Assembly (NCBI RefSeq): GCF_057098645.1 | Contig: NZ_CM169472.1 | Reading direction: 5' to 3' (one strand) | Length of the DNA stretch: 64,000 nucleotides | Part shown: in pieces, positions 1-64,000 of the stretch | Numbering within the stretch: position 1 is the stretch's first letter | Layout of the letters: every line of letters starts with the position of its first letter | Made by a program: the position numbers and the translations under genes | The notes under the pieces: model-generated | Database searches by the model: none | What the model was told of the DNA's origin: nothing | The model's input: the letters and a program-made list of their open reading frames with translations, nothing else

Positions 1-10041: not shown

Positions 10042-10601
10042 CCGTTGCCCTCATTATCATTATTCACCACCAGGCGGGGTGGTGGTGGCACCGCAAAACG
10101 GTTAGCCGCTTTTTTCGCCGCGTCACCTTTTGCCGATTTTTTACCGGCATCCCCTTTTTTATGGTGCGTGAACTGCGCCAGCTTATAAGCCGCATCCAGC
10201 GCCAGCCTGGGGTCGGTATTAATGTTCTCCACCAGAAGACGCCCCATCGCTTTCACCGGATCGGGAAGACCATCCTCCATATATTCAATACCAGGAGACA
10301 TCACCGCGGACGGTGGCATCTCCGGATTGTTTTCGTCCGGCTGTGGTATTGCAGCCGCCTCACGGCGACGGGGTTTATCCTCCTGCTCTGATTTTTTCTG
10401 CCGGTAAACAGGAACCTCATCCACCTCCACCGTCTCGCATTGTTTACGGGCTATAAACGCAAGCACCTCCGGATCTTTTGCCAGCTGCGAGCCTTTAACC
10501 CTGGCGGTCTTCGCCGAATAACCAGCGGCAATGGCTGACGCTGTTTTGTTTTTCCCGGACATGAGCGCCAGCGCAAATTTTCGTTTTTGCGTTGTCAGCA
10601 C
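10038..10601 (-). CDS. Terminase small subunit
   Basis: 187-aa protein upstream of and coupled to terL; basic C-terminal half. Confidence 0.7.
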   Translation of the reverse strand: MLTTQKRKFALALMSGKNKTASAIAAGYSAKTARVKGSQLAKDPEVLAFIARKQCETVEVDEVPVYRQKKSEQEDKPRRREAAAIPQPDENNPEMPPSAVMSPGIEYMEDGLPDPVKAMGRLLVENINTDPRLALDAAYKLAQFTHHKKGDAGKKSAKGDAAKKAANRFAVPPPPRLVVNNDNEGNG

Positions 10602-10639
10602 AGCCTCCTCCCGGGTCCAGAACGCACTCAGCCGGGTAT

Positions 10640-10890
10640 GGTTCAGCCCATTTTTCCCGGCGTCTCATGCCGCAAATGTTAACTGCTGCCTGGTTAACAT
10701 TTGCTGAAAAAGCCAGTTAACATTTTTTCCGCACAACAAACTGAATAATAAAGATAAAAACCGCAAAAATGCCCGGACAGCCAGTTAACATGTTAACTGC
10801 CCTGAAACGGGAATTTTTTCTCTGCGTGAGAGGGGGCGCGGTGTCCGGGGCGATCGTTTTTTTCGCCGGATGATCCCCCCCCCGGGGCGG
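10640..10890. promoter_or_regulatory. Putative cos / terminase recognition region
   Basis: Between the HNH and terS genes: repeated GTTAAC-containing inverted repeats (aaatgttaactgctgcctggttaacattt; gccagttaacatgttaactgcc) and a C9/G run. Confidence 0.4.
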
Positions 10891-10891
10891 G

Positions 10892-11257
10892 TCACAGTCC
10901 GATGATATCGTCTGCCCTGCCATGACCTCCGGACACCTCCGGCAGCGTCGGGTCCGGCATACCACTCGCCGTTTCACTGACTGACTTCTGGCGATGGCAT
11001 TCGGTACAGAGCGTCCAGAGATTCGTCTCCTCATTACCACCACCGAACTGAAGTGCAATGCGGTGATCGAGTTCACTGTCACAAAGGTCAACCACACGCC
11101 CACAGAGACAGCACTGTCCGGCATCCCTCAGCCAGATACGACGCTTGAGGGAAACCCGGGCACTGCCACTGACCCGACGCTGTTCACCCTTCAGGACATT
11201 CACCCGCCGGGTATTCAGAGTTTTGATTCTGCTCTGGAGTGTACGAAGCTCAGCCAT
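10892..11257 (-). CDS. HNH endonuclease (terminase-associated)
   Basis: Motifs CCLCGRVVDLCDSELDHRIALQFGGGNEETNLWTLCTECHRQK; sits immediately upstream of terS as in HK97-type cos phages. Confidence 0.8.
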   Translation of the reverse strand: MAELRTLQSRIKTLNTRRVNVLKGEQRRVSGSARVSLKRRIWLRDAGQCCLCGRVVDLCDSELDHRIALQFGGGNEETNLWTLCTECHRQKSVSETASGMPDPTLPEVSGGHGRADDIIGL

Positions 11258-11298
11258 GTAAAATCCCCGTCATATAACTTGTCACCAGAGGAAAGAAA

Positions 11299-11499
11299 AT
11301 GTCATCGAAAAACCGGACCCGCAGAACCACAACCCGCAATATCCGTTTCCCCAATCACATAATTGAACAGATCAACATCGCCCTTGAGCATAAAGGGTCC
11401 GGTAACTTTTCAGCGTGGGTTATTGAAGCCTGCAGGAGAAGGCTGGCAACAGATGCAACGCATCTGCGCCCGGCCAGCATGACAAATAACGAGAAATGA
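11299..11499 (+). CDS. YlcI/YnfO-family small protein
   Basis: 66 aa, MSSKNRTRRTTTRNIRFPNHIIEQINIALEHKGSGNFSAWVIEACRRRL; recalled as a prophage small-protein family. Confidence 0.5.
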   Translation: MSSKNRTRRTTTRNIRFPNHIIEQINIALEHKGSGNFSAWVIEACRRRLATDATHLRPASMTNNEK

Positions 11500-11791
11500 A
11501 CGTTCGGTTTCTTCCACCATCGCACCGGACAGGCGACTATGAGGGGACAACGCCGCGCTCCGTTAACGCGGTAAACCCCGGTGTGTATCGTTTTTGATTA
11601 TCCCCGCACACTCGCGCAGAAGGAATTCCCCGTCGGGCTACGGTCATGGTTAATGCGGAAATACAGCGACGATACAGCGCATGATGTGTCAGGCTTGAAT
11701 ACCTTTATCCGTTAAAAGGGATATCAGTTAAGTTATCCCGTGTAGGGTATAAGCCATTATCAAGCCCACCAGTAGATGGGCTTTGTAATGG

Positions 11792-12049
11792 CTACTTCGC
11801 TTTTGCTTCCGCTCGCTTACGCCGGCGCTCTTCTTTCCTCTCGGCTTTTGCCATGTCCATGAATGCCTGCATGATCGAGTTCCGCATCATGTAGCTAACA
11901 AAGTGATGATTGACACAGCCGTTGAGGCGCAGCTGCTCGCCAAACTCATCCACCGAGGCCAATGCTTCCATCATACCCTTCTCGCCTTTCATGAACTCTG
12001 AGAAGTCGCGCCCCGCTCTGGAGGCGCATTCAATGACACGATCACTCAT
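11792..12049 (-). CDS. Hypothetical protein coupled to the KilA-N gene
   Basis: 85-aa ORF, 4-nt overlap with upstream KilA-N gene; basic C-terminal tail. Confidence 0.4.
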   Translation of the reverse strand: MSDRVIECASRAGRDFSEFMKGEKGMMEALASVDEFGEQLRLNGCVNHHFVSYMMRNSIMQAFMDMAKAERKEERRRKRAEAKAK

Positions 12050-12543
12050 CCCGGAAGTCCGGGGATCGAAATCTGCAACTGGTTAGCCAGGGAGTTAATT
12101 TCAGCGATCAAACCAGGTTTCGTGTAGCGCCATGCCGCGAGGCCTTGTCCACAGAAGCTCGCCATGTCTTTTTTCTGATCAAACTCATGACATTTCATGT
12201 TGAGCTGCGCACTTAAGCTGTTCCGATGATGAAGCTCTCCGGTGAAGTAATCATCGAGGACTTTATAGGCTGCATATTTAAATCCGGGGTTTAGCCATGC
12301 TGCGTAATCATAAGCAACGAACTTTCCGCCATAAGTTCCACCGTGCGCACCGCGTTCCGTAAAAACCACAGATTCGTGGTTTTTCTCCAGCTCAGCCAAG
12401 AACTCTTTGGTCTGCTTGTTTCGCAGGTAGTGGTACGGAGATTCAGATTCACTTTTACCACTGGCTTTCCACATATCAGTGAGGCAGATCATGCCATCTT
12501 CACCGATACGGATTGGTTGATTGAAGAGGGTTAATGATTTCAT
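12046..12543 (-). CDS. KilA-N domain protein (antirepressor-like)
   Basis: 165 aa, N-terminus MKSLTLFNQPIRIGEDGMICLTDMWKASGK typical of KilA-N. Confidence 0.6.
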   Translation of the reverse strand: MKSLTLFNQPIRIGEDGMICLTDMWKASGKSESESPYHYLRNKQTKEFLAELEKNHESVVFTERGAHGGTYGGKFVAYDYAAWLNPGFKYAAYKVLDDYFTGELHHRNSLSAQLNMKCHEFDQKKDMASFCGQGLAAWRYTKPGLIAEINSLANQLQISIPGLPG

Positions 12544-12745
12544 AGCGTGTACCTACTCTTTGAAATGAACCTTTGCCGCACAGGAAACCAGCCCACCGAG
12601 GCTCGCCAGCACTAACTGGTATCCTCAAAGGCCCATTCCAAAGGGGCAGGTTCGGTGTAAAAAACATGCGTTGCGGTACGCATTTATTGCAAAAAGCCCC
12701 GCATCGCGAGGCTCATTAAATGGACTTTGTGATTTGCAAAAAAAA

Positions 12746-13183
12746 TTATTTCAGGCATTGCGTCCTGATGTACTCCTGCAGGTAGTTAACCTGCGCGGTT
12801 ATCTTGTCGATTCCACCTCGGAGACGGTAATAATTGAGTTCAGCATCTGCTGTAAGTCCTGGGCTTTCTCCATCGCCCATGCTGCTGGCTCCGGTCGTTG
12901 ACTTTGCACAGGTGGCGGAGACTTGCAGGCGCTTACGCCCAGCAGAAACATCAGCACGGAGACTTTCGATAGTCGCATTAGCATCAGCAAGCTCCTTTGT
13001 GTATCTGGCGTCAAGTTCTGCTACATCACGTTGCCGCTTCTGCATATCAGCGATGATGGATGTGGCTTTATCGCGCTGCTCTTTGTAGGCGATGGCGTTA
13101 TCACGGTAATGATTAACAGCCCATGAAAGGCAGACGATGAGGCAGATGACCAGAACGTAGATAATCGCGGTTACTCTGCTCAT
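12746..13183 (-). CDS. Rz: Rz i-spanin
   Basis: [40 protein letters not shown]...; ATGA overlap with endolysin stop. Confidence 0.8.
12799..12978 (-). CDS. Rz1: Rz1 o-spanin lipoprotein (embedded in Rz, +1 frame)
   Basis: [34 protein letters not shown]: signal sequence, lipobox Cys, proline-rich; start approximate. Confidence 0.65.
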
Positions 13184-13677
13184 TGTTGCCCCCACAAACA
13201 GACTTCACGCTCAATCTCACGGCGAGTCATCAGCCCTTTCCATTGCTTACCGCCAGCGTATGTCCAGCGCCGTAGCTGATCACATGCGCCTTTGATATCG
13301 CCCTGGTTTATTTTGCGAAGAAGCGTCGATGTTCTGAAATTGCCAGCGCCCACGTTGTAAACGAACGAGTAAAGAGCGCCGCGCGTTGTTTCCGGTATAT
13401 CGATTTTGATGTACGGGTTAATTTGTCTGGCGACCGTGGCAAGGTCTTTATTCAGGAGGGCTTTGCATTCTGCTTCGGTATACGTTTTACCGGGCATGAT
13501 GTCTTTTCCGGTGTGTCCGTGACATACAGTCCATACACCAACAATATCTTTATATGGTATGTAGCTGACACCTTCCAGGCCATCGTCACCACTCGGACCA
13601 GTGATGAGCACAGACGCTATGGCAACAGCCCCACCACCAATAGCAGCAGCAACGGCTTTTCGTAATGATGGAGGCAT
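13180..13677 (-). CDS. R: SAR endolysin (phage 21 R-like lysozyme)
   Basis: 165 aa, N-terminal hydrophobic SAR segment [18 protein letters not shown] followed by lysozyme core. Confidence 0.8.
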
Positions 13678-13883
13678 TATTCACCTCTCGCAGCCTTGCG
13701 CTTATCTTCTTTAATCTTGAAATAAAGGTTTGTCAGATACGTCAGCAGGCCAAACAGCAGACTCCCCAGCACACCTATTGCCACCCACTGGGACGGAGAG
13801 ACTTTGTCCAGCAGCTGCAGTAACCAGTATCCCGTCCCCACCGCTGACGTGGTGTATGACACACCCGTTGTGATTTTTTCCAT
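13677..13883 (-). CDS. S: Pinholin (phage 21 S-like)
   Basis: [68 protein letters not shown]; two TMDs; ATG at 13883. Confidence 0.75.
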
Positions 13884-14175
13884 CTGATGTATGTCTCCGT
13901 CACCGCCGACAGAAAATGAAAGTAAAGGAAAACAAAAAGCCGCCAGTGTCACCCACTGACGGCCAACTCCGGGAGCCGTGATTATGGCATTCAGGCTCTG
14001 CTAAAAATGCCAGATAACATTCCGACCAACCCCTGATTCAGGTTATAAATGACACAATATCTTGACAACATCCGTCACTGTCTGTCAGAAAATGTACTGC
14101 CAAATATAAGTATCATGTGAAGTACATCTACCCGTTTTAGCCAGCGTCCTTCAGAGTGGGCGCTGGCTTTTTTTA

Positions 14176-16026
14176 TTATGCTGCCGGTGCATTTATCTCC
14201 AGCACCAGGCTTTCTATCTCAACGCCATACGCTGCATTTTTTGTAACATCCGTCAGCGTCAGCGCATTCAGCCCCAGTGTCAGACTGTCTTTTATGACCT
14301 GGAATGCCGGGCCAGCCACTCCATTCAGTTTCGGAGTAACCGTGGCACTGCCGGCGGTGAACACCAGCTCCAGCGTCTGCCAGTCGTTACCGTAATCGCC
14401 GAACTCCCCCAGCTTCGTGTTTCCGGCTTTCCTGTGATGCATCAGATTCACTCTGCCGTCAGTGGTCTGAGTAAAGTACGACATCAGGAACGGATTACCG
14501 GTACCCGTCATCGCCACATCATCAGGAACGGGAGCATCCGTATACAGATAAATCCCCAGCCCGAACTGATTGTTGGTCAGTGCGCCTGACAGGCGGAACT
14601 TACAGGTCAGTCTGCCGCCCTGTGTCAGCAGGGTAATTGCGTCATCCACCGGATGCGTCAGGGACCAGGTTTTATTGCTCTGCTTGGTGATCTTAAATAC
14701 ACCACCCGACAACTGAATTCCGCCATCCTTAATGCTCCAGCCCTGCGCAGCAGCCTCTCCGGCTGCCGGCAGCAGGGAGATTGTGCGAACGGACGTATCT
14801 GCAGACGGACCCGATGGCGTGTTGCCGCCGGGCGAGGGTTTGATTTCCGGTGCCTTACCACTGATGAAGGCTGAGGTGCGCCCGGCTGCGTTCAGAATAG
14901 CGGTTGCCAGACGATCCGGAATAATGCTCCTGCGCGCCCATGAACTGAAATGTGTCGGGCGGTTTGATGATACCTGGTTTCCATTCGTTCTCGATGCCGC
15001 ACCGTAATATCCTGATGCCGGAATATCCGGATCTTCTGCCGGCGCGTTAGTGGCGGTATTGACGCCGTTACCGTCTGTCATGAAGGGCACAAAATAAACG
15101 CCCTCACTCTCCCTGTTTTTATACCCGCCGTACACGGTGTCGTACTGGGTAGCGTATGTATTTTTCCAGTAATACGTCGTGTCACCACAAATCCACGGCA
15201 CATCTGCAGCGCTGCCACCATGGCACTGCGCGTTAAACACAGTGAGGTCAGCACGAAACTGCTTCAGCATGGCTGTAAACAGCGCAGGTTGCTGTGCGTG
15301 GGTGGCGGCGCTCATGTCAAACTCTCCCTGCATCCAGCACACCGCCAGCAACACATTTTTCGGGTTCTTCTGTAATGCAGCTTTAGTGCGCGCAATCAGG
15401 TCCTGATATAACGGTTTACCCACACCCCAGCGCGCCGAATCCTGGCTGGCCCCCGCGTCCGCACTGAATGTCCCCTCCGCGCCCTGGGTGAATGCCGAAC
15501 CACCACGACAGCATGGTACCAGCAGGATCCCCGCGTTATTCGGGATATACGGAAGCAGTTTTTTGGCAATATGTAAGCCCTGGCCGACACAGCCGTACTG
15601 CCCTTTGCTCAGGTCTGCCTTCGGATGATTCAGCGTACTCATATCCTGCACATCATGCAGGCAGTGGTCGGCCGGAATAATATCGTTATATCTGCAGGCA
15701 GCCCCGCCCGGCGTCACTGTACTGCGGCGCGCCAGCTGTTTAATGCGCGGATCCGGAGCATCGTATGAATCCGGCAGCGGAAGCCCTTCACCGTAAGCCA
15801 TGGCATTGGACTGCCCGGCCAGTACGATGACGTAGTACCAATCCGGCTCAGTTGCACCACTGACCACCACATCACCTTCTGCTGTAATCGCCTGCATCAG
15901 GGTATAAGGGGTTATGGCCACCGGACTACCAAACGGCTGCCAGCCCTCTTTCAGTTTGTGTGTCAGCTTTTCCGCAAGGTCTGACGGCGACGCCGCCCTG
16001 ACAACATCATAATGTTTAATCGACAT
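14176..16026 (-). CDS. nanS: Prophage 9-O-acetyl-sialic acid esterase (NanS-p-like)
   Basis: 616-aa protein in the conserved position between Q/tRNA and the holin, where Stx-type phages carry nanS-p. Confidence 0.6.
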   Translation of the reverse strand: MSIKHYDVVRAASPSDLAEKLTHKLKEGWQPFGSPVAITPYTLMQAITAEGDVVVSGATEPDWYYVIVLAGQSNAMAYGEGLPLPDSYDAPDPRIKQLARRSTVTPGGAACRYNDIIPADHCLHDVQDMSTLNHPKADLSKGQYGCVGQGLHIAKKLLPYIPNNAGILLVPCCRGGSAFTQGAEGTFSADAGASQDSARWGVGKPLYQDLIARTKAALQKNPKNVLLAVCWMQGEFDMSAATHAQQPALFTAMLKQFRADLTVFNAQCHGGSAADVPWICGDTTYYWKNTYATQYDTVYGGYKNRESEGVYFVPFMTDGNGVNTATNAPAEDPDIPASGYYGAASRTNGNQVSSNRPTHFSSWARRSIIPDRLATAILNAAGRTSAFISGKAPEIKPSPGGNTPSGPSADTSVRTISLLPAAGEAAAQGWSIKDGGIQLSGGVFKITKQSNKTWSLTHPVDDAITLLTQGGRLTCKFRLSGALTNNQFGLGIYLYTDAPVPDDVAMTGTGNPFLMSYFTQTTDGRVNLMHHRKAGNTKLGEFGDYGNDWQTLELVFTAGSATVTPKLNGVAGPAFQVIKDSLTLGLNALTLTDVTKNAAYGVEIESLVLEINAPAA

Positions 16027-16112
16027 CGAATTTCTCCCGTGTACAGGAACAGAGTTAAAAAGCCGGAACCGGAATCAAATCACAGGATGACCATCTGCCA
16101 GTGGCTGGTCGT

Positions 16113-16140
16113 AAAAAAAAGGCCGCGCCATGCGCAGCCG
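16113..16140 (-). terminator. Rho-independent terminator upstream of nanS-p
   Basis: Minus strand reads cggctgcgcatggcgcggcc followed by T8. Confidence 0.5.
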
Positions 16141-16340
16141 GAAATAAAGGGATAACGATGATAGTTTGAGAAAAACAGAAATAACACTTTTGTGGCAAAG
16201 CATGGTGCCGGGTGCCTCCCGGTGAATTCAGTACCAGCACCTGAATCCGCGATTATCCCATATACCTACTCGCTGATTGCCCCTCCGCACAGGGGGATTC
16301 ACCATGCAGTAGTATTTTTAATAAACAGTAAACAAAAAAA

Positions 16341-16508
16341 TCAAGCATTATGCAGGCTGTTTCTTTTTATCACCGGCCACAGCAATACCACAATGCCGCA
16401 GACCAGCACCCCATCCGCCAGCACCGACATGATTCTGCTGGTGAAATCCACCATCACCACCAGAAACAGCAGGAGTGCAGCCACAGCCAGGCGCAGTTTT
16501 ACCGTCAC
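16341..16508 (-). CDS. Possible small membrane protein (GTG start) coupled to the TerB-like gene
   Basis: 55 codons, VTVKLRLAVAALLLFLVVMVDFTSRIMSVLADGVLVCGIVVLLWPVIKRNSLHNA; GTGA overlap with upstream stop. Confidence 0.3.
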   Translation of the reverse strand: MTVKLRLAVAALLLFLVVMVDFTSRIMSVLADGVLVCGIVVLLWPVIKRNSLHNA

Positions 16509-16966
16509 TGGTGATTCTCCAGACGAAGACCCAGAACACCGGCAATCTCTTCCAGCACCTTGCGCTCTTCCGGCTCAATTTCGCCGTCTGCCTCCGCAAT
16601 GGCCACCGCCACATCCAGCACATCTTCCGCTTCACGCGTATCGTGTTTCACATCCTCGATCTCACGTAACGCCGCACGACGACCAATTTTAAAGTTCGTA
16701 TCCAGCTGACCGATAATGGTTGCGCTCATCGCATTAATTTCTGACGTAAACGCGGACAGCGCTGGCTGATTACGCAGTACCTGTTCGATCTTCGCTTTCT
16801 CGGAAGCCTCACATTCACCATCTGCACAGGCCACCAGGTATGCGGCGTTAATCACCGCCTGTGCCAGATCGCGTTTTTCAAACTTTTTAATTTCCGTTGC
16901 CGCTCTGCGGGCTTTTTTTACCAAAAATACCAAACATCGTGACGTTCCTTTGGGTGGGTGAGCCAA
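16505..16966 (-). CDS. TerB-like (tellurite-resistance family) protein
   Basis: 153 aa with two ACADGECEASE / AEADGEIEPEE repeats typical of TerB-like domains; occupies the locus where stxAB sits in Stx phages. Confidence 0.45.
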   Translation of the reverse strand: MAHPPKGTSRCLVFLVKKARRAATEIKKFEKRDLAQAVINAAYLVACADGECEASEKAKIEQVLRNQPALSAFTSEINAMSATIIGQLDTNFKIGRRAALREIEDVKHDTREAEDVLDVAVAIAEADGEIEPEERKVLEEIAGVLGLRLENHQ

Positions 16967-17107
16967 CGCCCGGGAGCGATCTGCCCACAGAGAAAGTCAC
17001 ACTGACCACTCCGTAAGCTCCCCCCCGAAAGGCTCTGTGGTTGGTATGCGCCGGGCGTGGCGCGGATACAAAAAAGGTCCGCAAAAGCGAGCGAGGGAAA
17101 ATAAGTG

Positions 17108-17184
17108 TGGTGCGTTGTACTGGGTTCGAACCAGTGACCGATTGCTTAGAAGGCTGGCGTTCTATCCCGATGAGCTAATGGCGG
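17108..17184 (-). tRNA. tRNA-Arg(UCU)-like, possibly degenerate
   Basis: Good T-arm (ACTGG TTCGAAC CCAGT), ACAACGC-A-CCA 3' end and anticodon loop CTTCTAA, but acceptor and anticodon stems pair poorly. Confidence 0.45.
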
Positions 17185-17185
17185 T

Positions 17186-17261
17186 TGGTGGCCCTTGCTG
17201 GATTTGAACCAGCGACCTGGCGATTATGAGTCGCTCGCTCTCACCACTGAGCTAAAGGGCC
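17186..17261 (-). tRNA. tRNA-Ile(CAU) / tRNA-Met-type (ileZ-like)
   Basis: GGCCCTTTAGCTCAGTGGTGAGAGCGAGCGACTCATAATCGCCAGGTCGCTGGTTCAAATCCAGCAAGGGCCACCA folds as a cloverleaf, anticodon CAT. Confidence 0.7.
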
Positions 17262-17574
17262 TAGCGTAGGATAATAACGTTACGAAATCAATGTTGCAAG
17301 AGTTCACAAATTCACTGATTCAAAATTATTCTTGTAAAAAATCTTTTAACGTCAGGCACAAAGAGCCTGTACATAGATTTGTGTAATTGCCTGATTTTGA
17401 TATGTTCAATCCAGCATCAAATGAAGGTTAATTTATGGACGAAAAACAGTTACAGGCTCTAATGACCTTTATACGATTGACCCAAATAAAAAAAGCCACC
17501 GTTGCAACTTAAGAGTCACTAACGGCAGCTTATGCGAATAGTGTTGCTCATTTGCTCAACGATGTCAACACGTT

Positions 17575-18063
17575 CTATGCTACATGCTTAATTTTCTCTA
17601 CACGTTTCCGGTTTTTAAACGCACTATCCAGAATCGGGTAAATCATAAACAACGAGGCATTGAGGATTTCGTCAACTTCCCGTCGACAGGTTGCTAGCGA
17701 TGGTTTTTGAATGCGCCCGCCGCCCCGGCATAACATCTTGCGAGGTCTTGCGACGCTATGATAGTAAGATGCAATGGCGTGCTTGGAAGAGCCGTGGGCG
17801 TAGTAGCTGAGGAGGATGCCAAAGGCTTTCTTGTCAATGTACATGACGGAATCGACGACCTGAGAAATCAACATTCCATCATCATCATTACACATTGGCC
17901 TTGTCATAACTCTTCCCGGCTCCACGCTCTCCATGAATTTAGCTATTACGCTGCTCATGCGCTTTTCCAGACGACCTGAATAAACCCATGCGCCCCACAG
18001 TTCAAGCCAGCCATTCAGCCACTCATGCTGTTCTTTGGTGAGGTTTAGTTCTCTTATGCCCAC
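17575..18063 (-). CDS. Q: Late-gene antiterminator Q (putative)
   Basis: 162-aa ORF directly upstream of the tRNAs and late genes, after the nin region. Confidence 0.5.
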
Positions 18064-18725
18064 GCGCCTTCTCCCTGTACCTGAATCAATGTGAGATTTC
18101 CGCAGAACACTGCGCCGGTATCGATATACATCTGGTTGGCAAATTTGAGTGGTTTCACTGCTTGCGTATGACCAAAGATGAACGTGTCCGCGCCTTTGAT
18201 TTCTTTCACGATCCCGTCTTGTGAGTTGCTGATTCGTTCGCGGTTCCAGATTACCTGCTGATGATCAACTGGCTTTCCAAACTCGTATTTATCACAAGGA
18301 TAATCGGCGTGGCAGATGACATATTTTTTTCCTTTACTCACCAGTTCGATGATTAACGGAAGTTCATCTGCTTTATGGGCAAGAGCTTTAGCCAGAATTT
18401 CTTTGTCGTAATCGAGATTAAAGAACCAGCCACCGCCATTAAGCAGCCAGTGATTGACGTTTCCACGCTCTGATAAGCCATCAATCATCATTTGCTCATG
18501 GTTTCCACGTACAGCTCTGAACCAGGGGAATGTGATTAATTCCAGGCATTCTACGTTCTCTGTACCGCGATCAACCAAATCGCCCACCGAGATAAGCAGG
18601 TCTTTTTTGGTGTCGAATCCTATCGTCTCCAGTTTTTTCATCAGGTTCGTGTAGCATCCGTGCAGATCGCCAACTACCCAAATATTTCGGTATTTGCTGC
18701 CATCAATTCTTTCGTAGATATTCAT
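18054..18725 (-). CDS. Ser/Thr protein phosphatase (lambda NinI-like)
   Basis: Metallophosphatase motifs GDLHGC, GDLVDRG, GNHE. Confidence 0.8.
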
Positions 18726-19324
18726 GCAACCTCACTTCTGCTGTTTCGCAGTTTTTTAAGTTTCTGTTGATACTCCGCCTTGATGGCCCTGCACTCTTCG
18801 ACAGTCCAGCGATAGCGGTTATGGTTTGATTCGATTTCCTCTACTGCTTCCTGCCCGATGCGGCTAATCAGTTCGACGCGATACGGAACGAGATTTCCGC
18901 TTTTGTGCTGGTTGCACACCACGCATTGCTTGTGAATATTGCGTTCATCAAATCGGAGTTGAGGTGCCGCAGCAGTTGTCCGGTAATGTCCGGCATCCCA
19001 CTGAGCAGACGTGAGCGTTCCGCACGAGATACATGGTAAGTCGCGGTCTCTTTCTCTGATGAAGGCGTTTACGGCTTGTTGGGCTTGTTTAATCCAGTAA
19101 CTGCGGGGCTTTAAGGCGAGTTTTTGAATCTTAAGTTTATCTTTCTGTTTCTGCTCCTCTCGTCGTCGTTTCTTCTCTGCTGCTTTTTCCGCTTTTTCGC
19201 GTTCTTTACTTCGTCGTTCGAGTGCTATCTTGGTTCCACAAATCTCATTACACAAATATTGATTTTGATATTTTGGTATAAACCATTCATTGCAACATTT
19301 ACATTTCCTTCGATAGATTCGCAT
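18722..19324 (-). CDS. ninG: NinG recombination protein
   Basis: [15 protein letters not shown]...[30 protein letters not shown]... collinear with lambda NinG; ATG at 19324. Confidence 0.8.
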
Positions 19325-19865
19325 AAGTGCTCCTTTCGTTGCCGGAAAAATCACCGTAATACTTATCTCGGGCTTCTTCAGCAACTAGTACCGCTAACTC
19401 CAGATCATCAAAGCATCCGAAGTGTTTACTCTTTCCATGGAATCCTAGCCTAACATTCCATTTTTTCTGTCGTTTGTGCCAAGTAACCCCTCTGCAACCT
19501 GATTTGCTATTCTTTCGGATCCTTATATTTCTTGAATTTTCTATTGGCAGGCATTCTCTTAAATTTTCTGGCCTATTGTCGGTCCTAATTCCATTAACGT
19601 GGTCAATTTGACCAGCAGGCCAACGATTATGAGTTATGTAAAAAACTAAGACGTGAGTTTTATATCTACGCCCATCTATCATGATCATTGAATAACCGTT
19701 GGAATCAAAAGTTCCAGCAACACTATTTAATGCTATCCTTCCCTGAGTGGGAACTTTCCATCTAAATACCCCGGTAGATTTATCGAAACTTAGTAACTCA
19801 AATATCCTTTTAACAGTTAAATCTTCTCTTTTACGGTTACATCGTCTTCGCGCTGGTTTAGCCAT
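19299..19865 (-). CDS. HNH homing endonuclease with AP2 domain, carrying the NinG N-terminus
   Basis: Begins MAKPARRRC (as lambda NinG) then HNH motif [16 protein letters not shown] and AP2-like [30 protein letters not shown]. Confidence 0.7.
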
Positions 19866-20059
19866 CGCCTTCTTCCTCCGTAATGGTTTTCTGAATTTGG
19901 CCACCTGAACAGAGCTCACCAAAGCTATGGATGTCGGTATTTCCACAATACCAAGATGGCGAAAATAACTGCATGATAAGCCTCAGGGAAAAGGGAAGAC
20001 ACTACCCCCGATAATTCAGAAACAAATCGAAATACATGAACTAAAGAAAAAATCACAAC

Positions 20060-39735: not shown

Positions 39736-39775
39736 AATAAAAACTTGTAAAATCAGTTAGTTTACCCTTAATCCC
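39736..39775. other. Approximate attR junction
   Basis: Lies between the int stop and the point where mlrA coding homology resumes; exact core cannot be set without attL. Confidence 0.4.
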
Positions 39776-40452
39776 TGTCACGTTACGCGCGTGGCAGAGG
39801 CGTTACGGATTGCTGAAACCGCAACGGACAGACGGCGGTCATCGGCTGTTCAACGATGCCGATATTGACCGGATCCGCGAGATCAAACGCTGGATCGACA
39901 ACGGCGTGCAGGTCAGCAAAGTTAAAATGCTGCTCAGTAATGAAAATGTTGATGTGCAGAACGGCTGGCGCGATCAGCAAGAAACATTACTGACTTACCT
40001 GCAAAGCGGCAATCTACATAGCCTGCGAACGTGGATCAAAGAGCGCGGTCAGGATTACCCCGCCCAGACACTCACCACACATCTGTTTATTCCTCTGCGC
40101 CGACGGCTTCAGTGCCAACAACCGACTCTCCAGGCGCTGCTGGCGATCCTCGACGGCGTACTGATCAACTACATCGCCATTTGTCTGGCTTCGGCACGTA
40201 AAAAACAGGGTAAAGATGCGCTGGTGGTTGGCTGGAATATTCAGGATACCACCCGTCTGTGGCTGGAGGGCTGGATTGCCAGTCAACAAGGATGGCGCAT
40301 TGATGTCCTCGCCCACTCGCTCAATCAACTACGCCCTGAACTATTCGAAGGCCGTACATTGCTGGTGCGGTGAAAATCGAACCTCCGCCCAACAGCAGCA
40401 ACTCACCAGTTGGCAAGAACAAGGCCATGATATTTTCCCACTCGGCATTTAA
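39771..40452 (+). pseudogene. mlrA: mlrA (yehV), 5'-truncated by prophage insertion, apparent frame break near 40370
   Basis: Translation IPVTLRAWQRRYGLLKPQRTDGGHRLFNDADIDRIREIKRW... lacks the first ~15 codons; C-terminal CGENRTSAQQQQLTSWQEQGHDIFPLGI is in another frame. Confidence 0.75.
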
Positions 40453-40511
40453 TGATTCGTTAACAAATGCGCTTTACTGTACAATCCTTTCGTTAACATA
40501 AGGAGTGCATT

Positions 40512-40619
40512 ATGCGCATAGCTAAAATTGGGGTCATCGCCCTGTTCCTGTTTATGGCGTTAGGCGGAATTGGTGGCGTCATGCTCGCAGGTTATACCTT
40601 TATTTTGCGTGCTGGCTAA
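40512..40619 (+). CDS. yohO: Small membrane protein YohO
   Basis: [35 protein letters not shown]. Confidence 0.7.
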
Positions 40620-41331
40620 GCGCCTGCACCAGCCTTTCAAACAGGCGGTCTGCGATGATCGCCGCCAGTGCCACCAGTAACGCCCCCTGGATCACATACG
40701 CGGTATTAAATCCGCTAAGCCCGATGATGATGGGCGTACCCAGCGTGCTGGCCCCTACCGTTGAGGCGATCGTCGCCGTACCAATGTTGATAATCACCGA
40801 AGTTCGCACGCCCGCCAGAATCACCGGAGCCGCCAGCGGTAGCTCGACCTTACGCAGTCGCTGACCACGACTCATTCCCATACCTTTCGCAACTTCTGTC
40901 ACGCTGGCATCAATCGCTCCCAGCCCGGCAAGTGTCGCCTGCAGGACGGGCAGCACACCGTAAAGGATCAAGGCGATAATCGCTGGTTGCAGACCAAAGC
41001 CGATCACCGGAACGGCGATCGCCAGCACTGCGACGGGCGGAAAAGTCTGTCCAACGGCGGCAATAGTTTCCACCAGTGGGCGAAATTCCGCGCCCCACGG
41101 GCGAGTGACAGCAATTCCGGCACCAGTGCCAATGATCACCGCAAACAAACTCGAAATTCCCACCAGCCAGAAATGAGCCAGTGCCAGAGCTGCAAAACTT
41201 TCTTGCTGATAAACGGGTCGTGGCAGTTGTGGGAACAAGGCAGCAAACAGCGGCTGGCTGTAAGGCAGCCAGAAAATCAGCGCCACAAACAGAGCAATGA
41301 GCCAGAACAGCGGATCGCGCAACATCTTCAT
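40600..41331 (-). CDS. yehW: Osmoprotectant ABC transporter permease
   Basis: 243-aa multi-TM permease; conserved yehZYXW order. Confidence 0.85.
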
Positions 41332-41335
41332 ACGC

Positions 41336-42262
41336 TTACGCCTCCACCAGCAGATCCTGAAAATGCAGCGTGCCGCAAGGCTGGCCCTGCATGTTCACCA
41401 CCGGCAGCACCTCGCATCCCCGCGCAACAAACAGAGAGAGCGCATCGCGTAGCGTCATCTCTTCTGCCAGTGCCTCACCATCTGCTCGTTCTTCGCGACG
41501 CACGTAATCCGCCACACTACGTAACGAAAGCAGGCGCACACCCAGTTCACTACGTCCAAAAAACTGGCGGACAAAATCATTCGCCGGACGAGTCAGCATC
41601 GTCAGCGGATTGCCCTGCTGCACTACTTCACCGTGATCCATCAATACCAGATGTTCTGCCATCCGTAGCGCCTCATCAATATCATGAGTGACCAGCACAA
41701 TGGTACGCCCCAGCAAACGGTGAATGCGCGTCATCTCTTGTTGCAACGCGCCGCGCGTTACCGGGTCCAGTGCGCCAAAAGGTTCATCCATTAGTAAGAC
41801 TTGCGGATCGGCAGCCAGTGCACGCGCCACTCCCACACGTTGCTGCTGACCACCGGAAAGCTGATGCGGATAACGCTCACGCAAATTTGACTCCAGCCCC
41901 AGTAGCGCCATTAATTCGTCGATACGATCGTCAATCCGCGCCCGCGACCATTTTTGTAATTGCGGCACGGTAGCGATGTTTTGCGCCACGCTCCAGTGGG
42001 GGAACAGGCCAATAGATTGAATGGCATAGCCCATCCGGCGGCGCAACTCCAGTACTGGCAGCGAGCGAATTTCTTCTCCGGCAAAGCGGATCTCTCCGCT
42101 GTCATGCTCCACCAGGCGGTTAATCATTTTCAGGGTGGTGGATTTGCCGGAGCCAGATGTGCCAATCAGCACCGAAAAACTCCCTTCCTGAAAATTGAGA
42201 TTGAGATCGTTAACGGCTTTTTGTGCGCCGAACAGTTTGCTGACATGGCTAAATTCAATCAT
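41336..42262 (-). CDS. yehX: Osmoprotectant ABC transporter ATP-binding protein
   Basis: Walker [13 protein letters not shown] signature LSGGQQQR, Walker B LLMDEP. Confidence 0.9.
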
Positions 42263-43412
42263 TACGTTTCACCTTCAGCAGTGCGATAAGCAAATCGAAC
42301 AGCGCGTCGGTAAGCACCGCCAGAACAATTACCGGGATCACCCCCAGCAACACTAAATCAATGGCGCTGCTTAGCAGCCCCTGGAAAACCAGCGCACCAA
42401 AACCGCCTGCGCCGATTAACGCCGCAATCACCGCCATACCTACAGTTTGCACCATCACCACCCGCAGGCTGCGCAGAAATACCGGTAACGCCAGCGGTAA
42501 CTGAACATGCAGGAAACGCTGCGCCCCGCTCATCCCCATCGCTCTGGCGCTTTCCAGCACATCGCGCGGGATCTGGTTCAAACCGACTACCACGCCGCGC
42601 ACCAGCGGCAGCAAGGCATAGAGCACCAGCGCAATCAGTGCGGGTGTCATTCCGGTTCCTGCTATGCCGAGCGTCCCCAGCCACGGAAAGGCCGTAACCA
42701 GCGCGGCAAGCGGCGCAATCAACAGGCCAAAGAGCGCCACCGAAGGCACGGTCTGAATCACATTGAGCAGAGAAAAAATTGCCCCCTGCCGAGCAGTGGA
42801 AAAGTAGCACCAGATGCCCAACGGCACACCAATCACTAACGCAGGCAGCACCGCACCAAACAGCAACGTCAGATGTTGTGCCAGCGCGTCGTCAAACACA
42901 TCCTGACGGTTGGCGTATTCTTTCATTAGTGAGAGATCGTTAAGCGTGCCGGAGTACAGCAACCACAGCGGAATAATGGCAATCTGCATATGCAACAACC
43001 AGCGCCACAGCGGATGCGTGGAGATTCGGCGGATGGCATCGCTACAGGCCAGCAATGCCAGCGCCGCAGCCAGCCAGAAACCACTGCCGAGGCTGGTACG
43101 CGCCAGCGCACTGCCATTTTGCGCCAGTTGGGTCGCCGCCTTTCCAGCTCCCCACACCAGCAATACGAAGACGAATTGCGCCAGAATGAGTGCACAAATG
43201 CTGCCTTTTTTACCGGGAATAAAACAGGCCGTCAGCCAGGCGCAACCAACGCCCACCAGCATCCAGATCGTTTGCGGCCACAGCTGCCAGAGATGACGCC
43301 CCTCACCCGAAACTAAACGATTAGGCGCGTAACTGATAAACGGCAGCGCCGCTGCGATTGCCGTCAGCAACAGCAGCAGCGCCAGAACAGGATTAATACG
43401 GAAATAAGTCAC
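42255..43412 (-). CDS. yehY: Osmoprotectant ABC transporter permease
   Basis: 385-aa permease. Confidence 0.85.
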
Positions 43413-43418
43413 GGGAAA

Positions 43419-44336
43419 TTACTTCGTCCACCCTTTTTGTTTCAGGTAGTCGGCAGCCACTTTTTTGGCATCCAGTCCTTCCACAGCAATGCTGGCATTC
43501 AGTTGCTGCAATGTTTTTGCATCGAGGCTGGCGAAGACTGGCTGTAGCCACTGTGCCATTTGCGGATACTCCCTCAACACCGACTCACGCACCACTGGTG
43601 CAGGCGCGTAGATAGGTTGCACACCTTGCGGATCGCTTAAGGTTTGCAGCCCCAGCGCCGCTACCGGGCCGTCAGTGCCGTAAGCCATTGCAGCATTAAC
43701 GCCAGAGGTTTGCTGGGCAGCGGCTTTGATCGTCACCGCCGTGTCGCCACCAGCCAGTGACAGCAACTGATCCTGACCGAGCTTAAAGCCATAGGCTTTT
43801 TCAAACGCGGGTAACGCATCGGCGCGTTCGATAAACTCTGCCGAGGCTGCCAGTTTGAAGGTGCCGCCCTCTTGCAGATAACGACTCAGGTCGGCAAGCG
43901 AAGTGAGTTTATTTTTCTCTGCCACATCCTGACGCACGGCGATAGTCCAGGTGTTATTTGCAGGCGCGGGCGTCAGCCAGATTAACTTGTTGTGCTCCGA
44001 ATCGAGCTTTTTGACTTTCTCGTAACCTTGCTGCGCGTTTTTCCACGCTGCATCGTTTTCATCTTTAAAGAAGAAAGCGCCATTGCCGGTATATTCCGGA
44101 TAGATATCCAGTTCACCGGAAGTAATCGCCCCGCGCACCACAGGAGTCGTTCCGAGTTGCACTTTATTCACCGTCGGTACGCCGTGGCTTTCCAGCACCT
44201 GCAAAATGATATTGCCGAGTAGCGCACCTTCGGTATCGATTTTTGAACCGACTTTAACGGGGGAAGCCGCCTGTAGCGGCAGGCTCACGGCTGCCAACAT
44301 AACCAGTGAACCTGCCCAGAGCTTTAAGAGTGGCAT
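43419..44336 (-). CDS. osmF: Periplasmic glycine betaine-binding protein
   Basis: 305 aa with signal peptide; substrate-binding protein of the yeh system. Confidence 0.85.
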   Translation of the reverse strand: MPLLKLWAGSLVMLAAVSLPLQAASPVKVGSKIDTEGALLGNIILQVLESHGVPTVNKVQLGTTPVVRGAITSGELDIYPEYTGNGAFFFKDENDAAWKNAQQGYEKVKKLDSEHNKLIWLTPAPANNTWTIAVRQDVAEKNKLTSLADLSRYLQEGGTFKLAASAEFIERADALPAFEKAYGFKLGQDQLLSLAGGDTAVTIKAAAQQTSGVNAAMAYGTDGPVAALGLQTLSDPQGVQPIYAPAPVVRESVLREYPQMAQWLQPVFASLDAKTLQQLNASIAVEGLDAKKVAADYLKQKGWTK

Positions 44337-44465
44337 GATGCTTTCCTCATTCTTTTACTGTTGTTTTCAGCGAATTAAGAGAAAAGCATAGTTGATAATG
44401 GCGGGGTTAGCTTGAGCGGAAGGATTCAGTTGCAGAATCAGATAAATACTTAAGAGGCATATTCG

Positions 44466-44545
44466 GTCCGGCGTTTCCTGCCGGATGCGGCGCGAGCGCC
44501 TTATCCGGCCTACAAAGGGCGCAAACGTCGCGCCCTTACTAAAGC
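44466..44545. repeat. REP element
   Basis: gccggatgcggcgcgagcgccttatccggcctacaa motif. Confidence 0.7.
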
Positions 44546-44546
44546 A

Positions 44547-46844
44547 TTACAGCAACTCAAACTCGCCTTTCTTAACGCGTGCGGAATCAGTGCCGATAAA
44601 GACATTGAACTTGCCAGGCTCGGCGTCATATTTCATCTGTTGATTCCAGAACTTCAGCGCCTCAATATCGATCGGGAAGCTGACAGTCTGAGTTTCGCCC
44701 GGTTTCAGGGTGATTTTCTCAAAGCCTTTCAGCTGTTTCACAGGGCGACTCATGGAAGCCGTCACATCCTGCAAGTACATCTGCACTACCGTGGCACCCT
44801 CGCGCTTACCGGTGTTCGTCACCTGCACGCTGGCAGTCACTTTGCCGTCACGCTTCATGGTCGGCGCAGAAAGTTTCACATCAGAGACGGTGAAAGTGGT
44901 GTAGCTCAGCCCATAGCCGAACGGATACAACGCCCCGTTAGCTTCATCAAAATAACGCGAAGTGTATTTGTTCGGCTTGTCGGCATTATACGGGCGACCG
45001 GTATTCAGATGGCTGTAGTACACCGGGATCTGCCCGACAGAACGCGGGAAGGACATTGGCAGCTTGCCGGACGGGTTGTAATCGCCAAACAATACATCGG
45101 CAATTGCATTACCGCCTTCAGTCCCCGCAAACCAGGTTTCCAGAATCGCATCAGCCTGCTGATCTTCTTTCACCAGCGCCAGCGGACGCCCGTTCATCAG
45201 CACCAGCACCAGCGGTTTACCGGTGGCTTTCAGCGCCGCAATCAAGTCACGTTGGCTTTGCGGAATAGTGATATCGGTCCGGCTGGAGGCTTCGTGCGCC
45301 ATCCCCTGTGCTTCACCGACTACAGCCACCACCACATCAGATTGTTTCGCCGTCTGCACCGCTTCATCAATCATCTCTTGCGGCGAACGCGGATCGACTT
45401 TGACCGCTTCTTCATACTGATTCAGGAAATCGATAATGCCTTTGTCACTGGTAACGTTCGCCCCTTTGGCATACAGCACTTTACCGTTTTCACCGACGGC
45501 ATTTTTAATCCCGGTCAGTACGGTCACGGATTGATCGGCAACACCGGCTGCGGACCAGCTGCCCATCACGTCACGTTTACTGTCCGCCAGTGGCCCAACC
45601 ACCGCAATGGTGGCCGATTTTTTCAGCGGTAACGTTTCGAGACGGTTTTTCAGCAACACCAAGCTTTCGCGCGCCACTTCACGCGCTTCTTTACGGTGCA
45701 GGCGGCTTTCGGCATTGGTATCCACCGGGTCAGACTCTTTCGGCCCCAAATGGCTGTATGGGTCGTTAAACAACCCCATATCATATTTAACGTTCAGTAC
45801 ATGGCGGGCAGCATCGTCCAGCTCTGCCATCGTCACTTTGCCGGATTTAATCAACCCAGGCAGATACTTCGAGTAGTACTCGTCGCTCATGCTCATGTTG
45901 ATTCCGGATTTCAGCGCCACGCGCACCGCATCTTCCGGGTCTGCCGCCGTGCCATGTTTAATCAGCTCTTTGATTGCACCGTGATCGGAAACGGTGATGC
46001 CTTTAAAGCCCCACTGGTCGCGCAGAACATCTTTCAGCAGCCAGGAATCGGAGGTGGCTGGCGTGCCGTTCAGCGAGTTCAGCGCCACCATCACCGCGCC
46101 GCTGCCTGCGTCCAGCCCCGCTTTGTACGGCGGCATATAATCATTAAACAGGCGCTGCGGACTCATATCGACGGTGTTGTACTCTTTACCGCCTTCTACC
46201 GCGCCGTATGCGGCAAAGTGTTTGACGCTGGTCATCACCGAGTAGCGATCTGCCGGGCTTTTACCCTGCATCGCTTCCACCATGGTTTTACCCATTGTTG
46301 AGGTGAGATACGTATCTTCGCCAAAACCTTCGGAAGCACGTCCCCAGCGCGGATCGCGCGAGACATCGACCATCGGTGCCCAGGTCATATTCAGGCCATC
46401 ATCTGCCGCTTCATAAGCAGAGACACGTCCGACCGTTTTCACTGCATCGAGGTTAAAAGACGAGGCCAGACCGAGGCTAATCGGGAACACCGTGCGCTGA
46501 CCGTGCAGCACGTCGTAAGCAAAGAAAAGAGGAATTTTCAGGCGGCTTAATTCCATCACCTGATCCTGCATGGCGCGGATATCCTGACGGGTTACGGTGT
46601 TGAAAATCGCCCCAACCTGACCGTCTTTGATCATCTCGCGGATCGCCTCTTTCGGGTTATCCGGGCCGACGCTGATTAAGCGCAGCTGACCAATTTTCTC
46701 ATCAACTGTCATTTTCTTAAGCAGTTCGGTGACGAACGCATCCCGCGCTTCGGGCGTTAATGGATGGTTGCCGAATAAATCATCCGCCAGTGCTGGCTGC
46801 AGGGCCAGACTCACCGCGATTCCTACTGAACATAGCCATTTCAT
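44547..46844 (-). CDS. bglX: Periplasmic beta-glucosidase
   Basis: MKWLCSVGIAVSLALQPALA signal peptide, GH3 family. Confidence 0.9.
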   Translation of the reverse strand: MKWLCSVGIAVSLALQPALADDLFGNHPLTPEARDAFVTELLKKMTVDEKIGQLRLISVGPDNPKEAIREMIKDGQVGAIFNTVTRQDIRAMQDQVMELSRLKIPLFFAYDVLHGQRTVFPISLGLASSFNLDAVKTVGRVSAYEAADDGLNMTWAPMVDVSRDPRWGRASEGFGEDTYLTSTMGKTMVEAMQGKSPADRYSVMTSVKHFAAYGAVEGGKEYNTVDMSPQRLFNDYMPPYKAGLDAGSGAVMVALNSLNGTPATSDSWLLKDVLRDQWGFKGITVSDHGAIKELIKHGTAADPEDAVRVALKSGINMSMSDEYYSKYLPGLIKSGKVTMAELDDAARHVLNVKYDMGLFNDPYSHLGPKESDPVDTNAESRLHRKEAREVARESLVLLKNRLETLPLKKSATIAVVGPLADSKRDVMGSWSAAGVADQSVTVLTGIKNAVGENGKVLYAKGANVTSDKGIIDFLNQYEEAVKVDPRSPQEMIDEAVQTAKQSDVVVAVVGEAQGMAHEASSRTDITIPQSQRDLIAALKATGKPLVLVLMNGRPLALVKEDQQADAILETWFAGTEGGNAIADVLFGDYNPSGKLPMSFPRSVGQIPVYYSHLNTGRPYNADKPNKYTSRYFDEANGALYPFGYGLSYTTFTVSDVKLSAPTMKRDGKVTASVQVTNTGKREGATVVQMYLQDVTASMSRPVKQLKGFEKITLKPGETQTVSFPIDIEALKFWNQQMKYDAEPGKFNVFIGTDSARVKKGEFELL

Positions 46845-47039
46845 ATGGATTTTTCTTCCTTTGTTGCCCGACGTGGCAGCGAAAATGGTGCAAAAACCGT
46901 AGTTTGCCATAAGCATGATGGAGAGAGAAAAAGAATGCTCAGTTTATTGTCTGAATTTTCAAAATATTCACTCGCTGAATTGTTATACAAGGCGCTATTC
47001 TAGTTTGTGATATTTTTTCGCCACCACAAGGAGTGGAAA

Positions 47040-48755
47040 ATGTCTTCCATGACAACAACTGATAATAAAGCCTTTTTGAATGAACTTGCTCGTCTGGTGG
47101 GTTCTTCACACCTGCTCACCGATCCCGCAAAAACGGCCCGCTATCGCAAGGGCTTCCGTTCTGGTCAGGGCGACGCGCTGGCTGTCGTTTTCCCTGGCTC
47201 ACTACTAGAATTGTGGCGGGTGCTGAAAGCCTGCGTCACCGCCGACAAAATTATTCTGATGCAGGCCGCCAATACAGGCCTGACCGAAGGATCGACGCCA
47301 AACGGTAACGATTATGATCGCGATGTCGTTATCATCAGCACCCTGCGTCTCGACAAGCTGCACGTTCTTGGCAAGGGCGAACAGGTGCTGGCCTATCCGG
47401 GCACCACGCTCTATTCGCTGGAAAAAGCCCTCAAACCGCTGGGACGCGAACCGCACTCAGTGATTGGATCATCGTGTATAGGCGCATCGGTCATCGGCGG
47501 TATTTGTAACAACTCCGGCGGCTCGCTGGTGCAACGTGGCCCGGCGTATACCGAAATGTCGTTATTCGCGCGTATAAATGAAGACGGCAAACTGACGCTG
47601 GTGAACCATCTGGGGATTGATCTGGGCGAAACGCCGGAGCAGATCCTTAGCAAGCTGGATGATGATCGCATCAAAGATGACGATGTGCGTCACGATGGTC
47701 GTCACGCCCACGATTATGACTATGTCCACCGCGTTCGTGATATTGAAGCCGACACGCCCGCACGTTATAACGCCGATCCTGATCGGTTATTTGAATCTTC
47801 TGGTTGCGCCGGGAAGCTGGCGGTCTTTGCAGTACGTCTTGATACCTTCGAAGCGGAAAAAAATCAGCAGGTGTTTTATATCGGCACCAACCAGCCGGAA
47901 GTGCTGACCGAAATCCGCCGTCATATTCTGGCTAACTTCGAAAATCTGCCGGTTGCCGGGGAATATATGCACCGGGATATCTACGATATTGCGGAAAAAT
48001 ACGGCAAAGACACCTTCCTGATGATTGATAAGTTAGGCACCGACAAGATGCCGTTCTTCTTTAATCTCAAGGGACGCACCGATGCGATGCTGGAGAAAGT
48101 GAAATTCTTCCGTCCGCATTTTACTGACCGTGCGATGCAAAAATTCGGTCACCTGTTCCCCAGCCATTTACCGCCGCGCATGAAAAACTGGCGCGATAAA
48201 TACGAGCATCATCTGCTGTTAAAAATGGCGGGCGATGGCGTGGGCGAAGCCAAATCGTGGCTGGTGGATTATTTCAAACAGGCCGAAGGCGATTTCTTTG
48301 TCTGTACGCCGGAGGAAGGCAGCAAAGCGTTTTTACACCGTTTCGCCGCTGCGGGCGCAGCAATTCGTTATCAGGCGGTGCATTCCGATGAAGTCGAAGA
48401 CATTCTGGCGTTGGATATCGCTCTGCGGCGTAACGACACCGAGTGGTATGAGCATTTACCGCCGGAGATCGACAGCCAGCTGGTGCACAAGCTCTATTAC
48501 GGCCATTTTATGTGCTATGTCTTCCATCAGGATTACATAGTGAAAAAAGGCGTGGATGTGCATGCGTTAAAAGAACAGATGCTGGAACTGCTACAGCAGC
48601 GCGGCGCGCAGTACCCTGCCGAGCATAACGTCGGTCATTTGTATAAAGCACCGGAGACGTTGCAGAAGTTCTATCGCGAGAACGATCCGACCAACAGCAT
48701 GAATCCGGGGATCGGTAAAACCAGTAAACGGAAAAACTGGCAGGAAGTGGAGTAA
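47040..48755 (+). CDS. dld: FAD-dependent D-lactate dehydrogenase
   Basis: MSSMTTTDNKAFLNELARLVGSSHLLTD... Confidence 0.9.
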   Translation: MSSMTTTDNKAFLNELARLVGSSHLLTDPAKTARYRKGFRSGQGDALAVVFPGSLLELWRVLKACVTADKIILMQAANTGLTEGSTPNGNDYDRDVVIISTLRLDKLHVLGKGEQVLAYPGTTLYSLEKALKPLGREPHSVIGSSCIGASVIGGICNNSGGSLVQRGPAYTEMSLFARINEDGKLTLVNHLGIDLGETPEQILSKLDDDRIKDDDVRHDGRHAHDYDYVHRVRDIEADTPARYNADPDRLFESSGCAGKLAVFAVRLDTFEAEKNQQVFYIGTNQPEVLTEIRRHILANFENLPVAGEYMHRDIYDIAEKYGKDTFLMIDKLGTDKMPFFFNLKGRTDAMLEKVKFFRPHFTDRAMQKFGHLFPSHLPPRMKNWRDKYEHHLLLKMAGDGVGEAKSWLVDYFKQAEGDFFVCTPEEGSKAFLHRFAAAGAAIRYQAVHSDEVEDILALDIALRRNDTEWYEHLPPEIDSQLVHKLYYGHFMCYVFHQDYIVKKGVDVHALKEQMLELLQQRGAQYPAEHNVGHLYKAPETLQKFYRENDPTNSMNPGIGKTSKRKNWQEVE

Positions 48756-48792
48756 AAATTACGGATGGCAGAGTATCGCCATCCGAATTCAC

Positions 48793-49725
48793 TTAATCGT
48801 TCTGTGCCGTCTGCCCCGCCGCCGCCATTTGGGCGGCTTTTTGTTTTTTATAGCTCAACGCTGCTGCCGGCACAGGCATCACTTTACCGGTTTCAATCCA
48901 GGTACGCAGGCGGCTGGCATCGGCAAAATGGGTATATTTGCCAAACGCGTCCATCACTACCAGCGCCACCGGTTTATTATTGATAACCGTACGCATCACC
49001 AGACAATGGCCCGCCGCATTGGTAAAGCCGGTTTTGGTTAACTGAATATTCCAGTTATCGCGATACACCAGATGATTAGTATTGCGGAACGGCAGCGTAT
49101 ACGTCGGATTAGAGAAGGTTGCCATATCTTCCCGGGTAGTACTTAACTGCCCGATCAACGGATATTGTTTGCTGGCAATGAGCAGTTTGGTTAAGTCACG
49201 GGCAGTTGAAACGTTATGCACCGACAATCCGGTAGGTTCAACAAAGCGCGTGTTGTTCATTCCGAGCGATTTCGCTTTCGCATTCATTGCCTTAATAAAG
49301 GCTTTGTAACCACCGGGATAATGGTGCGCAAGGCTTGCCGCCGCGCGGTTTTCTGAAGACATCAGCGCCAGCAACAGCATATCTTTACGGCTGATTTCGC
49401 TATTCAGTCGTACGCGCGAATAGACCCCTTTCATCTCCGGCGTCTGGCTGATATCCACTTTTAGTTTTTCATCCAGCGGCAGTCGTGCATCCAGCACAAC
49501 CATCGCGGTCATTAATTTGCTGATAGACGCAATCGGACGCACCAGATCCGGGTGGTTCGAATAGATCACTTTGTTGGTATTCAGATCAACAATCATCGCG
49601 CTACCGGAGGCAATTTCCGGTTGTGAAGCGGTGGTAGCGGCTGCCGTTTTCGCAACGGCCTGCGGTGCAAAAGGCACAGCCAGCATCAGGGCCAGGCTAA
49701 ATAAAGAAACTCGAAATTTCGGCAT
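48793..49725 (-). CDS. pbpG: D-alanyl-D-alanine endopeptidase (PBP7)
   Basis: Signal peptide plus SxxK motif ([11 protein letters not shown]). Confidence 0.9.
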
Positions 49726-49898
49726 GATGAGCATTCAGATAGTGGTTCACGCGCACGGGTTGCGCACCGCCGGAGTAAGGATTTACTGAGGCTAGCGACG
49801 CCATCATAACGAGCAAAAAGTGCGATCGTCAAAGGAGAATCGTGAGGAAATGCTGCATTGCTGACATTTACGCCAGCAATGCAACGTCAAAGAACTTT

Positions 49899-50486
49899 CT
49901 AGAACAAACGATAACCGTAGCCCCATAGTATAACGGTTAGGGCGAGCAGCACTTCCAGTACCAGCACGCCAATCGCCAGCGTCGAACTAGAGAAGCTAAG
50001 GCCTTCCTCTTTGTTGATATTCAGGAAGCTCGGAATACCAAGGTAAAGCAGGTAGCCGGTGTAAAACAGCGCCACCGTGCCGACCAGCGCACACAACCAG
50101 ACCAGTGGATAAAGCGCCACCAGACCGCTTAAAAACAGCGGAGTTGCAACGTAGCCCGCGAAGACCATGCAGTGCGCAAGTGACGGACGCTGCGGATAAT
50201 TACGCGCCATCCACCAGATGACCCGCCCCATCACCGCGACCCCAGCCAGCATAACGCCGTAAAACAAGACAGCCAGCGCCAGTCCGGTAAACCAGGATAA
50301 CTTCAGGATAGTGCCATCGCCAAAATTCCAGCCAATCTGTGTAGTGCCAATGAAGGCGCAAATCACCGGAATCGCCGCCATCAGCAAAACGTGGTGGGTG
50401 TAATGGTGAGAAATCGTTTCGTTTTCGCGATTAATCACCTGCATTTCACGATCGGGATGGGAAAACAGTCCCCAGACATGGCTCAT
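49899..50486 (-). CDS. yohC: Inner membrane protein YohC
   Basis: Multi-TM protein in conserved position. Confidence 0.8.
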   Translation of the reverse strand: MSHVWGLFSHPDREMQVINRENETISHHYTHHVLLMAAIPVICAFIGTTQIGWNFGDGTILKLSWFTGLALAVLFYGVMLAGVAVMGRVIWWMARNYPQRPSLAHCMVFAGYVATPLFLSGLVALYPLVWLCALVGTVALFYTGYLLYLGIPSFLNINKEEGLSFSSSTLAIGVLVLEVLLALTVILWGYGYRLF

Positions 50487-50655
50487 ACCGCCCCCTTGTT
50501 GTGAGTTCATGAACCTGACAGTTCAAGTATAAGTCAGCTTGTGATTATTTTTTGTTCGCCCATGTAATTTTCACTGTCTGATGAACGTCCTTTTTCAGCG
50601 TGAATGATTCACAGGGTGTATGCTTACTGGCAACCAAAGGGAGACAGACTGGCCT

Positions 50656-51234
50656 ATGGATCTCAATACACTTATCTCACAATATGGTTATGCCGCGCTG
50701 GTGATCGGTAGCCTGGCGGAAGGTGAAACCGTGACTTTGCTGGGAGGCGTTGCGGCGCATCAGGGGCTATTAAAGTTCCCGCTGGTGGTACTTTCTGTGG
50801 CGCTTGGCGGCATGATTGGCGACCAGGTGCTCTATCTGTGCGGGCGGCGGTTTGGCGGCAAGCTGTTACGCCGTTTCTCGAAACATCAGGATAAAATTGA
50901 GCGGGCGCAGAAACTTATCCAACGCCATCCGTATCTGTTTGTCATTGGTACGCGCTTTATGTATGGCTTTCGGGTGATTGGCCCGACGCTGATTGGTGCC
51001 AGCCAGCTGCCGCCGAAAATCTTTCTGCCGCTGAATATTCTCGGCGCATTTGCCTGGGCGTTGATTTTTACCACTATTGGTTACGCTGGTGGTCAGGTGA
51101 TTGCGCCGTGGTTGCACAATCTCGACCAGCATTTGAAGCACTGGGTCTGGTTGATTCTGGTCGTGGTTCTGGTGGTGGGCGTGCGCTGGTGGCTGAAACG
51201 ACGCGGGAAGAAAAAGCCGGATCATCAGGCGTAA
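50656..51234 (+). CDS. yohD: DedA-family inner membrane protein YohD
   Basis: MDLNTLISQYGYAALVIGSLAEGE... Confidence 0.8.
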   Translation: MDLNTLISQYGYAALVIGSLAEGETVTLLGGVAAHQGLLKFPLVVLSVALGGMIGDQVLYLCGRRFGGKLLRRFSKHQDKIERAQKLIQRHPYLFVIGTRFMYGFRVIGPTLIGASQLPPKIFLPLNILGAFAWALIFTTIGYAGGQVIAPWLHNLDQHLKHWVWLILVVVLVVGVRWWLKRRGKKKPDHQA

Positions 51235-51363
51235 AACCATTGCCCTGGATAAGGCGTTCGCGCCGCATCCGACATCCGGAGTACCATGCCTGATACGACG
51301 CTTGTGCGTCTTTTCATGCCGACCAAAATATTACCCAATGAAATATCCACGCACCTCACTGCG

Positions 51364-64000: not shown

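Follow-up and report, generated by a model that had tools for sequence, protein, structure and literature searches.

A putative cos site with a TerS-matched repeat array in an HNH-assisted, HK97-type packaging module of Escherichia coli Stx-type prophages

The gap between the HNH endonuclease gene and terS of an E. coli Stx-type prophage (positions 10602-10891 of the 64-kb stretch of DNA analysed here, the window) probably forms the cos of an HNH-assisted packaging module of the HK97 type, made up of a cutting core, a recognition array and the start of terS; we put the probability of this reading at roughly three in four. An initial annotation of the window had proposed a cos/terminase recognition region in this gap, by reference to HK97-type phages, and the HK97-type TerL, the adjacent HNH gene and the genome ends of the Stx1 phage Lys8385Vzw all support that proposal. 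Across relatives, the repeat word of the array changes at all sites together (GTTAAC, GTTTAY, ATGTACAT or GTTACAY), and each switch accompanies substitutions at or beside the recognition helix of the SF6-like helix-turn-helix (HTH) domain of TerS.

Genomic context and distribution of the gap

The gap (290 bp) is non-coding, as first annotated, and the genes on either side lie on the minus strand. The order on this strand is HNH, gap, terS, terL and a prohead protease/capsid fusion, with lysis genes and a KilA-N gene upstream of HNH; these are the late genes of a lambdoid prophage. The genes of the module are the following.

10892-11257, minus strand: HNH endonuclease gene, 121 aa, the final gene before the putative cos (PF01844, E 2e-6)
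10038-10601, minus strand: terS, 187 aa, start at +230 from the cut (Pfam Terminase_2, E 1.5e-8, residues 2-57)
8380-10041, minus strand: terL, 553 aa, HK97-type large terminase (Pfam TerL_ATPase and TerL_nuclease)
6379-8316, minus strand: prohead protease/capsid fusion (Peptidase_S78 and Phage_capsid)

In BLASTP comparisons, TerL aligned over its full length (~490 aa) with HK97 gp2 at 23% identity (E 4e-11); identity to the TerL of phage D3 was 21% (E 3e-12) and to that of Xanthomonas phage CP1 50%. The HNH protein is 34% identical to the HNH protein of D3, which is encoded at the right end of the D3 genome. The location of an HNH gene directly upstream of cos and the terminase genes is a general rule (PMC3592412).

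Together with its flanks, the gap is 96-100% identical to about 93 records of Stx1a, Stx2a and Stx2c phages, including BP-4795, 1717, 2851 and YYZ-2008. A survey of 5426 complete E. coli genomes located it at 2994 places in 1276 of them, with up to seven copies per genome. In the two phage records inspected and in the RefSeq genome rows listed, no feature is annotated under the gap, neither a cos nor the repeats. The phage records examined are prophage-derived, so that the region is internal to them, with the exception of Lys8385Vzw, which was found via the literature. Upstream of HNH and divergent from it lies a DUF3950 gene of 66 aa (11299-11499, plus strand), whose product is, judged by eye, possibly ribbon-helix-helix-like; the gene is present in most but not all relatives, and L091 lacks it.

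Putative position of the genome ends

Lys8385Vzw has been assigned by PhageTerm to the 3' cos class, with the 10-nt cohesive end CGCCCCCCCT (PMC7946995). Its record (MT225100) contains the same HNH-terS-terL module and is 100% identical to the window over +1..+271 (signed positions are counted from the cut). The record finishes with ...GACACCGCCCCCCCT and opens with CTCACGCAGAG..., both collinear with the window; in a longer view, its end ...GGACACCGCCCCCCCT and its start CTCACGCAGAGAAAAAATTCCCGTTTCAGGGCAGTTAACATG... face ...GGACACCGCGCCCCCT, the cut and CTCACGCAGAGAAAAAATTCCCGTTTCAGGGCAGTTAACATG... on the minus strand of the window. Given this base-for-base alignment of the record ends, the homologous cohesive end maps to 10831-10840 in the window, an assignment that goes back to a single published PhageTerm result with garbled coordinates and to a record labelled circular.

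10831-10840, minus strand: putative 10-nt 3' cohesive end CGCGCCCCCT, by homology to the ends of the Lys8385Vzw record

The cohesive end of the window differs from that of Lys8385Vzw by one substitution. Judging from the alignment, the nicks would fall between 10831 and 10830 on the minus strand and between 10840 and 10841 on the plus strand. More distant phages support this position independently. The right end of the D3 record, ...GGACACCGCGCCCCC, is the same 15-mer as found in the window (GGACAC...CGCGCCCCC), and the left end of the CP1 record, CTCAGCGAGAGAAAAAAT (CTCAGCGAGAGAAAAAATACCCC), aligns at +1. In both of these phages, whose genome ends we take to have been determined experimentally, the HNH gene is at the right end of the record and terS at the left.

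The ends of Lys8385Vzw within the gap support the cos/terminase recognition region that the initial annotation had placed on the GTTAAC repeats and a C/G run, with the qualification that the cut at 10831-10840 falls outside the repeats and outside the C/G run. They also bear on the possibility that packaging is headful and the region a pac site or irrelevant. A TerS of the Terminase_2/SF6 type is indeed best known from pac phages, but the TerL is of the HK97 type with an HNH gene adjacent, the near-identical Lys8385Vzw is classed as 3' cos, and the records of relatives with TerL proteins 21-50% identical have fixed ends at homologous sequence. We consider headful packaging extremely improbable; for Lys8385Vzw, which is 97-100% identical, both headful packaging and ends lying elsewhere are answered, and for the window they would be answered by proxy.

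Two observations concern the ends of other members of the family. An IMG/VR contig from an isolate genome (L076) starts at TCTCACGCAG, 1 nt from the putative left end, and may represent linear phage DNA in the sequenced culture. Furthermore, two positions of the cohesive end (10837 and 10832) are polymorphic among otherwise near-identical prophages, and co-resident prophages may thus have non-identical sticky ends.

A conserved, putative cutting core with an upstream G-run

The putative cutting core comprises about 78 bp (10806-10883), in which a run of nine G is followed by 44 nt, the staggered cut and the block CTCACGCAGAGAAAAAATTCCCGTT. Besides the cohesive end, it consists of three elements.

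10875-10883, minus strand: G9 run (C9 on the plus strand), putative upstream element of cos, separated from the cut by 44 nt
10841-10874, minus strand: segment between G-run and cohesive end, ATCATCCGGCGAAAAAAACGATCGCCCCGGACAC, conserved in alignments
10806-10830, minus strand: conserved +1..+25 block CTCACGCAGAGAAAAAATTCCCGTT, with an A6 tract at +12..+17

On the plus strand, C9 is followed by GGGGCGGG (10884-10891), which abuts the HNH stop codon (10892-10894); on the coding strand, CCCGCCCC directly precedes G9. The long C/G run that the initial annotation had pointed out between HNH and terS consists of the C9 at 10875-10883 and the GGGGCGGG that follows. C9 is the only G/C homopolymer of at least 8 nt in the window, which by itself is within chance; what makes it significant is its recurrence in other phages. 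In the HK97 record, G9 is followed by 42 nt to the genome end, CP1 has GGGGAGGGGTGG and then 42 nt to the end, and D3 has the G-rich GGGGTGGGGCGGG followed by about 40 nt. A G-run was also present in Vibrio, Stenotrophomonas and Pseudomonas relatives found by TerL homology, and Vibrio Vaitephage and Stenotrophomonas P11 have it with the same geometry. Among 66 unique loci fetched by TerS homology alone, a run of at least six G was located 42-46 nt upstream of the core in 65, and the sole exception was a copy with ISEc20 inserted in the G-run. The homology of the window with the satellite-like islands described below and with the diverged phage locus L097 starts at the G-run, and the +1..+25 block is kept in all TerS classes, the islands, CP1, the Vibrio phage and at least 120 IMG/VR stretches.

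The length of the G-run is polymorphic, from G7 to G11, among otherwise near-identical prophages (L008-L087). The inserted ISEc20, an IS110-family element, was seen in O157 PPompW prophages (L022 2150-2260; H93-H99) at the equivalent of 10879-10880, where it leaves G5; if the G-run is needed, these prophages would be uncuttable at cos.

A scan of IMG/VR for G7-N38-48-CTCAYGCAGAGA returned at least 120 stretches. Of these, 80 were fetched, and many come from environmental phages whose TerS is of an unrelated type and whose terS starts 22-72 nt after the cut. Several of these (L148, L133, L138, L106/L111/L123) have private short repeats between the A/T tract and terS, within the first 70 nt after the cut, such as two copies and one inverted copy of GGTGCAAAC or three copies of CTGGAAAC. 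A core combined with private TerS words may be a general layout, and the core itself (G-run, about 44 nt, cut, and CTCAYGCAGAGA with an A/T tract) may be common to HK97, D3, marine and soil phages. From these comparisons, the C/G run appears to be part of a conserved cutting core, at the position of lambda cosQ.

Anatomy of the repeat array

Between the core and terS, GTTAAC occurs five times, at 10678, 10693, 10716, 10784 and 10792, and the inverted repeats centred on it, noted in the initial annotation, comprise a perfect 12-nt repeat and an 18-bp palindrome. The elements of the array, in order from the cut, are as follows.

10782-10799, both strands (+32..+49): perfect 18-bp palindrome CAGTTAACATGTTAACTG, formed by units A (inverted) and B, two overlapping inverted copies of ATGTTAACTG
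10727-10781, minus strand: A/T-rich spacer of 55 bp with T5 tracts and TTATTCA at 10742-10748
10714-10723, minus strand (+108..+117): unit C, ATGTTAACTG
10672-10704, both strands: perfect 12-nt inverted repeat holding units D and E (arms 10672-10683 and 10693-10704, 9-nt gap)
10691-10700, minus strand: unit D, ATGTTAACCA
10676-10685, plus strand: unit E (inverted), ATGTTAACTG

The units span +32..+155 (GTTAAC cores +34..+153), with C, D and E clustered at +108..+155. The hexamer is enriched in the window as a whole, with 26 copies compared to 11.8 +/- 3.1 in shuffled sequences; at this background rate about 0.04 copies would be expected in 120 bp, and a Poisson estimate of the chance of finding five is about 1e-9. 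All five sites are copies of one asymmetric 10-mer, ATGTTAACYR, of which the window contains six copies against 0.35 expected, five of them within the 124 bp of 10676-10799. The sixth, ATGTTAACTG at 36646-36655, falls within the coding sequence of an Ead/Ea22-like ORF (36483-37169) in the early region and was taken as chance. A 24-codon ORF starting at the ATG of the palindrome (MLTGCPGIF...) was also dismissed, being unconserved and interrupted by a stop after five codons in L096.

The T5/A6 tracts of the spacer are found at +62, +71 and +103, and its TTATTCA is kept in alignments of diverged loci; the spacer is probably bent. The best matches in the gap to the IHF consensus WATCAANNNNTTR have two mismatches and occur at background frequency. 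Conservation within the E. coli family is uninformative on the repeats, as the whole of +1..+230 is almost invariant there; the 3' end of HNH and the stretch from HNH to the cut vary more.

The inverted repeats could in principle act as RNA or DNA hairpins, in mRNA stability, termination or cruciform formation, and not as protein sites. A perfect 12-bp stem with a 9-nt loop does appear in both the minimum free energy and the centroid fold, but the fold of the gap has a z-score of only -1.35, 17 of 200 shuffled sequences fold as well, the stem is not followed by a U-tract, and a comparison with Rfam gave no match. Moreover, a hairpin requires pairing alone and no common word, whereas one 10-mer recurs here in separate hairpins and in the unpaired unit C.

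Co-variation of the repeat word with the TerS helix-turn-helix domain

Diverged relatives allowed us to follow the repeats beyond the nearly invariant E. coli family. In L096 and L097, whose TerS proteins are 86% and 67% identical to that of the window, every GTTAAC is kept and a sixth is added in each, even though the spacers have diverged. In L090/L091 and L098 (TerS 76% and 68% identical), all sites have changed to GTTTAY/RTAAAC: unit C has become ATGTTTATAC, and the inverted-repeat arms with D and E read GTTTAC/GTAAAC in these class-2 loci. In L286 the layout is unchanged and the units are ATGTACAT, with CTATGTACATGTACATAG as the palindrome where the window has its own; relatives whose TerS has another helix-3 signature show TATAAACATGTTTATA, CTATGTACATGTACATAG or GTAAACATGTTAACAG at this place. 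Motif and helix-3 signature correspond one to one in every unique upstream sequence tabulated.

Signature xKTAR[VI]KGS, 105 unique upstream sequences: GTTAAC, five to six copies in 103 and fewer in 2
Signature EKSARCKGS, 1 unique upstream sequence (L090; L091 has the same repeats): GTTTAY, five copies
Signature EKSARNKGS, 1 unique upstream sequence (L286): ATGTACAT
Signature xKTARVKGW, 7 unique upstream sequences (satellite-like islands): GTTACAY, two to six copies

One of the two sequences with fewer GTTAAC copies is a contig that starts inside the array, and L098 (AKSARCKGS, GTTTAY units) stands outside the table as its upstream sequence is too short. In evolutionary terms, the switches may amount to no more than four or five events.

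The concerted change also bears on hairpins. In L090 the changes in the arms preserve complementarity, as pairing would demand, but separate hairpins and the unpaired unit C all switch to the same new motif, and the units of the satellite-like islands are mostly direct repeats. We therefore regard hairpins as a very unlikely explanation of the array.

The AlphaFold (AF2) model of TerS contains helices at residues 19-25 and 33-41, with a pLDDT of 92-96 for residues 1-55 and low confidence in the monomer beyond residue 55. The top Foldseek match of the N-terminal domain was the DNA-binding domain of SF6 TerS (4zc3, TM 0.84, rmsd 1.6 A, 30% identity), and further matches were HTH domains of the LuxR/GerE type. 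Three TerS residues, 25, 32 and 35, all inside the HTH, distinguish the GTTAAC from the GTTTAY class; in the model, residue 32 directly precedes helix 33-41, and residues 35 and 38 are predicted to lie on it. In TerL, none of 127 variable columns contains a residue diagnostic of this split. HNH has 10 lineage-specific residues in the GTTTAY class, which is a single lineage, so that the class-2 comparison by itself leaves room for HNH as the reader; HNH is disfavoured in this role, as the islands bear their own repeats and their own TerS, and neither an HNH nor a TerL gene was called in their fetched flanks.

It is this co-variation of motif and helix 3 on which we assign the GTTAAC units to TerS, whose N-terminal HTH appears, from the sequence comparisons, to be the reader of the repeats. 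A simple residue code may relate residue 35 (V, C or N, with T or S at 32) and residue 38 (S or W) to GTTAAC, GTTTAY, GTACAT and GTTACAY. The initial annotation grouped two things that come apart: the GTTAAC units would be TerS recognition sites downstream of the cut, and the G-run is a separate element upstream of it, 44 nt away.

Satellite-like islands and relatives with a single palindrome

The TerS homologues of the fourth class, 46-49% identical to the TerS of the window, are encoded in small E. coli islands that lack terL and contain AlpA, a D5_N/AAA_25 primase and a capsid-like ORF. The islands (L099 1650-2040; L094/L095 2380-2500; L279-L284) adjoin an AIDA-type autotransporter gene. 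Upstream of their terS, the phage cutting core is almost intact, from the G-run to GGACACCGCGCCCCCT, the cut and CTCATGCAGAGAAAAAA, and is followed by a private repeat, (A)AAAGTTACAC, in up to seven copies. The island TerS has a diverged HTH, while its last ~70 residues share about 90% identity with TerS from L097-type phages (in L099 and L094); the core of the L099 island also matches the L097-type phage core. The islands look like satellites that redirect the packaging of the phage family of the window. As they combine the phage core with their own repeats and their own TerS HTH, the two parts of cos are separable: from these sequences, the core would go with TerL and HNH, which the islands must borrow, and the repeats with the DNA-binding domain of TerS. 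Experiments on phage-inducible chromosomal islands (PICIs) of lambda and phi80, e.g. EcCICFT073, have shown that cosQ and cosN are kept and cosB is changed (PMC6739421).

Relatives of the Klebsiella/Enterobacter type (signature EKSARSKGS) have a simpler arrangement, in which terS starts 39 nt after the cut and there is a single imperfect palindrome, GTAAACATGTTAACAG. In these loci (L109, L134, L285-L305, ~1460-1515), the terS ATG lies inside the palindrome position (GGAGGGTRTAAACATGTTAACAG). Their terS Leu codon TTA is invariant across diverged loci, which suggests a constraint at the DNA level, possibly TerS autoregulation. Since one palindrome is all that these relatives have, the long array is not obligatory and represents a family-specific elaboration; the comparison suggests that the E. 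coli repeats were derived from a terS-start site of the Klebsiella/Enterobacter type.

Such an origin raises the question of whether the array is a functionless relic, made of duplicated copies of the 5' end of an ancestral terS (ATG TTA ACx, Met-Leu-Thr) that an insertion between the cut and terS left behind. It is true that ATGTTAAC forms the first terS codons of the Klebsiella-type relatives, at the position of the E. coli palindrome, and that an additional ~190 bp are present in the E. coli family. A relic should decay, yet the units persist in L096 and L097 despite diverged spacers, and they have been replaced in concert by words matching TerS substitutions; duplication may explain the origin of the array, not its maintenance. 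A relic is in our view quite unlikely.

The same relatives bear on a role of the GTTAAC units as transcription-factor operators with no part in packaging, bound either by the DUF3950 protein or by TerS acting as autoregulator of the terS or late message. In favour of operators, the units form palindromes or inverted pairs, the single palindrome of the Klebsiella type overlaps the terS start codon, where an invariant TTA suits autoregulation, and there is a weak promoter-like match within the repeats, but promoter and terminator scans were at chance level. L091 has no DUF3950 gene yet the same repeats as L090, the satellite-like islands lack DUF3950, HNH and TerL yet have their own repeats by their own TerS together with the shared core, and the array always adjoins a mapped end. 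Autoregulation by TerS would moreover be compatible with packaging recognition, and we judge a purely regulatory role to be unlikely. None of the alternatives accounts for the TerS-matched, concerted word changes together with the hybrid cos of the satellites.

Discussion

If the gap is a cos site, packaging could proceed as follows. TerS oligomers would bind the palindrome and the C-E cluster via their N-terminal HTH domains, and the A/T-rich spacer would bend and join the two groups of units. TerS would thereby position TerL and HNH on the adjacent core, G-run included, and TerL with HNH would make the staggered cut that leaves the 10-nt 3' ends CGCGCCCCCT. Packaging would then start from the terS side, rightwards into terS, and stop at the next cos. 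In HK97, cleavage of cos by TerL is stimulated by the HNH protein gp74, and TerS, whose binding site lies 15-29 bp downstream of the cut, stalls the motor when bound (PMC9410871, PMC11331095).

More broadly, HK97-type cos sites might be modular, with a conserved core read by TerL and HNH and an exchangeable array read by TerS through a residue code, an arrangement that satellites exploit. We put this forward tentatively, at slightly less than even odds. Satellites of E. coli would then carry a helper core, a private array and a chimeric TerS that joins a private DNA-binding domain to the C-terminal half of the helper protein.

About one in four complete E. coli genomes carries the module, and EHEC genomes often have it in several prophages; its cos site therefore decides which Stx and non-Stx prophage DNAs and satellites can be packaged by one another's terminases. 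Several co-resident lambdoid prophages with one cos and TerS specificity could cross-package. On a practical matter, annotators of HK97-type prophages gain in the mapped core a signature for finding 3'-cos sites. The way in which small terminases with an HTH read DNA is still debated (PMC11331095), and the natural specificity classes provide a test set in which the layout is constant, the word differs and one to three residues are changed at or beside the recognition helix.

A cos site is the expected kind of element in an HK97-type module and will not surprise a specialist. Two things are new here, the array whose repeat word co-varies with TerS and the G-run geometry common to several phages; a limited literature search found no prior description of either.

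In its layout the site resembles lambda cos, with an upstream element, a staggered nick site and an array for the small terminase in mixed orientation, split by a bendable A/T-rich spacer. The array likewise lies between cut and terS (~230 bp in the window, ~190 bp in lambda) and holds several copies of the putative TerS word, comparable to R3, I1, R2 and R1 of cosB; in both systems, satellites retain the portion of cos that is cut and exchange the portion that is recognised (EcCICFT073, PMC6739421). The differences are that the window has a putative 10-nt 3' overhang and lambda a 12-nt 5' overhang, that the window has an HNH partner and an SF6-like HTH TerS whereas lambda TerS is the winged-helix gpNu1, and that the window shows no IHF site better than chance and no sequence similarity. 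By analogy, the array would work like a cosB outside the lambda family.

HK97 shares with the window the gene order (gp74 HNH, cos, gp1 TerS, gp2 TerL), the TerL family, a G9 run that precedes the end by 42-44 nt and, as far as the putative features of the window go, the 10-nt 3' end and a TerS site downstream of the cut (PMC11331095); the prohead protease and HK97-fold capsid genes downstream in the window fit the same picture. The small terminases differ: TerS of the window showed no similarity to HK97 gp1 (E 1.2), and HK97 TerS reads a single 15-bp site at +15..+29, with the DNA threaded through the ring, whereas the window has five repeated words at +32..+155, an HTH domain and a terS start at +230 instead of +50. 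With the pac-binding small terminase of SF6 and SPP1 (G1P), TerS of the window shares the N-terminal HTH fold, the Terminase_2 family and, putatively, the recognition of repeated short boxes; those are headful phages without fixed cohesive ends, and the C-terminal parts are unalignable. The module is HK97-like in its TerL, HNH and cos core, and carries a TerS of a different type.

Follow-up and report, generated by a model that had tools for sequence, protein, structure and literature searches.

The window, a stretch of 64,000 nucleotides from contig NZ_CM169472.1 (RefSeq assembly GCF_057098645.1), carries on its minus strand two overlapping genes, coding for proteins of 165 and 85 residues and preceded by a putative structured leader and two hairpins resembling intrinsic terminators (Table 1). 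Both open reading frames have exactly the ends listed. An earlier note on this DNA, made from the letters alone, had described the two genes as coupled, and the stop codon of the first indeed overlaps the start codon of the second in the tetranucleotide ATGA (12046-12049). The overlap indicates that translation of the second gene, which has a weak Shine-Dalgarno (SD) sequence, is coupled to that of the first. In the direction of transcription, the pair follows genes for a holin, a lysozyme and Rz (Pfam E values 1e-32 to 1e-46) and precedes those for HNH, terS and terL, all on the same strand, as expected from the location given in the earlier note (between Rz and the packaging genes). A match to STnc100 (16167-16333) lies on the strand of the pair, transcriptionally upstream from an esterase gene and the lysis genes. 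The pair is part of the late operon of a Shiga-toxin-type prophage. The hairpin that begins at the end of the small gene (−27.2 kcal/mol, z −5.65; none of 200 shuffled sequences folds as well) could, judging from the predicted fold, be a 3′ end or stabiliser, or else terminate transcription from both sides, serving the convergent YlcI gene as well.

Table 1. Genes, hairpins and predicted leader elements at the locus (positions within the window).
Feature	Position	Strand	Remarks
165-aa KilA-N + ORF11CD3 protein gene	12046..12543	(-)	Homologue of HK620 hkbK
85-aa three-helix protein gene, basic C-terminal tail	11792..12049	(-)	Homologue of HK620 hkbL; PHROG 875
Long GC-rich hairpin	11752..11793	(.)	Starts inside the stop codon of the small gene; without clear U-tract
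Leader rod (predicted)	12551..12651	(-)	Outer stem, S1, S2, 3′-side bulge, apical loop
SD region of the KilA-N gene, AAAGAGUAGGU	12551..12561	(-)	Predicted to be base-paired in the rod
PK3, UCGGUG	12594..12599	(-)	In the apical loop, 2 nt before S2b; complementary to PK5
PK5, CACCGA	12652..12657	(-)	5′ strand of the putative alternative helix; abuts the rod base
Hairpin 2, AUGCGU-ACCGCA-ACGCAU then GU6 in the window	12659..12683	(-)	Second terminator-like site, from a terminator scan
Hairpin 1, GAGCCUCGC-GAU-GCGGGGCU then U5	12691..12714	(-)	Intrinsic-terminator-like; 5′ edge of the cassette

The domain searches proposed in the earlier note identified two domains in the 165-residue protein, labelled "KilA-N domain-containing protein" in RefSeq. 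Residues 9-101 match Pfam KilA-N (PF04383; E 7.4e-16, 58.4 bits against a curated cutoff of 23.8), the domain that the note had named, and residues 109-161 match ORF11CD3 (PF10549; E 2.1e-12, 47.5 bits against a cutoff of 25). By these curated thresholds, the sequence places the protein in the KilA-N family, with a C-terminal ORF11CD3 domain, a module of the Bro network that also follows Rha and P22_AR_N in sister cassettes. The AlphaFold2 model (pLDDT 85.6) comprises an N-terminal alpha/beta domain and a helical hairpin spanning residues 86-156. A fold search with this model returned only weak matches to DNA-binding proteins (best E 0.07; the Swi6 N-terminal domain at E 1.1), and PDB sequence searches gave nothing useful. 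A literature search found no functional study of any KilA-N-ORF11CD3 protein, of the small protein, of the pair or of the leader.

The 85-residue protein matches PHROG 875 from end to end (E 3e-54) and has no match in Pfam or NCBIfam. Ten of its last 19 residues, AKAERKEERRRKRAEAKAK, are lysine or arginine, in keeping with the basic tail reported in the note. The AlphaFold2 model (pLDDT 93.7) consists of three helices (residues 3-20, 26-42 and 48-84), for which a fold search against the PDB found generic helical bundles only (best E 1.7). The informative relationship came from profile comparison: over 70 columns, the protein aligns with the N-terminal domain of a set of fusion proteins (hhalign 98.5%, E 3.4e-15) whose remaining part matches Pfam T5orf172/MUG113. 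The fusions are also found with hmmsearch over the whole library (E 6e-5 and 9e-4); their N-terminal domain is without a Pfam model and is covered by PHROG 4284 and 875. The 85-residue protein is a free-standing copy of this domain. Since an exhaustive profile search of 1.8 billion proteins yielded only 21 representatives of the small protein, it has no informative distant relative besides the T5orf172 fusions. A zinc site made of the invariant C8 and C45 and the near-invariant H48 and H49 was considered and dropped; these residues are only partly retained in the fusions. The wider relationships of the small protein, as well as the structured leader, had escaped the earlier note.

Both reading frames are real genes under purifying selection. 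The dN/dS ratio of the KilA-N gene is 0.064 in the comparison with HK620 and that of the small gene is 0.06-0.13 in comparisons with mEp235 and a Klebsiella phage; gene order is identical in all 80 IMG/VR loci encoding the small protein. The pair is approximately 100% identical to its counterpart in Stx phages 1717 and 2851 and shares 93% DNA identity with hkbK/hkbL of HK620, direct homologues with the same order and the same overlap. The small gene is always coupled to a Bro-network gene and was never found alone: its offset is −4 after KilA-N-ORF11CD3 genes, +2 after KilA-N-P63C genes, and −4 after a Rha gene in an operon of the Arc/Mnt/P22_AR_N kind, where the order is Arc-like, Arc, P22_AR_N, Rha, small protein. 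HK97 (gp73/HK97p61) and mEp235 have the same small gene and the same leader as the window, whereas the upstream protein of the HK97 type combines KilA-N with P63C, is 242-263 residues long and is 24% identical. Since the partner gene is missing from most leader-bearing cassettes, as it is from distant KilA-N-ORF11CD3 genes, the two proteins need not form an obligate complex.

The pair accompanies an HNH/terminase module of the HK97 type and, in HK620, a terminase of the P22 type; in Klebsiella phage RAH1 it is flanked by tail genes. It travels as a unit through three different packaging or tail contexts and, because these contexts differ, is not a packaging accessory, the role that the earlier note had said would refute its proposal. 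The best reading is that its products are neither structural nor packaging proteins. The cassette behaves like an insertion, lying between tail genes in RAH1 and after Rz elsewhere, and mosaic junctions fall at the edges of the conserved intergenic block. The note had further described the site as a common place for antirepressor or moron functions. This stands insofar as the slot between Rz and the packaging genes holds interchangeable accessory genes (rha in P22, gp73 in HK97, a Rha gene in Stx2a phages), whereas neither label is supported. DNA of the region is present at least in part in 2873 of 5426 complete E. coli genomes, and nearly whole in 378. The gene pair is a common, ordinary accessory unit; the leader is the interesting part.

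A moron in the strict sense, reportedly that of Juhala et al. 2000, has its own promoter and prophage expression, is followed by a terminator and is inserted between genes adjacent in relatives. Here, the two terminator-like hairpins lie upstream from the genes. All carriers, P22 and the tail-region insertion among them, keep the sequence of hairpin 1 (−14.6 kcal/mol), and the depositors of mEp235, epsilon34 and HK106 annotated a terminator at its position. Hairpin 2 is weak by itself (−6.9 kcal/mol, z −1.0); its stem is preserved through a compensatory variant (GCGC/GCGC for GCGU/ACGC). Both travel with the cassette into other contexts. A simple consensus scan for canonical sites found no sigma-70-like promoter on the minus strand between positions 11200 and 13300, a segment that includes the whole stretch from Rz to the KilA-N gene. 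The A/T-rich block just 5′ of PK5 (TATCAA, TATTAA or TAACAA in relatives) is without the final T of a −10 motif.

Between the hairpins and the KilA-N gene, the RNA is predicted to fold into a conserved rod that sequesters the SD. Its outer stem pairs an anti-SD strand of the CCUUU type with the SD region. The helix is nearly continuous over approximately 30 bp, with a lower stem of about 18 bp and an upper stem of about 10 bp separated by an asymmetric bulge on the 3′ side (GUGCGG, 6 nt, 12576-12581; 6-7 nt across variants), and its apical loop contains a small hairpin along with PK3. The minimum free energy is −48.7 kcal/mol (z −3.3), and a covariance model of the leader finds it (67.2 bits, E 2e-12) as its sole match in the window. 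The SD is paired in the minimum-energy or a near-minimum-energy fold of all ten seed leaders. Among 61 distinct sequences, 93.8% of cells form pairs compared to 77.3% in shuffles and 31-48% in slid controls, and 22 of 25 pairs (four of five in the outer helix) show compensatory changes on both sides, counts that lean toward structure because one alignment (A7) was fitted to it and the other (A6) was built by hand from complementarity. The manual alignment was block-wise, with N padding, and one row of it is shifted by one column at PK3; plain MAFFT with RNAalifold recovered the hairpins and the outer helix only. The leader sequence is kept even where the carriers have saturated synonymous sites and proteins sharing only 50-60% identity. 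Rfam 15 (4227 models) gave no match with E ≤ 1 in the interval 11000-13300, nor was the leader matched in any of six further loci.

A second helix can form between PK5 and PK3. The pairing covaries in at least 13 sequence variants, with changes on both sides in six of its seven pairs. A perfect complement of at least 6 bp is found in 55 of 58 leaders, with PK3 almost always ending 0-3 nt before S2b, and the helix reaches 6 bp in 15 of 18 sequence classes as opposed to 14% of cross-class pairings. In any single sequence, the complementarity is only modestly above that of shuffles (p 0.003-0.26); support for the helix comes from its constant position and from the number of variants in the aligned sequences. 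The search for complements used a fixed upstream window, since the minimum-energy fold sometimes absorbs PK5 into the rod and makes automatic definition of the rod base unreliable. In nine of ten seeds, the helix is part of the minimum-energy fold of the nascent prefix, and in the full RNA the rod has an advantage of 11-22 kcal/mol over the conformer in which PK5:PK3 is forced. A tertiary pseudoknot coexisting with the rod was considered and dropped, PK5 abutting the base of the ~30-bp rod. The geometry makes it more plausible that PK5:PK3 is an alternative conformer, since only 0-3 nt separate PK3 from S2b.

Its long helix and the asymmetric 6-7-nt bulge conserved on the 3′ side give the rod a shape fitting for RNase III, and it is found where gene modules meet within a long, polycistronic late transcript. 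It might therefore be mainly a processing or mRNA-stability element, in the manner of the T7 R1.1-type sites or the lambda N leader; cutting at the bulge would detach or activate the message behind it and cap the lysis mRNA ahead of it. We find this doubtful: it leaves unexplained both the covariation of PK5:PK3 and the pairing of the SD with its anti-SD strand in every variant, and after a single cut the S1 duplex, at least 18 bp long, would still hold the SD. Alternatively, the rod could be a protein-binding site.

The leader is common to more than 12 regulator architectures, in Stx phages, P22, HK97, HK620 and phages of Klebsiella, Pantoea and Erwinia. It precedes genes for Rha, Rha-ORF11CD3, KilA-N-ORF11CD3, KilA-N-P63C, P22_AR_N-ORF11CD3, ANT and T5orf172 fusion proteins. 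The variant found in the window is present in 953 of 5426 complete E. coli genomes. A pattern scan of genome contigs gave 80 matches, eight of which are also matches to the covariance model (six in Enterobacterales and two in MAG bins that are probably contaminated); the others are mostly chance matches in unrelated phyla. The leader upstream from P22 rha scores 68.2 bits, with a core nearly identical to that of the window, and it suggests that the annotated rha start, a GTG at 39575, is wrong; the leader predicts the ATG at 39644 instead. In one Salmonella prophage, isrJ and STnc100 lie immediately upstream from the leader and KilA-N cassette. RNA-level control of an antirepressor-type prophage gene has a parallel in the Gifsy-1 isrK-orf45-anrP-isrJ locus, whereas the window leader matches neither the isrJ nor the STnc100 family. 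That the leader represents an undescribed class of cis-regulatory RNA of Enterobacterales temperate phages, combining a portable terminator with a kinetic translational lock, is a tentative proposal, on which we would not yet count.

Leaders that sequester an SD and fold through metastable states are found in the maturation gene of MS2 and in hok mRNA. As in these, the stable final fold of the window leader is predicted to hide the ribosome-binding site following an earlier alternative helix, and translation would be limited to new transcripts. Unlike these, the window leader has no antisense RNA partner known, and there is no sequence or family relationship.

Other close systems are P22 rha (orf201) and phi80 rha. 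These genes occupy the same late-operon slot, just after Rz and before the packaging genes. P22 rha has the same leader and, like the window gene, codes for a Bro-network regulator; relatives of Rha carry a C-terminal ORF11CD3 domain. They differ in the N-terminal domain, which is Phage_pRha in Rha and KilA-N in the window protein, and P22 rha is without a coupled small partner. According to a passage of PMC4936722, which credits Mozola and Friedman (1985) and Henthorn and Friedman (1995), Rha is the product of a P22 late-operon gene, is regulated by IHF, and is detrimental to lytic growth without IHF. The leader could be the long-missing regulatory target behind the P22/phi80 Rha/IHF phenotype. 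The leader does not contain the IHF consensus WATCAANNNNTTR, whose sole match in the window lies elsewhere, a number expected by chance.

The reading that we favour, and to which we assign about even chances, is that of a mobile Bro-network accessory cassette in a Q-antiterminated late operon, with leader-gated translation and a regulatory role. In the order of transcription, the cassette would consist of two terminator-like hairpins, a leader of ~110 nt, the KilA-N-ORF11CD3 protein and the coupled three-helix protein. The terminators would halt ordinary RNA polymerase, so that the genes would be transcribed mainly by Q-modified polymerase in lytic growth. In the nascent RNA, PK5:PK3 is predicted to form first, delaying the rod and leaving a short window for ribosome loading; in the finished RNA, the rod would pair the SD with the anti-SD strand and switch translation off. 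In this way, a DNA-binding regulator that is potentially harmful would be made, together with its partner, in a small amount tied to transcription. The analogy with P22 and phi80 Rha makes it probable that the product modulates DNA transactions of the phage or the host at a late stage of infection, and it may act as an antirepressor or on competing phages. All of these steps are ones that we infer, and the kinetic window comes from predicted folds only.

The earlier note had raised an antirepressor function for this site. In that case, the KilA-N protein, with or without its partner, would inactivate a CI-type repressor of its own or another prophage. P22 Ant and other genuine antirepressors do belong to the Bro network, and an ANT-domain protein is encoded behind the leader as well. 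In the Arc/Mnt-controlled operon, P22_AR_N and Rha genes are followed by one for a homologue of the small protein, and tight gating would suit a product that otherwise induces the prophage. The immI region of P22 (mnt, arc, ant, sar) is likewise a Bro-network cassette under tight gating, set among late or tail genes, with post-transcriptional control at the RNA level through sar; however, the window is without Arc or Mnt repressors, antisense RNA and P22_AR domains, and its control would be exerted by a cis-acting leader. Databases label relatives "antirepressor", but such labels are similarity-based annotation, and the PHROG "anti-repressor" matches of the 165-residue protein are weak (E ~1e-3) and fall over shared domains. 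Pfam searches at E ≤ 0.01 found in it no ANT/KilAC (PF03374) or P22_AR (PF10547/PF10548) domain, N- or C-terminal, which leaves the label as one of family association. Moreover, a gene made only after Q would come too late to induce its own prophage, and the literature search found no support. We consider an antirepressor of the classical kind unlikely.

A defence or exclusion function of the BstA type would have the KilA-N protein expressed in lysogens and aborting other phages, with the small protein or a DNA element conferring self-immunity. BstA is a prophage-carried defence protein with an N-terminal KilA-N domain (PMC8585504), and PADLOC gives a weak match between the KilA-N stretch and the candidate system PDC-S22 (E 1e-8, ~30 residues). 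This match, however, covers only part of the KilA-N domain, and the small protein matches no PADLOC defence model. At the level of families, neither PADLOC nor NCBIfam produced a match. BstA is some 300 residues long, about twice the length of the window protein, and has a different C-terminal part, in the place of which the window protein has ORF11CD3; no full-length similarity between the two was found. The gene for BstA is a neighbour of the repressor and is expressed in lysogens, whereas the window gene lies in the late operon behind terminators, where the scan found no promoter. These differences make a BstA-like role quite improbable.

The strict 4-bp overlap, the weak SD of the second gene and the constant association of the small gene with a partner would also suit a toxin-antidote-like pair, in which the KilA-N protein is toxic to the host like P1 KilA, as the heavy gating of its expression might suggest, and the small protein neutralises or tunes it. 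Yet close KilA-N-ORF11CD3 genes occur without the partner in Erwinia phage phiEt88 and in Cronobacter, and the same partner, at 96% identity, is found behind a KilA-N protein whose identity is only 24% and whose C-terminal domain is of another kind. Partners are truncated in HK97, whose copy is without the basic tail, and in a Salmonella prophage. We regard such a pair as very improbable. Finally, mosaic junctions at its edges and the very different genes that follow it might cast the intergenic block as a recombination linker of lambdoid modules without function at the RNA level, but this is scarcely credible, as a linker would conserve sequence, whereas here pairing is kept through the changes on both sides of the rod pairs and of the PK helix, and the SD is always the paired partner.

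The locus assigns an orphan 85-residue protein to a domain family also fused to T5orf172 and offers, in the leader, a concrete and mutable handle on how phages silence Bro-family genes until late lytic growth, together with a testable explanation for the old Rha/IHF observations. If the leader is the class of regulatory RNA proposed here, the metastable PK5:PK3 helix would give translation a brief window, which closes once the 30-bp rod locks the SD. Such a lock would let phages carry swappable and potentially harmful Bro-network genes (Rha, KilA-N, Ant-like and T5orf172) in their late operons.

The two minus-strand ORFs of the earlier note, encoding proteins of 165 and 85 amino acids, were recovered at the positions claimed, with the stop codon of the large gene and the start codon of the small gene sharing an ATGA. 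Pfam searches detected the KilA-N domain of the 165-aa protein (E 7e-16) and a second domain, ORF11CD3 (E 2e-12); the protein also matches PHROG 129, "transcriptional regulator". The basic tail ascribed to the partner corresponds to its C-terminus, AKAERKEERRRKRAEAKAK. PHROG 875 (unknown function) covers this small protein over its full length, and Pfam and NCBIfam searches returned no match to it. The location between Rz and the packaging genes holds as well: a P21-type holin, lysozyme and Rz lie on the transcription-upstream side, and a convergent YlcI/DUF3950 gene, an HNH endonuclease, terS and terL lie downstream. Purifying selection on both genes is indicated by dN/dS, which is 0.064 when the KilA-N gene is compared with HK620 and 0.057-0.13 in the small gene; in more distant comparisons the synonymous sites are saturated. 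Stx phages 1717, 2851 and Stx2a_WGPS, like many STEC chromosomes, carry the 1-kb region at 99.9-100% identity, with the genes annotated as "KilA-N domain-containing protein" and "hypothetical protein"; identity to hkbK/hkbL of HK620 is 93%. Of 5426 complete E. coli genomes, 2873 match some part of the region and 378 match at least 80%. The pair is real, but ordinary and widely annotated.

Features of the cassette and its surroundings in the window
Feature	Position	Strand	Remarks
YlcI/YnfO (DUF3950) gene	11299-11499	+	66 aa; convergent with small gene, between cassette and HNH/terminase genes
Hairpin at small-gene end	11752-11793		-27.2 kcal/mol, z -5.65; begins within stop codon; no U-tract
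Small gene	11792-12049	-	85 aa
Hairpin at small-gene start	12040-12075	-	CCCGG-ACUU-CCGGG (5 bp, GC), ending 1 nt 5' of AUG; fold no better than shuffles (z -0.75)
KilA-N gene	12046-12543	-	165 aa
AUG of KilA-N gene	12541-12543	-	
Rod	12551-12651	-	outer anti-SD:SD helix, stems S1 and S2, 6-nt 3'-side bulge, apical loop (small hairpin, PK3); -48.7 kcal/mol, z -3.3
PK3	12594-12599	-	in apical loop
PK5	12652-12657	-	
Hairpin 2 + U6	12659-12683	-	
Hairpin 1 + U5	12691-12714	-	-14.6 kcal/mol
ORF embedded in Rz	12799-13014	-	lipobox-like LLGVSAC; the expected Rz1 o-spanin
SASA-family esterase gene	14176-16026		616 aa; downstream of STnc100 match
STnc100	16167-16333	-	Rfam, 101 bits
tRNA	17189-17261		
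ALIL pseudoknot	30626-30742	-	Rfam; an IS3-type frameshift element
Lambda cIII thermoregulator	33402-33460	+	Rfam
Peptidase-S11 RNA	49730-49810	-	Rfam
naRNA4	61459-61536	-	Rfam

Among IMG/VR loci carrying an identical small protein, the KilA-N-ORF11CD3 gene lies directly upstream in 80 of 80, nearly always after Rz, and is followed beyond the pair by modules of either HK97 type (YlcI, HNH, terS) or P22/HK620 type (hkbM, terS). In Klebsiella phage RAH1 the pair (165 and 84 aa, 4-bp overlap) is flanked by the major tail gene and the tape-measure gene. Such varied neighbours speak against the pair being an accessory of packaging or lysis and point to a mobile unit that is not tied to packaging. 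The YlcI/YnfO gene accompanies about one third of the cassette-bearing IMG/VR loci; the hairpin at the end of the small gene may serve both convergent genes. A Salmonella Kottbus contig (L012, 625-5034) holds three or four cassettes of Bro-network genes, each with its own leader, in the order KilA-N (173 aa) before the holin, P22_AR_N-ORF11CD3, KilA-N-ORF11CD3 with a truncated small gene, and KilA-N; Rfam isrJ and STnc100 matches lie directly upstream of these cassettes.

In the window, the STnc100 match lies on the late-gene strand, transcription-upstream of the esterase and lysis genes, and is probably a short terminated RNA from the late promoter. In a nearly identical prophage (CP027544), Q, three tRNAs, the esterase, the lysis genes and then the pair follow one another on one strand. 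This gene order suggests that the pair lies inside the late transcription unit. The Rfam matches between 30626 and 61536 indicate that the window extends through the early region of the prophage and into adjacent chromosome.

Between Rz and the KilA-N start lies a 200-bp stretch whose sequence persists in HK620, the Klebsiella tail copy, Erwinia phiEt88, Cronobacter and Salmonella, including cases in which protein identity is down to 50-60% and synonymous sites are saturated. The same block precedes HK97 gp73, a P22_AR_N-ORF11CD3 gene and T5orf172 fusions. The rod is the predicted minimum-energy or a near-minimum fold in all ten leader sequences taken as seeds, and the Shine-Dalgarno (SD) sequence is always paired. 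A covariance model based on a block alignment made by hand gave a single match in the window (67 bits), matched every cassette locus, and scored 79 of 80 IMG/VR loci found by sequence pattern (34-68 bits). Only 8 of 80 genome contigs with the same pattern matched, six of them from Enterobacterales (Escherichia, Enterobacter, Pantoea, Pluralibacter, Shimwellia) and two from MAG bins; the 72 others, from unrelated phyla, gave no score. The two bins are assigned to unrelated taxa (Cellvibrionaceae, L224; Collinsella, L268), and their leader copies, which score like the E. coli/HK620 type (59.5-60.8 bits), probably come from enterobacterial phage contigs contaminating the bins. Across 61 distinct sequences, in an alignment that was itself fitted to the structure, 93.8% of cells pair versus 77.3% in shuffles (none of 500 reaching the observed value), 22 of 25 pairs changed on both sides, and slid controls paired at 31-48%. 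No Rfam family matched the leader in the window or at six other loci.

PK5 directly precedes the base of the rod and is the complement of PK3, which lies in the apical loop; their sequences vary together: CACCGA/UCGGUG, CGAGAG/CUCUCG, CCCGAG/CUCGGG, CCAAGAG/CUCUUGG, CCGAAGA/UCUUCGG, UCGAGAG/CUCUCGA, CGUCGA/UCGACG and CACAGAA/UUCUGUG. Six of seven PK pairs changed on both sides in a manual alignment that is biased by having been derived from complementarity. An alignment-free test with a fixed upstream window found a perfect complement of at least 6 bp in 55 of 58 leaders, and in nearly all of them PK3 stops 0-3 nt short of S2b; 15 of 18 sequence classes reached 6 bp, versus 14% of cross-class pairings. 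On geometric grounds, since PK5 abuts a rod of ~30 bp and the gap from PK3 to S2b is 0-3 nt, the helix is more plausibly an alternative conformer than a pseudoknot coexisting with the rod. In nascent prefixes ending at PK3, it belongs to the predicted minimum-energy fold of nine of ten seeds. Once the whole leader is present, the rod is predicted to be more stable than the PK-forced fold by 11-22 kcal/mol.

The commonest ORF at the leader AUG is Phage_pRha (172-174 aa). Other architectures are Rha-ORF11CD3, KilA-N-ORF11CD3, KilA-N proteins of 173-181 aa, KilA-N-P63C, P22_AR_N-ORF11CD3, an ANT-domain protein, T5orf172 fusions, an HNH_3 protein and a few unknowns. Of the 146 phage records with a Rha-type leader, 73 are Stx2a phages. 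The window type was found in 953 of 5426 complete E. coli genomes; it precedes KilA-N or Rha genes there, and no RNA feature is annotated. In P22 (NC_002371) the leader (39522-39646, 68.2 bits) immediately precedes rha. The GTG annotated as the start of this gene (orf201, CDS 39575-40180) falls in the apical loop at 39575, whereas the leader predicts an in-frame ATG at 39644, preceded by GAAGG. The resulting product of 178 rather than 201 aa matches in length the Rha proteins of 172-174 aa elsewhere, and the P22 rha start is probably mis-annotated. According to PMC4936722, rha of P22 and of phi80 belongs to the late operon, prevents lytic growth when the host is IHF-deficient, and is said to be IHF-regulated.

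The small-protein family is very narrow (138 clusters at 90% identity; 21 representatives among 1.8 billion proteins), and its named sources are Enterobacterales. AlphaFold2 predicts three helices (pLDDT 93.7), the long final one bearing the basic tail; a fold search with this model gave no informative match. HK97, HK022 and mEp phages carry a small gene 95-97% identical, preceded by a KilA-N + P63C gene (242-263 aa) whose KilA-N domain is only 24% identical to that of the 165-aa protein. The small-protein domain also forms the N-terminus of T5orf172/MUG113 fusions of 161-179 aa (hhalign probability 98.5%, E 3e-15), and free-standing copies come directly after a KilA-N or Rha gene, either overlapping it by 4 bp or separated by 2 nt. 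A homologue 60% identical (P0178) overlaps by 4 bp the end of a Phage_pRha gene, in an operon ordered Arc-like (divergent), Arc, P22_AR_N, Rha and small protein, the layout of P22 immI. Being either fused to T5orf172 or free behind KilA-N or Rha genes, the small protein is a hitherto unrecognised module of the Bro network, the set of shuffled phage regulators listed in PMC10111431. The immI-like operon on Logan contigs L095-L097 (P22_AR_N 276 aa, Rha 234 aa, 4-bp overlap with the small-protein homologue) has no match to the leader covariance model and would be controlled by Arc/Mnt-type repressors in place of the leader. Within the small-protein alignment, C8 and C45 are invariant and H48 and H49 near-invariant; these residues, only partly kept in the T5orf172 fusions, are a possible metal site.

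Most economically, the locus is read as a portable cassette of the late operon. Its terminator-like hairpins would confine transcription to Q-modified polymerase, the stable fold of the leader would lock the SD, and the conserved, early-forming helix would delay the lock, so that only fresh transcripts would be translated. The start region of the small gene, where a good SD is absent, is consistent with reliance on ribosomes coming from the KilA-N ORF. The products would be a DNA-binding KilA-N regulator with a helical ORF11CD3 and, possibly interacting with it, a coupled small helical module with a basic tail. For the RNA, the main rival would make the rod an RNase III or stability element.

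For the proteins, the antirepressor role raised in the earlier note is unproven. In its AlphaFold2 model (pLDDT 85.6), the 165-aa protein begins with an alpha/beta domain, and residues 86-156, corresponding to ORF11CD3, form a long helical hairpin. A PDB fold search gave nothing below E 0.06, its weak matches being DNA-binding proteins including the Swi6 N-terminal domain (E 1.1), and Pfam found neither ANT/KilAC nor P22_AR domains. The searchable literature yielded no functional study of the pair. As to BstA-like defence, another rival, PADLOC matched only ~30 residues of the KilA-N domain, to candidate system PDC-S22. Against a toxin-antidote pair, the remaining rival, stand KilA-N-ORF11CD3 genes without the small gene in Erwinia phiEt88 and Cronobacter prophages and truncated small genes in HK97 and one Salmonella prophage; the small protein is not an obligate partner. 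The interest of the locus is moderate and rests on the leader rather than the proteins: new are the domain-family assignment of the small protein and a widespread covarying leader, in no Rfam family, that ties the cassette to P22 rha.

Follow-up and report, generated by a model that had tools for sequence, protein, structure and literature searches.

The window analysed here, a stretch of 64,000 nucleotides of contig NZ_CM169472.1 (assembly GCF_057098645.1), carries on its minus strand, in this order, the gene for the late antiterminator Q, a tRNA region, tciA, tciB, an STnc100-family sRNA gene, a terminator, nanS-p and the lysis genes S, R and Rz. Its best whole match is strain 14EC001 (90% coverage, 98.8% identity), and since this match is partial the prophage is a mosaic. 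All features described below lie on the minus strand. The open reading frame at 17575..18063 encodes a Q of the phage-21 type, which PGAP calls ‘antiterminator Q family protein’ in the identical region of FORC_042 and which the annotation of phage Nil2 describes as ‘similar to bacteriophage 21 late antiterminator Q’. The allele is 100% identical to Q of phage Stx2a_F349 and is the same in Stx2a and Stx2c phages. The late terminator tR' was placed at 17484..17531 by homology with Nil2, where tR' is annotated at locus 1216-1263 and q ends at 1307 (the stretch is 96.7% identical). At the other end of the region lie the listed open reading frames of a nanS-p-type SASA sialate O-acetylesterase (14176..16026; ‘SASA family carbohydrate esterase’ in PGAP) and, after it, of S, R and Rz (12746-13952), an order that the annotation of phage JLK-2012 repeats with yjhS, S, R and Rz; between the holins of the window and of the Stx2a phage the identity is 98%.

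Between Q and the cargo the initial annotation had placed ‘tRNAs’ in the plural. One of these is intact, a tRNA-Ile2 gene with anticodon CAU (ileZ, 17186..17261), which was identified by ARAGORN, by PGAP (tRNA-Ile) and by the Rfam tRNA model (72.5 bits) and does not differ from ileZ of the Stx2a phage (100% identity). The second is a tRNA-Arg pseudogene (17111..17184), recognised by alignment as a chimera of the 5' half of argN and the 3' half of argO joined by a 90-bp deletion (the BLAST offsets lie 90 nt apart). Its acceptor-stem halves are mismatched, its Rfam tRNA score of 19.7 bits falls under the 29-bit threshold, and neither ARAGORN nor PGAP calls a tRNA there. Upstream of ileZ a scan returned a promoter-like site (17299..17271), in a region whose promoter count is no higher than in shuffled sequences.

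The alignment with Stx2a_F349 defines the borders of the cargo. Window and Stx2 phage are 99.1% identical over 17144-19237 and agree in Q, tR' and ileZ; the homology is lost at 17059 and returns at 16307, within the STnc100 sRNA, such that 751 bp in the window stand in place of the 1386 bp of stx2AB. Because Q, tR' and ileZ are shared and homology resumes in the sRNA that follows stx2B, tciAB occupies the position of stx2AB, and the stx-equivalent slot claimed by the initial annotation is thus confirmed. Its second claim, that no A/B toxin subunits are present, also holds for the Stx2 queries used: neither a tblastn search with Stx2A and Stx2B nor a blastn search with stx2 DNA gave anything significant in 16000-17100, and over the whole window the best Stx2A/B tblastn match had an E value of 0.11, with no stx remnant.

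The cargo itself is the known phage accessory pair tciA-tciB (PHROG 632 and 1470; PF05099 and PF13064), first named in phage P1; both PHROG families are filed under ‘moron, auxiliary metabolic gene and host takeover’. For tciA (16505..16937), the TerB-like assignment made initially stands, as the 153-aa reading frame (16505..16966) matches Pfam TerB PF05099 over model positions 2-109 of 118 (E 1.1e-11). The length of 153 aa does not; it is an artefact which arose because the first upstream TTG was taken as start. A precomputed PF05099 match is present in all of the more than 100 TciA homologues, and an intact homologue used as query (JLK-2012 TciA, L001:4537-4968) matches phrog_632 end to end (1-143 of 143, E 3.8e-69). 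In a phmmer search against the PDB, residues 14-137 of TciA aligned with chain residues 20-144 of TerB 2JXU (E 2.9e-8). The AlphaFold2 model of TciA (pLDDT 87.5, pTM 0.82) has seven helices, and its best Foldseek matches in the PDB are 2H5N (probability 1.00, TM 0.53-0.62) and 2OU3 (probability 0.75), the latter a ‘tellurite resistance protein of COG3793’, at modest E values (8e-3). TciA is a full-length TerB homologue, soluble and all-helical; the Foldseek result supports the all-alpha TerB-like fold without deciding it. An acidic ADG...E motif occurs twice, as D39-G40...E46 and as D117-G118...E124; across 48 homologues its residues are either invariant or conserved above 90%, and both copies are predicted to bind metal. 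Against NCBIfam nothing scored above cut-off for TciA, TciB, nanS-p or Q, with sub-threshold similarities to DjlA and YmfL only.

The possible 55-codon hydrophobic reading frame noted earlier over the stop of the TerB gene is a genuine gene, tciB (16341..16508), encoding an intact 55-aa protein with Pfam domain DUF3927 (PF13064, E 4.8e-17) and a match to phrog_1470 over positions 1-54 of 54 (E 4e-30). Its GTG start overlaps the tciA stop in the GTGA at 16505-16508 (within ...CAGTGA). Hydropathy and alignment with the TciB proteins of P1, 434, JLK-2012 and Pollock place two hydrophobic helices in it, by which TciB is a predicted two-helix protein of the inner membrane. Chance open reading frames were rejected for both genes on homology, because the PHROG matches span the full length of the families. 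TciA-TciB fusions (P0008, P0066) were given no weight as a functional link, the one place examined being a draft assembly with a likely indel at GTGA.

Upstream of tciA lies a leader (16938..17058) with the Shine-Dalgarno sequence AAGGA. It is 85-100% identical in all 80 of the 80 IMG/VR tciA loci, and 97-100% identical in 74 of these, whatever the Q and tRNA set; leader, tciA and tciB co-occur in every one. A structured RNA or promoter in the leader was considered and dropped (fold z = -1.2): Rfam gave no match beyond noise and the scan no sigma-70-like site. Downstream of tciB the initial annotation had missed an STnc100-family, PasD-related sRNA gene (16167..16333; RF02076 covariance model, 101.1 bits against a gathering score of 47 bits, E 2e-22). 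Stx2a_F349 has a member of this family 75 nt downstream of stx2B (158.5 bits), where it has been reported before, and STnc100 has been detected by RT-PCR in STEC vesicles (PMC12370729). The terminator announced after the cargo is there as well, as one intrinsic terminator (16111..16139; the hairpin scan gives 16139..16121 plus T-run) with an 8-bp GC-rich stem, a 3-nt loop and U8, and is 96-100% conserved in 40 of 88 related loci, namely those where blastn found it. The whole fold of sRNA plus terminator has a z of -1.6, an uninformative value.

The tciA copy of the window is frameshifted. The conserved start of the family is the ATG at 16937, and the N-terminus MFGxF(G/K)KK is kept across genera. 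Where intact alleles have a run of six A (A6), the window has seven (A7, 16913-16919); this shifts the frame at codon 9, and the frame from ATG 16937 ends after 16 codons (stop 16887-16889). The gene is thus not open from its conserved ATG and represents a frameshifted allele of a tciA-tciB family member. As a consequence of the A7 frameshift, the TerB frame can be reached only from TTG 16933, which yields the 142-aa protein called by PGAP (ancestral TciA has 143 aa). This TTG has a Shine-Dalgarno spacing of 12 nt and competes with the ATG still in place, so that TciA of the window is probably made only weakly from it, or not at all. The shifted N-terminus, MVFLVKK, retains the hydrophobic-then-basic character, and the A7 copy may still work.

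The A7 tract is by no means peculiar to the window. It is the majority state of its haplotype in E. coli genomes (553 records with A7 and 8 with A6 for the 75/76-nt haplotype), and PGAP treats the allele as intact. Among IMG/VR copies, a nonsense codon at position 45 occurs in 30 of 51 with A7 and in 2 of 79 without it, although the 30 may go back to one clonal event; tciB is intact in all. These data bear directly on a rival explanation that we rate as quite possible, if somewhat less than probable, namely that tciA of the window is a dead pseudogene, that the working parts of the slot are only tciB and/or the STnc100-family sRNA, and that the cassette is decaying. The loss of the family-wide start and N-terminus by a +1 frameshift, the 12-nt spacing of the remaining TTG and its competition with the ATG, and the spread of the nonsense codon next to an unbroken tciB would all be expected on this explanation, and the neighbouring tRNA-Arg is likewise a deletion chimera. 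Set against it are the rest of the TerB frame, which is intact both here and in EDL933, the annotation of a 142-aa protein by PGAP, and the variable sites among A7 alleles, where 17 synonymous stand against 13 non-synonymous ones instead of the roughly 1:3 expected under neutrality, a ratio that recombination with intact alleles could also explain.

Beyond the window, the cassette is common. Four E. coli genomes contain annotated genes that match the window cargo at 100% identity, and in the 100%-identical FORC_042 region PGAP annotates TerB family and DUF3927. Of 5426 E. coli genomes, 651 contain the cassette, with a median of 3 copies among these carriers (O157:H7 included), and it is enriched in prophages of pathogenic E. 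coli. Both genes are annotated in phages JLK-2012, 434, 2B8 and P1, and they lie adjacent in temperate P1, in virulent N4-like phages (Pollock, FSL SP-076, As2, Shigella B2) and in the Erwinia jumbo phage Caitlin; tciA stop and tciB start abut or overlap in P1, Pollock and Caitlin too. The unusual toxin substitute which the initial annotation implied is hence not supported, tciA-tciB being a widespread and long-annotated phage cassette. Nor is it a conserved core phage gene, an outcome weighed at the outset, given that tciABC of P1 is accessory and non-essential (PMC10695390). Literature searches on DUF3927, tciA and TerB around lambdoid phages or nanS-p brought up annotation mentions and no functional study of TciA or TciB.

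What the pair may do is suggested by its neighbourhood. In the roughly eight phages examined, each TciA homologue is directly followed by a gene for a membrane protein. In the Pseudomonas phages AF and Ebordelon this is a single-pass protein of 65-67 aa, and in Vibrio phage D502, which represents one phage lineage, a protein of the Na+/Ca2+-exchanger family (PF01699 twice). From this constant partner, and from the presence of the pair in temperate and virulent phages alike, we infer a role in membrane or ion homeostasis during phage growth. Our preferred reading, held as a whole with modest confidence, builds on what the sequence shows: 16100-17060 is the known phage accessory cassette of leader, tciA, tciB, STnc100 sRNA and terminator, set in the late operon of a mosaic lambdoid prophage at the place of stxAB in Stx phages. 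By placement, late and Q-dependent expression is a reasonable inference: once Q antiterminates, the pR' transcript would pass tR', the tRNA genes, tciAB and the sRNA terminator and run on into nanS-p and the lysis genes. The weak terminator-like hairpin downstream of the tRNAs and the strong terminator downstream of the sRNA count against such expression. TciA would work on the cytoplasmic side of the inner membrane, where it would partner or regulate the membrane protein whose gene comes next, in parallel to TerB and TerC of the ter operon. The pair would stabilise the envelope and the cation (Ca2+/metal) balance of the infected cell while the phage develops. The benefit would be the phage's own rather than that of a toxin-like or virulence cargo, and the window would hold an attenuated version, with tciA frameshifted and tciB and the sRNA intact.

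An unlikely alternative, though one with some basis in homology, makes tciAB a superinfection-exclusion, anti-phage or anti-colicin device, in which the two proteins, associated with the membrane, would keep out competing phages and pore-forming colicins or prevent the membrane damage that these cause (compare ter Phi and PacB). TciA is homologous to TerB of the ter operon, which PMC8123226 implicates in phage inhibition and colicin resistance, phenotypes from which the tci name derives; the partner TciB lies in the membrane and the cassette in an accessory slot of prophages. Yet TerB alone is not known to give these phenotypes. In the literature found, tellurite, phage-inhibition and colicin phenotypes belong to terBCDEF, which the cited functional constructs carry, or to larger clusters. 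In addition, the window tciA copy is frameshifted, and a catalogued defence system was rejected since nothing in PADLOC matched significantly, the best score (E 0.0031, 14.6 bits) being against a candidate that is uncharacterised.

The membrane-partner reading can be extended, in a form that we consider distinctly improbable, to a TciA that serves as the cation-sensing cytoplasmic subunit of a phage membrane device with interchangeable partners and, in E. coli prophages, with the A6/A7 tract as its on/off switch. These partners may be TciB in enterobacterial phages, the single-pass protein in Pseudomonas phages, the Na+/Ca2+ exchanger in Vibrio phages and TerC in the ter operon. If true, phages would possess a general, unrecognised means of controlling the Ca2+/metal or membrane state of the host during infection, and its switch would sit at a site that otherwise carries Shiga toxin.

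Lysogenic-conversion cargo following the logic of stx, that is, a tellurite or oxidative-stress resistance, virulence or fitness trait, which the initial annotation implied, is very improbable. The stx slot, the enrichment in pathogenic strains and the multiple copies per genome would suit it, and the promoter-like site upstream of ileZ could give some expression in the lysogen, although the regional promoter count does not exceed that of shuffles. However, strictly virulent N4-like and jumbo phages, which form no lysogens, also carry the pair, tciAB lacks any signal peptide or toxin-like domain, and tellurite resistance needs at least terBCDE(F), whereas none of the neighbours (tRNAs, tciB, nanS-p) is a ter gene.

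The tract itself was found in both states within FORC_042, in different prophages, and it is not the same in the orthologous prophages that O157:H7 strains 86-24 and EDL933 carry. A6 copies of the A7 haplotype were dropped as a sign of reversible switching, since the assembly of an 86-24 derivative has 3 gaps relative to EDL933 within 3 kb and an assembly error is possible. Least probable of all, though close to the preceding one in this respect, is a tract that tunes the dose of TciA without killing the gene, whether by slipped-strand phase variation or by programmed slippage on AAA AAA A, at transcription or as +1 slippage of the ribosome: one haplotype in both states would fit, but the nonsense mutation has spread in the A7 lineage, a stimulatory codon or structure is not evident, and a run of seven A is short for efficient slippage.

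The presence of tciA-tciB in the stx slot is real but ordinary, and the main effect of our result is to dispose of a false lead: non-Stx lambdoid prophages commonly hold a gene pair other than a toxin at this position, and reference genomes already have it annotated. Our results also highlight that automatic annotation hides the frameshift, as the majority allele in E. coli passes for an intact tciA with a TTG start while the conserved start is lost and many sister copies carry a nonsense codon besides. Being among the more widespread phage accessory pairs of putative function only, tciA-tciB now comes with a concrete, testable hypothesis in the recurring neighbourhood of a TerB-like protein plus a membrane protein.

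Of the known systems, the closest are the prophage copies of JLK-2012 (O55:H7), EDL933 and FORC_042, with the same cassette at the same position (93-100% identity). JLK-2012 differs in its intact A6 allele (143 aa), its tRNA set (Asn, Thr, Gly) and the C-terminus of TciB; EDL933 has the A7 frameshift in common with the window, but a different Q and both tRNA-Arg genes. In P1 tciA-tciB-tciC, homology extends over the full length of TciA (41.5% identity, residues 1-142), TciB is homologous with the common motif DFTS...DG.LV...WP, and tRNA genes, including tRNA-Ile2(CAU), flank the cluster as well. The P1 cluster differs by the extra small gene tciC (35 aa), which the window lacks, by its place outside a Q-dependent late operon and without STnc100 downstream, and by a tciA that is in frame. 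TerB of terZABCDE(F) (Klebsiella pneumoniae, 2JXU) shares the domain over its whole length (143 and about 151 aa) and the duplicated ADG...E motifs, and it too acts beside a membrane protein, given its reported interaction with the membrane protein TerC (PMC11003894). Here, in contrast, terC, terD and terE are not near tciA and the partner is a 55-aa DUF3927 protein, such that tciA of the window, with tRNAs, tciB, the sRNA and nanS-p as neighbours, encodes a TerB-domain protein but is not a ter operon member. The STnc100/PasD prophage sRNAs likewise lie upstream of a sialate esterase gene in lambdoid prophages (bioRxiv 10.64898/2026.05.13.724894); in the window copy a portion of the model's central region is missing (101 bits, against 158 in the Stx2a phage). 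Finally, Stx2 phages (Stx2a_F349, Nil2, 2851, 933W type) agree with the window in an identical Q, tR' and ileZ upstream, in STnc100 sRNA, nanS-p and a class II holin downstream, and in a cargo inserted between tRNA array and sRNA. They differ in that cargo, an AB5 toxin without sequence similarity to the TerB-like and small membrane proteins found here, in the tRNA-Arg gene which the window has lost by deletion, and in nanS-p, which is only about 71% identical. The boundaries at 17059 and 16307 show stxAB and tciAB to be alternatives to each other, inserted after the same tRNA array and before the same sRNA; this helps to explain the origin of Stx phages by recombination.

The tciA-tciB cassette in the stx slot is real and was rightly located by the initial annotation; it is also already known and ordinary. 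On the minus strand, the Q antiterminator gene (18063-17575) is followed by tR' (about 17531-17484, mapped by homology), tRNA-Ile2(CAU) (17261-17186), a degenerate tRNA-like stretch (17184-17111), a 120-nt leader, the TerB-domain ORF (tciA, ending at 16505), a hydrophobic 55-codon ORF (tciB, 16508-16341) whose GTG start overlaps the tciA stop (GTGA), a small-RNA gene of the STnc100 family (16333-16167, Rfam), an intrinsic terminator (16139-16111) and the gene for a 616-aa esterase (nanS-p, 16026-14176), then S, R and Rz. The order first described, with its TerB-like gene, hydrophobic 55-codon ORF and terminator, is thus confirmed; the sRNA between tciB and the terminator had been overlooked. 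Of the tRNAs reported there, a single one, tRNA-Ile2(CAU), is intact, and the second element (17111-17184, -) is a chimeric tRNA-Arg pseudogene, a 90-bp deletion having joined the 5' half of argN to the 3' half of argO. The two sides of its acceptor stem are mismatched, the tRNA model scores it at 19.7 bits, and neither ARAGORN nor PGAP calls a tRNA in it. A sigma-70-like match (TTGCAA-17-TATTAT, 17271-17299, -) just 5' of tRNA-Ile2 could serve tRNA expression in the lysogen and perhaps some tciAB expression too; such matches in the region are not more numerous than in shuffles. A 47-aa ORF (16012-16155, +) that runs opposite the terminator and the beginning of nanS-p is most likely not a gene; PGAP flags its equivalent as an incomplete pseudo 'hypothetical protein'.

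The proposed TerB-like nature of the cargo was borne out by domain search (Pfam PF05099, E 1.1e-11) and by a nearly full-length match to PDB TerB 2JXU (E 2.9e-8). The AlphaFold2 model is of good confidence (pLDDT 87.5) and all-helical, with the TerB-like entries 2H5N and 2OU3 as top structural matches. The 55-codon ORF is DUF3927 (E 4.8e-17); its product is hydrophobic in two segments and has basic residues at each end. End-to-end PHROGs matches to phrog_632 'tellurite resistance' (E 3.8e-69) and phrog_1470 'TciB-like...' (E 4e-30), both categorized as 'moron, auxiliary metabolic gene and host takeover', make it near certain that the cargo is the tciA-tciB pair, so named in records of phages JLK-2012, 434, 2B8 and P1 and called 'tellurite resistance TerB family protein' and 'DUF3927 family protein' by PGAP. 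The tci name rests on homology only; we found no functional study of tciA or tciB in the literature.

The claimed absence of toxin genes holds: Stx2A and Stx2B (tblastn) and stx2 DNA (blastn) gave no match in 16000-17100, and the best match across the whole window has E 0.11. Comparison with the stx-positive prophage Stx2a_F349 also bears out the assignment of the cargo to the stx position. Identity is 99.1% over 17144-19237, spanning Q, tR' and ileZ; homology reaches down to 17059 and restarts at 16307 within the sRNA, and between these junctions the window holds 751 bp (16308-17058) in place of 1386 bp with stx2A and stx2B. It is near certain that this is the slot used by stx2AB. Its right-hand border is an STnc100-family (PasD-related) sRNA gene, found 3' of tciB in the window (101 bits) and likewise in JLK-2012 and EDL933, and directly 3' of stx2B in Stx2a_F349 (RF02076, 158 bits; L004 3431-3642). 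These positions agree with the reported location of STnc100, 75 nt 3' of the stx2 operon (PMC12370729), and with the description of STnc100/PasD-type sRNAs adjoining the sialate esterase gene in lambdoid prophages (preprint 10.64898/2026.05.13.724894).

The 1074-bp region first described (16027-17100) is 100% identical in four RefSeq E. coli genomes and covered to at least 80% in 651 of 5426, including O157:H7 EDL933. Leader, tciA and tciB occur together in 80/80 tciA-carrying IMG/VR loci with varying Q types and tRNA sets, so the cassette is a module that recombines as a unit. The cargo does not belong to the phage core: CRISPRi shows tciA, tciB and tciC of P1 to be dispensable (PMC10695390). 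Unrelated phage types share the placing of tRNA genes directly beside tciA (P1, Asn/Thr/Ile; JLK-2012, Asn/Thr/Gly; Erwinia phage Caitlin, Trp/Cys; the window, Ile/Arg). An E. coli PA11 draft contig carries a 197-aa TciA-TciB fusion (PF05099 + PF13064; L088 1501-2094), the probable cause being an indel in this draft sequence where the two genes overlap (GTGA).

The 153-aa length first given for the TerB-like protein was mechanical. The N-terminus MFGxF(G/K)KK is conserved across Escherichia, Klebsiella, Salmonella, Serratia, Pantoea, Enterobacter and Erwinia jumbo phages, placing the start at ATG 16937 behind a good Shine-Dalgarno sequence. An A-run at 16913-16919 has seven residues in the window (A7) versus six in JLK-2012 (A6, intact), and the ATG frame closes 16 codons in. 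TTG 16933 alone gives access to the TerB frame, with a 12-nt spacing to the Shine-Dalgarno sequence and in competition with the ATG; PGAP takes this start, and its 142-aa call reads as intact, so automatic annotation masks the frameshift. A sequencing error was rejected since EDL933 shares A7. Among E. coli records, 553 contain an exact match to the A7 76-mer versus 8 with the A6 form, making the frameshift the majority state of this haplotype; other A7 copies include loci L090 and L092-L096. In IMG/VR, 30/51 A7 copies, retrieved without bias, carry an extra nonsense codon at position 45 versus 2/79 other alleles, which suggests that constraint on A7 tciA is relaxed, as far as clonality and recombination allow; tciB is intact in all. 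A tciA that no longer works, leaving tciB and the sRNA as the active parts of the slot, would fit this excess and the intact tciB; the window tciA carries no lesion beyond A7. A slippage switch at the A tract is an unlikely rival reading, against which stands the nonsense codon in 30 of the A7 copies.

Transcription of tciAB would be late and Q-dependent, with read-through into nanS-p and the lysis genes, given a placement 3' of the Q-tR' unit identical to that in Stx2 phages. A membrane protein lies directly 3' of the TciA homologue in every case inspected: TciB in P1, N4-like phages and an Erwinia jumbo phage, a 65-67-aa single-pass protein 3' of the TerB-like gene in Pseudomonas phages Ebordelon and AF, and a 360-aa Na+/Ca2+-exchanger-family protein in Vibrio phage D502, whose gene pair ties phage TerB-like proteins to cation exchange. 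The AF ORF (65 aa; L139 about 1350-1550, +) is unannotated and homologous to the annotated Ebordelon 'membrane protein' (L141 1343-1546). The D502 genes (L142 620-1702 and 1772-2200, both -) are separated by 70 nt, and the 360-aa product, annotated only as hypothetical, has two Na_Ca_ex (PF01699) domains. Together with the reported interaction of TerB with the membrane protein TerC (PMC11003894), the phage distribution and two acidic ADG...E motifs conserved in TciA, these neighbours suggest that TciA may work with its downstream partner on the cytoplasmic side of the membrane, where the two might keep the envelope or cation homeostasis of the infected cell, a mechanism we consider possible rather than probable. 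Superinfection exclusion or colicin protection is a less likely rival role for tciAB, compatible with a membrane partner. Conversion benefiting the host would suit a prophage cargo in the stx slot, but tciA and tciB are adjacent in strictly virulent N4-like phages and an Erwinia jumbo phage as well as in temperate P1, which argues that the pair would serve phage development, not lysogenic conversion.

Rfam matches above threshold elsewhere are an ALIL pseudoknot (IS3-family frameshift element; 30626-30742, -), hence an IS inside the prophage, the lambda cIII thermoregulator (33402-33460, +), and Peptidase-S11 RNA (49730-49810, -) and naRNA4 (61459-61536, -), both probably marking chromosomal flank. 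In the nin region, on the opposite strand, a 590-aa ORF (20411-22183, +), AT-rich by eye, matches phrog_9230 (unknown function) over the full length, is also carried by FORC_042 as a 'hypothetical protein', and looks like another inserted accessory gene.

Of value here are the stxAB swap junctions, the masked frameshift and the repeated occurrence of a membrane-protein gene beside one for a TerB-like protein, which offers a hypothesis to test for this uncharacterised phage pair. The comparison with Stx2a_F349 extends to the nin region, where an HNH endonuclease ORF (phrog_99) adjoins NinG in the window (19299-19946, -) whereas in Stx2a_F349 this position is taken by Roi and antirepressor genes, so this region is mosaic.

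Follow-up and report, generated by a model that had tools for sequence, protein, structure and literature searches.

The window analysed here is a 64,000-nucleotide stretch of contig NZ_CM169472.1 (RefSeq assembly GCF_057098645.1), in which a short tRNA cluster lies on the minus strand of a prophage. Upstream of the cluster is a gene for a Q-family antiterminator of 162 aa (17575-18063, minus strand), found as an open reading frame (ORF) and labelled by PGAP as an 'antiterminator Q family protein'. The first gene of the cluster is an ileZ-type tRNA gene with anticodon CAT (17186-17261, minus strand), which is called by ARAGORN, scores 72.5 bits against Rfam, and is annotated by PGAP as tRNA-Ile; the PGAP labels near the cluster (ileZ and Q) come from a genome that is 100% identical over the 501-nt query 16900-17400. 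An antisense Plastid-ycf2 match on ileZ, obtained in a permissive Rfam scan, was rejected. A single nucleotide, A (17185, minus strand), separates ileZ from a 77-nt tRNA-like element (17108-17184, minus strand). The first protein gene past the cluster, a TerB-family gene (16505-16933, minus strand; PGAP annotation and ORF), fills the slot of stx in Stx phages, and an Stx2 prophage of E. coli JNE120393 has stxA2 at the equivalent position. Beyond the TerB gene are a DUF3927 gene, an STnc100 sRNA, and genes for an esterase, holin, lysozyme, Rz, and terminase. The 77-nt element thus sits directly downstream of ileZ, between Q and the late/lysis genes, where a member of this cluster is expected.

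A candidate sigma-70-like promoter (TTGCAA-17-TATTAT; 17271-17299, minus strand) ends approximately 10 nt upstream of ileZ. It is recognised by consensus alone, and a scan that found three promoter-like sites against 1.9 expected makes it a weak candidate when taken alone; every upstream haplotype has a TATTAT or TATCAT hexamer in this place. Downstream of the cluster, we read a weak terminator-like imperfect hairpin from the sequence (GCTCGC-TTTT-GCGGAC, followed by C and T6; 17070-17092, minus strand). A terminator scan called nothing after the cluster, and this hairpin, which contains a mismatch, is absent from the minimum free energy (MFE) fold. At the corresponding place, one related E. 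coli locus (L007, 2580-2599) carries an allele with a perfect 8-bp hairpin and a U-run (-12.1 kcal/mol, z = -3.2).

Several other features of the window were recorded. The STnc100 sRNA is a full-length match (101 bits; 16167-16333, minus strand) between the DUF3927 and esterase genes, in the late-operon leader; in L007, its homologue comes straight after the tRNA cluster. The start of the TerB gene is ambiguous (16887-16966, minus strand): an ATG frame (MFGIFGKK...) that crosses an A7 tract is closed by a stop after 16 codons, and the long TerB ORF lies in a separate frame with starts of TTG or similar only. In O157, the homologue contains an internal stop and is labelled a pseudogene. Frameshifting or slippage may take place here, or the gene may be decaying. 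In the early/immunity region of the prophage sits an IS3-family insertion sequence, with an ALIL pseudoknot (120.9 bits; 30626-30742, minus strand), the frameshift signal of that family, and ORFs at 29810-30697 and 30697-31023 (minus strand). A lambda cIII thermoregulator element (88.5 bits; 33402-33460, plus strand) confirms a lambda-like early-left operon. The prophage is mosaic relative to that of E. coli Z1322HEC0003: identity reaches 99.7% only at 13714-24740, and on either side of this segment (1-13700 and 24740-40000) it is approximately 94% in the head genes, with no close match for the greater part of the early region; the Z1322HEC0003 annotation was applied only to 13714-24740. A Peptidase-S11 RNA leader (49730-49810, minus strand) and an naRNA4/REP element (61459-61536, minus strand), together with low rare-codon use, suggest that the window beyond approximately 45 kb is ordinary E. 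coli chromosome.

The 77-nt element runs from its 5' end at 17184 to its 3' end at 17108 and reads CCGCCATTAGCTCATCGGGATAGAACGCCAGCCTTCTAAGCAATCGGTCACTGGTTCGAACCCAGTACAACGCACCA. The first-pass annotation had called a tRNA-Arg(UCU)-like gene at exactly these coordinates, leaving the strand, which is minus, unstated, and its description of the element was accurate: a canonical T-arm, CCA end, and anticodon loop combined with mismatched acceptor and anticodon stems. The anticodon loop has 7 nt (CTTCTAA, anticodon TCT), with T33 and a purine at position 37; the T stem has all five pairs, and its loop, TTCGAAC, fits the 7-nt TTCRANY type; and the 3' end is ACCA, which provides a discriminator A followed by an encoded CCA. 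The D loop, ATCGGGATA, contains the GG corresponding to G18 G19, and the D stem has three of four pairs. Counted explicitly in the cloverleaf register, standard pairs number three of seven in the acceptor stem (CC CG GC CA CA AC TA) and two of five in the anticodon stem (CT CA AA GC CG).

As a tRNA, the element failed by model score and with the gene finders. It was absent from an Rfam scan of the whole window at gathering thresholds; in a permissive cmscan of both strands of 16900-17400, it aligned end to end with the tRNA model RF00005 at 19.7 bits, below the 29-bit gathering threshold (E = 0.18 in the 501-nt search). On the same model, the two genes identified below as its parents, argO and argN, score 63.3 and 44.4 bits, respectively. 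ARAGORN, which had been proposed as a check, reported the neighbouring tRNA(CAT) as the sole tRNA of the whole window, and it does call both argN and argO at the corresponding locus of E. coli O157:H7 PV15-279. PGAP places no annotation at the position of the element in any genome examined. The energy of the element held in the cloverleaf is -1.2 kcal/mol, compared with -24.9 kcal/mol for argN and -18.6 or -21.4 kcal/mol for argO, depending on the allele. Different boundaries that might restore pairing and bring a high covariance-model score, a possibility raised with the original call, did not emerge, as the permissive cmscan yielded only the 19.7-bit alignment. An alternative stable fold was likewise rejected: the free MFE is -11.3 kcal/mol against a shuffle mean of -14.0 kcal/mol (z = +0.96), and 166 of 200 shuffles were at least as stable. 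Matches to other RNA families in the permissive scan (Six3os1_3, YrlA, and mir-5729) were at chance level and were dismissed, as was a protein-coding origin, the overlapping ORFs being only 45-65 aa long and unsupported.

BLAST searches of complete E. coli genomes and phage records placed this segment in a cluster of lambdoid/Stx phages that is annotated either as ileZ-argN-argO or as a tRNA-Ile and two tRNA-Arg genes; the names ileZ, argN, and argO are those annotated in Stx2a phage records. In genomes identical to the window, 'tRNA-Ile' is the only annotation there, whereas in relatives with approximately 95% identity the match is split in two and a pair of tRNA-Arg genes is present. In the O157:H7 PV15-279 locus (L001), the cluster consists of ileZ (3382-3457), a tRNA-Arg(TCG) gene (3298-3374), and a tRNA-Arg(TCT) gene (3208-3284), and its alignment with the window shows one clean 90-nt gap across the 3' part of argN, the spacer, and the 5' part of argO. 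Otherwise, the two differ by a 6-nt indel between ileZ and argN and by substitutions at one site in ileZ and three just upstream of it. The window cluster therefore has, in place of two separate intact Arg tRNA genes, one fused gene from which 90 nt are missing, and this length equals the repeat period of the cluster, a 77-nt gene plus a 13-nt spacer.

The parentage of the fused gene can be read position by position. Its first 30 nucleotides (17155-17184, minus strand) match argN 1-30 of both O157:H7 PV15-279 (L001, 3298-3374) and E. coli EC12 (L015, 2534-2610) with 100% identity and contribute the complete D arm together with the 5' strands of the acceptor and anticodon stems. Nucleotides 31-36 (17149-17154, minus strand) are GCCTTC, a microhomology common to argN and argO in register, within which the breakpoint lies; it takes in the last bases of the 5' strand of the anticodon stem and the first bases of the anticodon loop. 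Nucleotides 37-77 (17108-17148, minus strand) are 100% identical to argO 37-77 and span the third anticodon base T, the 3' strand of the anticodon stem, the variable loop, the T arm, the 3' acceptor strand, the discriminator A, and CCA. In a three-way alignment, positions 1-36 match argN and positions 31-77 match argO, with zero substitutions relative to either parent; non-identity of either half to argN or argO was tested for and none was seen. The two parents themselves differ at 35 of 77 positions and share in-register identical runs at TTAGCTCA (7-14), GCCTTC (31-36), AAGC (38-41), and GGTTCGA (53-59). We could reproduce the element exactly by joining EC12 argN[1..k] to argO[k+1..77] in silico for k = 30-36, and removal of 90 nt from the EC12 ileZ-argN-argO cluster gives the window sequence exactly. 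EC12 and the window are identical in ileZ and in the first 69 nt downstream of the hybrid, and differ further on by two substitutions and a 1-nt indel. A junction-specific probe can be based on the antisense stretch 5'-...GAACGCCAGCCTTCTAAGCAAT-3'.

A tRNA match of this quality is not significant on its own; yet the 100% identity of each half to a genuine tRNA-Arg gene makes tRNA descent certain. The parents are adjacent and in the required order in EC12 and O157, the breakpoint falls in a stretch that they share, and the deletion amounts to one repeat period, as a hybrid pseudogene should show; the exact 77-nt hybrid beside separate argN and argO genes was looked for in intact relatives and none was seen. 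Judged by these identities, the origin of the element is a one-step argN/argO fusion without accumulated point mutations. The suggestion of a decaying tRNA was thus right in that the element is a tRNA-derived relic that fails the definition of a tRNA, but gradual decay does not describe it, since it arose by a one-step 90-nt fusion and carries zero substitutions. In an ancestor whose Q antiterminator and late genes were separated by ileZ, argN (UCG), and argO (UCU), one deletion of 90 nt with its ends in GCCTTC would have removed one repeat unit and joined argN 1-30 to argO 37-77, probably through replication slippage or through unequal recombination between tandem similar genes. We also observed that intact argN (L001, 3298-3374; L015, 2534-2610) is itself an atypical tRNA gene, with its score of 44.4 bits, a C.A mismatch in the D stem, and a discriminator T (TCCA) where a purine is usual.

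The fusion accounts for which parts of the cloverleaf survive. The D arm (10-26) comes entirely from argN and the T arm (50-66) entirely from argO, and both arms are therefore intact, apart from the one C.A mismatch in the D stem that is also present in argN. The breakpoint is located where the 5' strand of the anticodon stem ends. The acceptor stem (1-7/67-73) and the anticodon stem (28-32/40-44) are mismatched because each receives one strand from each parent and the parents differ at 35 of 77 positions: argN has seven of seven acceptor pairs and argO six or seven of seven, depending on the allele, compared with three in the hybrid, and the five anticodon-stem pairs of both parents are reduced to two. 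The anticodon of the hybrid is UCU because the breakpoint lies 5' of the third anticodon base. Perfect single-parent arms combined with broken junction-spanning stems are a diagnostic pattern by which fusion pseudogenes can be distinguished from tRNAs that are decaying slowly or are genuinely unusual. The case matters little for biology at large, but it explains precisely why a tRNA-like sequence can look half right.

To determine how common this allele is, we used a 46-nt junction query designed so that neither parent gives a 28-nt seed. It was found in 21 of 5,426 complete E. coli genomes, as a single, 100% identical copy in each, and no annotated feature covers it in any of them; approximately 0.4% of complete E. 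coli genomes therefore carry this unannotated argN/argO relic. An exact 35-mer over the junction is also present in seven IMG/VR viral contigs. The 90 nt lost in the deletion, a marker of the intact pair, occur in 2,155 of the genomes at 5,231 places. Tandem, partly similar parents are the setting in which an assembly or sequencing artefact, such as a collapsed tandem repeat, might be suspected, but the identical runs of argN and argO are only 6-8 nt long, far too short for an assembler to collapse, and the same junction is found in the 21 complete genomes, from different laboratories and countries, as well as in the seven viral contigs. We regard an artefact as practically out of the question.

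The GCCTTC junction is not the only one of its kind. E. coli JNE120393 (NZ_AP027246.1) carries a second, also unannotated hybrid (L018, 609-685) directly upstream of stxA2, in which argN 1-6 is joined in register to argO 7-77; the break falls within TTAGCTCA (7-14), an 8-nt run common to both genes. Against the tRNA model, this hybrid scores 48.9 bits locally, over positions 7-64, which cover all but the acceptor stem. The two hybrids have the same parents, follow the same 90-nt in-register logic, and are both unannotated; with the breakpoint at TTAGCTCA, however, only the acceptor stem is broken, whereas the window hybrid has lost both the acceptor and the anticodon stems. The TTAGCTCA-class junction was found in one of the 5,426 genomes. 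Judged by its breakpoint, this second hybrid is independent of the GCCTTC hybrid, and in-register argN/argO fusion is a general process. A hybrid with its junction at GGTTCGA gave no match in the 5,426 genomes, and neither did the reciprocal argO-to-argN junction at GCCTTC, the expected triplication product of unequal crossing-over; each of these queries, including that for the TTAGCTCA class, was based on a single allele, which divergent alleles could escape. Like the window prophage, the Stx2 prophage of JNE120393 is without both intact Arg tRNAs. In E. coli Ecol_AZ155 (NZ_CP019005.1; L017, 280-617), ileZ and argN are annotated and argO is not, with approximately 59 nt between argN and the DUF3927 gene; judging from this annotation spacing, argO is probably truncated there.

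We then considered whether the hybrid of the window arose once or several times. The block made up of ileZ, the single A, and the hybrid is identical in seven E. coli loci, the seven IMG/VR contigs, and the window, the sole exception being L007, which has a different argO 3' allele (discriminator A74G) and different downstream sequence. The flanks of the block vary, with at least three upstream haplotypes, which start within 30 nt of ileZ, and three downstream haplotypes; the gene contexts vary as well, in the antiterminator gene, in the presence of a DNA methyltransferase gene upstream, and in the presence of the TerB gene downstream. The 1-nt spacer is a marker of a rare haplotype. It is found in all hybrid loci examined, whereas the commoner haplotype of intact clusters has TCACATA; among full-length matches to intact clusters (approximately 1,927 genomes at >= 80% query coverage), the 1-nt spacer occurs only in EC12, which combines it with intact argN and argO.

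A recurrent deletion at GCCTTC, by which the same hybrid would have arisen several times independently, could explain why the Q and downstream genes vary among the gene contexts of the block, of which there are at least four, and why L007 differs in its argO-type 3' end and downstream sequence, and the separate in-register deletion of the TTAGCTCA class shows that such events repeat. Nevertheless, we find recurrence rather unlikely. All copies share one ileZ allele and the 1-nt spacer, although recurrent deletion would mostly strike the common 7-nt-spacer haplotype, on which none was seen. Lambdoid prophages exchange modules, which accounts for the varied flanks. A single origin is favoured because the 1-nt spacer is universal among hybrids and present in one genome among intact clusters; the hybrid most likely originated once, on this rare haplotype, and later spread among lambdoid prophages through mosaic recombination. 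The argO 3' allele of L007 could reflect later recombination or a second event. The otherwise invariant block of ileZ, A, and hybrid is a handy marker for module exchange among lambdoid prophages.

The codon usage of the window bears on what the cluster was for. Per 1000 codons, the prophage ORFs contain 5-15 AGA, 6-7 AGG, 6-9 CGA, and 7-18 AUA, compared with 0.6, 0.6, 2.1, and 2.3, respectively, in the chromosomal ORFs. Given this richness in rare codons, the ancestral ileZ-argN-argO trio plausibly served rare-codon decoding for phage genes. The earlier idea of a supply of rare-codon decoders fits this ancestral cluster, the prophage being rich in AGA and AUA relative to the chromosome, but it is not supported for the hybrid itself.

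The first-pass annotation had also offered the reading that the element is an unusual yet functional tRNA-Arg(UCU), decoding AGA/AGG in prophage genes despite its weak stems. Apart from the abundance of these two codons in the prophage ORFs, this reading can appeal to the intact anticodon loop (CUUCUAA), T arm, D arm, and encoded CCA, and to A20, C35, U36, and A73, which we take to be the identity positions for ArgRS and which are all present in the hybrid. Moreover, tRNAs occasionally function despite several mismatches, and the allele is unchanged in 21 genomes and seven viral contigs. However, no copy shows a compensatory change, and the mismatches are fully explained by the fusion of two different genes. 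A score of 19.7 bits against a threshold of 29, three of seven acceptor and two of five anticodon-stem pairs, a cloverleaf energy of -1.2 kcal/mol, and the lack of a call from ARAGORN or PGAP all speak against a working tRNA, as does the rarity of the allele beside the intact pair (21 versus approximately 2,155 genomes). We consider such a function very improbable. Going by the predicted structure, the hybrid is most likely non-functional.

Consistent with this, the following course can be proposed for its transcript. The hybrid is probably co-transcribed with ileZ, which lies 1 nt upstream. Since it forms no stable cloverleaf, it is most likely neither processed, charged, nor used in translation; its RNA would be a 3' trailer of ileZ that offers RNase P no good site and would be trimmed away by other nucleases and then degraded. 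The prophage would then keep its own AUA decoder, ileZ, but, with both Arg tRNAs lost, would need host tRNAs for AGA/AGG and CGA/CGG. More generally, prophages with such alleles have lost one or both of their rare-codon Arg tRNAs, and the loss could modestly affect the expression of late genes, and of the toxin in Stx phages, insofar as it depends on AGA/AGG/CGA decoding.

A role outside translation might also be imagined, in which the hybrid RNA, co-transcribed with ileZ, acts as a decoy or sensor for a tRNA-Arg anticodon-loop nuclease, or as an element that modulates the processing, stability, or maturation of the ileZ transcript, and is kept by selection. Phage-encoded tRNAs counter tRNA-cleaving defence systems (PMC11464382, PMC12445682), and the hybrid does retain its anticodon loop and T arm; a decoy, however, should keep the anticodon stem that presents the loop, which here has two of five pairs, and the intact parents, roughly 100 times commoner, are better suited to the task. 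The fold of the hybrid is no more stable than random. The block of ileZ, A, and hybrid is invariant across contexts, and its persistence in 21 genomes and at least four contexts could be explained by selection as well as by neutral hitch-hiking with ileZ; but identical copies offer no variation from which constraint could be inferred, and they fit a recent origin. We give this possibility even less credence than a functional tRNA and regard it as extremely doubtful. Collectively, these results make it highly probable that the element is an argN/argO deletion-fusion pseudogene, most likely non-functional and most likely of a single origin followed by mosaic spread.

In the searchable literature, we found no description of this argN/argO fusion allele, which RefSeq annotation also omits, and no text that names ileZ, argN, and argO together; the original descriptions of these genes are probably in subscription journals. 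A literature search for natural hybrid or chimeric tRNA genes in prophages found none, and a paper on P2-OLD offered no more than general background. The nearest known system is the Met(Ile)-Arg-Arg tRNA triplet that lies between q and stx in Stx2a/c/d phages (PMC7366253, PMC7946995). The window cluster agrees with the ileZ-argN-argO cluster of Stx and other lambdoid phages in locus, order, strand, and ileZ, and the halves of the hybrid are 100% identical to argN and argO; unlike that cluster, it has one fused Arg gene that fails the tRNA tests, and a TerB-family gene instead of stxAB.

As an event, the fusion resembles the classical recombinants between the tandem tRNA-Tyr genes tyrT and tyrV of E. 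coli, which are near-identical duplicates with functional recombination products. Both are in-register deletions that remove one unit between neighbouring tRNA genes and break within sequence common to the two; unlike tyrT and tyrV, argN and argO have 35 differences in 77 positions, and the stems formed from both in the recombinant are mismatched. Prophage attachment sites provide another comparison, since site-specific integration at att sites leaves tRNA pseudogenes that are truncated 3' duplicates of tRNA genes. Like these, the hybrid is tRNA-derived, appears to be non-functional, lies in or near a prophage, and is of the kind that annotation pipelines skip or flag. It differs from them in being full-length, internal to the prophage, and born of a deletion between two phage genes. 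The element is thus best filed as a hybrid tRNA pseudogene formed by deletion between tandem paralogues, a known type of event.

Follow-up and report, generated by a model that had tools for sequence, protein, structure and literature searches.

In the stretch of DNA analysed here, ninG (rap), a recombination gene of lambdoid phages, is occupied at its 5′ end by what we believe, with a probability of about two in three, to be a free-standing HNH_3 + AP2 homing-endonuclease cassette, which would have captured the translation start of ninG and supplied in its place a new ninG 5′ end that is probably immune to cleavage. The stretch (the window) comprises 64,000 nucleotides of contig NZ_CM169472.1 from NCBI RefSeq assembly GCF_057098645.1, and the features of the locus are collected in Table 1, where ninG' denotes the ninG gene that is read from the second start. 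That the cassette homes is something we infer from population patterns.

Table 1. Features of the ninG locus in window coordinates.
Feature	Position	Strand	Basis
Left-flank context: 532-nt AT-rich spacer and 590-aa opposite-strand gene (moron), in place of ninF	19879..22183	+	ninF-context similarity stops at 19878
Copy 1, lambda-type remnant: last bases of ninF, ninG Shine-Dalgarno region, first 29 nt of ninG	19837..19878	-	40/42 nt lambda match
HNH_3 + AP2 endonuclease ORF, 188 aa	19299..19865	-	Pfam, PHROG 99, family alignment, AlphaFold2, Foldseek
Left copy of 14-nt imperfect direct repeat, CGAAGACGATGTAA	19837-19850	-	ninG codons 6-10
Imported cassette, 596 nt: nuclease body, new Shine-Dalgarno and ATG, diverged ninG codons 1-28	19241..19836	-	Breakpoints; occurrence as a unit
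HNH_3 catalytic motif, residues 68-107	19545..19664	-	Pfam PF13392, E 9.1e-11
AP2-type DNA-binding domain (predicted), residues 123-171	19353..19499	-	Pfam PF00847, E 9.6e-4; model; 1gcc superposition
Shine-Dalgarno AAGGAG for ninG'	19330..19335	-	Sequence read; 5 nt upstream of ATG 19324, within the 3′ end of the nuclease ORF
ninG' (NinG/Rap family), 200 aa	18722..19324	-	Pfam NinG E 1.3e-82; PHROG 171 E 5e-116
Diverged AT-rich ninG 5′ end, codons 1-28; candidate immunity or co-converted tract	19241..19324	-	Composition, identity, linkage
Right copy of 14-nt imperfect direct repeat, CGAAGGAAATGTAA	19299..19312	-	11/14 nt identical to left copy
Lambda-type ninG 3′ part, right homology arm	18722..19240	-	504/519 nt = lambda 42525-43043 (97%)

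Alignment with lambdoid ninG loci that lack the nuclease gene, the check proposed in the preliminary description of this DNA, fixed both junctions to the nucleotide. Window positions 19878-19837 match lambda 42419-42460 (pairwise E 2e-14) across the end of ninF, the ninG ribosome-binding site and ATGGCTAAACCAGCGCGAAGACGATGTAA, and the similarity of every ninF-context locus to the window begins at 19878. This remnant has a GC content of 52% and now most likely provides both the translation start of the nuclease gene and the left homology arm. It is followed by 596 AT-rich nt that stand in place of 64 nt of lambda ninG (42461-42524), so that the breakpoints between empty and filled sites fall exactly at lambda 42460 and 42525. 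Empty sites are found in lambda and in hundreds of ninF-ninG loci. Filled sites that retain ninF upstream occur in E. coli UMNF18 and in a Salmonella Infantis prophage; together with the window, they establish a presence/absence polymorphism at one precise site, and the same breakpoints recur in three left-flank contexts and two host genera in otherwise collinear genomes. GC content is 39% in the nuclease core, 27% in the ninG' 5′ end and 49-52% in the flanks, and the cassette DNA occurs solely as a unit (4 phage records, 536 E. coli genomes and 52 IMG/VR loci). By composition and by occurrence, then, the cassette is foreign to its flanks and behaves as one unit.

The preliminary description had recognized a nuclease gene lying within the 5′ end of ninG, in frame with the ninG start, and the 40/42-nt identity with lambda now places that proposal on DNA and not on a shared peptide alone. 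Its further proposal, an insertion that took over the ninG start, holds for the anatomy and for the second ninG start; it does not hold as a simple insertion, because the 64 nt of lambda were replaced.

Could the locus be explained without any insertion? It might be an ancestral two-gene layout in which MAKPARRRC arose by coincidence, or ninG might carry a spliced intron or intein. In-silico removal of positions 19836-19299 (538 nt) leaves a natural-looking, in-frame ninG of 201 codons, superficially as a spliceable element would, and both copies of the 14-nt repeat correspond to ninG codons 6-10, from two different alleles. We nevertheless regard this explanation as scarcely credible, since the lambda match includes non-coding bases, cassette-free ninF-ninG loci are so numerous, and ninG' has a Shine-Dalgarno sequence and an ATG of its own. 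An ancestral arrangement without similarity at the junction, which the preliminary description had set against insertion, is excluded, because the breakpoints of empty and filled sites coincide exactly. An intron-encoded endonuclease of group I or group II was also rejected: a search of both strands of 19100-20000 gave no match to any Rfam family, even at E up to 1, ninG' has its own start signals, and the 5′ codons of ninG are present twice. Nor can the element be an intein, because the nuclease ORF stops at TAA 19301-19299 and ninG' is read in a different frame, with a 26-nt overlap of the two ORFs on the minus strand.

Where does the nuclease start? The 215-aa ORF that had been drawn from GTG 19946 (19299..19946, minus strand) exists, and MAKPARRRC begins at its residue 28. 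Its GTG, the longest-ORF start, occurs only in the left-flank context of the window, so the start is most likely the ATG of MAKPARRRC (19865-19863), giving a product of 188 aa from 567 nt. Identical DNA in RefSeq carries the same annotated 188-aa product (WP_001108084.1). From this ATG, the nuclease is fused in frame to the first 9 2/3 codons of ninG: residues 1-10 are ninG-derived, residues ~15-177 form the family core and residues 178-188 are read through into the start region of ninG'. No in-frame ATG, GTG or TTG was found in nuclease codons 2-59. The nuclease body thus brings no start codon and is most likely read from the resident ninG ribosome-binding site and ATG instead, and it is because translation would begin at these signals that its N-terminus is made of the first nine residues of NinG.

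The nuclease belongs to a known family. PHROG 99 ("HNH endonuclease") matched it at E 1.4e-71, the conserved His, Asp and Asn of the HNH_3 motif are all present, and H71, D88, H89, N101, N110 and N113 are invariant in a 15-sequence family alignment, query included. The Pfam match to AP2 is marginal by itself (E about 1e-3), and a sequence search of solved structures with the nuclease returned a weak plant AP2 match alone. The AlphaFold2 model (pLDDT 87, with a confident core and disordered ends) places strands at residues 127-130, 135-142 and 145-152 and a helix at 155-173 (pLDDT at least 90), that is, the three-stranded sheet packed on a helix of the AP2 fold. In Foldseek, this modelled domain superposes on AtERF1 (1gcc; rmsd 1.4 Å over 51 residues, probability 1.00) and also matches the TEM1 AP2 domain (probability 1.00). 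The best structural match of the nuclease half is I-HmuI, the HNH nicking endonuclease of phage SPO1 (1u3e; probability 1.00 over 106 columns, with 17% identity and a weak E of 0.012). This likeness, which is one between a model and a structure, suggests a monomeric, possibly strand-nicking enzyme. I-HmuI differs in lying inside a group I intron and in carrying another C-terminal DNA-binding module, whereas the ninG nuclease has no intron and an AP2 domain.

The pairing of HNH with AP2 is established among homing endonucleases (Magnani et al. 2004, cited in PMC10448857) and occurs in those of phages, cyanobacteria and protists, including the "IPA-HNH" genes of vibriophage ICP1 (Barth et al. 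2023, PMC10448857). These relatives share with the ninG nuclease an N-terminal HNH_3 motif followed by a C-terminal AP2 domain and are 40-48% identical to it over residues ~15-177, where their alignments begin and end. They have their own start ~14 residues further in and stop ~10 residues earlier; the ninG nuclease, in contrast, uses the start of its host gene and runs into the start region of the next. The alignments therefore depict a typical HNH_3 + AP2 family member with borrowed ends. Near-identical copies share at least 98.8% of their DNA sequence (99% for protein-cluster representatives), and between these copies and the relatives at 48% identity a word-index search and an exhaustive HMMER search of 1.84 billion representatives found a single 104-aa fragment (89% identical). 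The same protein searches revealed no donor in which the nuclease has a native start, and no distant DNA relatives of the gene were found in the phage set.

What became of ninG itself? As had been proposed, the gene restarts at an internal ATG (19324) and runs for 200 codons to a stop at 18722; the product matches Pfam NinG (PF05766) over its full length (residues 4-194 against model positions 5-192 of 193). The restart also aligns where it had been predicted to, near NinG residues 6-10, with R5-R6-K7-C8 of ninG' paired with R6-R7-R8-C9 of lambda NinG. The four-ligand motif of the family is present as C8-x2-C11-x13-C25-x3-C29 (Cx2Cx13Cx3C; the spacing in ES18 and SE22 is Cx2Cx13Cx3H). Several features set the 5′ end apart from the rest of the gene: (i) its GC content is 27% and its GC3 25%, against 49% and 48% in the remainder; (ii) its nucleotide identity is 0.56-0.58 to the alleles of lambda, ES18, SE22 and Pm34, against 0.97 to lambda for the 3′ part; and (iii) the first 28 codons (about 53% amino-acid and 57% nucleotide identity) alter otherwise conserved H, WW and SPE positions, codons 16-29 being ~43% identical to the ES18 allele by hand count. 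Resident ninG is rejoined at codon 29, which is codon 33 in lambda's annotated 204-codon numbering. NinG is therefore still encoded at full length and with its cysteine motif intact, from the start signals and codons 1-28 of the cassette joined to the resident gene.

Wherever this diverged 5′ end was found, the nuclease accompanied it. All 537 E. coli genomes with a blastn match to it (110 nt) also have the nuclease, as do all 52 IMG/VR loci recovered with a back-translated 48-nt pattern, with identical DNA. In tblastn with the 32-aa ninG' N-terminus, the best cassette-free match was of the ES18 type at 57% identity, and a 40-aa protein search with the ninG' 5′ end returned fragments of the same allele only. 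Because the foreign, AT-rich 5′ end always travels with the nuclease, the "new" ninG start is part of the imported cassette. A second start is thus in use, as had been proposed, but it came with a diverged 5′ end and may be the native ninG start of the donor, not one improvised after insertion.

Of the complete E. coli genomes, about 10% carry the cassette, and most of these are EHEC. Its copies in E. coli and Salmonella prophages are at least 98.8% identical, and its hosts include a Salmonella prophage, podovirus-type Stx1 phages of E. coli and siphovirus-type prophages. Among 32 haplotypes, nucleotide diversity is 0.0048 over the 596-nt cassette vs 0.031 over the 519-nt ninG 3′ part (a gapped analysis, with 9-nt indels among the haplotypes), with the shift at about 19240; the cassette is thus about six times less diverse than the ninG sequence that adjoins it. 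This pattern is what is expected of an element younger or more mobile than its flanks, and recombination in the flanks could yield it too. On the left, the spacer and the moron (whose product matches PHROG 9230, of unknown function) lie outside the cassette and mark its upstream edge. The spacer adjoins the nuclease gene in 517 of the 536 nuclease-positive E. coli genomes, no locus with the neighbouring moron and no nuclease was seen among the E. coli genomes, and O157:H7 strain 86-24 carries a copy in a decayed prophage beside a truncated IS30. From this common left flank and this decayed prophage we conclude that the high prevalence reflects vertical inheritance and not many homing events, most E. 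coli copies having been passed on, as the shared context indicates, in EHEC prophages. The O157:H7 genomes in the dataset contain a second matching locus besides the cassette, which is probably a cassette-free ninG.

These observations bring in another reading, in which the cassette entered once by illegitimate recombination and then spread as a passive mosaic module, through ordinary homologous recombination in the nin flanks and vertical inheritance, with a nuclease that no longer homes here or never did. The shared left flank and the degraded prophage of strain 86-24 speak for it, as do the small number of distinct contexts and a ninG 3′ region that is 97-100% alike among all carriers and would offer ordinary recombination arms. 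Ordinary lambdoid module exchange alone could also place the cassette in several backgrounds, and its low diversity could reflect one recent origin followed by recombination downstream. We consider it unlikely, though a serious competitor: 49 of 50 loci preserve an intact nuclease ORF, with a dN/dS of about 0.35 (a rough estimate) and conserved catalytic residues, the cassette is far less diverse than its immediate flank and nearly uniform across such different phages, and immunity of the target site would predict just such a strong rewriting of a ninG patch at residues that are conserved elsewhere.

The conservation of an intact ORF across hundreds of genomes would equally fit a domesticated nuclease, one that benefits the phage against competing lambdoid phages or satellites, or alongside NinG/Rap in recombination, its position in ninG being a historical accident. 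Nucleases derived from homing endonucleases have been co-opted in phage-satellite conflicts (PMC10448857), and the gene is driven here by the start signals of a recombination gene, which it overlaps by 26 nt. We find this improbable, more so than passive spread, because nothing points to any particular alternative target, standalone homing endonucleases at many unrelated phage sites (e.g., near holin or helicase genes) have the same architecture, and absolute linkage to a recoded segment of the neighbouring gene is a classic signature of homing.

How would the homing cassette work? Both proteins would be expressed in lytic growth from the pR transcript through the nin region. The nuclease would nick or cut a cassette-free ninG within the 64 nt that are lost to the cassette, or close to them, and repair would copy the cassette from a co-infecting or co-induced phage that bears it, with ninF and ninG nt 1-29 as the left arm and ninG from about nt 94 as the right arm. 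The rewritten ninG 5′ end would keep the enzyme from attacking the phage that encodes it. As for the origin of the cassette, the probable source is a distant ninG homologue of low GC content with a nuclease gene immediately upstream; this nuclease gene would have been copied into a lambda-type ninG, by homologous recombination on the right side and by illegitimate, but in-frame, joining on the left. More tentatively, at somewhat less than even odds, we propose that this is a mode of homing inside coding sequence that dispenses with intron and intein: the start signals of the target gene serve the nuclease, and a recoded AT-rich 5′ end, equipped with new start signals, makes the gene whole again and at once eliminates the recognition site, which may be GC-preferring and read by the AP2 domain. 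In Stx phages Q and stx follow ninG at a distance of 1-2 kb, so that breaks at ninG during co-induction in EHEC could also drive exchange of the Q-stx module.

Parts of this scheme have precedents. The Seg and Mob endonucleases of T4 are free-standing and spread by "intronless homing": they target a neighbouring gene in relatives that lack the cassette, the sequence around it is co-converted, and the sequence differences of the carrier confer immunity. Like them, the ninG nuclease is encoded outside any intron or intein, and by analogy its target would be expected in the neighbouring gene; their genes, however, are intergenic with their own translation signals, whereas that of the ninG nuclease sits within coding sequence and interrupts its neighbour at codon 10. 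Insertion within coding sequence is reportedly also seen in Aeromonas phage Aeh1, where mobE is said (Friedrich and colleagues, 2007, on "genes in pieces") to split nrdA into a gene that stays functional. There, both halves of nrdA are separate functional polypeptides, whereas the upstream piece of ninG is 9-10 codons long and fused to the nuclease, and it is the replacement 5′ end of the cassette that makes ninG whole. In group I introns of fungal mitochondria, endonuclease ORFs are fused in frame to the upstream exon and need splicing and often proteolysis; the ninG nuclease resembles them in an N-terminal fusion that uses the host start codon, but has no intron. Lambda NinG (Rap), finally, is a branched-DNA (junction-specific) endonuclease, of which ninG' encodes a full-length family member, 97% identical in DNA from codon 29 and divergent in its first 28 codons.

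Both genes are already annotated, and their arrangement is a variant on a known type of mobile gene and not a new kind of system; literature text searches and one genome announcement yielded no description of the present ninG/nuclease locus. The plain annotations "HNH endonuclease" and "NinG" conceal the common chimeric history of the two genes and the non-standard N-terminus of the NinG encoded here. If the nuclease is active, a selfish gene can occupy an open reading frame without splicing, by borrowing a start and supplying a front end. With an active nuclease, lambdoid and Stx phages would also undergo programmed DNA breakage in their nin region, a short way upstream of the Q antiterminator and toxin genes, and cutting during co-induction could favour recombination among toxin phages.

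We mapped the ninG junctions by pairwise blastn of the window against lambda J02459, which lacks the insertion, and found three collinear blocks (see table). Lambda's 64 nt between 42460 and 42525 are swapped for 596 nt (19836–19241), a cassette made up of the nuclease body, a Shine-Dalgarno sequence with ATG and 28 diverged ninG codons. E. coli UMNF18 and a Salmonella Infantis prophage have both breakpoints at identical positions and carry a normal ninF upstream (left flank 93.9% identical to lambda 42297–42460 over 164 nt). Thus, filled and empty sites (ninG with and without the cassette) occur in otherwise collinear phages, a presence/absence polymorphism that argues against the alternative raised in the preliminary description, an ancestral two-gene organisation with no similarity at the junction. 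The homing-endonuclease insertion proposed there is largely right in its architecture but incomplete, in that 64 nt of ninG are replaced, and the cutting activity is putative.

Features of the ninG locus and neighbouring genes (window coordinates)
Feature	Position	Strand	GC	Details
Longest ORF	19299-19946	-		GTG start, 215 aa
Nuclease ORF, likely form	ATG 19865 to 19299	-	39% (core)	188 aa, 567 nt
HNH_3 domain	residues 68-107			Pfam E 9.1e-11
AP2 domain	residues 123-171			Pfam E 9.6e-4
ninG' (ninG downstream of nuclease)	ATG 19324 to stop 18722	-		200 aa; Pfam NinG E 1.3e-82, nearly entire model
ninG', first 84 nt		-	27% (GC3 25%)	
Remainder of ninG	19240-18722	-	49% (GC3 48%)	lambda 42525-43043, 504/519
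Copy 1 (lambda-type remnant)	19878-19837	-	52%	lambda 42419-42460, 40/42; ninF end, ninG RBS, first 29 nt of ninG from ATG used here
Phosphatase gene block	18716-18601			lambda 43233-43348, 111/116 (95.7%); ninH absent here
AT-rich spacer (532 nt)	19879-20410			between nuclease and 590-aa gene
590-aa gene	20411-22183	+	35%	PHROG 9230 (function unknown), full length
Second small HNH endonuclease, unrelated	10892-11257	-		121 aa; CxxC...DH...CxxCH motifs

The ORF first described at 19299–19946 exists, but it lies on the minus strand and its likely start is ATG 19865. The reported MAKPARRRC start, read from residue 28 of the 215-aa ORF, corresponds to this ATG, and both the HNH/AP2 assignment and the restart of ninG were borne out. 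The 188-aa product is RefSeq 'HNH endonuclease' WP_001108084.1, annotated in identical DNA of other strains, and is matched by PHROG 99 'HNH endonuclease' (E 1.4e-71). HMMER, run exhaustively over 1.84 billion cluster representatives, returned 104,774 nuclease matches, none above 48% identity barring near-identical copies and one 89% fragment. A tblastn search identified homologues in 3,059 phage records; apart from four records with the same cassette, which represent two phages, the Stx1 phages SH2026Stx1 and AU6Stx1, none exceeds 44% identity.

Where does the family protein begin and end? Phage homologue alignments begin at query residue 12–16 and finish at about 171–174, and residues 2–5 of single-domain relatives (160–180 aa) pair with query residues 15–17 in HMMER alignments. 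In a 15-sequence alignment, query position 15 corresponds to the family's initiator Met, and most members carry a GDF(A/S) motif and then stop within about 5 residues, near query residue 177. Because the relatives' starts align at query residue ~15, residues 1–14 are an N-terminal extension, its first 9 2/3 codons being ninG DNA. Residues 178–188 are a C-terminal read-through to a TAA within ninG' codons 8–9, and the two ORFs overlap by 26 nt. No in-frame ATG, GTG or TTG is present in nuclease codons 2–59; the full-length nuclease can be produced only from the captured ninG start. An AlphaFold2 model (mean pLDDT 87) has a confident core; residues 1–12 lack secondary structure, residues 1–10 averaging pLDDT 61, and residues 178–188 fall below pLDDT 50. 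In Foldseek, the best PDB match of the nuclease half is I-HmuI, an HNH homing endonuclease (1u3e, probability 1.00), and plant AP2/ERF domains superpose on the C-terminal half (1gcc, rmsd 1.4 Å over 51 residues); since the E-values are weak, these predicted-fold matches support the Pfam calls but do not stand alone. The nuclease is an unremarkable member of its family, with both ends borrowed. HNH plus AP2 is a recognised homing-endonuclease family (PMC10448857), and the nuclease has the sequence and fold features of that family.

GC content sets the cassette apart from its flanks (see table), and the 5' end of ninG' also differs from the rest of the gene in sequence. Its 28 codons are 0.56–0.58 identical in DNA to the matching part of ninG in lambda, ES18, SE22 and Proteus phage Pm34, alleles that are 0.63–0.90 identical to one another there; beyond codon 28, identity to lambda is 0.97. 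Against the ES18-type allele, a hand count gave ~82% identity over codons 7–15 and only ~43% over codons 16–29. NinG' retains the ligand spacing Cx2Cx13Cx3C, and residues conserved in all four natural alleles are altered (WFHP to WFIP, WW to YL, SPE to NEI). Linkage to the nuclease is strict: the diverged 5' end accompanies it in 537/537 matching complete E. coli genomes and at 52/52 IMG/VR loci, which share one 48-nt DNA string in a pattern search permitting any synonymous codon. No diverged 5' end without the nuclease was found in complete E. coli genomes, IMG/VR or the phage collection, where the closest N-terminus of a cassette-free ninG reaches 57% identity. By composition and linkage, this 5' end is foreign and part of the cassette.

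Removing 19836–19299 (538 nt) leaves an in-frame 201-codon ninG with a natural-looking N-terminus. A 14-nt imperfect direct repeat (CGAAGACGATGTAA / CGAAGGAAATGTAA), identical at 11/14 positions, bounds the segment. We set aside a target-site duplication and interpret the two copies as one stretch of ninG, codons 6–10, from two alleles: the recipient would have supplied copy 1 and the donor copy 2. The DNA directly upstream of ninG' reads ...GGC AAC GAA AGG AGC ACT TAT G; since a single T-to-G change would convert a TAA stop at codon 177 to today's GAA, the order in the ancestor may have been nuclease stop, AGGAG, ATG of ninG', which would be a normal compact two-gene junction in the donor. 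Splicing elements were also considered. An intron was rejected given that Rfam has no match in 19100–20000 (both strands, E up to 1) and that ninG' has its own AAGGAG and ATG; an intein was rejected given that the nuclease stop codon lies in another frame than ninG'.

The cassette is present in 536/5,426 complete E. coli genomes, one Salmonella Infantis prophage and 52 IMG/VR contigs, and at least 474 other E. coli genomes contain only cassette-free ninF-ninG junctions. Left flanks are of two main kinds, ninF or the AT-rich spacer with the opposite-strand 590-aa gene, and diverge precisely at 19878/19879; right flanks are ninH-Q or phosphatase-Q. The spacer type accounts for 517/536 E. coli carriers, with no nuclease-free spacer locus among complete E. 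coli genomes, and O157:H7 strain 86-24 has the locus within a decayed prophage, adjoining a truncated IS30. Because of this shared flank and the decayed prophage, the high prevalence mostly reflects vertical inheritance in EHEC lineages and is not a count of homing events. The 50 loci gave 32 distinct haplotypes, in which segregating sites number 24 across the 596-nt cassette (pi 0.0048) and 76 across the adjoining 519 nt of ninG (pi 0.031); diversity shifts at ~19240. The nuclease ORF is intact at 49/50 loci; of its unique changes, 13 are non-synonymous and 10 synonymous (rough dN/dS ~0.35). These values suggest that the cassette is younger than the ninG around it and under some purifying selection. 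Such a pattern is expected under homing, and also under a single recent origin followed by flank recombination.

In the E. coli chromosome segment that makes up the window, a lambdoid prophage, close kin of Stx1 phages, is integrated beside mlrA (yehV), the classic Stx1-phage site. Positions 13717–26685 are 99.6% identical to strain 2013C-4991, in which stx is not annotated between Q and a SASA esterase gene; tRNA-Ile, a TerB-family gene and a DUF3927 gene lie there (NZ_CP027355.1 243221–246306, window ~13700–17575). The 590-aa gene occupies the place of ninF and ninX, from ninE to the nuclease gene, and always adjoins the cassette in complete E. coli genomes (517 genomes); in 86-24 it is gone and the truncated IS30 transposase gene abuts the spacer (5954–7602 of that locus). 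Its protein has no NCBIfam match and carries LTLNDFLDN twice in the N-terminal region. The hexanucleotide AAATAG/TATTTC upstream of it has 5.8 copies here (20060–20094) and 17.8 in SH2026Stx1 (L002 3327–3433), and is therefore a length-variable microsatellite near the likely promoter region. ninG runs directly into the Ser/Thr phosphatase gene with a 4-nt overlap (18716–18725); ninH is missing, lambda 43044–43232 having no counterpart, and is present in other carriers. In the nin region of the UMNF18 prophage, between ninB and an adenine methyltransferase gene, lies another homing-endonuclease-like gene, which encodes a NUMOD4 domain protein (L004 2188–2790). The 121-aa HNH gene, just upstream of the terminase small subunit, is the usual packaging-associated HNH of HK97-like phages.

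How might the cassette spread? The early rightward transcript would yield both proteins in lytic growth; a promoter scan of 19200–20500 found no minus-strand promoter-like site. The nuclease would nick or cut cassette-free ninG within or near lambda 42461–42524, and repair off a carrier genome would copy the cassette, with ninF plus ninG nt 1–29 as left arm and ninG from ~nt 94 as right arm. The rewritten 5' end would shield the carrier. According to PMC10448857, Magnani et al. (2004) reported that AP2 domains favour GC-rich sites; a link to the very low GC of the ninG' 5' end is speculative. The cassette may have originated when a nuclease gene that preceded a distant, low-GC homologue of ninG was copied into a ninG of the lambda type, by a homologous join on the right and an illegitimate one, in frame at ninG nt 29, on the left; protein cluster and phage-record searches found no such donor.

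The free-standing endonucleases of T4 carry out 'intronless homing', nrdA of phage Aeh1 is split by mobE insertion, and fungal mitochondrial intron ORFs can be fused in frame to the upstream exon. The ninG cassette resembles the first in function, and it also resembles the other two. Unlike all three, the ninG nuclease sits at codon 10 of its neighbour without its own start, and the cassette is splicing-free, its replacement 5' end repairing the host gene. Literature text searching found no published description of the HNH/AP2-ninG locus, and the SH2026Stx1 genome announcement mentions neither nuclease nor ninG'. Both genes are routinely annotated; what is new is the arrangement and how it is interpreted, rather than the genes themselves. 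With an active nuclease, Stx-type phages would carry a programmed break 1–2 kb upstream of Q and stx, and the locus would be a case of a homing endonuclease gene residing, splicing-free, inside a coding sequence.

Follow-up and report, generated by a model that had tools for sequence, protein, structure and literature searches.

The mlrA gene at positions 39,736 to 40,452 of a 64,000-nucleotide stretch of contig NZ_CM169472.1 (RefSeq assembly GCF_057098645.1; hereafter, the window) lies directly downstream of a prophage integrase and is read in two frames, which raises the question of whether this curli/csgD regulator has been split by the prophage, whether the frame break is a genuine mutation, and which of the two lesions came first. 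We consider it very probable that the locus as a whole is best explained by a prophage junction in mlrA together with a separate, heritable and recurrent slippage event at a TGGTG repeat, by which mlrA would be doubly inactivated.

The prophage junction in mlrA

The first-pass annotation had proposed that the prophage splits mlrA, and that the mlrA reading frame resumes after int without its first 15 or so codons. Both proposals are borne out by alignment with K-12 MG1655 mlrA (b2127, 243 aa) and with the prophage-bearing strain 14EC017. Homology to mlrA begins at 39768 (TTAATCC, in a BLAST comparison with K-12), position 39736 being merely the first base past the int stop codon; codons 1-15/16 are absent, and from CCTGTCACG on the window is 100% identical to both references, except for one 5-column gap. 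The integrase and the att core are found directly upstream of the remnant, and the far stub of the gene can be seen in a relative, strain 14EC001. The features of the junction and of the remnant, in window coordinates, are as follows.

38161..38415, + strand: prophage excisionase, xisR-like, 84 aa (ORF; its syntenic counterparts in 14EC017 and 14EC001 carry the annotation excisionase family)
38449..39735, + strand: prophage tyrosine integrase, 428 aa, at the right prophage end (Pfam; annotated as tyrosine-type recombinase/integrase in relatives)
39768..39793, + strand: attR core TTAATCCCTGTCACGTTACGCGCGTG, 26 bp, common to mlrA codons 15-23 (K-12 alignment, BLAST start)
39774..40373, + strand: mlrA body, codons 17-214, then a frameshift-derived Arg and a premature TGA at 40371-40373 (translation, alignment, Pfam)
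40363..40367, + strand: single remaining TGGTG unit, slippage deletion site (alignment)
40366..40452, + strand: out-of-frame mlrA tail, native codons 216-243 and native TAA (matches the K-12 MlrA C-terminus)
40512..40619, + strand: yohO, the first intact chromosomal gene past mlrA (ORF; annotated in K-12 and relatives)

The integrase contains the Pfam domains Arm-DNA-bind_2 (2.1e-24) and Phage_integrase (5.8e-18), and Pfam DUF1233 matches the counterpart of the excisionase in related contigs; a tyrosine integrase and an excisionase located directly beside the 3′ part of mlrA constitute the arrangement by which a prophage of the mlrA/yehV site is recognized. The att core is about 25 bp long, TTAATCC(C)TGTCACGTTACGCGCGTG, with one extra C in the window copy (TTAATCCCTGTCACG vs. 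TTAATCCTGTCACG in K-12). Among the relatives, 14EC001 has a prophage of about 57 kb that carries nleA; its far junction reads ATGGCGCTTTACACAATTGGTGAAGTGGCGTTGCTTTGTGATATTAATCCTGTCACGTTACGCGCGTG followed by ACGCAAC (in shorter form, ...GATATTAATCCTGTCACGTTACGCGCGTG followed by ACGCAAC), and there, about 57 kb away, a 66-bp mlrA stub, annotated as an “incomplete” CDS, adjoins btsS. A 50-mer from the mlrA 5′ end was absent from the window in a search allowing up to 3 mismatches, as was a second copy of the att core, and the left junction must therefore lie outside the window, with the prophage reaching beyond position 1. From this one junction and from the relatives, we infer that mlrA has been split by the prophage. 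A lambdoid prophage would have integrated by tyrosine-integrase recombination into the core of about 25 bp at mlrA codons 15-23, parting the mlrA body from its promoter, its start codon and its first 15-16 codons, including helix 1 of the HTH.

The mlrA body thus carries no promoter, no native start codon and no helix 1 of the MerR HTH. In intact MlrA, Pfam recognizes MerR_1 at residues 4-72, MlrA_helical at residues 81-155 and MlrA_C at residues 162-238. The first canonical in-frame start of the remnant is the TTG at 39810, which skips 28 residues including most of the HTH, and the resulting 187-aa product retains only profile positions 26-68 of MerR_1, a complete MlrA_helical domain and 53 of the 77 positions of MlrA_C, so that the full 243-aa architecture (HTH, helical, C-terminal) is broken already by the missing MerR_1 positions 1-25. 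A promoter and terminator scan of 39500-40650 found no sigma-70-like promoter on the + strand between int and the mlrA remnant, and the number of sites was no higher than in shuffled sequence. Judged by its predicted product, the window gene is an mlrA pseudogene, although its DNA is orthologous to K-12 mlrA. In prophage-bearing relatives, PGAP calls the prophage-truncated gene a normal, non-pseudo 228-aa MlrA with an ATC start (L001, 3072-3758; L003, 3313-3999). We regard this call as a reflection of homology-driven annotation that says nothing for function; it could mislead gene-presence surveys of curli regulators.

As for the prophage itself, stx appears to be absent from it: judged from the annotated relative 14EC001, there is no stxAB between Q and the lysis genes, where it would be located in an Stx-converting phage. 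The Q-to-esterase interval (18063-14176; window segment 14288-29767) is 99.7% identical to that of 14EC001, in which only a tRNA, a TerB-family protein and a DUF3927 protein are annotated. A tRNA with a CAT anticodon lies downstream of Q at 17186-17261 (- strand), and is called tRNA-Met by ARAGORN as the sole tRNA in the interval; PGAP labels its homolog in 14EC001 tRNA-Ile (presumably lysidine-modified).

Several other features of the prophage may be mentioned. An IS3-family element occupies 29768-31082 in the early region (orfA 30697-31023, orfB 29810-30697, - strand; Pfam HTH_Tnp_1 and rve), and the same element is located about 1.2 kb away in the near-identical prophage of 14EC001, suggesting a local move or an independent insertion. 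Directly downstream of a cI-like repressor (27475-28179) there are three small genes at 28240-29703 (+ strand), in the place taken by rexAB in lambda. One of them codes for a DUF3024 protein matching the PADLOC candidate defence family PDC-S43 (E 7e-42), and the other two (162 and 206 aa) show no convincing family; together they may form a prophage-encoded defence cassette. A 590-aa ORF at 20411-22183 (+ strand), placed on the opposite strand within the nin region and hypothetical in 14EC001, matched nothing in Pfam or PADLOC and resembles cargo genes of the moron type. The portal gene at 3421-6167 (- strand) consists of two overlapping ORFs of 461 and 454 aa; its homolog in 14EC001 is annotated as “frameshifted” and related Stx phages have either two ORFs or a pseudogene, so the portal frameshift may be common to the phage lineage. 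Outside of the prophage, an IS1A present upstream of mdtQ in 14EC001 is absent from the window (53605-53613), where the BLAST segments overlap by 9 nt, the expected size of an IS1 target-site duplication.

A 5-bp deletion at a tandem repeat

By direct translation, the frame from 39738 reads a stop, 11 phage-derived codons and then PVTLRAWQRRYG...EGRTLLVR up to the TGA at 40371-40373 (also written PVTLRAWQRRYGLLKPQRTDGG...EGRTLLVR), and from 40366 the native C-terminus of MlrA, CGENRTSAQQQQLTSWQEQGHDIFPLGI, is read in another frame up to the TAA at 40450-40452 (translation of 40366-40455). The two translations agree with the initial reading, according to which the last 28 or so codons are in a frame other than that of the preceding body, with a stop at 40371-40373, and the alignment with uninterrupted mlrA, with its 5-column gap, confirms that the frame is not continuous. 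The references read TTGC-TGGTG-TGGTG-CGG at this point, and the window reads TTGC-TGGTG-CGG; in other words, the wild-type sequence at 40363, as seen in K-12 and 14EC017, is TGGTGTGGTG followed by an imperfect third unit, CGGTG, whereas the window has TGGTG. The deleted bases correspond to one unit of a perfect tandem direct repeat, and loss of one such unit is the classical footprint of replication slippage. Owing to this loss, the product ends in ...V214-R-stop, and the last 29 native residues, W215-I243, are lost. Slippage between the two perfect TGGTG units, in codons 213-216, would have removed one of them, and the ensuing -5 frameshift would take away about a third of the conserved partner-binding domain at the MlrA C-terminus.

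This deletion, Δ5, is the only indel in 21,343 columns aligned with 14EC001, the closest complete genome (99.6% over 25 kb), and there are 90 substitutions in the same columns. It is rare, being present in none of the 5,426 complete RefSeq E. coli genomes and in a few dozen contigs overall. Since prophage-bearing genomes headed the ranking of the first search, carriers of Δ5 lacking the prophage could have gone unnoticed, and the search was repeated with a chromosome-only query; its best identity in complete genomes was 99.3%, a shortfall corresponding exactly to the 5 gap columns. No report of a frameshift in mlrA was found in the literature searched.

The first-pass annotation had left open whether the break represents further decay or a sequencing error. 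If the 5-bp gap were a sequencing or assembly error in this record, with the real mlrA tail being in frame, its absence from every complete genome would follow naturally, as the deletion would be an isolated anomaly. However, the int–mlrA(Δ5) junction is present on at least 14 contigs, including GCA_029357705.1, GCA_015672185.1 and Logan assemblies of SRA/ENA runs from several projects. A collection of 15 billion proteins contains this very 187-aa product (TTG start ... LLVR), the same integrase is present wherever the contigs encoding it reach upstream, and its loci align to the window with 0 gaps, as in L006, which matches it in 14,322 of 14,323 bases. An assembly with a sole indel in 21.3 kb is, moreover, not indel-prone, and clean loss of one 5-bp repeat unit is atypical of homopolymer-type errors. 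The probability that the record is at fault is negligible: finding the same junction allele in independent assemblies and read sets excludes sequencing error, Δ5 is a real, heritable allele of a clone, and of the two original options it is decay that was right in kind. Over 14.3 kb, the window departs from the clone-mate contig L006 only in a private SNP at window 41662 in yehX (- strand), T vs. G in all 20+ related loci and K-12, corresponding to YehX L201M.

The deletion is also found in prophage-free mlrA genes. At least 24 prophage-free contigs, in which mlrA keeps its normal place between btsS and yohO, encode P0003, a 215-aa protein that has a complete MlrA N-terminus and likewise ends in ...LLVR; the flanks of these loci are of several haplotypes. 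Besides the two assemblies named above, Δ5 is carried by GCA_022974595.1 and by runs such as ERR12121972, ERR12122442, ERR9385356, ERR3905718, SRR29931313, SRR8095433, SRR10696820, ERR10686689, SRR11514719 and ERR8574081. As would be expected of recurrent slippage, mlrA genes with Δ5 belong to at least three haplotypes at the nucleotide level. The window, L015, L016 and L019-L022 have the K-12 type, L017 has that of strain 165, with 7 synonymous differences including one at 11 bp from Δ5, and L018 has a third type. Near-identical relatives without Δ5 exist for each of the two backgrounds tested, which shows that slippage has recurred: between L017 and the complete genome of strain 165 there are 2 SNPs and the 5-bp gap over 11.8 kb, and between L015 and strain HKUOPY1 there are 10 SNPs and the gap over 14 kb. 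These alignments are most simply read as slippage having occurred independently at least three times; for recombination to mimic recurrence, its tracts would have to be shorter than about 200 bp.

Order of the lesions and predicted loss of MlrA function

By speaking of further decay, the first-pass annotation had implied that the deletion followed the prophage. This order does not necessarily hold, since Δ5 also arises in intact, prophage-free mlrA and may predate the prophage. We see roughly an even chance that Δ5 came first in an intact mlrA, and that the gene was already damaged when the phage entered it. The downstream haplotype (4.56 kb) of the prophage-bearing Δ5 clone recurs in three prophage-free contigs (L019, L021 and L023), and Δ5 demonstrably arises and persists in otherwise intact genes; this haplotype, however, is one SNP away from K-12 and very common, and identity by descent is thus uncertain. 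In addition, contig L011 has the same Δ5 and the same chromosomal flank joined to a divergent prophage arm, in which 137 positions of the alignment are different (SNPs plus indels, mostly at 37750-38250; BLAST counts 125 mismatches), a pattern that fits separate lysogenisations of a Δ5 host but could also stem from prophage-prophage recombination. In the reverse order, to which we assign a real though somewhat lesser than even probability, the prophage inactivated mlrA first, Δ5 then arose as a neutral change in the inactive remnant, and the prophage-free carriers of the same haplotype have been cured or result from independent slippage. The closest complete genomes, 14EC017 and 14EC001, share prophage and insertion site with the window but lack Δ5, as this order would have it, and the recurrence of slippage at the TGGTG site makes a coincidence plausible. 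On the other hand, with 13-17 SNPs in 4.5 kb relative to the window clone, these two genomes are not close ancestors, and Δ5 establishes itself without prior inactivation of mlrA.

[quoted passage not shown] Since Δ5 truncates this domain and the lost tail is conserved, MlrA(1-214)+R is probably non-functional, and mlrA would be doubly inactivated; in the paralog BluR, the tail shows the same degree of conservation as the remainder of the domain (VW-G...W-EQG, 9/25 identities). Precise excision of the prophage would be predicted to rebuild only the truncated MlrA of 215 aa. A sequence search of the PDB found no MlrA structure, the only matches being relatives of the CarH/LitR type over residues 3-126, and a single-sequence AlphaFold2 model (mean pLDDT 60.8, and <50 for residues 165-213) was left out of the evidence, its quality being insufficient to tell what parts of the structure are lost with the tail.

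It is highly unlikely that a working MlrA-like regulator is still made from the remnant by initiation at an internal or phage-supplied start, even though PGAP lists the 228-aa MlrA of prophage-bearing relatives as non-pseudo, and the location of int upstream on the same strand makes read-through transcription conceivable. Initiation at the TTG at 39810 would cost 28 residues with most of the HTH, the scan revealed no promoter-like site, and in the window the C-terminal domain is truncated as well. The literature points in the same direction: in published work, MlrA-dependent csgD and curli expression is lost upon insertion at this site. As stated by Chen et al. (2013), who cite an earlier survey of their own, 53/55 O157:H7 strains have a prophage in the proximal mlrA coding region, and their text names absent mlrA expression from such insertions as the cause of the deficiency of O157:H7 in curli and biofilm (PMC3874044). 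The same authors reported that pUC19::mlrA restored Congo-red binding and curli in 2/4 non-O157 insertion strains, and that MlrA was otherwise extremely conserved in the non-O157 set (PMC3874044). A broader proposition, that TGGTG×2 is a loss-of-function hotspot under selection, that prophage insertion and slippage are convergent ways of silencing curli, and that Δ5 would here permanently lock the excision switch “off”, is tentative and, in our opinion, unlikely to hold as a whole.

Comparison with known systems

Prophage insertions in mlrA (yehV) of STEC have reportedly been described by Uhlich et al. in 2013, and Shaikh and Tarr are said to have used a yehV junction PCR. The mlrA prophages of O157:H7 and non-O157 STEC have the same gene, the same proximal site and the same integrase beside the mlrA 3′ part as the window, and genomes of O157:H7, O145:H28 and O55:H7 match the int–mlrA junction at 98.9%; the expected loss of MlrA-dependent csgD and curli expression would also be the same. 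Unlike the Stx1-type mlrA prophages, the closest annotated relative has nleA and carries no stx between Q and the esterase, and unlike the STEC cases, the window has a K-12-like chromosome (2 SNPs in 4.5 kb) and a second lesion in mlrA. Overall, a prophage in mlrA is already known, with the int–mlrA junction occurring in many complete genomes, and Δ5 is a new allele resulting from an ordinary kind of lesion, its remnant being ordinary pseudogene decay.

Occupancy of mlrA by a prophage is the accepted reason why many EHEC strains produce curli and biofilm poorly, and excision is the described way back. A second, cryptic lesion can close this route, in which case biofilm potential would be misjudged by yehV/mlrA junction PCR alone. 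Δ5 is easily overlooked, since Pfam still recognizes the truncated ORF as “MlrA”; in prophage-free strains, it provides a simple marker of natural mlrA loss.

Natural loss of function in the curli regulatory network is also represented by rpoS lesions in O157:H7. In soil E. coli, the network is affected by dgcE 1456delC and pdeR E620K (PMC6029578). As in such natural lesions, a small indel truncates here a component of the RpoS/DgcE/PdeR/DgcM/MlrA/CsgD cascade; unlike in them, it is mlrA itself that is affected, at a site unreported in the literature searched. With regard to slipped-strand mispairing, exactly one unit of a perfect two-unit repeat has been lost, and the loss recurs on different backgrounds. 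This two-unit pentanucleotide repeat is, however, much shorter than the tracts found in true phase-variable contingency loci, no sign of reversion was seen, and absence of Δ5 from the 5,426 complete genomes argues against high-frequency switching at TGGTG.

Finally, the locus can be compared with regulated gene integrity, or “active lysogeny”, for which mlrA is a listed case (Mageeney et al. 2020, PMC7192596). As cited in that work, excision of the prophage in the O157:H7 strain PA20 restores native mlrA (Uhlich et al. 2016, cited in PMC7192596). In the window, too, an element with int and xis splits a gene at its att core, and rejoining is possible in principle. At the sequence level, however, excision would not remake an intact ORF, as the rejoined gene would read V214-R-stop: unlike in PA20, it would keep the frameshift, and thereby become identical to the 215-aa allele (P0003) that is observed in prophage-free strains.
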